From assembly GCA_951406725.2 (NCBI GenBank), contig OX597834.1, positions 45,198,001 through 45,262,000 of the forward strand: DNA of 64,000 bases, in the 5' to 3' direction. Each line of letters begins with the position of its first letter. Within the stretch, counting starts at the first letter, position 1. This stretch comes from Octopus vulgaris. Taxonomy: Eukaryota. The notes beneath the pieces were generated by a model, which did not search any database, was not told the DNA's origin, and was given only the letters and a program-made list of their open reading frames with translations. Below, in pieces: positions 1 through 64,000 of the stretch. Made by a program: the position numbers and the translations under genes.

Positions 1-734
1 TATATGTATGATTATATGTATATATATATATATATATACATATATATACTTATACGTATAATGCATACACCTATATATTTGCGTATATATATGCACTTAT
101 ATATAAATATATAGGCATACATATTCACATGCGCACGCTCACACACACACAGTACACAGTCACACACACAAGCACACGCACATGTATATATATATATATT
201 CTTTTTTATACAGAACGAGAGAGAGAGAGAGAGAGAAAAGAGAAAGAAATTACTTTGATGTGATCAATTTATTTTACTCGGATCCATTAAAATATTTCAT
301 ACGCAGCTCTTGTTTCGTTATGTGTGTAAATGAAGCAAAGTTAGGCTAGTTTTTAATGATGTGGTGTTATATAATATACAATAAAAACGAAGCAAACGTT
401 GATATTTTGAATACATTTAATACGCTTGTTTCATGTAGTTCTGTAAGAAAAATATTGGTCTTACATGAAGCCTCTCTCTCTTAAAACAATTCAAAATGTA
501 GATGATAATGCAACGGTGTTTGGGACTCAATGCTTGACAAAACTTTTTGTCTGCTTTTACGCTTACGTAACGTAGAATTTCAGGAAACATTCGATCGATA
601 GAATAGCGTCAGAACCTTAGTATACTAAGTGTTCCGAGCCATTTGTTAATATATAAAAGACCCTAGAATGAAATATACCTACGTGGTTGCATTTAAATGA
701 ATAATATAATAATAATTAGTAAAAATCATTCCAT

Positions 735-1020
735 CGATTTCGATGATGATCGTTCGAGATGACCCGATCAAGGGACCAGTCGGCTCCTGATATTAACCAG
801 CAACATAAGGAGCACGTCATAGGCATGATTACCCTAAACATAATTCTCAGACAGATTCAGAATGGAAAAGCGTCACAAGATTAACAGTTTGAAATTCAGG
901 TAGAACTCATTTTCCCAGTTAATTGGAATGAGGCAACTGGAACTAAATTGTTTTGCTCAAGGAGACGACGCGCCACTGGGAATCGATCTCACGACTTTAT
1001 GATCGTGAGCAGAAATCTCT
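735..1020 (-). mobile_element. Diverged tRNA-derived SINE remnant
   Basis: Minus strand reads ...gctcacgatcataaagtcgtgagatcgattcccag...tccttgagcaaaacaattt...: a degenerate B-box followed by a CORE-like ccttgagcaa motif. Boundaries are approximate. Confidence 0.45.
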
Positions 1021-1025
1021 AGCAG

Positions 1026-1194
1026 TAGGAGTGGAGTGGCTGTGTGGTAAGTAGCTTGCTTACCAACCACATGGTTCCGGGTTCAGTCGCACTGGGTAAG
1101 TATCTTCTACTATAGCTTCGGGCCAACCAAAGACTTGTGAGTGGATTTGGTAGACGGAAACTGAAAGAAGCCCGTCGTATATATATATATATAG

Positions 1195-1226
<32 letters not shown>

Positions 1227-1452
1227 ATGTTTATGTGTCTGTGTTTGCCCTCCCACCCAACATCACTTGACAACCGATGCTGGTGTGTTTACGTGCCCGT
1301 AACTTAGCGGTTCAACAAAAGAGACCGATAGAATAAGTACTGGGCTTACAAAGAATAAGTCCTGGAGACGATTTGCTCGACTAAAGGCGGTGCTCCAGCA
1401 TGGCCACAGTCAAATGACTGAAACAAGTAAAAGAGTAAAGAGTAAAGAGTAA
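1026..1452 (+). mobile_element. Near full-length tRNA-derived SINE with an internal (TA)n(TG)n microsatellite (octopus-type)
   Basis: A-box TGGCTGTGTGG, B-box GGTTCAGTC, internal TA/TG tract, 3' tail ggtgctccagcatggccacagtcaaatgactgaaac, then (AGAGTAA)n. Homologous copies lie at 18279-18711 and 55230-55645. Confidence 0.85.
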
Positions 1453-2004
1453 TGTACCCGCATTCACCAAATACCAGAAATATAGAAATTTTTCGAATGT
1501 TCATATATTATTGTATATATCTATGAGGTTTCAATGACCTGAGGAATTTGTGTAAAATGTCTATTTGAAATGAGTTCCAAAGAGAAACGAATCTGATTTG
1601 TTTATTTCATTGTCGCTTTTTTAACATTCATTTAATCAACTTGTATATTACATTTAAACACACGTAACAAATTAAACAGACGTATGTTTATACACACAAA
1701 ATGTGTCAACTCGTATTTGGAAAAACGCAGACACACTCGAACACAACTTCAAATATGGCTACAAAAACGGACGCATTGAAAGGCATCAACAAACGCGCAT
1801 ACATACAACAGATACACGAACACACACTGGGGCGGGCACAAACAGACAACACCATTTTTACATAGATACGTATACCTATATAAATATACACACATATATA
1901 TATTTATGTATGATTGTATGTATGTAGACATATATGCATATATGCATATATATATATGATTGTATGTATGTAGGCATATATGCATATATATATATGTATA
2001 TATA

Positions 2005-2066
<62 letters not shown>

Positions 2067-2140
2067 GTATGTAAATACATATGTATGCATGTGTGTATAC
2101 ATATATACATGCGTATATCTTGAAAAATCACATGTCGATG

Positions 2141-2174
<34 letters not shown>

Positions 2175-2444
2175 TGTGTGTGTGTGCGTGTCTGTATCTG
2201 TGTGTGTGTACGAATTTGTGTGTCTATATGTGTGTAGATATCTGCATATGAGTGTTTTTGTGTCTGCATGTGTATGTGACACTCACTGCAGCCAATGTGT
2301 ATAAGATTCTATATTAGATTGCAATATTTACATAGGTTGATAGTTAATTCGAATTTTCATGGAATATTTACATTGTAAACACCACTAATGTATTCTAATT
2401 TAATTAACACAAACACAGACAGGTATGTACGTTTGTATATAGGA

Positions 2445-2500
<56 letters not shown>

Positions 2501-2515
2501 ATGTGTGTGTGTGTG

Positions 2516-2635
2516 TGCATGTATAGATATATAGGAATATACATGTATATATATATGTAAATATATACACACATATATATATATTTACATATATATATAT
2601 ATATACATTTATATTCCTATATAACTATACATGCA
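2516..2635. repeat. Imperfect fold-back palindrome in TA-rich sequence
   Basis: tgcatgtatagatatataggaatata...gtaaatatata pairs with tatatttac...tatattcctatataactatacatgca, with few mismatches. Confidence 0.75.
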
Positions 2636-2645
2636 TATATATATA

Positions 2646-2678
<33 letters not shown>

Positions 2679-4154
2679 TTTTTCTACCCCTTGTCATTTT
2701 ATTGTTACGAGTGAACAAGTTATTTCCTCAATTTGTGTCTTCGATATATACACTCGCGCACATGGAGGCACATCCACACACATACGCACAAACACCCAAA
2801 CACACACACATGCGCTGTCTCTTTCGCCTCATACGCTCACTATAATACGTGTGTGTAAGCATACATATATATACATATGTACATAACTATGTCTCTCTCT
2901 ATATATATAGATATATATAATATATGAATTTATCTACGTATAACAGTTAATGATATATATGTTTGTGTATGTCCGTGTGTGTCTCTGTCTGTATGAATAT
3001 ATGTACACGCGTTTGATTATATGCATGAATATTTGTATATATACACACTAGTGTCTCAAAATTATGGATACTTTCTTTATATTTAAACGTTTTGCGCTCT
3101 ATACGTTTTTCCACCACAAAATATATCTTACGATCAACATCAAAGGATATTTTTATTGTTTTCCAACAAACATCGCTTAAAAACTCTTATTGTTCGTTAA
3201 CTGTGTATGACAGCTTTAAGATGTTGTTACTCTAAACTGCATACATACACTTTGAAATCAGAAGTACTTCAAACTTATAAAACAAAATAATTTTATATAT
3301 TTTACAATATGGCTGTTTGTAATTATATGTAAATTAATTATATGTATGTTATTCTTTAATCTGATTCCACTTATTCTCAGTATGGTATCGATAATTTATT
3401 TTTAATTCTCTGGTTTTTATTATTGTAAATCAGACATCGGTGATTGTTTCAATCACTTCAAGTTTGTTGATCCTTCCGGAAATCGATACTCTCTTGTCGA
3501 TGTTTTATCTCCAAGTTTCCAGTGTTCAAAAGTAAATTTATGTATTACTTTTGTTTTGAGTAGAGATTTATCATTCCGTCTTTCAACCATTTCTTTCCGG
3601 ATTTAGTTGTATGACACTATGTACAATATTTAGCATATATCAAATAAACGTAGCGCTGTTCTATATATCATCCAAATACATTTTGATCGAACTTGCACAG
3701 AAATAAACTTAATTAGATATAAGAATGTCATTAATAATACAGATACACAATTTTTTCCTAGATTATATAGTCTATTAACAATTAAATTTCACCGAGACAT
3801 CTATCTAATAAAATACAGTTTTTTCGGGAAGTTGTCTGAAATAAAACTAGAAAAAGTATTCTCCTAAAGAATAGCAAGCCACACAAATAGGGAAAATGAA
3901 AATGGCAAATAATATAAAATAGTGCTTATGCACACTTTAATCCATATTATACATGCATAGGCGTTACCAGCAATGCCTTTAAATTTGGTTTCAACCAGCA
4001 AAAACATACATTTCACCCATAAGGTACTAATGAAATTTTGCTTTCTATATAGTTAATCCAAATATGAAAACACAAAAGAAAAAACACAATAACGCGAGGA
4101 CGTGGAACAAGTGTGGTGTTATTGGACGCTCAGGAAAGGAAAGAAAGAAGGAGG

Positions 4155-4189
4155 ATTTAACGTTTCGAGCGGAGCTCTTCGGCAGAAAC
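4155..4189 (-). ncRNA. Degenerate minimal hammerhead motif in a Penelope-like terminal fragment (fragment ~4066-4240)
   Basis: Minus strand gttt-CTGCCGA-a-gagc(tcc)gctc-GAAA-cg-T-T-aaat. Stem II and the AACGTT palindrome are present, but the conserved core A6 is replaced by C. Confidence 0.5.
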
Positions 4190-4364
4190 ATAGAAAAAGG
4201 AAATGTCCGAGCAAGGGAAGACGGAGAAAGCAAATCGCCATATATAACAGTATTTTAGAAGCTTACAGCTTATAAGCGAATACCGTGCAATGACTAGCGA
4301 AAATAGACTAATAACGGGAAAAAGTACGTCTTTCTATACTCGTGGGCCTAGAAGCCACATCTCA

Positions 4365-4880
4365 GAAAGAAGCGAGGTTTACGTTGTCGCAAATGGTTAG
4401 CACATTTGTCCCGAAAAGAAAGGGATGAGGGTCGAGTCCGATGCGTACTGGAAAATCTGTTGTCTCCCGCTTATATGCCCAATTCTTAGTTTCTTTTCTT
4501 TAGTCATTGCACGCTGATCGCTTATAACTTTTAAACTTATAAAATACCATTATTATCATTTACAGAATTGTAAAATATCGACGCTGGTGAACAAAAGCCG
4601 ATGCAGAAAATGCGTTTTAAAGTTTGATTACAAAAACAACTCTACAAACAAATTATACTTCCTGAATGTGGTGGAAAGAAGCGAGGTTGCACGTTGGTTT
4701 AAATGGTTTGCACACTTGTCGCGAAAACAGAGCGATGTGGTTTCGAGTCGCATGCGTACGGGAAAACTTACTTTATTCTGTCGAGGGCTTTTATGCCCCA
4801 TTATTGGACTATTTAATTTAATCACTGAACGGTGATCGCTTATCAGCTTTGAGCATATAAGATACTACTATTATTAATTA
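4365..4880 (+). repeat. Two tandem diverged copies (~310-bp period) of a tRNA-like-headed element; third copy near 33470-33640
   Basis: Both units begin gaaagaagcgaggtt..acgttg...aaatggtt.gcaca and share the tail ..cg.tgatcgcttat. The second unit has T-arm atgtg-g(tttcgag)t-cgcat. Confidence 0.6.
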
Positions 4881-4991
4881 TATTCTTCGCTGCTGCACAA
4901 AAACCATAGTAGAAAAATCATATATAGAGATGTGCGTCTATGCACATATGTATCAGATAGTTAACAGACACGCACACACACACATATATAT

Positions 4992-5118
4992 TTCGAAAAG
5001 GGACCGATGGAATAAGTACCAAACGTATACGTATTGGGGACGATTTGTTCGAATAAAATGCAATGCTCCAGCATGGCCACAGTCAAATTAGTGAAACAAG
5101 TTGAAGAATAAAAGAATA
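4992..5118 (+). mobile_element. SINE 3' fragment (same family as 1026-1452)
   Basis: gaccgatggaataagtac...cgatttgttcga...tgctccagcatggccacagtcaaatt aligns with 1323-1430. Confidence 0.75.
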
Positions 5119-5785
5119 TATATATACGTATGTATGTATGTATGTATGTATGTATGTATGTATGTATGTACGTATGTATGTATGTATGTATGTATGTATG
5201 TATGCATGTATGTATTATGTATGTATGTATATGTGGGTGTGTGTGTGTGTAATTCCTAAATTATCCGCGAAAAATTCTAATTCAGAGAAATAAGAAAAGC
5301 CATTCCAATCTGATGACGGACGTCGATCTCGGCCGGATAATTCCTCAGACGTTGATAACTACAGGGAAAGAGACATTGCGTCATGAAACGCCGTATATAT
5401 ATCCGGCAATATTTATGTAATCAATTTTGTATGTTATTTCAGACAATGAAGTCCTTAGAAATATATTATATCATTCTTTAGTTGAGAAGTTCGTTAATAA
5501 TTCTACTGGATTCAATTACAAATTAATAGAATTACTTCTTTGAATAATTCCTGTTATTTGCGATATGAACGGTCGACAAAAATTATATGTATTTATGTTG
5601 GTATGTATATAGGCATGCATGCACGTATATCGGTATGTACTATGTATGTCTATATACAATATTGGCCTGAATGTATATATGCATGTGTGTATATATACAT
5701 GCATGTATGCATGAATGTGTATATCTATTAATCATTGGCTGAATGGGTTTTCATGCATCTATGTATACATCAATGTATATACGGT

Positions 5786-5870
<85 letters not shown>

Positions 5871-6062
5871 ATTTACATATGTATGTATATATGTGAATAT
5901 CTATCTATCCATATTTATATGTACATATATATATATACATATATACACCTAAATAGAGATATAGACTACATATACGTAAGTAGGTATATTTACATTACAT
6001 AGTTATGTCTACGCCTATAGATATCACCACATGTGTATACACATGCACACACACAGACACAC

Positions 6063-6123
<61 letters not shown>

Positions 6124-6800
6124 ATACTATCCGTGTGTCTACATACGCATATATGTATATTTAGCTTCACATCTAACAGTGAACTCATTTCTGTGCATAT
6201 ATACGTGTACATGTGTTTAAGACGCACGTACATCGCTGTGAGCAATTATCTATGTATAGCGATAACCGGCGGATAATTTACGATGAACTGCATGGATACG
6301 TTACGATGGGTCATGCCAAACAGGTCACCAAGTTCACCATGCCAGAAGCCTAAAATTCTTCACATGGAAGACTAATTGCCCGGACATTTGTTGAATAGAT
6401 TTTAATACTATATCACGCTTTATTCTCGAGGTATACAACGATTCCGCTCTGCCACAAATATCGTTTTAAATACCAAAAATGAGTTAAATTTAAACCAATC
6501 ACAATGGCAGATATATCGTTATAAATAGAATGCATTGTAATATAAAACATTCTAGCATAGTGATGCGTTGTGTGGTATTTATTCATCTCTGACAGGAGAA
6601 TTATTATTTATAAAGTAGCAGCCGCCATTTTTCTATTTGATTTCAAATTGTGCGAGAAACGGCGATCACTAAGCCGTGGAATAAATTTGGCATTTATGTA
6701 AAATGTTCTAAGGGATCAAACCTGTATTTATTGAATTTTAGTAAATGCATCGTATGTCTATTGTTCCTGGATAATTTTTTTTCGCCGTCTCCACTATTTT

Positions 6801-6940
<140 letters not shown>

Positions 6941-7051
6941 TCTTATAGCTTTTCAACCTGAAACGATGTTATATCGTGCGTCATAGCAGAACAAGAATTA
7001 GGTTTTCGATTAAAACATTCAATATTGAAGAAGAACAAGAAGAAGAAGAAG

Positions 7052-8212
7052 CGATTTCTTATCTCCATTACTATCTGTATTGGCCATGATTCCACTGGGT
7101 TTGATATTTCTGAGGAGTTAAAATTGCTTAAGATTGAGGAAAATTATATGATCTGACAAATCATTCCCTTTTATTGATGATAGAAATCTTTATGCTTAAA
7201 AAGTGAAGAAACTTGAAATTCTCGTCCATTCTGTAGGGGTTTTCTCAAATGGCGGAGACGTAGAATTTTGTATTAAAACGTGAGCTAAGAGGGCGATTCA
7301 AGGAATCCAAGGAATTAAAATGCCAATCGGCCAAACAATGAAAGGAGAGTGGTAAAAATGTTTGGGGATATTGGAAGCAAGTGACATAAAACATGAAGAG
7401 ATGAAGCACATTTACAAGTTGAGAGTATTCAAGAAGAGTGAGAAAAGTATTGCCGACAAAGCTGAATTCATGAAGTGTCAATTGAAGGAAGAGTTGTACC
7501 AGTAATAAAATATGGTGTTGTACAAAAGCGATGTACAGAAACTTGATAGTAAACTACAAAACTATTGACAATATATGGAGCGAACCATCCGAAAGTTGAT
7601 ATTAACCAGTTGTTCTTGAAGTGAGAGCAGGGTGGAAGGGATCGCTGTGGTACAGTGTATACAGATGGAAAGAAAACGCCTACTAGAATATTTACAGAAC
7701 GCCAGTGAGACATTATTAAAGCTAGTAAATAAAGAACAGGTAATCAAATGAGGAATAGGTTAAAGGGACAAGATTGAAATTCAAAGAGAAATTGAAGAGA
7801 AACCTTTGTATATTAGGAAATTATTATTATTAAATCTCACAACGTGAGATATTCAGCAAGAGTTCTTTGGAGTAAAGATTGTTTGCCAGCATATCATGGC
7901 AGTTCTGGATTAGCAACATTCGTGCTAAACCCGTACTGCCATTTTTACCCCAACATTAAGTACAGTCAGTTTTGAAAAGAGCCACTGAGTATGTAAAACC
8001 TGGGCTTGCTTGAAGAAAAGAACAATTAAAAGAAACAAAGAGAGGGCCTTATTGTAGCAGCTCGAGATCAAGCGTGAAAAACAACTTTAAAAAATGTAAT
8101 ATTTGTATGGGTAGACGGTGTCACCAAAGTCAAGATTGTATAGATTTTGGAGTGAAAGTATGACACACTTTGTCTCGAATCGTTCTGAGTTGGTCAGGGA
8201 GAATATAAGAAA
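7052..8212 (+). pseudogene. Decayed R4/Dong-clade non-LTR retrotransposon RT and C-terminal region
   Basis: Broken frames give DFLSPLLSVLAMIPLGLI, FIDD..LYA, LGILEASDIKHEEMK, LLTIYGANHPKVDINQLFLK.EQGGR and EGLIVAARDQA, in the order expected for R4-type elements. Many stops and frameshifts. Confidence 0.75.
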
Positions 8213-8487
8213 TGGTAGGGGTGGGGTATCTTGGAGTGGAATGTGTGGGGTGGGATGGAATGTATATGGAGAGGCGCGTTGTGACGTGTAGGGTGGGGTA
8301 AGGATGGAGGGAGAGTTTGGAAGGGAGAAGGCGGGTAGGAGTGAAGAGAGGAAGTAGACGTGAGAGGAAGAGATAGATAGATAGAGAGAAAGAGAGAGGG
8401 GAGGGGTTAAATATATTAATACAAGCATACATGAAAAACTGACAGACTGATATACGTGTATTTGCGTGATTGTGTATATATATATGA

Positions 8488-8533
<46 letters not shown>

Positions 8534-10200
8534 ATATCTGGACCGACAGATACATACACACATACATGCCAACAAACATGCGTACATAAATAGGTACTTG
8601 CCCGCACCATACACAACTGAGGAGAGTTGAGTAGTAGGATGAAGTCAGAAGAACCAACAATTTCATTCCACAGAACCATCTGGCAAACACCGAATGCCGT
8701 AATTATAATACGTAGGTTCCTGTACAAAATATATCATAAAGTGATAAGAAATAGAACAATGTTCTCGCCAGAATGTGTAATCACATATAAAACATCGAAA
8801 GAGCTAAACAAAAATATTGAATAAAAGATCAGAGTCTACTCTTGCTTTTAATTTTGCTAATTAATTCAAAATCCCCGTGTGTAATCATATCTCATGTATA
8901 ACAAAACTATCTAGAGATTTCCACCGAATGATACTATGCAAATTTCTAGGTTAATAATAAGCTATATTTTAATCTTCAATGAAAACTACCTGCTCGGTGT
9001 TCTGGAAAGGAACAGAGGGAAAAAAGTACTAAAAACAAGAACAGAAAGAAACGGAAAAACTGCAAGATAGCATCTAAATCGAAAATTTATATTCGGTTTT
9101 CGTTTTCCAGATTAAGATTTTCAGATATTCTGCGAGGAAATGCGACAGGATAGGATGTGACGTGTTAGACATTATTTACACTACGTTGATGTTTTGTGGT
9201 TTAACTTTAAGACTTTTATATCTGCCTGTTTGTACACGTATATACATATATAGACACAAACATATATGTATATATATATATGTAACTATGTAGTGTATGT
9301 ATATATATATGTATATATGAATGCATGTATATATATTTATGTGTGTGTGTTTGCGTATATATAAATACGAATCAGTAAAGATGTTAAAGAGTTTGTCTTA
9401 TTATTCGGACACACATATATATGGATATATATCCGCATTTCGGTTTGTGTTTAAATATCAAATCAATCAACATCTCGATATTATCCTTATCAATATTCCC
9501 CTTCCTTTAATGATAAAATCTCTTTCTAAAACTTTTTTTTTATAATAAGATCAATTTTATTTCAATCGAATATTAATATTTAATAGATCTTACCCTTCTA
9601 CACGATATTTCTTGCAATATCTCTACGTTTGCCGATACAAGGTTTTTAAACCCCATCTTCCACCTTGTATCATCTCTCATTTTTTCTCACAACTTCTTAA
9701 TCATACTTCCCCTACATTCGCATTCTTCTAGTGTCCGCACACAACGCCATTCTTTGTTTAAATTTTGAATTCTATTTCGCAAATTTATATATTCGTGTTT
9801 CACCCTCTCAGCTATCTGTATTTGCGTCTCAGACACAACGCTATAATCGAAATTTTTTTATTCCTATATTTAGCAATCTTATATCCTATTCCAGACAATA
9901 AGCTAAATTTCGAACGCAGTATAGCCGTGAAAACAGCTGAGCCGTTATCTGAGCGGTACAGGATCGAGTCTCGTAACCGTCAGCTGACAACTTCTTTTGT
10001 CTTATAAGGTTAAAAATGTCCAATCTTTATGCTGCTATTAACGATTTACTTCTTTCGTAAATTACTTTTTTGTCTGTAAAATACGAAACACATTTGACAC
10101 TTTCAAAGTATATTTGCATAATGTTGTCCATTTAGTTTTAGTAACAGTTTATATCCGTTTATGTTACCGTGTACTGAAACAACAAATTTACTAAATACAC

Positions 10201-10252
<52 letters not shown>

Positions 10253-10272
10253 TGTGTGTGTGTGTATGTATG

Positions 10273-10311
<39 letters not shown>

Positions 10312-10325
10312 GTATATATACATAT

Positions 10326-10381
10326 TTTTTCATTTTATCTAGTTTCAGCTCACGAGCTGTGGCCATGCTGGGGCACCGCCA
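10326..10381 (-). mobile_element. Isolated LINE/SINE 3' tail
   Basis: Reverse complement ggcggtgccccagcatggccacagctcgtgagctgaaactagataaaa matches the shared tail motif. Confidence 0.7.
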
Positions 10382-10423
<42 letters not shown>

Positions 10424-10602
10424 TACAGGGGTGTAGATGCAAGATATATATATATATATATATATGTTACGGGGATGTAGTTGCAGGATATATGAGATTG
10501 TGTGTTGAAATTAAGCGTTCACTGACACAAGTTTGCCATTTACAAACACATAAAGAATATTGACTTTCATTAAATGGTTGTTGTTTTGAATATTGTCTCT
10601 AG

Positions 10603-10713
10603 ATTTTCGGCGCTCCAAACTGCAACGTTATCGGTAGCAAACGCTATGCAGCACATGTTTGCATTGACCAGTTCACTGATTTGAGCGACGAAAGAATTAA
10701 CACCATACAAACG
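10603..10713 (+). CDS. Candidate internal coding exon, 111 bp, phase 0-0, IFGAPNCNVIGSKRYAAHVCIDQFTDLSDERINTIQT; product unknown
   Basis: Acceptor ttgtctctAG, donor ACG|GTGAGT, length a multiple of 3, one open frame (the other two contain stops), unique sequence among repeats. Confidence 0.55.
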
Positions 10714-12097
10714 GTGAGTGTTTAAGTTATACTAAATGTTTCTCTGAGTCTGTGGAAGTCTTGCTAGTGGTTTTCACGATGTAATCTTATATATATATTT
10801 ATCTACATATACACACACACATATATATAAGAAATATCAGGATAAAATCTATATAAGTTTCCATCAAGTAGCCAGCGTGAAAAACCGATTAAAGAAAAAA
10901 TTAATACAAAGTATATATTTTTTTCTTTATTATATCAAGGGCTATTACTATAAGGCCACACGCTGTAAGAGAAGTTTAAAGCGAAACTACTTCAATAAAT
11001 ATACACACGCAATAATGTATCTACATATATATGTATATATATACATATAAACACACACACACACATTTACATAATCGTTTCACTCAGCTCAACACTACAC
11101 AATTGTTACTTTCATGAGATCTATTAAATATTAATATTCGATTGAAATAAAATTAATATGCGGCTATTTACCAGATGAAGGATAAACTAAAGATGGCTAC
11201 CAAGTGTTTGTATGAAGCGGGGCGTCATTTTTTCCCGTTGAGTTAATGTGAATAGATTGGTAATAAGGTGCGGTGAGTTAGTATTTTATATTCTACCATT
11301 TGGTAGAATAAACGGACTAATTGTGAGACGCAGTCGTCAATTTACAGGCTTTGGAAACTCAGAGAAAATAGTGACGTGAAAACTGTGCTGTGAGGAAGCT
11401 ATAACACCTGGTTATGTAAATTGTGTAGTGGCATCAGTAGAATTACGTTTGTGTGTCATGCGTTGATGTGAAGCAAACGTGGATCTCGTTGCCGTCCTCC
11501 CACAAAAATAATCCACGGAAAAGAAATAATCTCACTATGACCAACTAAGTATGTTGATAAGGTAGTTTTTTCCAGAATGCAATCATCTAGCAATTTTCAA
11601 TTCATCATGACGTTATACTTTTGGTCACAAGATTAAGGTATATTACATTTCCCTCGAATTTGCACAATATCTCCTTAAGATGAGGTTCACAATTTTATAC
11701 TCGAAGAGCGTAAGTAAAAGCCTTCCTGAGTGAGTTGAAAAAAGTGGTTTCCTTGGTATTGCAATATGAACGCAATGCTGGACAAAGCAAAGCACACTTC
11801 ACCTAGACTTCATTTGTGGCCAACTTCTTTCTGTGAAATCTTTGGCTGTAATGCTTGTCTAGATTTCCGTGGTGTCATTAAATTATGAAGACAGTTGTTT
11901 ACACCACAGTGTTTGATAAGCAGGAAGCACTCAGTGAGCAGTTGGTTATTTTTATGTAGTGACTGGCTGTCGTCTTTGATGATAACTCTGTGACTGCGTA
12001 TTTGTTTCTTCTGTAGCGTACAAGACTGGAAGCGATATTATCTATGCATGGGTAGATAACGTTAACGTTGCTGATATTAAAGTGCTTATCATACTCA

Positions 12098-12154
12098 TCA
12101 GGGTACCATATACTGAGCCAAACCATTGGAAATTAAGGACTGCGTAAATTCAAC
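12098..12154 (-). CDS. Candidate terminal coding exon VEFTQSLISNGLAQYMVP*
   Basis: Minus-strand acceptor gtttgttgatttcAG. The phase-0 frame is open to TGA and is followed by ~1 kb of repeat-free sequence (possible 3' UTR). Confidence 0.3.
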   Translation of the reverse strand, partial: VEFTQSLISNGLAQYMVP

Positions 12155-12541
12155 CTGAAATCAACAAACACGGAATATTTTGTTATATAAGTGATACACT
12201 AGATATGTAACGTATTCAAATATTCACAGTTGTACTAAATCAGAAATAAAAGGCAGAATACTTCTAATTGGAATACACATGATCATATATCATTCACAAG
12301 AGCAACACCCTGGCTCTAACTAGACACAAACAAAACACAACAGCAACAAGATCTACCATTATATCCGCAGTATTACATTCAATATACACACATTCGAATC
12401 TATGCTACCATGACTACATTCACAACTATATATATATTTTAATTTATTTCTGTATGAATTCTCTACTACCAGATTGTCAATTTAATATTTATAACATCAT
12501 CCAATAAACACAAAATTCTATTAAAATCAGTGTGTATGTGC

Positions 12542-12584
<43 letters not shown>

Positions 12585-12664
12585 CTTTATCGATTATTGA
12601 TCTGCGTGTTTCATCATCAATATTTTTCTTCACCCTTCAACGTATTGAAGCTGTTGTTGTTTTT

Positions 12665-12722
12665 TATCACCATCATCATCATCATCATCATTATCATCAT
12701 CACCATCATCATCATCATCGTC

Positions 12723-12757
<35 letters not shown>

Positions 12758-12849
12758 ATCAACATCATCATCGTCAAAATCGTCGTCGTCGTTGTTGTTG
12801 CTGCTATTGTTGATGATAGTGTTGTCACTGTTATACGTATTATAATAAA

Positions 12850-12907
<58 letters not shown>

Positions 12908-13010
12908 GTAATAATAATAATAATAATAATTATTATTATTATTATCATTATTATCATAATTATTATTATTATTATTATCATTATTATCATAATTATTATT
13001 ATTATTATTA

Positions 13011-13047
<37 letters not shown>

Positions 13048-13074
13048 CATGATTATTATTATTATTATTATTGC

Positions 13075-13114
<40 letters not shown>

Positions 13115-13224
13115 GTCATCATCATTAAGGTGAAACATTAAACTGCTCGAGTTACTACTACTACAACTACTACTACTACTACTGCTGATGCTGATGCTGC
13201 TACTACAACTACTACTACTACTAC
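12665..13224. repeat. Compound microsatellite (CAT)n, (TAA)n flipping to (TTA)n, then (CTA)n
   Basis: Direct reading. It produces the spurious poly-H/I/N/Y ORFs. Confidence 0.95.
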
Positions 13225-13225
13225 A

Positions 13226-13890
13226 TTGAACAGAAAGGGTGCCGAGGATAGTAAGATGGAGTTTAGACTGCCAAAAAGTGCTAAGATGTTGATGAGACGA
13301 GGGAAAAGTTTCCAGGACAGAAGCCATATTGGTGAAATGATGAACGCAGTTCGTCTTCGTTGTAGCTATAAATACCTGGGAATACTTGAGGCAGATGGAA
13401 TCAAAGACAATGAATGACAAGAAGGAAAAGACAAAACGAGAGTCCCTGCGGCGAGTGGGGAAAATATTGGCTTCAAAGATGAATGCCAGAATCATAATTT
13501 CGGCCATAAACTCGCGCGCAGTCGCAGTAGTTTGGAACGGTGCTGGAATCCTGAAGTGGACGGAGGAGGAGCTAAAGGAGACAAACAGGAAGTCGAGAAA
13601 GCTCCTAACGATGCGTGGAGCCCATTATCCATGTGCAGACACTGATCGTTTATACATGAAGAGACCAAATAGAGGAAGGGGACTGAGAAGTGTGAAAGAC
13701 TGCGTGCGTATCGAAATCGAGAGTTTAATGAGATACGTAGCCCAAAGTAAGGATACCTAGGTAGTGGCAGTTAGAAACGAGGAAATATTGCCCCTACAGA
13801 AGAAAGGAACACTAAAAGAAGAGACAGAGAATATTATTCTGGCAGTGCAAGACCAAGCTTTGGCTACGAAATGGAGTGTCAACCTTTGGA
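13226..13890 (+). pseudogene. R4/Dong-clade non-LTR retrotransposon RT fragment (frameshifted, internally deleted)
   Basis: MEFRLPKSAKMLMRRGK, YKYLGILEADGIK, RRVGKILASKMNARIIISAINSRAV, KLLTMRGAHYPCADTDRLYMKRPNRGRGL, KGTLKEETENIILAVQDQALAT. Confidence 0.85.
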
Positions 13891-13897
13891 ATGAGCA

Positions 13898-13954
<57 letters not shown>

Positions 13955-14046
13955 CACACATATATATATATCAACAGGTTTGATCGGGCTGTCATCACTT
14001 ATATCTGAATATCTATCTGCCAATCAATCAATCACTCAGTGAATCA

Positions 14047-14047
<1 letters not shown>

Positions 14048-14120
<73 letters not shown>

Positions 14121-14125
14121 TTATC
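14048..14125. repeat. (ATCT)n microsatellite
   Basis: Direct reading. Confidence 0.95.
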
Positions 14126-15342
14126 TATTTGTCTCTCTCTCTCTCTGTTTCTCTCTCTATGTATTTATGTGTGCGTGTGTGTGCGTGTGTGTGTGTATGT
14201 ATAAGGAATAGATTATTTACAAAATCTTTGTAACTCTCATGTTTGAAAACACTAATTTCTTATCACTTACCATCGTTTTTTAAAAAAAAAAGCAACACGT
14301 GTGAAGTTTTTCAGTTCATGTTGATGAAGTTTTAAAATGCTTGACATTTTCTGAAGTATCCCACTCCGTCCTTGGTTCATACGATGTTCATTATATGAAT
14401 ACTATAACTTACTCCATATTTCTTATTAGCTTTTCCTCAAAATCTAACACGTAAGATATATGACTCGAAACTCCATTCAGTACTACTACGATAGACAAAG
14501 TAGATCCTGAAGAAAAAATATTCCATGCAAGAAAGAACCGTTTTAATGAAGCCTTCGTTCACTTAATTGTTCGTATTAGCATCAGATTTGATTCCAGATG
14601 TATTTGTTCAGTTTGTTTGCTTCAGAGTCTTTCTACTTGTCTCAGAGTTGACGCGCTAAATCTATAGCTAAACGACAGAGGTATTCTGCGCATGGAAACT
14701 TTTTGTTTTTTAATACTTGCTATAAAAATAGTGAAGCTTTTATTTCAACGGTGATATATGTCGACATTCATTTTACTAACAATACAATGCTGTACAATGC
14801 ACACAAGCAGATTATTACTTCAGCAAATCTGGAAAATTCTAGCAGCATAGAGATTTTAAGAGTATCAAGGATTACACAATTCAATATTTTTCTTCCAAGC
14901 TTTGCATCTTTCCGTCATTATTCTTATTGCTCTGAGAGCAATAAATCCTAAACGTTAACTCATTTCGTATTTAATGAGTTATTATAATAATAAATTCAAC
15001 AATTATTGCATTTCCCATCAGACGATAAGAAAGATATAAATGGAAACACATCATTAATATTCCAGGGCGTTCATTTCAATAATTTTTAAATAATTTTATG
15101 AGCACATGAAATCATTTCATCAGTAAGGTTTAATCCAAATTAATCCAGTTATACGGATCGTCGTAATTGGTTAAGTGTGAGTTTGCGAATATTCGTTTTT
15201 AACGCGGCATAAATATGGAGTCGTAATGCTACTGGCAACGTGCCGTGCATTTAAATCAAGTCATAGGTTATGCCTACATACGTACATTCACACATACATA
15301 TATACATGCATTTATACATACATATGTATATACATATGTATG

Positions 15343-15377
15343 TAGATAGATAGATAGACAGACAGACGTAAAGGTAG

Positions 15378-15408
<31 letters not shown>

Positions 15409-15422
15409 GATAGATAGATAGG

Positions 15423-15473
<51 letters not shown>

Positions 15474-15474
15474 G

Positions 15475-15571
<97 letters not shown>

Positions 15572-15612
15572 GGATGGATAGATAGATATATTAGATAGAT
15601 AGATAAATAGAT
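15343..15612. repeat. (GATA)n microsatellite
   Basis: Direct reading. Confidence 0.95.
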
Positions 15613-16162
15613 ATAATAGATGACAGCCCGATCAAATTGCCTCTACAATGGATGCGGGCTTAAGAAAGCCTTGTAAGTGAACTGGAAGGATAGAAACTGT
15701 AAGAAGCCAGTTGATATATATATATGTCTGTATATATATGTGTGTGTGTGTATTCATATATATATTTATAAGCATGTATGTGTGTGCGCGCGCGTGTGTG
15801 TAGGGGTTTATTTTAATAGGGATTTGAACTTCCCTTAATGAAATTATGTAGGATATAGATATCCATTTGTAGGCGCATCACATTTCTTGCTGAAATGATT
15901 TTCGTCTCACCAGTTCATCTCCATGGTAACATTAATATGACTCTGACCCGATACTCCAAAAATCATTTTTGATGCATGAGCTACCTGGAACTGCCTGTAG
16001 TATGCTCACATACACGACAGCACATTAAAAAATATGGACGAAATCCCAGTCGCCTAACATACCATGTCCTTCCTTCTCCTTTTGAATTGCGTGGTCTGAT
16101 GACAATACCTCGAGTGTCATGACAAAATTTACCCAGAATGTAACGTAAATATTTATCTGACA

Positions 16163-16392
16163 ACAATCTTCGCCATACCGTGGTTCAGACATCACGGTTC
16201 ACCTATCGCGGTTTACCTATCGTAGTTTATTATTTAAGCTTGCGTCGATTCCTCGGACGTGTTGTTTTGCATTTATAGTAAAAGAAATACAAATTATAAA
16301 AATAATTTTTAAAATGTTTTTTCTACTTCACGAATTTTCACCTATCGCGGGGTTTGTGAATGTATCACCCGCGATAGTCGAGGGATTACTAT
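16163..16392. mobile_element. pogo/Tigger-like MITE remnant
   Basis: Right end ccgcgatagtcgagggattacta resembles a CAGTA-type TIR. The internal motif tcacctatcgcgg is repeated. The left TIR is degenerate. Confidence 0.5.
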
Positions 16393-16499
16393 ACATATAT
16401 TTTTTTCAAAATTTAAATCTAAGTATTCTATTGTATCGTAAAAGAAATACTCTAACGACATATATAGTATAAACATTTATCCTCGACAAAATGAGTTGG

Positions 16500-16982
16500 C
16501 AGTTATCGCAGTAAATGCTACGCAAATCCAAGTCTTCCGAACTAAGTTTATAATCTATAGATAATAAATCTGACATATACTTCATAATTAAATTAAGCTC
16601 TACACTTGTTTTAATTTTATAATCATCATGATTTTTGTATTGGCGTAATTTGCTTACATAATTTATAAAAGCGATGTGTTAACCACACCGTCGTAATATA
16701 TGGTAATGAAGTAACAATTACAGATTGAATTGCAAACGAATACATCTATTAATATTTTAATGCATAATAATGTACACAAATATTACTTCATGTTCATCAT
16801 AACTTTCACATAGCTATATCGAATGTTACTCGACTTGCCACTAATTTTAACTGGTAACAATGTATGCTTTAAAAAAAAAATCAGATTCCTTAGAGTGTGA
16901 TAATGATAAAAATTACAAGAATTACTAATTGGTAAAATGGAACCAAAACTTAAAAGAATTTCAAGATTTTAAAAGGTACATT
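16500..16982. repeat. Left arm of a long inverted repeat (partner 18178-19067)
   Basis: 16500-16855 is the reverse complement of 18712-19067 (7 mismatches by manual comparison). 16880-16982 matches 18178-18280 more loosely. Confidence 0.95.
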
Positions 16983-17471
16983 TGGATATAGACGTGCAGA
17001 CATGTATACATTTAGAAAAACGTTTTTGAACGTATATTAATAAGCTATATGATGGCGTGTACACTGTTATTTCAAAGAGGAAGTCGTATGAACAATTTTA
17101 TGTTAAAATCAAAAAACATCGTTAGTGGCTATACGCATTACTCTTTAATGTAGACTGACAGATATAGCTTTAGGATTGATAGGAATATTTTTCTATGGTC
17201 TTTAAATGTCAAATAAGATTCACGTTACATTGACAATCGTACACTGATAGGAAACATTAAATTCGGTACCGTTTCATTTGTTTCAAAACATGATTAAGAT
17301 GGTGCGTGTTAGAAATGCTTCTTAGCGTTGGTAACACTGTCTATGTATATAGATAAACACGCACACAAACACACATATATAATTTTTATCTACACAACCA
17401 ACATTTCTATGCTTTTTCACATTAAATCTTATATATATATGTATGTATGTGTGTATGTATATATGCTTGTA

Positions 17472-17516
<45 letters not shown>

Positions 17517-17638
17517 GTGTGTGTGCCTACGTTTGTGTGTGTGTGTAAACTTTGGTGCCTTGTTGTACCACTATTCCACTATATTTATATAGACATATCT
17601 ATATATACATGTATATATATATACATGAATAAATATAT

Positions 17639-17860
17639 ATTCGAGGGGCTGCTGTATATCTTCTATCCATAAATGTATCGCAAATGGCCTGGCTGGACGC
17701 CGAAACTTCCGAGTTCTTTTACAGGACTAAGGAAAACCGATGGAGCACAGAGACAAGTGTGTGATTCTGAGAGGTGAATATGTTGAATAAAATCATAGTT
17801 ATCTGCTCCTACTCTATTTCCTTTTACCCAGAGCCATAAACTCCTCAGTACACCCTCGTA
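17639..17860 (+). mobile_element. Internally deleted mariner-like element
   Basis: Ends ttcgaggggctgctg and cagtacaccctcgta resemble tacgaggg-type TIRs. It encodes the transposase C-terminal remnant DKCVILRGEYVE*. Confidence 0.65.
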
Positions 17861-17876
17861 TGTATGTATATATATA

Positions 17877-17907
<31 letters not shown>

Positions 17908-17910
17908 ATG

Positions 17911-17941
<31 letters not shown>

Positions 17942-18177
17942 ATGCATATGCATATATATGTGTGTGTGTGTTTGAGAGTGAGAGAGAGAGAGAGAGGGGG
18001 ATCTGGATTTAGAAATTTGAATCGCCCCAATGATTAGCACATTATCAAAATCTGTTGAAGGAACTCGGTCCATATATTCGAATCTCGTTGGATTCGTATC
18101 AACGACCACTGCATAACTTTGACAAGTCAGACAATCAAGGAGACACTCTCTTTATAGATGCTATCAAGTGGTGCTAT

Positions 18178-18399
18178 TAATGTATCTTTGAAAAATCTTG
18201 AGAATGTTTCAGGTTTTGATTCCTTTTTACCAATTAGTAATTCTTGTAATTTATTACACACTGAGGAAACTGATTTTTCACATGGTTTCGGGTTCATTCC
18301 CACTGCGTGGCACCTTCGGAAAGTGTCTTCTGCTATACCCTCGGGCCGATCAAAGCCTTGTGAATGGATATGGTAGACAGAAATTGAAAGAAGCCCGTC

Positions 18400-18498
<99 letters not shown>

Positions 18499-19067
18499 TC
18501 TATATGTATGTGTGTCTGTGTTTGTACCCTCAACATTGCTTGATAATGATGGTGGTGTATTTACGTCCCCGTAACTTAGCGGTTGGTTAAAATAGACCAA
18601 TAGAATATGTACTAGGCTTACAGAGAATATGTCCTGGGGTCGATTTGCTCAACTAAATGCGGTGCTCCAGCATGGCCTCAGTCAAATGACCGAAACAATT
18701 GGAAGAGAGTAACCAGTTAAAATTAGTGGCAAGTCGAGTAACATTCGGTATAGCTATGTGAAAGTTATGATGACTATGAAGTAATAGATGGGTACATTAT
18801 TATGTATTAAAATATTAATAGATGTATTCGTTTGCAATTCAATCTGTAATTGTTACTTCATTACCATATATTACGACGGTGTGGTTAACACATCGCTTTT
18901 ATAAATTATGTAAGCAAATTACGCCAATACAAAAATCATGATGATTATAAAATTAAAACAAGTGTAGAGCTTAATTTAATTATGAAGTATATGTCAGATT
19001 TATTATCTATAGATTATAAACTTAGTTCGGAAGACTTGGATTTGCGTAGCATTTACTGCGATAACTG
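18178..19067. repeat. Right arm of the long inverted repeat, interrupted by a SINE
   Basis: See the left arm. The SINE occupies 18279-18711. Confidence 0.9.
18279..18711 (+). mobile_element. SINE copy (family of 1026-1452), 5'-truncated
   Basis: Collinear with 1068-1430, including the internal microsatellite and the 3' tail. Confidence 0.85.
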
Positions 19068-19865
19068 ACATATATTTAACAAAATTACATAAAAATATCT
19101 TGGAAAATTAAAGAATAGTTTTATTCCGTAAGATTGCCATTGGCTTCAGCCACGGCCTCCAGACAACTTCGGAATCTTCTAGAACTCTTCTGGAAGGTCA
19201 CCTTGTTTAAGTTGACGAATGCTGCCATAATCCTTGCCTTTTAATTCATCGCTGGTGTTTCAAGGAGTTTTTTGGGTCTCCCGCTCAACTGCGCCCCACA
19301 CATAATAAACAAGGGGTTTGTAATTTGGGAAGTTAGGTAGCCAGATGTTAGGGGTGATATGACTGCAGAAATTGTATGACGGCCATGACTGGGTTCTCAT
19401 GCATTTTTGGCATGGTGCAGAGTCTTGTTGCCACACATAGGGTCTCATGACACGTGGCAGCATTACCTTCTCAAAGCACTTGATGTAGGCCTCAATCAGT
19501 GTGGGATGAGTAATGGAGACATAACTTAGCCATCACCAGTGGTTACATCAAACGCCGTGATGTTGATTGTGGATGCTTGATTTTTATCACCCCCGGAACA
19601 TGTTTTCTAGATTGCACTCTTCTCAGATTAACACCCAAGAGTCTGAAATGTTCGTATTGGATGTTCCGTTGCGAACGCAACAAATACAGCATGTCGTTTT
19701 CAAAATCCTGGCAGTGGGAATTATGAAATAGTGCTGTCTTTCTCTCAGACGGTGCCCACCTGACCCTAGTGTACTTTGTTGTCGACAAAATCAAAATCAA
19801 ACAACAATGTGCATGCGCGAAAATAAAAATCTAAAATGGCGACAATATACCCATCGTATCCTGTA
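19068..19865 (-). mobile_element. Tc1/mariner-superfamily (maT/DD37D-like) transposon remnant
   Basis: YVWQQDSAPC..TQSW...NIWLPNFPNYKPLVYYVWGAVERET catalytic region. One TIR-like end (tacaggatacgatgggtatattgtcgccatttt) at ~19833-19865. Confidence 0.8.
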
Positions 19866-19903
19866 TATATGTATATGTATATATATATGTATATATGTAA
19901 ATG

Positions 19904-19964
<61 letters not shown>

Positions 19965-20528
19965 GTATATATATATATTAGAAATATCTGTCTATATATA
20001 AATATATATATATGTTAAAATATGTGTCTCTCAGTGTGTCTGTGTATTTGCATATGTGCGCATGCGTAAGCATGTCTGTGTGTCTATGTCTATGTGTATA
20101 TGTTTGCTGTGTTTATTATCTTACTGGGGTGGATTTTTAAACAACGTTTTTTTCTTCAATATATCCTTTCATCAGGCGCAACGTTTTTGCCTCATCCCTC
20201 TCCGTCCTTGTCTAACCATATTTGTACAGCAGCTCATCTCTTGCGCAAAACGATATAAGAGAACATGGCTCCATAAATGAACACATCATGCTGGCAAAGA
20301 TGAAAGCGGTTGTTGTTGTTATTTGTACTGTTGTCGAGGCTGGTGTTTTCTTTGTTGTTGTCATCGCTGTTGCTTTTGTTATTATTTTTGTTGTTGCTGT
20401 TGATGCCCTTCGTTTTCTTCTTGTTCTATTCCTCCTCCTCCCTTTCTCTTCCTTTTCTCTTCTATTTTCTTATTCTTCTTCTTTTTTCTTCTCTTTATTG
20501 TTTTTGTTGCTGTTACTACTACTACTAC

Positions 20529-20569
<41 letters not shown>

Positions 20570-20648
20570 TTGCTATTATTATGAGATTTTTATTATTGCT
20601 CTTGTTCCTGTTCTTTATTATTGTTATTGCTTGTACTATCATTTCTCA

Positions 20649-20685
<37 letters not shown>

Positions 20686-20882
20686 GTCGTGGATATTTTT
20701 GCCTGATATCCGGCAGCTTGTCATCATCTATATTTAAAACTTTAAAATGACAGTTAAACGAGATAATGAATAAAGGAAGACATTGAACCGAGGCTATTAA
20801 AAATACATTGGAACCTATATCGATAATTGGGTAAGAATGCCTGGAGAGGGAGCAGGTCAGAGAGGATAAGGTAGAGAAAGGG

Positions 20883-20920
<38 letters not shown>

Positions 20921-21050
20921 AGAGAAAGCGGGGGTAAAAGGGAGCGTTTAAACCTGGGTAGGCTTTTTCCAATATATTGTGTATTAAAGGAAAAATGAAA
21001 TTGCTTAGAAATATACAGCATCACATAGGCGAACCCGTGCATATATAATG

Positions 21051-21151
<101 letters not shown>

Positions 21152-21349
21152 TATATATATTGTATATATATATATATACATACCTATATATACACGCAAG
21201 CAACGCCTTTATACACACAGTCATAAAAGAATGAAAGCAGAAACATGTAATATATTACAGAAATATGTAATATACGTATTTATATATACACATAGACGCA
21301 CATGTATGTATATATAAATATATGTATATATATGTGTATATATTTATGC

Positions 21350-21403
<54 letters not shown>

Positions 21404-21416
21404 ATATATATATATT

Positions 21417-21449
<33 letters not shown>

Positions 21450-22110
21450 GCATATATTCTCCTTTTTTATTTATTATTACTATGTTTTTACTGTTTTGTG
21501 TTTGTTTCTTTTTTATATTTCTGCAGCCTTTTAAAATCTCGAACTGATATCGCTTTAAGATTCGTTTTTATTGCCGTTATATAGCCAGATTATGGTTTTA
21601 CAGTAAAGATCTATATATCGCTTTATCTGCATGTGTAGACGTGTTCACGTGCTGGAAGGTTTGTGTACCGATTTGTGTACACATGCATATGTTTCTACAT
21701 ATACTTAGAAACCATTCACGACCACCACAAACGCTCATATATCATCAGACATAAGTATAATTATATATATGTATATACCTATTTACATATATCTACATAC
21801 ATATACACAGGCACAAATATATATATATATATATATATAGACATGTCTATGCGTGATTGCGTATGAGTGTGTATGGGTGCGTACGTATGCGTGTGTCTGT
21901 TTGTTTGCCTGTCTGTGTCTGTGTACATATTATTACGTTACAAAAGAATTATGAATGCATATGAAGCTTACACGGAAACCATAAACAGAGTGACACACTG
22001 TATGTTATCTAGCACACACTCAGCAGATGCAACAACGTATACGCATATGTGTACTTACATGCATATATACACACCCACACACACATATATATATATGTAA
22101 ATATATATGC

Positions 22111-22149
<39 letters not shown>

Positions 22150-22184
22150 CATATATATATAGAGATAGATACGTAGATAGATAG

Positions 22185-22228
<44 letters not shown>

Positions 22229-22243
22229 ATATATAGATAATTG

Positions 22244-22282
<39 letters not shown>

Positions 22283-22317
22283 GTATACATATGCATATAA
22301 ATGTATATATGTATATA

Positions 22318-22361
<44 letters not shown>

Positions 22362-22364
<3 letters not shown>

Positions 22365-22600
22365 TCATCATCATCATTTAGCGTCCGCTTTCCATGCTAG
22401 CATGGGTTGGACGGGTCGACTGGGGTCTGGGAAGCCAGAAGGCTGCACCAGGTCCAGTCTGATCTGGCAGTGTTTCTACGACTGGATGCCCTTCCTAACG
22501 CCAACTACTCCGTGAGTGTAGTGGATGCTTTTTATGTGCCACCGGCATAGTTGCCAGACGGGGCTGGCAAACGGCCACGATCGGATGATGCTTTTTTTAA
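22362..22600 (-). mobile_element. SINE 3' half ending in an (ATG)n tail
   Basis: Reverse complement contains ttggcgttaggaagggcatccagtcgtagaaac...ccaacccatgctagcatggaaagcggacgctaaatgatgatg, a widespread SINE body motif plus tail. Confidence 0.7.
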
Positions 22601-22836
22601 AACTCTGCCTAGGTTTCTGAGCAGATATCGCCAAGCTTTTGGTAAAATTCTGACGCAGCTTCTCTGTTCATCTTTCTCTGTCATTGTCAATGCGACGATC
22701 ACACGCTACACACCTTCCTTCCATGCACTGTTGTAAACAGCAAAAGTGAGCTAGAACGTTCAAATTTTAAGCACGGGCACGACAGAATTCAAGATCGATA
22801 TTTGCCAAGCGGCTCCACTCTGTGTGCCCTATAGTC

Positions 22837-22850
22837 GTTACTATAGCAAC
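22837..22850. promoter_or_regulatory. RFX X-box-like palindrome GTTACTATAGCAAC
   Basis: Close to the X-box consensus and located in unique sequence. Function is not shown. Confidence 0.25.
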
Positions 22851-23989
22851 AGTCCAGTTGTTTATTGATCAGACCAGGCACATGCCTATACAGGGACCCT
22901 TTGACAGAGACACACAAGCTCACATTCACACAGTTATGCATTCACACAAGTAAATTATCTCACAATACACACTCATGCTGGCAAACATGCATAAAGCACG
23001 CCTCGAGGCATAGACATACAGACCGACACTTACAAAACACACCTACGGACGGATAGCCATCCCCATCGGGGAGCAAAACTCTCACACACGCACTTATGTA
23101 CTACACCGGAAACACTTTCACGCATGCATATGTACATACACATGAATATCTGGCATACAAACGCACTTACAAATACGCATGCTTCAATACACACATGTTC
23201 ACAAACTCAGACACATATATCTACTCTCTTAGACACACAAGCACACAATCACAAGCCACATATAAACACATACACGCACAAACGCAACTCATCCCCCCAC
23301 ACACATATTTGCTTACATACGTGCACATATACAGACAAATATACCCAGATATGCAAACATTGACGCTAAAGCGCATGCGCGTTCTCCTATCCGTTAACCT
23401 ACATATTATCTTGACGCTGTATTTGTCCTACACTCTAAACTGTCGTTTTATTTACCATGTAACCATATTACCAAATGTTTACCGAATCTCCTCATATATT
23501 GAAGTATAACCGTAAATAAACAGACACTCAGACCAACGCCACTATATTCAGCAGTTTCACTATTATGACTTTGTAAACAAGCAAGAATATGTTCTTGCTT
23601 GATTTATTAGAAATGACTGCAAAGTATCCTTTAACATGTAGCCAGCGAGATTTATATTTGGGAAGAGGATAACCTCCATCCGTTAGTAACTGTTTGAAGC
23701 ATAAATATTGTTTAGTTTTTCTCCACTAAAACTATTTTTTCGCCGTATCCTTCCGATCAAACGACAACTGTCAGAAACTTCGAGCGTACTATGCATTTCT
23801 TTCAAACCCCATCGCTTTGTGATTCAGATTAAGAACGCAAAAGCCTTGGGGGTTTCACCGTAGAGAAAAAAATATTATTTAGGCCAGCTTTTACGTTTTT
23901 TTAGAGCACTTTCCGATAGAAAAGAGATCCGTCAGTCAATACTACACTTCTTGGGTTGGTAGGAGGTCGAATTTATCATGGATCGATTA

Positions 23990-24480
23990 ACAGATCTTTT
24001 TCTTTGACATCGAAAATCCTGATCCTGGATAATACACGAAATTTGCAAGCATAGCGCCATATTGCATCTTCTTTGCACAATTATCGTCTGCAGTGCACAT
24101 AATGGACCTCCGATTTCAACGACGATTGCTGTATTTCCGGCAGACGAAGTTTGGGTGTTAGGAATGTATTTGATGATGAAAACCGCCACTTGTGTATTTT
24201 CAGTTTAGGTATATTGGTATTTAATACTCTTCGTAGACATTTCATCACAAACGTGGTCGTTGTCGTCACGGTGCCTTGAAAGAGACATGCGTCGGCGATC
24301 GATTAAATGCAACCAATTTTCTGCACTCCACAATCCTGAGTGTATATATGGAATGCGCAGTATACGCGGTATTAACCGCAAATTTCCGAACTGCTTCAGG
24401 GCAAGATCTTCCGTTCATGACACCATTTTTATAAAGTTCTGTCCACAAAATAACGACATTTAAAAGAATAGATGTTCTGT
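23990..24480 (-). pseudogene. Possible highly decayed RTE-type LINE RT C-terminal fragment
   Basis: FVMKCLRRVLN resembles the RTE F.M.CLRRIL motif. The rest is heavily degraded. Confidence 0.35.
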
Positions 24481-24599
24481 AATCAACAATCATTGTAGGA
24501 TCAACAAATGTAGATTAGTATTATGGCATTCTGTAGAAAACCACAAATGAGAAAGAATGTCCTCCTTACAGTGTATCACTAACATCTCTTTCTACTGCA

Positions 24600-24940
24600 A
24601 GAACAAAGAGTAAACTTTTTCGGGTTATTGCCTATTCGATTTCATTGACCCCTTTGTCCATGTTTAACATTTTGTTTTCGATCCCGAAGAAATAATAGGC
24701 ATAGTCGACTTTATCATTGAATGTTTCGCATTTTAACACAAGGCCAGCAAATTTAGGTCGTGAGGTTATTCGATTACATCGACCTCAGCATTCAACTGGT
24801 ACTTCATATTATCGACCCTGAAGGGAGGAAAGAGCAAATTCGGCTTCGGCAGCATTCGGACTCTGAATGTAGTGCCGAAAGTAATGCTACAAAATATTTT
24901 GTTCGGAATGATAAGGTATTAGCCATCTCACCACCGCCCT
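24600..24940 (-). mobile_element. Diverged Nin-domain-like SINE pieces
   Basis: cgattacatcgacctcagcattcaactggtactt...atcgaccctgaaggga aligns with 35795-35850. Confidence 0.6.
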
Positions 24941-25283
24941 CAACATAACGATACACCAATGACTAGAAACACTGTACTGGTTTTCACATTCCTTTTGTTT
25001 GTTTTGTGTTGTCACAAGGTTTTTGTAAACCCCGGTAACTTCCGGCTGCACAAAAATAGAGGGTCACTTACGGAAGACATGTTATTATCGTTCTCCTATT
25101 GAAGTTTTGACTTAAATTTCAGGCCAGAATTTTCAGGGACTGGGTAGCTCGATTACATTTATCGCAGTGGTCAACAGAAAGGCAGAAAATTCTCAGCACA
25201 AAATCGTATAACCATACACACACGTGTGTGTGTATATATATTCATTCAATCGGTTGAGTTATATAAAGTGGATAGTGGATATC

Positions 25284-25379
<96 letters not shown>

Positions 25380-25402
25380 TATATATATGTATATATATAT
25401 AG

Positions 25403-25433
<31 letters not shown>

Positions 25434-25507
25434 CGCATATGTATGTCTCTCTCTATATATATCTATATATATATAGATATATACATGTATATATATATGT
25501 GTGTGTG

Positions 25508-25666
25508 TACGATGGGATTATTTCCGTTTCCATCTACGAATTCCACTCGCAAGGCTTTAGGCTGCAACGGCAATAAACACTTTCCACTTATGCACTGTGC
25601 AATGAGACTGTACACACGATCACATGTTCGCGAACCGAGCCTGTTATGCACATAAGCTATGATTGC
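25508..25666 (-). mobile_element. Diverged SINE 5' half (family of 1026-1452)
   Basis: tacgatgggattatttccgtttccatctacgaattccactcgcaaggcttt is the reverse complement of the SINE body. Confidence 0.6.
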
Positions 25667-26119
25667 ATTCACCAAACCCCAAATTATGAAAACTATAATT
25701 TCCTCCAGCTTGAATCAAATACATATCGCATAGAGCGGGAACAAGCACCACAAAGCAACGTATTCGGCGTTGCAACACTTCTGTTAATTCAATTTTTAGA
25801 ATTCGCTTTCATTGCAATATTTTAATATGTTTTAGCTATTAGTATCTTCCGTGCAGACATTTTTTTTTTTAAAGTTAATTAATTAAATATGCTTTTAACA
25901 ATATTACAGCTTAGTTTCATTTTATTAGTACTCCACACTGAAATATTAGTCCATCGAGAACTGAGAGATGAGTGCATGGAGCGTAACCAAGTTAGAAAAG
26001 TATATTAGTGAAACACGAATTAGGCGGGACATAATGTTTTTTGTTCGTTAAACAACACGACGAAAGATAATGATTTATGACTGAAACAAGCACAACACTA
26101 GTCATGTATGAATGGAGAT

Positions 26120-26165
<46 letters not shown>

Positions 26166-26189
26166 ATATATATATATATAGGTATATAT

Positions 26190-26220
<31 letters not shown>

Positions 26221-26386
26221 TATATATGATCACACAAAAAGGCATACACATATAAATATCTGCATATGTATACACACACGCTTATGTATATACATATATA
26301 GATAGTAAATAGATAGGTATAAATTTGTATAAAATATGCATATATATATGTATGTATGTATTTGTATAATACATAAACATATGCCC

Positions 26387-26443
<57 letters not shown>

Positions 26444-26579
26444 ATATACTATATATATATAGATACATATAAGTATGTAAATATATATATACATGCATAC
26501 ATATAGGTATATGTGTATACACACGTACATACATACATATATATTTGTACATTTGTGTATATATATATATGTATGTATG

Positions 26580-26629
<50 letters not shown>

Positions 26630-27167
26630 CACTCAGGCAGGCACACATGCAAATGCACACACACAATTACATACGCACGCACACGCACACACACATGCAC
26701 ACACACACATACACAAACACACACATATATATATATATATATATATGATGCATAGCAACGATTAAGCCATTATCCCAAACATCATACTCATACGTTGAGC
26801 TATCGATTCTGTTACACACGCGAAGAATTCTCTCATAATTTCGTATATTTTGACGACAAGACGAGATATTATTTTATCATGTACTCGTAGCTAGGAATAA
26901 CCAGCAATGGTACAATATGTCTTGCAGCAGGAAATATGCTTTTATTGGTTAGTTTGACATATTTATTACATGTATTCGACGTGGATGTATCAAATATTTA
27001 TTTACATAATAGAATCAGAGATGTTTTTACGATCCTTGTTATGGATCGTATTTCGTATGAAATATCATCAATGGAAACCGTTTTAATTGCTTAGTCGTTA
27101 TCGTAGACATATGGCATATGCCCCCACTTATGGATACATGCAAATATACAGAGATACATACGTATAC

Positions 27168-27198
<31 letters not shown>

Positions 27199-27316
27199 CA
27201 TATATACATATATAGATAGAAAGATATAGATATACACACATATCTATATATATAAACACATATATACATATATGGATATATTTTTATATATCACACACAC
27301 ACAAACACACACACAC

Positions 27317-27359
<43 letters not shown>

Positions 27360-27387
27360 TGTGTATGTATGTATATTTATGTATGTA

Positions 27388-28725
27388 TTCTTTAATTCTT
27401 TTATGCATTTCAGCCTGAAGGCTGTGGCCGTGCTGGAGCACCGTCAATATTATCACTTCTTCAATGGCGATTCTTTTGTTGTTGGCTTCCATTCGGAGAA
27501 GGAAGGAGTGCAATATTGCTGCCGTCCTTTGAGATTTTTGTAGTGATATATGTTCCTTTTGAAACTTGAGCAGCAGAAGGTCCATTCTTTTTTCGTGAAA
27601 GCATGTATACCTAATCTATTTAGATCTCTCAGATGTTTCGTCAAAGTATTAAGTTGCTGTGAGCCTTTGAATCCCAAGGTATTGTAGCACATGGTCCTCA
27701 CTCTGGGACATTTTGAACACATCTGTGACGTCTAGTGCCAAAGTTTGGTGCCAACCTCTCTAAGATGACCCCTTCGCATATCCTAGCGTATTCACCCCAC
27801 CCTATCTTCGCTCCAGGGTGTAGAGAAGTACCTCTTGCAGTCTCTTCCAGAAGTTCAACTGTTCCATTTATGCAATATTTCTCGTGTTGCACGGCTGAAC
27901 TGCCTCACGTTCTGCTATTAATTTAGTCCAGACACCAAGAAATAAATGTCCTCCATAGAACCAGTATAGTCTGCTGGTCTCTTGCTCTGATAGTTCCCAG
28001 AATCCACTCATCTATTTATTAGCACATTACCACCATCTATGTGGTATGCAGCTGAAACGAGGTGTTGTCTTTCATATCAATCGTCAGATCATGCACCGTA
28101 CTTATGTCTGCGACTGCCGCTGGATTTTGTTCAAACTATTGTTGTTGCTCCATGTTAGCACAAGCTAGCTGATGGCGGAAGGTTTGGAATTTTCCTGCTG
28201 TCTTCTTCTGCTCTTTTATATATCGCTTCTAGGTCTTTCTGTAGAAGATAATCATTGAGAGCTTCCTTGATTGCTTGTATTATTTATGTGTCTTCAGCAT
28301 AGCTAGAAAGTGTAGCTGTCTCTGTAACTCATGGCATGTTCCAAAGAGGTATCTTAAATAGTAGTGGCTTCAAGACAGTTCCCTGAAGCACTCCACTCAC
28401 TACAACTGTCCCTTTGGGGAGGGCGCCATTGGTAGCCATCGCTTGGCTTCTGTGGTTTAGGAAATCATGTAACTACTCTCTCAGTTTTCCTATTATGACG
28501 AATCTCCGTAGCTTGTGACATATCCCATGTTAAACCTTCTCACAAGCCTTTGTAAAGTTAAGTTATATCACGTCCCCATTTCAGCGATTCATTGGTTGTT
28601 TCAACGGCCACTCATAACGCTTCAGAACTGTATAAGGTCGCTACATCCTGAGCGGAAACCATGCTGGGTCTCGGAGAGTAAGTCACTCTCTTCGAAGAAC
28701 AGGAACAAGGAGCTTGATGTTTCCT
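27388..28725 (-). pseudogene. 5'-truncated CR1-group LINE: RT domain through to the 3' tail
   Basis: Broken frames give SDLLSETQHGFRSG, LHDFLNHRSQAMATNGA..VVSGVLQGTVL, SYAEDT (YADD motif), ILERLAPNFG and NTLGFKGSQQLNTLTKHLRDL. It ends in ggtgctccagcacggccacagccttcaggctgaaa. Confidence 0.85.
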
Positions 28726-29383
28726 AGCAAGAAGTTATGAAAGCTGTCATCAAGGTTGGTTAATGATTCTTCCATGTCTTTGAGGCTCTCTTCAAATGAG
28801 TTTCTATGCTTTGGAACATCTCGTGGACGATAATTTGTATATTTTTACCAGTTTTATCCCTTTTATGTGTATTACCCGTGTGTTACAAAATGCGTTTGAG
28901 GGTGAGAGCAGGGACTACAGGCGTAGTGTGGTTGTACATTGCAATTCCTGTCATTTCCAAATACAACATCCTTTGGTATGTGTATCTCAGCTTCTGGCAA
29001 ATCAACGTTCAGCTATGCTTCTGTTAGTGCCAAACATATTGATTGATTGCAGGTAACTAAATGTCTCAGGTATGAGGATTTGCATTAGAGGCACTTTACA
29101 TGGCCACAGACATTCAGAGGCAAAATACTAGTGTGACATATGCTGTCGGTGGTGCTCAGTGCCCTCAAATTTGTAAAGGCGTCACAGGTTGCCACCCTGT
29201 GTCTGTTGATATTGTCTGCAGTTGTGTAAGTTTGGATATATTTATAAATACTGAAACACTCACACTAATAAATGGAAATATGCAAATATATAAGCAGAAA
29301 TATGCAGAAATATGCAAATATATACGCACACACACACGTGTAATCAAATATAGAAATATAAACACGTACACACATATGTATGC

Positions 29384-29414
<31 letters not shown>

Positions 29415-29488
29415 CATACATATATGGACGTGCACGCACATATATGCAAATACATACATTCATGTACAAACATGCCGGCACTTACATT

Positions 29489-29519
<31 letters not shown>

Positions 29520-29535
29520 GCATACACGTACTCAC

Positions 29536-29563
29536 CGTACAAATAGTCATATAAACTGTTTAC
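29536..29563 (-). CDS. Candidate 28-nt micro-exon (phase 0-1, VNSLYDYLY)
   Basis: Acceptor gatttcttattgtttAG and donor ACG|GTGAGT. Only the phase-0 frame is stop-free. Confidence 0.35.
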
Positions 29564-30189
29564 CTAAACAATAAGAAATCAGAAGACATTACATGTGTAT
29601 AATTAGCAGCTGTGTTTGAAATTTCAGTGTTTTCTTGACAACGAAAATAAACACGTTGTTTCCATTTGTCTAATTTCTACGCTATTATTTTCATATCTTG
29701 CACTCAAATTGCATCAAGAACAAACATGAAGAGTAAGAAAGGGGAAGAGCAGAAGAAACATTTAAAAGTTTGATAAAATCTAGCAAAAACACATTCATGG
29801 AATATCTAAACTTCTTCTTTTTAATTCGTACGCGTTCATTTTCAATGGCTGCCTTCAGTGCACTGACTGTTATCAGGTTTGTGCCGTATACTTTATATTT
29901 TAATTATCCATCATATTTTGATTATCCAATATTGATAAAAATAATTAAGACTGTGAGACTTTATGGACCCGGTTAATATTCTCCTGAACATTTTTGTTGT
30001 AATCTACCTGCTTGCCAAATTCTTGCTTGCTCAAGAAATTCGTTAACGAAAGTGTATTAGGCGTGGAAATCAGGTTATATTCATTCCATATATACAGTAC
30101 TTTGCATCGTTTTATTACGGATTGGCCCTTGTATTGAGATCGAAAGAGTGAGAAATATGTGAAGGTGCCGTGCTTTGGAGCATGGCTGT

Positions 30190-30363
30190 TGCACTCTATT
30201 TCACATTGCTCCAGTTCCCCCTTAGATCAAGGGTTTGTTGGCCTGCTCGTGTAGCCATCGGGATGGCGTCATATCAAGGCTAAAACAATACAAAAGCACA
30301 TTGTGACCAGCGATGTGTAACATCTCATAGCTTGGTCAGTCACGTGATCACTTGATCACGTGA
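30190..30363 (+). mobile_element. SINE 3' remnant ending in cacgtgat-like repeats
   Basis: ggcctgctcgtgtagcc...ggctaaaacaat...cattgtgaccagcgatgtgtaa...cacgtgatcacttgatcacgtga. Family recalled from octopus repeats. Confidence 0.5.
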
Positions 30364-30979
30364 GTGACAAATATACACATATAAATGCACAAATTCATTT
30401 TATTTCATCAACACTCGTATAACTCACCACTAAACATCATTATTAAACGGTTCAGGCAATGTTTTTCGCCTCAAGAAAGCAACATTATGAAGTGAATATC
30501 TCCATTTTCATTCCCTCTATCATAAATGCAACGATGGAAGTTCAAATTGCATATCAGCAACAGAGTTATAACCAGCCTTTGTGCGCTAATATATACGTTT
30601 CATACATATATAAACTGACAAGACAAGCTAGCTTAACCCTAGGCAACCGGGTGAGAGCCACTGGCGAACATTAATCAAAATGCGAAATTACTAGTAATGT
30701 GACTATGCCCCGGATGCTGCATGGAGATTGCCTCCCTTGTCAGTCATAAGATAAGTTTGTTCGTGTGGCTAAGAGTGGTTTTGACACTTATTTCTAGCAA
30801 TTCTGGTGCTAGCTAGTACCGTTATCCACTTTAGTGAAGTCTATAGTTCTGCCTTTCTGTTGTAAATTTTGAATAAGCCACCTTTATTATATGTGTGTGT
30901 GTGTGTTTCTAAACACTGAGAAAAGTTCCGAGACGCGTTAAATGTTATATACATACACACATGTCTATATATATACACG

Positions 30980-31032
<53 letters not shown>

Positions 31033-31853
31033 TTTAAACACAAAGAAACACGTTTACGCTTTTAGCCCAAGTTGCAAATAATTGCAGATAATTTTATCAT
31101 AGGTGTTTATATATCTGAAAATAAGAAATATACGATTACGCTTTGCGCATAACAAATGTTCTTTTTAGTATTATAGTTTTCCTGAAAATATTTTGGGTTG
31201 TGTATTGAAAAGATGAGTTTGACATACATAATACAAATGGAAATGTGAGAGGGTAAAAAGTATCATGTCTTTGTGAGTATTTTGTACATAAAAATGGTTT
31301 TAATGTATATTTTTTATTGTGAATGTTGCGGTCAAAAGAGGGTTTGTTGAAGGAGAAAAAAACCTAAGTTATCGATTTGCGCTAGTGTTCATCGTACCAA
31401 ATGTTTTTGAGATATTTGCATATGTATACACAGTGCTTGATACTGTATAAATAGATACCTATACCGCTCGTGGTATTTCCAAAGCAAGGAACGAAACATT
31501 AGTTTCTAGGGCTTTCGTTGATGATGTACAAGAAACCTCTATAAAGTTACGTGTTGGTTCATATTTTCGTAAAGTGTTTCTTTAGACCAGAGAAGGTATT
31601 TTAAGAAAAGGAAATATTTTTAAATAAATCATCGGGGAACACATAATAACACATTTTTTCTTTTATAAGGGAGGTGTTTTCTCTTCACAGAAATGGTAAC
31701 CTCCAGTATTTTTGCCATGTTGTAAATGATTATTGGTGGTGAAGTCATTGTTCTTGTTATCAGTCCAAATTAGATATGATGTATTAGTACACCCATCTAA
31801 AGTTCGTAAATCTCATTCTATCCAAGTACCTTTCAGAGGATTGTATGCATAGG

Positions 31854-31903
<50 letters not shown>

Positions 31904-31905
<2 letters not shown>

Positions 31906-32050
31906 CGACGGACTTCTTTTTGTTGTGGTCTACCAGATCCTTTCACTTGTCTTTGGTGGAAGCCTTTAAGTGAAGACCCTTGTCCAAGGTGACATACACT
32001 GAGACTGAAACCAGAAAGTCTTCCCTGGGAAGCTAGCTCCATATCACACA
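31904..32050 (-). mobile_element. Diverged SINE 5' half (family of 1026-1452)
   Basis: tacgacggacttctttt...tctaccagatcc...ttgtccaaggtgac...gagactgaaacc. Confidence 0.6.
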
Positions 32051-32695
32051 CACACTCACGTACACGCACACGCACCCCCACACACACGCACACACATACG
32101 CCTGTGTACGAATGCGCATGCTCGCGTATATATGTTTACGCATATTAACTTTTTCCAATGCATCTCGGTTACAAATGGATATTTATATTCCGCACGACCA
32201 TAATGTACAAATATTTGTATCGTATAAAAACGCTTAGGAATCATGAGCCCCTTAATGTATTTTGTCCTCTTAATGGTTAAATAGACAACAGCAATTTTTT
32301 CTTTTTGTGTACAACAACGTTTCATACTCGCACGCTCTCTTCACTCGTATATATGTAATATCATCGATGCGTTTATTGAATATGTGTAATCTACGAAACC
32401 TTGCGTTTACCTAATAGCAATCTTTGGCGATATATATTCACACAGCGAGCTGGTTCATAATTATAACACACATACAGACACACACACATACATTCACGCA
32501 CATATCTACATACTTGTATGTAGGCGGATACGCGGATATATCGTGCAGAATACGATGATAGAATGGAAGTAGGCCATTAGTTATTCTGTACAACGGCCAT
32601 TCTAAACAAATTTATATAGGCCGCGATTTGGGGTTCTCGGCGCTTTTTAAATAGTTGCCACAAATACGAATGACTTGTTGAGTTGGTAAATAATC

Positions 32696-32728
<33 letters not shown>

Positions 32729-32776
32729 CATCATCATCATCATCATCATTATTATTATTATTATTACTTTTATTTT

Positions 32777-32809
<33 letters not shown>

Positions 32810-32864
32810 TTGTTGTTGTTGTTGTTGTTATTATTAATATTTAATATTATACGGTCTCTCTCTC

Positions 32865-32912
<48 letters not shown>

Positions 32913-33668
32913 TATATATTACATCTAAATGAATTTCACCTAGGTGAAAATTGCTTTTTCCCATGAATTTCCCATCAATTTCCATATAGCTTCTATAGCC
33001 CTGTGTCGACCAAATACCTCTGAGCGAATACGGCACGAAGAATCTGAAAGATGCCTTATATATATATATATATATATATTCTTATACACACGCATGTAGA
33101 TATGGGTATGTATGTATTTATATTATATATATCTACATACATACGTACATATGTATTCATATATTTTATTATGTATGTGTGTGTGTGTCTTTGAGTACAC
33201 CAGAACACCTATACATACATACAAGCACACGCATAAATGCAAATGCATACACCAATATATTTACATACGTGCGCGTATACATGCGCACACCCTATACATG
33301 CGCACAAGTACATACACACATATGTATATACATTCAAATAAATTCAGGTATATCTATCGGTGCAAATAGTTTTGTTATACGGCGTCGTATTTTACAATCC
33401 TGTAAATAATAATAATCGTATTTTTTATGTGATCACCGTGAAATGGCTAAAGAAAATGATCCAATAACGGGGTATATAAACCCTCAGACTATGTCGCATT
33501 AACAAAGTCATGTGGGTTCCTGCCCCACGCGGATAAGAAAGCCTTCTTTTTGTCTGTCGAGGGATTATTTTTCCCCTTTATTTCGAATAATTTCCCTAGT
33601 CATTGCCCGGTGATCGCCATAACCTGTAAGCTTATATAAAATTACACACACACATATATATGTATACA

Positions 33669-33743
<75 letters not shown>

Positions 33744-33996
33744 ATATCTATCAATCTATCTACCTCTCTATATATTCATATACATATATATATACATATA
33801 CACATACGCACTCACACACATACACGCACATATACATATATGTATACGTTTGTGCGTTTGTGCGTTTGTGCGTGTGGATGTGTGCATGTACACAGACGCA
33901 TAAATGCATACACAAGCACATGCACACACATGTACATACATATATACGTATTACGTATATATTCACATGTCTGCACAAACACCACCCCTGTCTTAC

Positions 33997-34134
33997 CCTA
34001 CAACCACGCGATCGATTTGCTGTTCACCATGAGGTATTTTCCAAGTAATTTTGGTCTCTGAAACACCAACATCAAACTGTGACACCGCGTGATCTTTCTC
34101 GGCCAATTGCAGTGCACCTTCCGGTAACAACAAT
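33997..34134 (-). CDS. Candidate internal coding exon, 138 bp, phase 2-2, LLLPEGALQLAEKDHAVSQFDVGVSETKITWKIPHGEQQIDRVVVG; product unknown
   Basis: Acceptor ttttcgccattttAG, donor GG|GTAAGA, length a multiple of 3, a single open frame, protein-like composition. Absent from the ORF track. Confidence 0.6.
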
Positions 34135-34599
34135 CTAAAATGGCGAAAATAAATTTAAGACCGATGATGAAAGTTTTATTTCTTTAAGAATATTTTGCTA
34201 CGAACAAATTATTTTTATCTCTTACACCTTATGCAGAATTTATTTCTCTTTCGAATGATGCAGTCAAATAACTATTTTTATACAACTTGAATAATTATTA
34301 TGCTAAATTAATATATTAATTATATCACATTACATTCAGTATTCATTCATGTACAGAGTGAAATGGTTATATGATTCACCGAGGGACTCATACAAAATAG
34401 TCAACCGAAAAAAGCATTCTATGCCTCCGACGGACGGAAGTGGTTAAGCGATATGTTAATTATATCATCACCAATGTCAATGGACCACGTGTATATCGAT
34501 GAGTGGAAACAGACGTAGTGATTCCGAAATAAGGGATGTCGTTAAATCCATTCTTGTCTTTATATTTATATATACCAACACAGAAAGAGGTTTTATGCC

Positions 34600-34666
<67 letters not shown>

Positions 34667-35452
34667 AAGAGAGACAGGCAGACATATAATATGAGGGATG
34701 TAGCTCACTTGTCATCTAAACGAATAGGTACGCTGTGTAAGTGCTAATTGTTATATATGGACATACTTTCTCGCTCTATATACACATTTACAAGATGAAT
34801 ACACCATTCAGAACACTGCTAAAATATTGCTTGTATCTTCCAGGGATTTTCACTAAAAACCTGTACCGACATGGAAGTACCGACCAACATCCATATCTTC
34901 GACTAAAGACTCTAAGGGTTAGCCTAGGTGTGACCGCTGTCCAAAGAATAAAACTAGTCGATGTCTCTAATTTCCCGGTTGACCTGCATTGTGTAACGAC
35001 CACCGTAGGCACCTAATGTGAGAAAAAGCCATCTCTTACATTACAGCCGATAATTACAATACTCACGAACTAAATTCAACATAACCACAACGGTGACAAG
35101 TTTACTGTCCGACGATTCAGACTTTCGAATATTCATTGTGTCGTTCTCTTCAAACAATTTCATATCATTTAAGACGAATTGTCTTTATTTAAATGCAGCC
35201 AGTTTAGCCACAAAACGAATTTATAGTTCATTGACTTTTAAATAGCTTCACAAATGTTAAAGTTGGCAGACTCGATTACAACGCTTTTGTCAACTACTGG
35301 CATTTGAAATACAATATAGCCTTTGCAAAGCTATAACGCTTTGAAATATTATTGTAGGAAATGTTGCTGTCCGTCAACCAAATTCCGCTCAGAAGGCTTA
35401 AGTCGGTTGGAGGCAATATTAAACGACACTCGCCAATATTACCACATATTCC

Positions 35453-35525
<73 letters not shown>

Positions 35526-35726
35526 GTTCGTGTGTGTAAACATATATGTGTGTGTATTATATGTATATTGATGATATAGATACAGGGACTAGCAAGCAGA
35601 TTTTCAAAATTCTGTTTCTAAGAAATAATGTTCATGATTACTGTAGTTCATCAAGTGTCGTAAACCTGGTGAGAAAACATAAAAAGCAAAATGTACAGCA
35701 TTAGTAAGAAGAAACAAATCCCTTCT

Positions 35727-35954
35727 TATTTCTTTATTACCCACAAGGGGTTAAACATAGACGGGGCAATCAAGGACAGACAAACGGATTAAGTCGATTA
35801 CATCGACCCCACTGCGTAACTGGTACTTATTTAATCGACCCCGAAAGGATAAAAGGCAAAGTCGACCTCGGCGGAATTTGAACTCAGAACGTAACGGCAG
35901 ACGAAATACCGCAAAGCATTTCGCCCGGCGTTTCTGCCAGCTCGCCGCCTTTAG
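35727..35954 (-). mobile_element. Nin-domain-like SINE with an 11-bp target-site duplication
   Basis: Reverse complement: aaggcggcgagctggcagaa...gagttcaaattccgccgaggtcgactttgcctt..atcctttcggggtcg...aagtaccag. AAATCCCTTCT flanks both sides (35716-35726 and 35955-35965). Confidence 0.85.
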
Positions 35955-36129
35955 AAATCCCTTCTGAGCATTGGAAAGTATGAAGGGAAACATAGCGTTA
36001 CCGTTTCATTGCTATAAATTAGCGAAAAGCCTATTATAAAATGGTTGAAGCAATTACGAAGTAATAAAGTAAAGTGTATATTTAGAAGCTGCAATAGAAA
36101 ATAAATAAAATAAAATGTAGTTCACTCAC

Positions 36130-36143
36130 CTTCGAATAATCAT
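36130..36143 (-). CDS. Candidate first coding segment ATG ATT ATT CGA AG (MIIR-R) within a putative exon 36130-36226
   Basis: Consensus donor AAG|GTGAGT. An in-frame stop lies upstream of the ATG. It ends in phase 2, matching the phase-2 start of exon 34134. Confidence 0.35.
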
Positions 36144-36829
36144 GCAGGGGTGAATAGATTTGGTTCAAAGGAGTATATAACACTTGGCGCCGAACAATGA
36201 AATATTGCAAAATACATAAACCTTTCCTAAAACTTTTGAAGTTTGAAGTTTTAAATATTAATAACATTTTAGATGTGAACTATGAAATTGTTCTGGAAAT
36301 TAATGATTCGAAATTGAAAATTGAAAATTAAACTTAAGAATAAAGGCGTATTTTTTTAAAATCATAATTACGGATTAAAAAATATATAAAGATAAATTAA
36401 ATAAAATTTAAATTAGGCAATAAAAGTAAGATTACAATGAAAACACACAAATAAAAATTTTGAATAATTGAAAAAGAATTGAAAAGTATTAATCAAAAAA
36501 TGAAAAGGTTAAAAGTGAAACGATAAAAAATACGAAAATTGAAATTAAAATTATTAACAAAATGAAGAAATTTAATTAAGAAATTTAAAAAAGAACTGAA
36601 TATAAGACGCTTAAAATTAAGATTAGTTTTTAAATTAGACAATTAAAAAATATCTAATTGAATTAAAAATTGACTTTAAGAAAGAAACGCATACACATGT
36701 TTAATACATATACCTAGATGCATACATACAATATACATACATACAAACATAAATGCATACATACATGCATACATACACACATTCATTCGTACATGCGTAC
36801 ATTCTTACATACATAGCTATGTCCATAAC

Positions 36830-37070
36830 TTTTACCACCGACCTGAGCATGATCGGTTTCCCGGACGTAACCTTAGAAATGGACACAGGTTAATTCGGTT
36901 CCCACAGGAAAGCCAATAAGGGAACTATATACGCCCACAAAACATCGAATGTTTCCTTCCGCTATAATTAGAAACTTTGCCGATTGGGAGATGTTTAAGA
37001 TTCCCCACCCGCCAACTACAACGATGCTTTGGCAAGGGATGGGCTCTCCGAGATGCTTTTGATGCCATCT
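36830..37070 (+). pseudogene. Penelope-like RT C-terminal fragment
   Basis: IGFPDVTLEMDTG.FGSHRKANKGTIYAHKTSN resembles the PLE motif FLDVTLNL.TG...PYRKPN....YIH..SNHP, followed by YNDALARDG. Confidence 0.6.
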
Positions 37071-37149
37071 GATGGTTTGAGAGTGGGTCTGTGGACTAGA
37101 GCTCGTGAAAGTCAGGATCCCCCTAGAGGGCAGCTGGTAGCAAAGCCTT

Positions 37150-38300
37150 CGCTTTTGACTTTTAGACATGTAGTAGGCTCAAGAGAGCTCTTCAGAATAA
37201 GCCGCCGTCCTACATTGAAGAACGAACACTTTCTGTTATCGTTGCCAAGTTTTGTAGCTGATGGTTTAACCGGTCCATTTCTCTTTCAAGTGCCATATGT
37301 GGCAAGAGTCTTGTTGTTTCTGTTTACTCCAATTTCTGAAAGAGTGTGTGCGGTTATTAAATCTTATTTTGAAGCTTCCTTGCGTTTGTTTCACTTATTT
37401 CTACGTAGAGATTACGTTATCAGGAATGTCCCTTTGACTGACTCTTCGTTTATAATGTGCTCTGTCTTACAGGCTCCTTTTAGTGGTCACAGATCTCAGT
37501 TCTTCCATCAACAGCTGTTGGTGGTGCCCCCCCCCCCTTTGCAATTACATTTTTAAAAGTAGCAGCAGCAGTAAAACTATTCTTTAATTTATTTATATTG
37601 AAAAGTTTTCTCCGTTTATTATTGCACGGACATACTAATATATTAAGGCACAAACCATTTTGCCTATATTAGTGAAAACATCTGGAGTGGAGGGTGGTCT
37701 GAACCAACTTACATTCTAGTAGTTGTTCCTTCTCCGCAGTGGACCCTTATAAGAAGTTCTCTTCAGAAGTCACCTGTCTTTAAGACATTGTTACATAGGG
37801 TGGTATCCTTGTCCAAGACTTCTCTAACTAAAGGTGATCCTGAAAATCCCCTTACTTGTCTTCCTCGCTAATTTTCTAAAATATAGAAACATAGATATCC
37901 ATGATGTCAAATTGTGTGAATCAAGCTTCTATCTTTTCTATAATGTTCTTCAACCAATCAATAACTTCCACTACGCTGGACCATTGCTAATCTTGATATT
38001 CCTCAGTATGTCCTTACCCAGTCCTATATCTTAATTGGACGTGTTGTTTAGCTTCCATTTAGTGTTACTAATAACGTTATTTTGTGGTCTTTGATGGTAA
38101 AAAAATCCTTTTGGTTCTATCTAGCTCTCTAACTTCAGATGAATGGAAATAAAATTCACTTCTTATTGATATTATTCCATACATGGTCTAGGTACCAGGT
38201 AAACTATCATAGGCAAGGTGTGATGTGTAATATAATCTAAACTTAGGGGTTTTATGTCTTTATCTGATAGAGTCATCTTCTTCCAAAGATATTGAGTTAT
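37150..38300 (-). pseudogene. Penelope-like (Naiad-type) element remnant: RT, linker and GIY-YIG endonuclease, internally deleted
   Basis: In order on the minus strand: FTIKDHK, VIDWLKNI..FTQFDIMDIY, WFRPP..VFTNIGK, KLFNINKLK, KCNCK, PLKGACKTEHII, HIWHLKEK. Confidence 0.7.
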
Positions 38301-39223
38301 AATTCTTTTGCCATAACACGCTATTTCTAAATATATATATAAATACATACACACATGCACACATATATCTATGTCTGTATATATATGCGTGTATGTTTGT
38401 GTGTGTGCGTATGTGTTTGGGTGTATCCAGGTAAGTATATATATACACATATATGCATACATATATGCATGCACACATGTATACATAAAAACATATATAT
38501 ATATATATATATATACCTACACACATGCACACACATACATGCATAAATACATATATGTACACATAACTATACATACATACATGCATATTCCTCACACTAC
38601 AAACGAGTACACCGGTTTTCGTCCAGTCACTTTGCTATTTCTTATTTGCACCAAGACTTTACCGAGTCACTTCATTGCCTCTCGAATTCCGTTTGGATTG
38701 ACGCTGCTTTTTTTTGTCTTCTTTATTAATTCTTATTCCCTTTCATGACTGAATATCTTTATAACAATGACGGTCTTTCTACATAATTTTCTGTTTCCCA
38801 ATATGTTTCTCAATACAGGATTTTCTTTCTGCAGAAATTTGAATTGTCAAGATAGAATTTGCTTTTTTTTCTTCTCCATGCTGTTATTCGCGTAGATTCA
38901 TTTACATCTCACCCCATGTACTGCGTGCGTGGAGTACACGGAAAACATGAATCACATACTACGCATCTTACTCACAATCGTATAGGATGATAATAGATTG
39001 CACAATATATTTATATGTTATATATGCATTTGTATATTGTATATCTGTGTGTGTACCTATGTACCTATGTGTATGTGTGCGTGAGTGTAAATATGTACAT
39101 ACGCATACTCACACGCGTGTATATATGTACATATATGTTTTACATATATTTAATAATACGCCTATATACTAATATTTTGAATTAATCTTCCTGTTTACAG
39201 TACCAAGCCTGTATGTGTATGAA

Positions 39224-39274
<51 letters not shown>

Positions 39275-39284
39275 ATATAGAAGG

Positions 39285-39335
39285 AGCTTCTACAGGACTA
39301 GTACTATTTCATTCAAGAGAAATCTTCAGGAAGCT
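39285..39335 (-). ncRNA. Minimal type I hammerhead ribozyme (copy with a U-G pair in stem III)
   Basis: Minus strand agcttc-CTGAAGA-tttctcttgaat-GAAA-tag(tactagtc)ctg-T-A-gaagct. Confidence 0.7.
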
Positions 39336-40025
39336 ATTTAACAAGAATTGTATTAGCATTTATACATTTAGGCAGGTTTAAAGGAGTGGTGGTGGGGGAC
39401 TTTTTTGGGGGTAGGCATAGCGCAAAATATCATACTTGGGGGAGTGGTCAAGGAGTCGGTGGTAAGTTAGATGAAAGAATAGATAAATAAAAAAATAAAA
39501 AAATAAAATAAAAAAATAAAAAAATAAAAAAATAAAAAATATATATAAAAAATATATATATATAAAAAAATATATATATAAAAAAAGGGGGGATAGAGTT
39601 ATAGGTAAATAAGGAGATTCTCACTTGTACCTATACACACATGTATACGTATCTACACACATATATATACTCATATATATATATATATATATACATATAT
39701 ATACACATATACATATATACACATATACATACATATCTACATACACACATACATACACCCGCCCACATATACAAATTTATACACATGCACATGCATATAC
39801 CTGTCTACACATACACACACGTATATATGCATACACTCACTCCCATGCATGCACGCATACACACATGTATACATATACACACGACCACACATACATATAT
39901 ACACAGAAAAATATATATTCATACGCACATACACTCATGCACCCACAACACACCTAGTTCCCTATATACACATATTTACACCTATATATACATACACCCA
40001 CATACACATATGTACATATATATAT

Positions 40026-40056
<31 letters not shown>

Positions 40057-40161
40057 CATATACACGCATACACATATATACATGTGTGCACATACATACA
40101 TATACACATATACATACACACACACATACACATGTGTACCTATACATACCTACACATACAC

Positions 40162-40212
<51 letters not shown>

Positions 40213-40605
40213 ATCCAATACAGGCCCATTCCCTAATTTTAATTTTATTATCTTCATTTATTACTTTTGTTATCTTTGATCGCTAGAGCTAAGGATCCTG
40301 GCTATGGCAGCATGTCCATTTGTCTGTCTACTAGAAGGCAAGTACTCATTCCCGCACGCACACTCATTAGCACGTACATTCACCCATTCGTACACTCATA
40401 CACATACACGTACGCACGCGTTATATTCATACATACAAACATCTACATACGTTCACGTATATACACATACGTACTCGTACCTACAGATTCGTGTCTACAC
40501 TTTAGGAGGCTAGTCTATACATATACACCAATAAATATACATATATATATATATACACATATACATACACACACACACATATACTCCTACATACAGATAC
40601 ATACC

Positions 40606-40659
<54 letters not shown>

Positions 40660-41386
40660 CATACACACACACACATATATATACACACACATACATACAC
40701 ATATATATACATACACAAACATATATACACACATATATATATATATATATACACACATACACACACATACATACATATACACACAAACACATACATACGT
40801 ATACATACATACATACATCCATACATCCATACTTACATGCATTTATACGCATACACCCCCCCCATCTATATATATATATATATATATATACACACTCACA
40901 CATACATATACAAATATACGCACACACATACATACATACACGTATACGCATACACGCACATACACATATACATGCGTACCCATACACGTGCACACACGCA
41001 CGTGCATCCATATATATACACACACACACACATATATACACGTGTGCAAGCATACATACATACTCATACACGCACACATACTTACATATACATATATGCA
41101 CACACTTACACACATATATACATACACATATACATGCATACATACATATATGCATACATACACATACACGCACATACACATATACATGCGTACCCATACA
41201 CGTGCACACACGCACCCGCATCCATATATATACACACACACACATATATATACACGTGTGCAAGCATACATACATACTCATACACGCACACATACTTACA
41301 TATACATATATGCACACACTTACACACATATATACATACACATATACATGCATACATACATATATGCATACATACACACACGCGCA

Positions 41387-41446
<60 letters not shown>

Positions 41447-41620
41447 CACACATACACATACATATACATACACACATACATATACATACACATACACATA
41501 CGTACATATATATATATATATATACACATATATACACATATACACATACATATATACACATATACATACATATACATACACACACATATACATATATACA
41601 TATACACTGATACACATACC

Positions 41621-41664
<44 letters not shown>

Positions 41665-41761
41665 TATACACATGCATATACTTATATCTCTACATACTCA
41701 CATATAAACATATATACATATACACACACATATATATACATGTACATACACATACATATAC

Positions 41762-41802
<41 letters not shown>

Positions 41803-42085
41803 CCCATATATACATATATATATATACACACACACACACACATACATATACACATATACATGTATACATACGCAATAATGATACACATATATACACATAC
41901 ACACACACAGTATTTTATTATTTTATTTTTTTATTTATCTATTCTTTCATCTAACTTACCACCGACTCCTTGACCACTCCCCCAAGTATGATATTTTGCG
42001 CTATGCCTACCCCCAAAAAAGTCCCCCACCACCACTCCTTTAAACCTGCCTAAATGTATAAATGCTAATACAATTCTTGTTAAAT

Positions 42086-42136
42086 AGCTTCCTGAAGATT
42101 TCTCTTGAATGAAACAGTACTAGTCCTGTAGAAGCT
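42086..42136 (+). ncRNA. Minimal type I hammerhead ribozyme
   Basis: Stem I agcttc/gaagct; core CTGAAGA (42092-42098); weak stem II ttc(tctt)gaa; GAAA (42111-42114); stem III cag/ctg with ACTAGT palindrome in the loop; GUA triplet with predicted cleavage after 42130. Confidence 0.8.
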
Positions 42137-42219
42137 CCTTCTATATAATAAATTAATTTTACTCTGCTATGTATTGAGTACCTTACTTACTGTGGTTAAC
42201 CCCGAATCAACCCGGGACC

Positions 42220-42255
<36 letters not shown>

Positions 42256-42368
42256 AAACAATTTAGATTCAAATGAATATGGTACTTAACTTAGATGCAC
42301 CAGAATTTTTTTATGGTATTACCCATAAAATTATGTGGGGTGATTATAACATATTGCTTATTTTTGGG

Positions 42369-42449
<81 letters not shown>

Positions 42450-42900
42450 TGCCAGGGTACTTAGGAGTCTCTGATATGTCCTACAGGTAGCATGGAATCC
42501 AGTACAACCTGTTTCATGGTTGGGTCGTCGGCAACTATACCGGCATTCCCATCAGGCTACCCTGGTGAGGAGGGCTGCTAGCAACCCAGCAGAATTAAAA
42601 ACAAGACCTGTTGAAAGTTCAGATAAACTTAGTGCTGGCTCAACGGCTATCTAGCAAGAGCACGGGTACGTAGAAATTCTGTTTGGTGTCCGGCGTGCTA
42701 GAAGACTACAGGGAATGGCATTGGACGCTTTAGAGAATTTGGATTTTTCCTAGTGATCAAGGCGCTCACACATCCTTGAGCTTGCCACTCTTATTGGCAC
42801 CAGACTTCTTGCTCTGGATTGTCTCTGGATAATGTCAATGTATTGGAGAGCGAACCTAAAACTTTGGACAGGCATTGCTGACCTCGTGCTATATGTGCTG
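42450..42900 (+). mobile_element. Possible LINE 5' UTR remnant
   Basis: GC-richer block (ggttgggtcgtcggcaact...ggctaccctggtgaggagggc) resembling RTE-type leaders from memory. No coding support. Confidence 0.3.
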
Positions 42901-43338
42901 CTTTTTTCCCTATACATATATATATTTATCATATTTTCAGTATACATGTATCTTTATTTTTAGTATATATTTATTATATTTTTATACGGAAGTCTTGCGG
43001 CGATGGGAGGTCGGCCAAGCATACAGACCTGATGAGTTGGAAGCATATAATTAGCGACCTGCATATAAGCGGCCCATGCTAAATATAAAGTCGCCTCCTT
43101 GTGGCCCAAGGCAACGATAGCGCTTCAGCCCGCGAGCAACAAGTGCAGTGCGTCTTTCAGGCCTGAAATGTCCAAGTTCCAGATTTTGTAAAACAAAGTC
43201 TTTTTTCTAGAAAACAGGACAATGAAAACATAACAATGGTATTACCATAGTATGGAACTAGGAAAGCTTTGATCAAACCCGATTCACAGAAAAAGAAGAA
43301 GCTCTAAATTTCCCTCATAAGCTATCAGCGTAGTTCTG

Positions 43339-43434
<96 letters not shown>

Positions 43435-44844
43435 GATATACATATATATATATATAAAGGGGTTTGCATGATTGTGTATAGAGGGATATAGATTATTCGA
43501 AGAAATTCCAACTCTGTCTGTTTTTTTATGTTTTAATTATATTCTTAATAATATTAATGTAGAATATAGAATATATCTACATGATTAAAAAAGAAGAGAA
43601 ACTCAACCAGTGTGTGTGTGTATTACTGAGATAACGACCTTCCTCAGATACTTGTAACAAAGTATGTTTCAAATTAAAGGTTACATCAAGAACTTTCCAA
43701 ACCAAATACAAAAGAGAAAACAAAACCTTCATGGCATTCCTTTCAGTTGAAGTTTCATATACGCGCTTGATTAAGTGTATTCCACCTGAAACCGAAGGGA
43801 TATAGATGAAGGTGCGAATATCGACGAATTGGCTTTGAGAAAACTAACTGAATGACTGATCGACCGGATGATTAATAAGACATTTTACTAGTTACTTAGT
43901 TAAATAGTTAACCAATTGACAAATAAATAATAATTAAAGAAGTGTAATAGAATCTGTGTGTGTGTTTATTATTGGCATAATGAACCCTACCCAAGATAAA
44001 ACAAAGTAAGATTCAACTCAAGTAATCTCAAGTATCTTGTAAACCAAATGCAAAAATGAGACTCTTCCTCCATAACAATATTTTCCGTTTAAGTTTTATG
44101 TTTCCGCTTGATTAAACATTTTCAATAAACAAACACAAAAAGTTTTTGTATGCATAAAACTCATTTAACTAGACGACCTTCATTTGCAGACGTTCAGATT
44201 TGTAGTTGTTATAGAATCCTTGAAAGACAACACAGTAAAAATATCCCTCGGGAGATAAATCCAGAGCCACTCTGCTTCCTGTAATCTTTGCATTTATCGC
44301 TTGCACTAAGACACCGTTTGATTTAGAGTTTAATGCGGCTTTACAGAAAAACTTGTCATACGAAAGTCTTTAAGTAATTCCTCTCTTTCCCTCACTCACT
44401 TTCAGATGTGTTTTTTCTTTCTCTGCAATGTTGGAATTTATGGAATTTTTTTCTAATCAGTTTCTTTTCCAGTTGAGTGATTTCCTTATTTTGGAAAGTA
44501 GCTTATTCAACCACAAATATAGTTTTTTTTTTCTATTTTACATTTATGATATTATTTGATTTATTCTGTTTTTTTTTTTAATATTTGGTTATATGTTTTC
44601 TTTAATTTTGGGCCGATATTATAACATACAATTTTCTGTTCAATATTTAGAGTACATATAGATAATACATAACGCCAAATTTTTTTCTGCCTTAACTGAT
44701 TGGACTATATCTATGTACATATATACTATATATATATGTATATATATATGTGTGTGAGTGTGTGTGTGTGTGTGTAGATATATATATATATTGATTGATA
44801 CGCGGGTGTATGTAGTATCTATATTACATATATGTGTGTGTATA

Positions 44845-45240
44845 TATTGGATCATCCCGTAAGTAATGCGTTTTTTTCAATACTTCTTTTAGTTTTCAAA
44901 ATTAAGATAAACAAAGTTCTTTTTTAATCTGAAATATAGTCTCGTTCATTTTCGACAAGGCTCTTCTATCTAACTGGTAGACCTGCGAGGTCCCTCCTCC
45001 AAAATTCATTTGTCCGTGACGAAAATTACTCCTCCACTACTGTTCTGAGCTCGTCTGCAATATTTCTACTTCATCCGTCCAAATGATTTTGAAGAGTACA
45101 GAATTAGTGCTAATGAATGGAGCAATGTCCGGCGAATATGGTGAGTGGAGTGTCGTTTGCCATTCAAACTACTCCAGCCTTTGGAATGTCATCTTATCTG
45201 TATGTGGCCGAGTATTATCCTCATGGAAGAAAATCTTTCG
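44845..45240 (-). mobile_element. mariner (DD34D) transposase 3' remnant with a TIR
   Basis: FFHEDNTRPHT...HSPYSPDIAP motif. End TA-ttggatcatcccgtaagtaatgcg. Confidence 0.8.
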
Positions 45241-46634
45241 TCACATTCAGTTTCACGTTGACCATCACTACAATTAATATTTTGGATGGAATCTAACAGA
45301 TGCTGCCTTTCACTCAGTTTATATTTTGATATTTCTGAAGTGAAGAATGTAAACTTTTTCTATCTGATCATCACAGACTAAAGCAAACAATCTAGAATGT
45401 GTCTTATTCTACGCTTCCTTTCGCTATTAAATACGTAGAGTATAATTAGTCGACATTTGGCGGTTATTCACCCTAGGCCCGGTAGTTTGCTGTTGGTTCT
45501 GTCCTTCGTGGCAATGAATGTATGTATGTGTTTGTGTTTCTGTGGGCTCCCCACCACGTGCATTGTGTGTAAACCTCCCCCTCATATTTTCCCTATTCCC
45601 CTTAATTTAGATGAAACCATTAACTTGTGAATTTGGTCTCATATATAGCAAATCAATGTTAGTTTATAGTTATAATAAATCCATCATATTTATATACGTA
45701 TATGTGTATATGTATACATACACATATTCATAAACAACTGTCTACCCTTATATATAACTATATATATGCATATGGATGTATATATATATATATACACATT
45801 CATATATTCATATCTATATATATATTTATGTATATATGTTTGCATATACATGTATATATGTGTGTGTGACTACGCATGTATGTATATATATATACATACG
45901 TATATATATATATATATATATATGTTTACATATGTATAGGTATATACATACACAGTCAAACACTCACACACATATATACACATATATGAGATGTGTGTTT
46001 TTGTGCGTATATATATGTATGTATTCTAATGCGTATAGTCTAGAGTGTATAATTATGTGTACGTTTCCGTGCTGTTTTTGGTTGTCTGCGAGTATATTTC
46101 CGTGTATTTCAAACGACAGACGGCGATAATACGTGCTAGAGCAATAGTTCACTCTCTAAGTGGCATTTACAACCGGAAATGGGTTGGTATTAAGCAACGG
46201 ATATTTCAGCTGCCGTGTGCTATATTTAATCGAATCCAAACCATGAGAACCACAAATAAATATACAAAATAATAAATAACTAAATAAATTATAAAACATA
46301 CACGTATAATATTATTGGAAGAAAACCATGAAAAATGAAAGTAATGTGTTAGTTTTAGGTCATTCTACTATATTTTTGGTCATTGTAGTTGAAAATAATT
46401 TTCTCGAGAATTCTGGTAATTACTTTTGCGATTTCGTCTTCGTTTCACCTTACATTTAGATTTCCTCTTTTTTTTTCTGGTATTTTTTCAATTTCTTGTC
46501 ACACACAAACGCAGATACATACTCACATACACACGCACACACAAAGACAATCACATACACATACACACACATACATACATAACTATATATATAGACGCAG
46601 ACATCTGAACAATAGACATCCATTTGATATACAC

Positions 46635-46828
<194 letters not shown>

Positions 46829-46947
46829 GAACTGACACCCAAAATCGGATAAAATGACGGAGCGAGAGAGATACATACATACATTTCAAAAATAAATAAT
46901 CTTCCCTTATGTGTATACTACACATATGCATACATATATATATATAC

Positions 46948-46999
<52 letters not shown>

Positions 47000-48693
47000 A
47001 TATATGTATATACAGATGTACATATTCATATAGACATATTCATATAGACATGTATATATAATCTGAGGTGTCTATATACTTCTGCTAAATGCTAACGTTC
47101 TGTTCTTTCAACGGTGTACTTATTCCATATAAGATGTTGGAGGCGGGGATGATTATAGGATGCCTTCTTCGTGTTAAATTGCCCTTTGAGAGATTGTTAA
47201 ATTGCAACGTATATTCTACTCAGATAGTCATCAACATGAAAATTATATTTATAAAATTATCTGGAGACCGGTCCGCTTGGCAAAGTCTACTGAGCGACGG
47301 TGGTAGATTGTGAGACCTGTATAATTATAGGAACCTGGTGATGGCAGTAAGTACGCAACGTCAATATTCGTGTGGATATCTTGGACACGTTGTGTATATT
47401 TAGAAGTGGTAATCACATAGTGTGTAGGCTCAAGCCTGGCTTAAAATTTTTGGGTAGCTGGTAGTTGGTGCCGAGATTGTTACAAACGGTGTCTATTGCG
47501 ATAAGCGTAAAAGTCAGAAAACTTGGTCTTGAAAAGATAGATGGTCAGTGTATAGCTGATGCCTTGATAGGAATTATAGTATGAATAGATATACTGCGTG
47601 TCTGGGTGTGTTCAGTGGATTAATATTTATTGTGTGTACAAGATGCCCGGATGAAATTATGCAAGTCTGAAGATGTTAAGCTGTTATTTTAGGTTGTCTG
47701 ATAAATTCGTTCGTTGTTTATTTATTTATTTATTTATTTTTGTAGTCTACGTGGCACTCCATCATCATATGTCTGAAAAGAGATGAAGTTTATTGGAATG
47801 GGAAAAAAAAGAGGATAAACGAAATTTCTAGTGGAGAATTGGTGCTAGAAAACCACAAAACTATGTTAAAAATATTTTTCGTGTTAATTCAGATATCATT
47901 AAAAATGATTAACTCATAATCGTTTTCAACATTAATCATTAATTAAAACGTTGGCAGAATCTTTAGCGCTGCAGGCAAAATGATTGACGACATTTCATCC
48001 GTTTGCACGGGATCGGTTTAAATTCTGCCGAGGTCGGTTTTGTTTCCCATCCTTTCGCAGTAACATTTGAGCTCCCCGGAATGACAGGCCATCCGTCGAA
48101 ATTTGAAACTAATCTCAATCGTTAACATAAATGAGAAACAAATAAAGCAAAAACACAAAACAAACTAATTTATCCGACAACGGAGTATAAACAGACGTGG
48201 TTATGGTGTTGGACTACAAATGGTAAAATCCGCGGGCAAGTTACTTGCAAAGCGAGAAGCGTATTACGATCGAACCAGCAATCATGTGATTGCATCACGA
48301 ATATCTTATCGGCACACTCGTATCTTCTGAAAACTTTCAAATAAGTCAAATACTTAACTGTTGCGGTTGGGGTTGGTGGTGGTGGTGTATTGTGAAAGCG
48401 AAGAGAACTTTCACATAGTTCACTTGAAACTTTCGAGAACACTTCGCTGTTTACATCATATGTTAACTTTACGTAAAATATAAAAGTAAATTGATATAAA
48501 AAAGATACAAAAATAAAAACAGTACAACAACAACTTTACAACAACAAGCTAAAAAGACAGGATAATTTTATAATAATAAATTGCTGTATTTCTAAAAACG
48601 CTCTGTCGAGTTCGTTATTGCATGCATGTACCAGGATACAATACATTTACTTCAGCAAGCAAATGCACTTAAAACCCGACGACATTATTATAG

Positions 48694-48860
<167 letters not shown>

Positions 48861-49468
48861 ATTTGCCTTCAGACAATAGTGACAATTAAAACGTATTCAA
48901 TTTAGTTCAATCACTGCATTATATGAATGTGCAGCGGCAGCTCTGCTATGAATTTCATGTTGTTAGTTGCATGACAACAATTCTTTCTCTCTGAGTACAT
49001 ACAACGTTTTGTTAAAAATTAAAAATGTCCTCCTATTATATGTTTTATTTCTGAGGGATTTTAATTGCATACACGGCGCATTTAGTGTGACCAAAGTGAA
49101 CAGCTGTTGCAATTTTGAATGACAGATGTAATTGTTTAAAGCGACTTAAAGCGCATCTTTCAAAACAAGCAGTTATGCAGATTCTCCTGTCATCTCCACT
49201 TTCCATCTCTCAATATATTTATTCACTCTCAACCCCGCATCCTGAACTTCCATTCTATTCGTGTTTTGGCTAACAGCAGGAATTCATCAAATTGAAATTT
49301 TCCAAATCTTTTAATAACTCTAAAATCTAATACTGTTTTACTTCCAGTGACAGCTAGCATTCATAATTGTCTTCGTTTATTATCTCTGATGATCTGATAT
49401 CTCCTAGGTTTCGGATTGCAGCACGTAAGTACGTATGAAAGTGTCTAGCTATCGCTCCGTCACTCTGC

Positions 49469-49582
<114 letters not shown>

Positions 49583-49654
49583 ATCTATGTATCTTCATAT
49601 GGATTTATCTGTGTTTCTGTTTATTTGTCTGTCTATCTATCTATCTATCTAAAT

Positions 49655-49704
<50 letters not shown>

Positions 49705-49900
49705 TTATCTATGTATCTTCCTAGCGATTTGTCTGTGTCTCTGTTTATTTGCATGTCTGTCTATCAGCCGAGATTGCGAGGATGATCCGGTTCTTGACTG
49801 AGGATAGAAAACTTCGAAGTACCCGTCCTTTTTTTTTTTGTATCGTCTATCTGGATGTTTTGTATCATCTAGTTGTCCGGATGTTTTGCGTTCTTGTCCC

Positions 49901-50258
<358 letters not shown>

Positions 50259-50651
50259 TATTATTTCGTCTCAGAGTCATCCTGAATATCGACTCAAGGC
50301 ACAGTGCGTTCACTAATTGTATATCGATGTATTTCTTAGCCATCATCTAAATTCATTTTAAACACTTTAACGAGCATCTATTGAAGACGTATTCCTCACT
50401 AATGAAGGATCACAATTTCAGCCTAACAAGAAATCGTTCAGCTACGATCCTGTTTCAATGAAGTATGTTCACTCTGTTATAGATGAGTGCGGTTGTGGGT
50501 GTGAGAGCGTGTGCGTGTGTATATGTGTGCATTTGTATATGTGTGTGCATGTGTGTCTGTCTGTTTGTATGTGTGTATGTGACTGTCTGTGTAATCGTGA
50601 ATGCATGTGTATGTAAACACACACACATACATATATGTATATATATGTATA

Positions 50652-50685
<34 letters not shown>

Positions 50686-51235
50686 ACATATAATATGTAT
50701 ATATTGTTTATGCTGGGGCGTATTTGCAAAGCCACACGCGTGCCTGTATGCATATGTGCTTTCTCAAATGACAGTCAATTGTTAGCGAATTTTACCTGGT
50801 TGAACGTACCATATATTTGCAAATAAATTCATGTTCCTAAATATTTGCATACAAACACAAACATCCTATCGGTCTCCCCATGACCCATTGGAACATCCCG
50901 TTGACACTGCATAACTGCTGGAATGTAAACGCGGATGTAAAATGGAATTTTCCCAGCTTAGTTCTACTACTTAGTGTTAGCTAAATGGAATGGAATACCT
51001 CGAAATGAATTTGCATGGTCAATAATGCAACGTGTCGCCCGTTTCAGGAATGGAACCTAGCAACTTAGGACCCCCCTACTAGACCACGTGACATCGAAAT
51101 TAATAGCCAACGAATATGATGTCTTAGTATACATCAAGCATTCGTCTAGTTCTTTTGTTAATAGGAAATAACGATAACCATGAGAGGAAGCATGTGGAGG
51201 AGAAGGAGGAGAAGAACGAAGACGACAAAAACGAC

Positions 51236-51323
<88 letters not shown>

Positions 51324-51324
51324 G

Positions 51325-52034
51325 TATTATTATTATTTCATGTATTGGTTACTTGGGCCTATAGGGGACAATACAATAGACGTGGACGGTGGGGATTTTA
51401 CACAAAACAACGAGTATAATATTTAAACAATAACAAAAATATCAAACTAGAAGAATATAACAATGAAAATTCCCCAATAGTGGGTAACCACCTGGCTCAG
51501 GTACCCCTCCAATCCTAAGTCACTCGACGCTTCGAGGGCATTAGGGAAGGGCACGGTTCTCCCTCTCAAATTCAGTTAGGCGCATTATTAGAGTAGGTCC
51601 ACTCAAACGGGCCATTTTCGCTACATTCACTCACCTTTTATTAAATCTACTGGGAGGAAGCACATCTCTCTTCACCCTAATCTTCCATAGCAAGTGAAAT
51701 ATTGAAAGTAATTGAAGGATTGGCCGAAGAGAAAAGTCTTTTCTCTTCAGTGCTTTCAACTTGGTCCACCGAACAACCACTTTCGCTATTGCTATCAGAC
51801 AAATAAAAAGTGCGTGCCCTTCTGGACCAATGGAAGGCGGCAAATCGATGTTCACTATGGACTCGCCAGCTCCGTCGTACACGTAATTACAGCTGTTCAA
51901 CATAATTCCACAAGTCAGTAATGCAGGGGTACTGGGTGAGTTTGCGCAGAACGATTTCGTGGTTCTGCGTGTCTCTTGGGTAGGTCCGTCTGACAGCACT
52001 TACTTGCTATAGAGATTATCTCAAACTGGCAGTG
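51325..52034 (-). pseudogene. L1/Tx1-type LINE ORF2 3' end plus 3' UTR
   Basis: ESIVNIDLPPSIGPEGHALFICLIAIAKVVVRWTKLKAL...HLLWKIRVKRDVLPPSRFNKR resembles the Tx1-like ORF2 C-terminus. It ends at a (TTA)n tract. Confidence 0.65.
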
Positions 52035-52075
52035 AGAGACATAAGAGACAGACAGATAATACATATATACGCATA

Positions 52076-52114
<39 letters not shown>

Positions 52115-53281
52115 TTACAAACACACCCAGGCACACTGCGCATATAGCATTGTATCAGTATATCACTGCCACATATTCTGGTGTTCGAACCGTTTCTTCC
52201 TCTCAAAAGAAATCATCGTCGTTTAAGACGCTGTCAACATTTAAGTCATCATTCATCGCAGAGTTTGATACGTATGTGTATATACATAGATGCATAATAC
52301 ATATACACACACATGTATATATGTATATATCTATGTATGCCTATATATATGTCCATATATATATATATGTATATATAATATATATACCTATATATATGTC
52401 CATATATATATATATATATATTTACATTTACACATATTATATATAGATACATACATACATACATTCATACATTTACATATATACATACATATATTGATAT
52501 AGAAATTTATATATATATATATATATATATATATGCATACACAGATATATTTGTGTGTGTATATAAATGTAAGATTGCGTGTTTGTTTTGTGTATTTGTG
52601 TGCATGGTTATAAATATTTACATATATACATATACATACATAATATATATATATATTGATGCCGCGGAGGCTTGAATGACACGGCCATTAACAGAGGATA
52701 GAGATTTCTTCGTTATGATCTTGCTTGAAATTGCGTACAGAGGTTGTAGATATATCATAACTGTTTTCCAGCAAAATGTTTGTTTTGTGTTGTTGTTTGT
52801 GTAACGAACAGAGAATACGATATTACGCACAAATTGGATTGTTTGAATCGCCTGCACCCAATACAATCTTCTGAGAACACAAAACTGTCATTATAACTAT
52901 ATGTCCGCGTAAGAAAATTTATACAAGCAATTTGTTTTGTTTTCCCTACCTCTCTCCTATAATCATCATTAGGTTCACACTTAGAAAGCTTAACGATCGC
53001 GTACAAATATCACAATGTAAAGCCAACGGTGTGTGAGTGTGTGTGTGTGTATATATATATGTGTGCGTGTGTGGATATGTGGGTAGGTGCGCATACGAGC
53101 GTGTGCATGTGTGCATGTGTTTGTGTGCCTGTATGTGTCCATGTAGGTTCGGAAGTGTATATATATATATGTATATATATAGAGAGAGAGATAGATATGC
53201 GTGTGTGTGAGTGTGTGTGTGTGTATAATATATATATTTAGATAGCTTTTTTATATATATGCATATATACCTATATCTGCC

Positions 53282-53325
<44 letters not shown>

Positions 53326-53329
<4 letters not shown>

Positions 53330-53467
53330 TGTGTGTTTTCCGTGTTTGTATGTGTGTGTGTATATAAATATATATACAAATGTGTATATATATATATATA
53401 TATATATACACATTTGTATATATATGTATATACACACACACATACACACACGGAAAACACACATGCA
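53326..53467. repeat. 142-bp near-perfect palindrome centred on (TA)n
   Basis: tgcatgtgtgttttccgtgtttgtatg...tacaaatgtg pairs with cacatttgta...cacggaaaacacacatgca, 2 mismatches. Confidence 0.9.
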
Positions 53468-53806
53468 CAAACACAAACACACACATACACACACATACCA
53501 CACACACATATTTAAACACGTATACATCTATAAATTCACTTATGCATTTCCGAGTTTATTTGTTGGTACGCTAATATAAGAAATATAAATCCAGGCGATG
53601 CGCGGACTTACTCAACGAAAAGACGCCGCACACGTATGTGTTTGCATGCATCCATACACATACATACTTAATTATATGCACATATACACATATATGTGTG
53701 TGTGTGTGTGCATGTATATGTATTTCTGTGAGTGTGTATCTATGTGCCTAGCCATGTATAGGTATATTTACTTACGCATCTGTGCGTATATATCTATAAA
53801 CCTAGC

Positions 53807-53861
<55 letters not shown>

Positions 53862-54166
53862 CTAAAAACCTTGTTCATATTCGCATATTTTGTGTAAATA
53901 TTTACTACATTTCATATAATAACACTCGATTATATGCTTCGACAATTTAGGATATTGACAGTATTTTCTTTTGCTTTGAAACTCTAATGTTTACAAATAG
54001 ATATCAACAAATACGTTGATATATATTCCTGCTAATTCTGGAATTTAGGAATTTATGCAATCATAAACACACACATGCATACATATATATGTGGGTGTTT
54101 GTATAAGTATATATGTGTGTGTGTTTTTATATATGTATATATATATCTATCTATATATATATATAT

Positions 54167-54239
<73 letters not shown>

Positions 54240-54404
54240 GAGCAACATACATACATGCATACATACATAGATTCATTGATTTGTTGATAGATAGATATAT
54301 AAATAGATAGATTAGGTAGATCAAAATGTACATTCGTGTTATATATAACGTATATGTATATATATATATATATGTATGCGTGTGAGCTGCATATACATAA
54401 GTAA

Positions 54405-54435
<31 letters not shown>

Positions 54436-54595
54436 GTACATATGTATGTTTACACACTCTCACACACACACATATTTGTTGATAGGTGTGCATAATCACA
54501 AAAACATACACAGAAGCGCATTGTTTTATTGGATTACGTCTAATATAATCTATATATCTCTCTATATATGTGTGTGTGTTTGTGTGTGTATGTGT

Positions 54596-54627
<32 letters not shown>

Positions 54628-54981
54628 CACACACTCACACGCAGTTGCATATCAAACTTCATTTGTGTGTATGTGTGCATGTTGGTGTTTTTACGGTTTG
54701 TGACCCCTTATGTATGTAAATACCTGTTTTCAATTACTGTATTAAAGAGAAAATGCATCTAAATCATAATTTCATATTCCGAAAGGCTCTACCGTACACG
54801 TTCTGACGACAGAGTGCCCGATCGCTGTCTTTATTGCTGTATAAAATTCAGATAAATTATCTGTACAGCAATCTTTGTATGATTAAGTATCTGAACATGC
54901 GTATATACATAGATATGCAAATATATTTACATGTATACATCTATATATATATATTTACATGTATATATATATTTACATGTA

Positions 54982-55070
<89 letters not shown>

Positions 55071-55229
55071 ACATACATATACATATTTATGTATATATGA
55101 ACGTATATATTGACAAATGTATGAATATATTTACCTGAGCCCTGAACTTGAATTTGCGTAACGGTTGTACGTTCGTACAGAGGAAGATGTACCTCCAAAA
55201 TTAAACTGTATTTTCTACCCGTTAAGCTA

Positions 55230-55461
55230 TTCTTTCGTTTATTTGTTTCGGTCATTTGAGTAGCCATGCTGGAGCACCTCCTTTAGTGGAACAAATCGAT
55301 CCCATGACTTATTCTTTGTAATCCTTGTACCTATTCTATCGGTTCTCTCTTAACGAACCGCTGAGGTACGGAGACGTTAACACGCCAACATCGGTCGTCA
55401 AGCGATGGTGGTGGAACGAACAGACACGCACAAGTGCACGCACACATACACGGACACACAC

Positions 55462-55500
<39 letters not shown>

Positions 55501-55645
55501 CACGACGGGCTTCTTTCAGTTTTCGTCTGCCACATCTCCCCTCAAGGCTTTGGTCGGCCCGACGTTATAGTAGAAACTACTTGCCGAGGTTGCCCTGCGG
55601 TAGGACTGAACCCGGAACCACGTGTTTGGGGAGCAAGCTTCTCTG
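55230..55645 (-). mobile_element. SINE copy (family of 1026-1452)
   Basis: Reverse-complement collinear with 1050-1430. Confidence 0.85.
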
Positions 55646-56129
55646 CTTATATGTTCAATATCTTCTTTAATGGTCATATCAGTCATTCAATTAAGAGTAT
55701 CAAATACACACTCAAAATCATTCACTCACACCACTATAATACATAAGACACACATACATTCTTGCACACATACACACATGCACATAAATGCATACGTACT
55801 GATGCATATTGACGTATGCATGTTTGTAGTCATAGAAGGAATGCTGATAATTGTATTGCTTGGTTCTGTATAACAAGGCTGCTACGACGCTGCGAATAAA
55901 ACTGATTTATTACGAAAAGTTTAGTAAGACTTGTTCTTAGTGTCTTGTTCTGCTTAGATAGTGTCTTTTGTATCTAGTGCCTGTTGCTGTCTGTAACAGT
56001 ACGTGAGAATCCTACTGACTTGCTGCCTGGCGTTACGTAGGTTATAATTTGAGCAATTCTGGAGTTTTTCAGTAATAGATTTGGTGAAAGGCGGCGAGCT
56101 GGCAGAAATGTTAGCACGCCGTTCCGCAT

Positions 56130-56485
56130 ACATTTCAAAACGACCACATTTCGCCTTGATCATAGCCTGCAAAAGAGTGATCAATGATTTCCATGAGCGT
56201 CCTACCATCTCTTCATCCAACTTCACCCATTAAAACAAAGGGACTTCCTTCAGAACTGACAAATTTGAATAGGAGTGAAGAGAAACATTCATCTTTATGA
56301 TAGAGCAGATAGCAGCAGATTCCATGGAATTGATGTCTGGACTTGAAGGAAGCCATATCTCCTTGTCCCAAGAAACCGGTGAAATGTTCTTTGCACCACC
56401 TGTGTTAAACTGGATGTGTGGGCCGGAGCCCTGCCTTGATTGAAGATGTAACGCTCACCAAATTTTTTTCTGTAACCCAACGTAT
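56130..56485 (-). mobile_element. Tc1/maT-like transposase 3' remnant
   Basis: YIFNQGRAPAHTSSLTQ (QDGAPAHT-like) and LLQAMIKAKCGRFE. Confidence 0.7.
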
Positions 56486-56550
56486 CACTTTGCTTGTATG
56501 CTTGTCTGAGTATGAATACATAGATATGTATATATGTGCATACATATAAG

Positions 56551-56600
<50 letters not shown>

Positions 56601-57732
56601 TTCATATATGTATATATATATGTACACATATACTAACATATAATTACATATATGTATATATTTATGTACGTATATATGTAGGTACGTATGTATGTACGCA
56701 TGTGTGCATATATACGCAGATATATATCGTAAGACAATATCTGCTTAATGGGGAGCAAGTCTGTTTTGTAAAAAATAAAACAGCTACAAAATAACACGGA
56801 GCGCGGGTTATGCAATTTGCTTATTTGAATTATTCTTTCCATTATTTTTGCCAAAGGTTGGCACATGGATTTCTATCTGTTGTTTTTTTTTTGTTAGTTT
56901 TCTTTCATTTTTTTAATGTTTAACTCTTTCAATAATCTTCTAAAGAATTTTGACAATAATTTCCATGTCGTTAATTTAGCAAAATTTGGACGCTTCCTTT
57001 TTAAAACAAAGACTACAAACGATACACTTTTTGTGACCTTTTATTAGATAATATGACATTAGCTTCCTGCCTTGTGCTGTGCTTTTGTTTTTTCTTTCTC
57101 TTTTTGTTTTTGAATACATATAAATTTATTTGAGTATTCACTTTAAAATATCAGAGCAAAGCATAAAAGCTAAACATGAAAATCAAAATAAAACACTGAT
57201 GACCTTTTGATTCTGCGAAAGATAAAGCGCTTTTTTTTTATAGTTTTATGTGGCTCCCGCAGTGGTTAGTGGACATATCTCGTGTAGATTGTCAATTAGT
57301 TTGATATTTTCAAATTGATGGGTTTTTTCTTTGCATGTTGCATCAGTTAATAAATAGCCAATAGGGAGATAGTGCATAGATGTATCATCTCATTAACGTG
57401 TGTTCAAATACCCAGCAGGTGTTAAACCGAGATTTACTTACGTTATTGCAATAATCGTAATTCGAGTCACGGGTTAAATTCTTCGTTGTGAATATATTAC
57501 GAACATATGGTCTTTGAATTTGGTTTATGAGATTCTTAATGGGTACTCATGTATTAAAACATATTTTGTTGTGACTGGGGAGGGCCATTAATATATGACA
57601 GTAATAAACACACACACTGATACTATTACATTAATTTTTTTTCTGTTTTTCGTCTGCTTAATTGGTCAGTTGGGTATCCACTAAAACAATTAGTCGCTTC
57701 ATTGATAAACTATTCTGTCTATCAGTTAGCAT

Positions 57733-58041
57733 TATTTATTATTATTGTTCATTCTCGAGCCACGCCTGGCTCATAAGGGCCGGTTTCCCGGTTTACTTGG
57801 CGTATAGATTCCCGACCTGGACGGGACGCCGGTCCGTAGCAGGTGAGCTGCAAGTTGCAGGAGGAAAGAGTGAGAGAAAGTTGTGGCGAAAGAGTCAGCA
57901 GAAGTTCGCCATTACCTTCTGCCGGGGGCCCCGTGGAACTTAGGTGTTTCGCTCATAGACACACATCGCCTGGTCTGAAATTCGAACCCGCTATCCATCG
58001 ACCGCAAGTCCGCTGCTCTAACCACTAGGCCATGCGCCTCC
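57733..58041 (-). mobile_element. Full-length tRNA-derived SINE (distinct family) with a ~12-bp TSD
   Basis: A-box TGGCCTAGTGG and B-box GGTTCGAATT on the minus strand. Flanks atcagttagcat (57721-57732) and atcagttggcat (58042-58053). Confidence 0.85.
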
Positions 58042-58129
58042 ATCAGTTGGCATGGTTTACCAGTATCCTTCCGTCGCCATTTATAACATCATCAAGGATC
58101 TGCCTTCTCTTCTCCATATGAAGAGTTAG

Positions 58130-58455
58130 TGTTGAAATTCCACCGAGGTCAACTTTGCCTTTCATCTTTTCGGGGTCGATAAATTAAGTACCAGTTACGC
58201 ACTGGGGTCGATGTAATCGACTTAATCCCTTTGTCTTTCCTTGTTTGTCCCCTCTATGTTTAACAACTTTTGGGCAATAAAGAAATAAGGAACGTTAGCA
58301 CGCCGGGCGAAATTCCTAGCGGTATTTCGTCTGTCTTTGTGCTCTGACTTCTAATTCCGCCGAGGTCGACTTTTACCATTCATCCTTTCGGGGTCGAAAA
58401 ATTAAGTACCAGTTGCGTACTGGGGCCACTCTAATCGACCAAAATTTCAGGCCTT
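58130..58455 (+). mobile_element. Head-to-tail dimer of the Nin-domain-like SINE
   Basis: A 3' half (58130-58289) is fused directly to a second copy starting gaacgttagcacgccgggcgaaat. Confidence 0.8.
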
Positions 58456-58977
58456 ATACATGAAATAGAAAAGAATTTGGTAGGATCTCGAAATTTCAGC
58501 AGGCAGAAGAGACTGAAACATCCAACTGAGTTTAAAAAAAGTGTGATTTATTGAGACAGTTACCTTTTTATTTTCTAGCACATGTAAACCACGATATTTA
58601 GGATTTTGTTGTCGTACTTCATTAAAATCACTTCTGACATTCGGTGGCCTCATATTTATTGGAGTCGAGCTATATACATTGGGGATGCATGAATCATTCT
58701 CAGTTATAAAATCGTACATTATTGAAAGCACAAATATGAGTTCTGGAAGTGAGATATCCAGCAGGACTGAGAAACCAAAAAACGAAAAAAAAAAAACCAG
58801 CTGGCATATTTAAGTATAACTGCATATTTTGTCATAAATCCAGAGACTGCATTAAGAGAGAATCTGAATTCAGTTCTTAGTGTGCAGCAGTGTATGTTCT
58901 GTATCACTGTAGTCGTTACCCATTCAGAAAAAAAATTACTTAAAAAAAATATCTAGAGTGTACTGATAACAACAACA

Positions 58978-59385
<408 letters not shown>

Positions 59386-59961
59386 CAATAACGATGATGA
59401 TAATAAAAATATTAATAATGATAATAATAATAATGATAATAACACTTGCAATAACAATTCTAATAACTAATGGTAATAATAATATCTTACAACAACTGCA
59501 ATAGTAATAATTATGAAGATGATGATGATGGTGATGGTTATGATGATGAGGGAGGGAACGTTGTTGATGATGATGGTGATGATTATGATGACGACTCAAA
59601 TATGACTCCCGTTTTTTTAGTTTTATTTCTAAAATAATAATATTACTTGGTATAAAAAATGAATTTTAAATATGTACATAATATATTTAAAAAACACGTG
59701 ATATATCGACCAAAAAACAAAAGATTAAAAACACGAAACGAATAACAAAAACAAATTCACAAGCATTTATCCATCGACAAACACATAAACCTACAAAATG
59801 GAGTTTTGTGTTGAGGGTCGTTACAGGAAGTGCATTTTTTTTAATTTCTTTACATTTTCTTTTCTTTTTTGTGGTTTGATATTTTAAAATAGAATTTAAG
59901 AATTTTGTTGCTTCAAAATATAGTTGATCATTAAAATATTATTATTATTATTATTATTATT

Positions 59962-60466
59962 GAGTGAGATAGCAGTGCATGCCATCAAAGTGACACTGGG
60001 GTAAAATATACGAAGCCCAATATACCCATCATGACTACCCGTCTGATAAAGGTTCACCAGGCACATACATCACAACCAAATGTGCGCGATATGGTGATCT
60101 CATATCAAGATAAACAGCACATGACCTTGCAGGTGGGGCCCAGTTAGAATTTTCTTCAGGTTGAGTAGCCCATCCTGCTCAAAAGGTCCCTGAATAAGGG
60201 TTGTTTAAAGATGTTGAAAGAACCACCCATGTTTCCAGAGGTGAATTATTCAAACCCCAAAGATTCCCTCTCAACACATGGCTACTTCTGCTCGGGATCA
60301 GAGATGCACATATCGTCAGCCACTAAGGGACATGCTCAACTGGTTAAGGTCAAACAACTGACAAGCAAATCTGTGGTATTGAGCAGAATATTTGCTGTAG
60401 CCCAACTTTTATACCAAGACAAAACAATGTACATGATAACACTTCCAATCAGTTAAGATCAGAAGC

Positions 60467-60469
<3 letters not shown>
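59962..60469 (-). mobile_element. Non-coding ~520-bp element in (TAA)n, copy 1
   Basis: Collinear with 61206-61722 and flanked by (TTA)n on both sides. Confidence 0.85.
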
Positions 60470-60848
<379 letters not shown>

Positions 60849-61033
60849 CAAACAACAGCAATATATAACAATGAAAAACTGTAACGATTACTGACTAATA
60901 CAAGAACAAAACAAAAATATCCTTGATGTTGTAGCATCTAATGTTGTTATTGTTCTATATGCTCCTCTTATTATTACTATAGTATGACTACTAGTGATGC
61001 TATATTTTCATTGTTATATATTGCTGTTGTTTG

Positions 61034-61084
<51 letters not shown>

Positions 61085-61205
61085 TATTATTATTATTATT
61101 ATTATTATTATCATTATTATTATTATTATTATTATTATTGTTGTTGTTGTTGTTGTTGTTGTTATCATTATTATAATTAATGTTATTATCATTATTATCA
61201 TTATT

Positions 61206-61720
61206 GAGTGAGAGAGCAGTGCATGCCATCAAAGTGACACTGGGATACCCATCATAACTACCCGTCCGATAAGGGTACACCGGGCACATGCATCACAACC
61301 ACATGTGCGCGAACGACATGGTGATCTCATATCAAGATAAACAGCACATGATCTTGCAGGTGGGGCCCAGTTACAATTCTCTTCTGGTCGAGTAGCCAAT
61401 CTCGCTCAAAAGGTCCCTGAATAGGGGTTGTTTAAGGATGTTGAACGAAGCACCTATGTTTCCCGAGGTGAATTATTCAAACCTCAAAGAATCCCTCTCA
61501 ACACATGGCCATGATGCTCCCCCACTACTTCTGCTCGTGATCAGATATGCACATATCATCAGCCACTATGGACATGCTCAACCGGTTAAGGTCAAACAAC
61601 TGACAAACAAATCTGTGGAATTGAGCAGAACATTTGCTGTAACCCATCTTTTATACCAAGACAAAACAATCAGTTAAGGTCAGAAGCCACGAGAGCCACT
61701 GCCTGGTACTGCATCAGGAC

Positions 61721-61722
<2 letters not shown>
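61206..61722 (-). mobile_element. Same element, copy 3 (longest right end)
   Basis: Extends to gagagccactgcctggtactgcatcaggacat, then (TTA)n. Confidence 0.85.
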
Positions 61723-61773
<51 letters not shown>

Positions 61774-61805
61774 GAGTAGTAGTGCTAGTAGTAGTGCTAG
61801 TAGTT

Positions 61806-61846
<41 letters not shown>

Positions 61847-62190
61847 TTTAGTAGTAGTAGTCGTAGTTGTAGTTGTAGTAGCAGCGGCAGCATCAACAGC
61901 AACAGCATAGGCTATATTGTTAGTGCTTGTGTTTGTAGCAATAGTACCAGTTGTAGTAATAGCAGTTGTAGGAGTAGTACTAGCGGCAGCAGTTTGTAGT
62001 AGCAGTTATAGCAGCAGTAGTGACAGTGGTGGTTTTGGATGCCGCTGGGGAGACACTGTGTGGGGACAGCGACAGATGTATTGGTGGTGGAGTTGGTGGT
62101 AGCGACGGTGTGTGGGTAGAGATGATAGTGACGATAAGTAACAGTGTTGGTGGTGGTGGGTTCCATTGCTGGTGCTGTTCTGTGTTGGTT

Positions 62191-62285
<95 letters not shown>

Positions 62286-63494
62286 TTGTTGCACTCTACC
62301 GATTTTAAGTTTATATTATATATCATACATGATGATATTGAAATTAACGTCGATTTTTTTTTCGTTGCTGTAGTGATGTTCTTTCTAGTTGTTTGCTGCG
62401 TTGTTTTTCTTGTTGTTGTCGTATTGTTTTAGTAGTTGTTGTTGTTGTCGTCGTTGTTTCTGGTCTAGATAAGGAGATTACTGTCGCCAGCTTTGTCTAA
62501 ACTCTCTTCTCTTCTCTCTTCCCATTCAAGACGATGATAGGAATTGGTATTCTTCATCCACCGAGCATCACAGCTACGACTACCATCACCACCACCACCA
62601 AAATTACCAGCAACGTTGCTCTCATCCTTACCATGGCTGTACCTTCACCGCCAATGCAGTTGCTTAACCAGTTACCAGCATCACATCTTACTCCAACCAT
62701 TCCATCACGGAAACCGTCCACATCACAACCAGCATCATCACCACTACCAACCTCAACAACATCGTTATCATCAATACCATGATCTTCATTTATTTCATTA
62801 TAAACATTACCATCCTGCAATAGAAATAATAACAATCTACATCATCATCATCATTATCATCATAATCACCATCATCATCTTCATCATCATCACTATCAAC
62901 GTCATTCTACTTCTCCTCCTCATCATCATCATCGTCATCATTATAATCATCAACATTATCATCATCATCGCCATATACAGCTTCATCGTCATTCTCATCA
63001 TCATCATCATCACCACCATCATCATCATCATCATCAACATCATCATTACCACCACCATCTGCACAACCAACATCGCCACTGTCACCACCGCTTCACCGAC
63101 CCCCCCCGAACCCCCCCACCCCAATATTTAACATTTGCTTTGAAGTGATTTTCATGAGAGTAACACGCCATACATTTCGTTACAATTCGAAAAACATAAC
63201 GGTCATTAAATAATACGAAAAAACAAAAACGAAAACAAAAAAGAAACTTTTGAAACAAAAAAAATAATATAAACAAATATAAAATGATAAAACGAAATCA
63301 ACAAAAAAATAATTAGAATTTAAAAATTTAACAAAGGGATAATTCGCAACCCGCTTTAATGAATTCAATTTATCATCATTTTTTTTTGTAATACATTTTT
63401 TAAACTAATAAGAATACTAATATAAAAAAGTAATACCAACAGCCAACAGTAACAACAACAATAAGAGCCACAACGTCAGGAACAACATGAACAA

Positions 63495-63529
<35 letters not shown>

Positions 63530-64000
63530 GTGCTATTATTATAATTATTATTAGTAGTAGTATCAATATCATCATTATCATCATTATTATTATTGTGGTT
63601 ATTAACATCGTCATTATATGTATCGTGTTTAATGTTAATTTTTTGCGGCCTCTTGCGCCATGTTGGTTTGTGGTTCTAAGCTATGTAACAGTATGGTTTT
63701 CCTACTAATTGCTACAAGAAACCATTTCCTACATATGTGGCAATTTTTGGTGACTGTAGACTATTTCGTTTCTTCTGTCTGGTGGTACCTTCCGTAGTAG
63801 ACATGCCCTAGTTCCAAACTAGCAGTTATTTTGCATGCCACAAGTCCAGCAGCACTAACACCAAAACCACCAGCACCTCTCCGATTTTCAGCGGATGAAG
63901 GGCTCACCTTTTCTGCTTTTTATCTGCATAATATCCTGCATCCTGATAAATACTGGGCTCGAAGCAGTGGTAGCACCACACACCCACAAACACACACAAA

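Follow-up and report, generated by a model that had tools for sequence, protein, structure and literature searches.

The window, a 64-kb stretch of Octopus vulgaris DNA (G000:C21:45198001-45262000), contains two inverted arms at 39270-39510 and 41911-42151 that are each 241 nt long, are 99% complementary with 2 mismatches in 241 columns, and are separated by 2,400 nt. The arms are unequal because the right one runs on, along the plus strand, into a 70-nt tail (42152-42222). On the minus strand, the left arm and the interior together form a long, tail-less arm of ~2.6 kb (39270-41910), whose outer end lies at the position equivalent to 42151. Its outermost part is a pLTR copy, delimited by the inverted-repeat alignment (39270-39510), and the rest (39511-41910) is a microsatellite mosaic that is TG/TA-rich in the element's sense and ends in a (T6A)n tract. 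The right pLTR copy (41911-42151, plus strand) is truncated at its 5' end within the (T6A)n tract, and alignment and junction mapping place its head-to-head boundary with the long arm at 41910/41911. The sequence on either side is a (TA)n target tract (39223-39269 on the left, 42223-42252 on the right). All ten open reading frames of at least 80 aa in the interval are microsatellite translations. A preliminary description of this DNA had reported near-identical terminal inverted repeats, a CA/TA-rich interior lacking a real ORF, and a surrounding (TA)n tract, and each of these points held. We also observed a 214-bp tandem duplication (~2.4 copies) in the 3' UTR of the window copy (41010-41387), which is present in 1 to 3 copies in other insertions, and, by eye, a splice-donor-like GTAAGT on the minus strand of the tail (42172-42190). 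Elsewhere in the window, 29236-29558 and 46500-47078 matched many of the sampled loci and are either further common repeats or sequence of low complexity.

A pattern scan of the window for hammerhead ribozymes returned three matches: one at 42086-42136 on the plus strand, one at 39335-39285 on the minus strand, and one loose 4-bp match at 1539. The right motif, which has the sequence typical of the family's genomic copies, consists of a 6-bp stem I, CUGAAGA at 42092-42098, GAAA at 42111-42114, and a GUA triplet; cleavage is predicted after A42130. Stem II (UUC/GAA) has a U-U opposition at its base, and stem III combines CAG/CUG with an A15.1-U16.1 pair (4 bp) beneath an 8-nt loop containing ACUAGU. 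Given this full stem III, the motif is not the "minimal" hammerhead of the preliminary description. In the left motif (39285-39335, minus strand; predicted cleavage after 39291), a C15.2-to-U change at 39306, found in one of the family's motif matches, weakens the predicted active fold (-5.4 versus -7.3 kcal/mol). Thus, outward-facing hammerheads with a complete core, one per strand, were recovered as previously described; that both are complete stands at the level of the pattern, with a weaker predicted fold on the left. The U-U opposition at stem II had been read as a warning sign. By our count by eye, however, it occurs in 14 of 25 Hydra families (PMC8557442 File S2), and it is no mark of decay.

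The covariance-model check that had been proposed for the hammerhead came out negative. A search of Rfam with 41930-42222 gave two chance matches and no hammerhead, and among the 171 matches to 38000-43500 there was again no hammerhead, the 150 listed being below-threshold matches to low-complexity sequence. Furthermore, the 51-mer motif folded no better than its shuffles (z = -0.17), and the folding z-scores of five stretches were unremarkable. In light of these results, identification of the motif rests on pattern and conservation and not on folding energy. We therefore turn to 11 hand-picked arms from three subfamilies (~100, 97, and 93% ORF identity), in which variation touched only 1 of 38 core and stem columns; it was more frequent in free columns (4 of 13; P = 0.012) and upstream columns (42 of 150; P = 0.0004). 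The changes fell at N7, loop II, and loop III, and CUAG was kept in all 11 arms. The expectation of conservation across copies was therefore borne out for core and stems, but not for covariation: there were no compensatory pair changes among these arms, the subfamilies being too close. The features of a type I hammerhead are all present, namely, CUGANGA, GAAA, the UH core, and three stems, conserved against their flanks.

Metazoan PLE hammerheads are reported to have low activity, to depend on dimers, and to occur as opposite-strand pairs (PMC4209133). Folding predictions for our motif fit dimer activation, with a self-duplex of the stem III region at -15.2 kcal/mol compared to -1.4 kcal/mol for the hairpin. 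The predicted pairing probability of stem I is 1.0 for the motif alone, 0.10 in a 121-nt context, and 0.0 in a 237-nt context, and an 8-bp hairpin predicted over the cleavage site (42127-42145, plus strand) would compete with stem I. We infer a weak, conditional ribozyme, assisted by dimerization or protein and opposed by the hairpin, that would process full-length tandem transcripts; in the truncated window copy it is presumably a passenger. Since that copy has a single sense motif per strand, it cannot form a hammerhead dimer in cis; the complementarity of the arms would allow masking of the hammerheads by double-stranded RNA. Other type I hammerhead patterns, unrelated to the window's family, were seen in six fetched loci (L125, L141, L162, L038, L061, and L159) and probably belong to further PLE families.

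To place the locus in its genomic context, we searched the 2.8-Gb genome (227 contigs). With the right arm plus 70 nt as the query, there were 1,226 first-look candidates, of which 40 were scored: the window and 39 copies at 99.65%, all with the 70-nt tail. An exact 33-nt hammerhead half-motif occurred 1,120 times. On contig C1, 97 such sites fell into 57 clusters containing 37 outward, 3 same-strand, and 0 inward pairs within 12 kb, with spans between outward hammerheads ranging from 46 nt to 10.2 kb. The genome search suggested by the preliminary description thus yielded many copies, on C1 mostly as outward pairs. Extrapolating from C1, there would be ~650 young insertions genome-wide, and the family would total roughly 2 to 3 Mb, or ~0.1% of the genome. 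We examined 38 ten-kb loci selected for carrying a full tail: interior markers recurred in a fixed order and in sense with the pLTR, and an inverted hammerhead arm was present in 30 of these 38 other copies. Among 30 insertions, with seven nested or tandem loci left out, paired arms differed at 42 of 11,645 columns, or ~0.18% per arm; since sequence error is included, this is a maximum. As the preliminary description had it, the locus is Penelope-like and young and its arms are inverted pLTRs. Two loci (L036 and L069) contain nested insertions into the element's own UTR. We also noted miniature head-to-head insertions of ~150 to 200 bp with little beyond two outward hammerheads and a tail: one (L036 oriented 7076-7290; G000:C7 near 109,394,400) sits inside another copy's 3' UTR, and one (L134 oriented ~6064-6220) lies just after the pLTR of another copy.

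The family encodes a protein. In two loci, L069 and L141, the pLTR, tail, and ORF stand in tandem, and the unit order is hammerhead, a 137-nt 5' UTR that includes the tail, an RT plus GIY-YIG ORF, a ~3.1-kb microsatellite 3' UTR, and the pLTR. From cleavage site to cleavage site, the unit in L141 measures 5,453 nt. After the 70-nt tail, tandem copies continue with ATAT and 41 nt to the ATG, 137 nt past the cleavage site; by comparison with L036/L069 and L141, the tail is the part of the 5' UTR between two putative reverse transcription start sites. The hammerhead lies in the pLTR on the ORF-sense strand. The ORF is ~713 aa long when the two frames of L141/L069 are summed. The interior markers of the window copy recur, in order, downstream of the ORF in other copies, and in L141 the 3' UTR holds 18 (TA)n tracts of at least 12 nt. 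The length of this UTR is ~3 kb in most younger copies and ~1.9 to 2.3 kb in 4 of 7 copies of the oldest class (0.9 to 4.5 kb overall). Aligned to L141, the long arm of the window is 98.2% identical over 2,291 columns to unit positions 3182-5529, i.e., 3' UTR and pLTR, which makes it a 5'-truncated copy of the last ~2.3 to 2.6 kb of the unit. The locus is thus a head-to-head pair of 5'-truncated pieces, as read from its alignments: the last 2.6 kb of the element, inverted and tail-less, joined to the last 0.3 kb with its 70-nt tail.

By its motifs and by-eye alignment with named families, the element is a member of the Hydra clade of Penelope-like elements with a C-terminal endonuclease (EN). 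This clade is described as having RT followed by GIY-YIG, DKT, RWK, CxCx5C, CxxC plus CxH, a (TA)n target, and a canonical hammerhead (PMC8557442 section 11). Natural in-frame RT-EN copies, the first of 680 aa (L126, L122, L124, L128, and L137), carry DKT (SDKTKN), CxCx5C (CNCHDKTTC), CxxC (CDLC), and CxH (CMH). Compared by eye with Fig. S7 of PMC8557442, the protein matches the Hydra rows and lacks CCHH. Arm ends in 38 loci and in the window lie in (TA)n. Among 8,000 sequences scored there were 299 homologs at E ≤ 1e-20. In the 120 listed, which are ~700 aa long, the DKT, CxCx5C, CxxC, and CxH motifs were present in 106 to 116, and the N-terminal motif was RWR, as in our element, in 25 and RWK in 78. 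The best homolog was 54% identical over 74%, and one was 42% identical over 668 columns. A Pfam search with the two L069 frames gave one sub-threshold unrelated match and neither RT nor GIY-YIG, and a PDB sequence search gave no match for either domain; the domain names accordingly rest on motifs and the published alignment. The family is young and likely autonomous. We also found a second, distant Hydra-like RT plus GIY-YIG ORF in two frames (L232 minus strand, oriented 551-3434; G000:C7 ~109,380,600-109,383,400), with long asparagine-rich stretches between domains that recall the N-rich inserts of Adineta Penelope elements. It had no hammerhead under the pattern scan, so it offered no cross-family covariation. 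Beside family copies there are open frames resembling other Penelope-type (Neptune/Poseidon-like) RT-EN elements (L055 oriented 2547-4039 and 4919-7109, L044, and L058).

Several properties set this element beside or apart from published families. The Hydra clade (Craig et al. 2021, PMC8557442), which includes Hydra-1_Obim and Penelope-13_HM, is like it in domain order, DKT, CxCx5C linker, CxxC plus CxH, and (TA)n target, and Hydra families have a canonical hammerhead, often with U-U at the stem II base, as in the window. Furthermore, Penelope-13_HM is represented by a 5'-truncated inverted copy with a hammerhead on each strand. In contrast, Hydra families are generally <3 kb, a descriptive and not a diagnostic figure, compared to 5.45 kb here, a length due to the ~3.1-kb microsatellite 3' UTR. 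In the same source, loop III is 1 to 3 nt in the 25 listed Hydra families, compared to 8 nt with a palindrome here, and RWK takes the place of our RWR. The protein and hammerhead of Hydra-1_Obim differ by eye from those of the window's family, which makes it a different family.

We mapped where the arms end and how they join. Ends fall at two sites, ~23 nt and 92 to 96 nt 3' of the predicted cleavage site. Tail-bearing arms, counted in sampled loci because a tail-only genome search gave no match, end at 42222-42226, where the element's ATAT merges into (TA)n. Of the tail-less ends, 28 of 29 lie at 42150-42157, 19 of them at 42153. With one exception, which continues into the ORF (L036), the listed arm ends all run into TA-rich tracts. 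Both end sites being 3' of the cleavage site, the template must have been uncleaved there or re-ligated. By pattern, exactly one tail was present in 34 of 36 outward pairs, the exceptions being a locus with a diverged tail that the pattern missed (L135) and a nested locus (L054). Likewise, 26 of 27 partners of a tail-bearing arm lacked a tail. The tail can be on the long or the short arm, with the tail-bearing arm being longer in 14 of 29 cases. Arm lengths vary freely between copies, the truncation points of the two arms are independent, and among 34 mapped pairs no combination of breakpoints recurs exactly. The (T6A)n tract is where ~12 of 68 arm ends stop, and this accounts for the ~240-bp arm of the window. 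Junctions overlap by 0 to 3 nt where both sides are unique; among the 34 mapped, one is a perfect palindrome (L049), three are near-symmetric within repeats, and 30 are asymmetric.

Our preferred reading, which we hold to be highly probable, is that a young, likely autonomous Hydra-clade PLE inserted here as head-to-head, 5'-truncated pieces lacking a protein; the insertion likely arose when the element's protein cut both (TA)n strands and reverse transcription was primed from both ends at two fixed internal RNA sites. In such an event, by analogy with in vitro work on an anole PLE, the endonuclease would nick both strands of the (TA)n tract. Each 3'-OH would prime at one of the two sites, on RNA uncleaved at that hammerhead. 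Both cDNAs would then stop early, often in the U-rich tract, and would be joined back to back with 0 to 3 nt of microhomology. The anole element, Poseidon_Ac (PAc) from the green anole (Frangieh et al. 2024, PMC11167929), encodes a protein reported to cut an AT-rich target in vitro and to extend both of its strands from two internal RT starts 3' of the hammerhead that bound the tail. Unprocessed RNA was its main substrate, and the protein was needed for hammerhead cleavage. Behavior of this kind (two nicks, two starts, two truncated cDNAs) would account for our locus. However, PAc belongs to another clade, and its tail is 30 to 40 nt long compared to ~70 nt here. In PAc the starts are within the ORF, where the sequence does not resemble the target, whereas both arm ends here are in the 5' UTR and are AU-rich and target-like. 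Moreover, the same start sites serve both strands in PAc, while here the arms differ in the site they use in 34 of 36 pairs.

A more specific version of this process can be offered only tentatively. Both arms may be templated by a single RNA, or by sister RNAs of the same source locus, bound by a protein dimer, such that the two target ends are assigned to different members of a pair of AU-rich start sites separated by 70 nt. Through this, ~3 kb of microsatellite mosaic, with new (TA)n tracts for the family to land in, would be copied to hundreds of places. This reading draws on the 26 of 27 one-tail partners, the nested UTR insertions (L036 and L069), and two kinds of shared variation in 30 insertions. 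Arms agreed at 42 of 44 common polymorphisms, compared to 36.1 expected if they were independent. In addition, 11 variants absent from all other sampled loci were common to both arms in 7 of the 30 insertions, including the window at 41963, which suggests one template. Gene conversion between arms, or rare source lineages, may instead explain the variants common to both arms.

An alternative that alters only the template step is that the hammerhead cuts tandem transcripts to unit RNA, which is ligated into a circle, and that RT begins immediately 3' of the site thus restored and may pass round the circle more than once. A circular template has been proposed for PLEs (PMC4209133), it fits arm ends that lie 3' of the cleavage site, and it fits copies of more than unit length, such as L141 with a partial UTR-pLTR-tail-ORF-UTR-pLTR. 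Yet uncleaved read-through RNA would yield the same DNA, hammerhead mutants of the anole PLE inserted normally in vitro (PMC11167929), and the hairpin predicted at 42127-42145 disfavors the active fold. On balance we regard a circle as unlikely, albeit the strongest competitor.

Another alternative concerns the protein. Full-length L141 and L069 are both split at the RT/EN junction; exact matches to the junction motif number 115 with 6 C (frameshift) and 22 with 7 C (in frame). If the 6-C state were real, the protein of most young copies would be split, and these copies would depend for their spread on -1 frameshifting or on rare in-frame copies acting in trans. To compare subfamilies, we sampled 30 loci each, the young set being picked on the EN region alone. 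From youngest to oldest, pure 6-C runs occurred in 24, 16, and 6 loci and pure 7-C runs in 1, 5, and 7, with 3, 1, and 5 unparsed. While the preponderance of 6 C in young copies favors a real frameshift, its recurrence in all three subfamilies, independent of haplotype, speaks against one. So do C runs broken by substitution, 9 of 12 of which have a length of 7 and none a length of 6, and the other long C runs of the element, which vary from 6 to 14 between copies. Moreover, shared SNPs 3' of the junction in 35 young copies were 6 synonymous to 1 non-synonymous (P = 0.002), an excess indicating that EN stayed under selection. Programmed frameshifting would account for this bias only, whereas an under-called homopolymer explains the recurrence, haplotype independence, broken runs, C-run variation, and SNP bias. 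We therefore rejected an inherited frameshift as the main reading and judge the break to be an assembly error of that kind; a real 6-C junction is improbable. None of 22 7-C copies examined (20 + 2) reached the ATG, so no full-length copy with an unbroken ORF was found. Among 21 candidates there were no short proteins across the junction, which does not settle the 6-C question. Separately, a second 1-base deletion in a 4-C run, at ORF position ~543 of the L126 reference, was present in 4 of 15 covering copies (L085, L088, L096, and L100) and points to a sub-lineage that is defective and was mobilized in trans, or else to a further sequence error.

Returning to the arms, the inverted one could also form by fold-back self-priming, possibly on an antisense template (PMC3846280), instead of by priming from both target ends. 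The perfect palindrome in L049 and the three near-symmetric junctions are compatible with such a route, as are private variants common to both arms, which fit copying of one arm from the other. However, the remaining 30 of 34 junctions are asymmetric, for which reason we rejected fold-back as the general route, and neither window arm contains the other, the long arm having no tail and the tail-bearing arm no UTR. Its probability is low, about on a par with that of a real 6-C junction or slightly below it.

Least probable by far is a separate non-autonomous family, retrozyme- or MITE-like, whose terminal inverted repeats are fixed and which is mobilized in trans as one unit; it is suggested by the missing ORF of the window copy, by the recurrence of ~200- to 240-bp arms, since many stop in (T6A)n, and by reports that animal retrozymes derive from PLE pLTRs (10.64898/2026.07.22.740005), but it is at odds with the wide range of outward spans, the absence of any exact breakpoint pair common among 34, and an interior collinear with the 3' UTR of ORF-bearing copies. 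Non-LTR retrozymes share the type I hammerhead and, like the window copy, lack a protein, yet they are described as head-to-tail tandem units with a hammerhead in each (10.64898/2026.07.22.740005), whereas the window holds inverted, truncated pieces of a protein-coding element. A retrozyme identity for the window copy was rejected on the 37 outward versus 3 same-strand pairs on C1 and on the protein encoded by the family, and a TIR DNA transposon or MITE on unequal ends, free arm lengths, and the lack of a fixed length. The preliminary description had proposed a non-autonomous retrozyme-like family; the alignment to L141 and the free arm lengths instead indicate a 5'-truncated insertion of a protein-coding family.

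Head-to-head insertions of this sort have precedents. Penelope elements of Adineta vaga have inverted pLTRs head to head, and one of the two arms bears a tail (Arkhipova et al. 2013, PMC3846280), and hammerhead pairs on opposite strands are reported in Schistosoma (Cervera and de la Pena 2014, PMC4209133), both as here. Compared to those PLEs, palindromic junctions are rare in our family, and target duplications are unreadable in (TA)n. The inverted-arm layout of PLEs has been in print since 2013-2021 (PMC8557442, PMC3846280). The family itself appears to be undescribed in the published text consulted, although supplements to those papers may hold it; the available text of an octopus repeat paper (PMC13282606) counts Penelope families without mention of Hydra or hammerheads. 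In titles and abstracts, mostly outside subscription papers, we found no report of twin priming or a shared template in PLEs, nor of frameshifting or microsatellite carriage. What departs from the listed Hydra families is the length of the microsatellite UTR, together with the 70-nt tail and a palindromic loop III of 8 nt. Less ordinary features of the family are the 3-kb microsatellite UTR, the confinement of the tail to one arm (34 of 36 pairs), and the private variants on both arms.

The window copy is ordinary, a truncated inverted PLE insertion, and the value lies in the family. Very young, high in copy number, and sharp at its ends, the family offers favorable natural material for examining the second half of PLE integration, including the formation of the inverted arm, the possible use of a single RNA as template for both arms, and the role of the hammerhead. 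It also illustrates concretely how a retroelement can spread microsatellites through a genome already rich in them.
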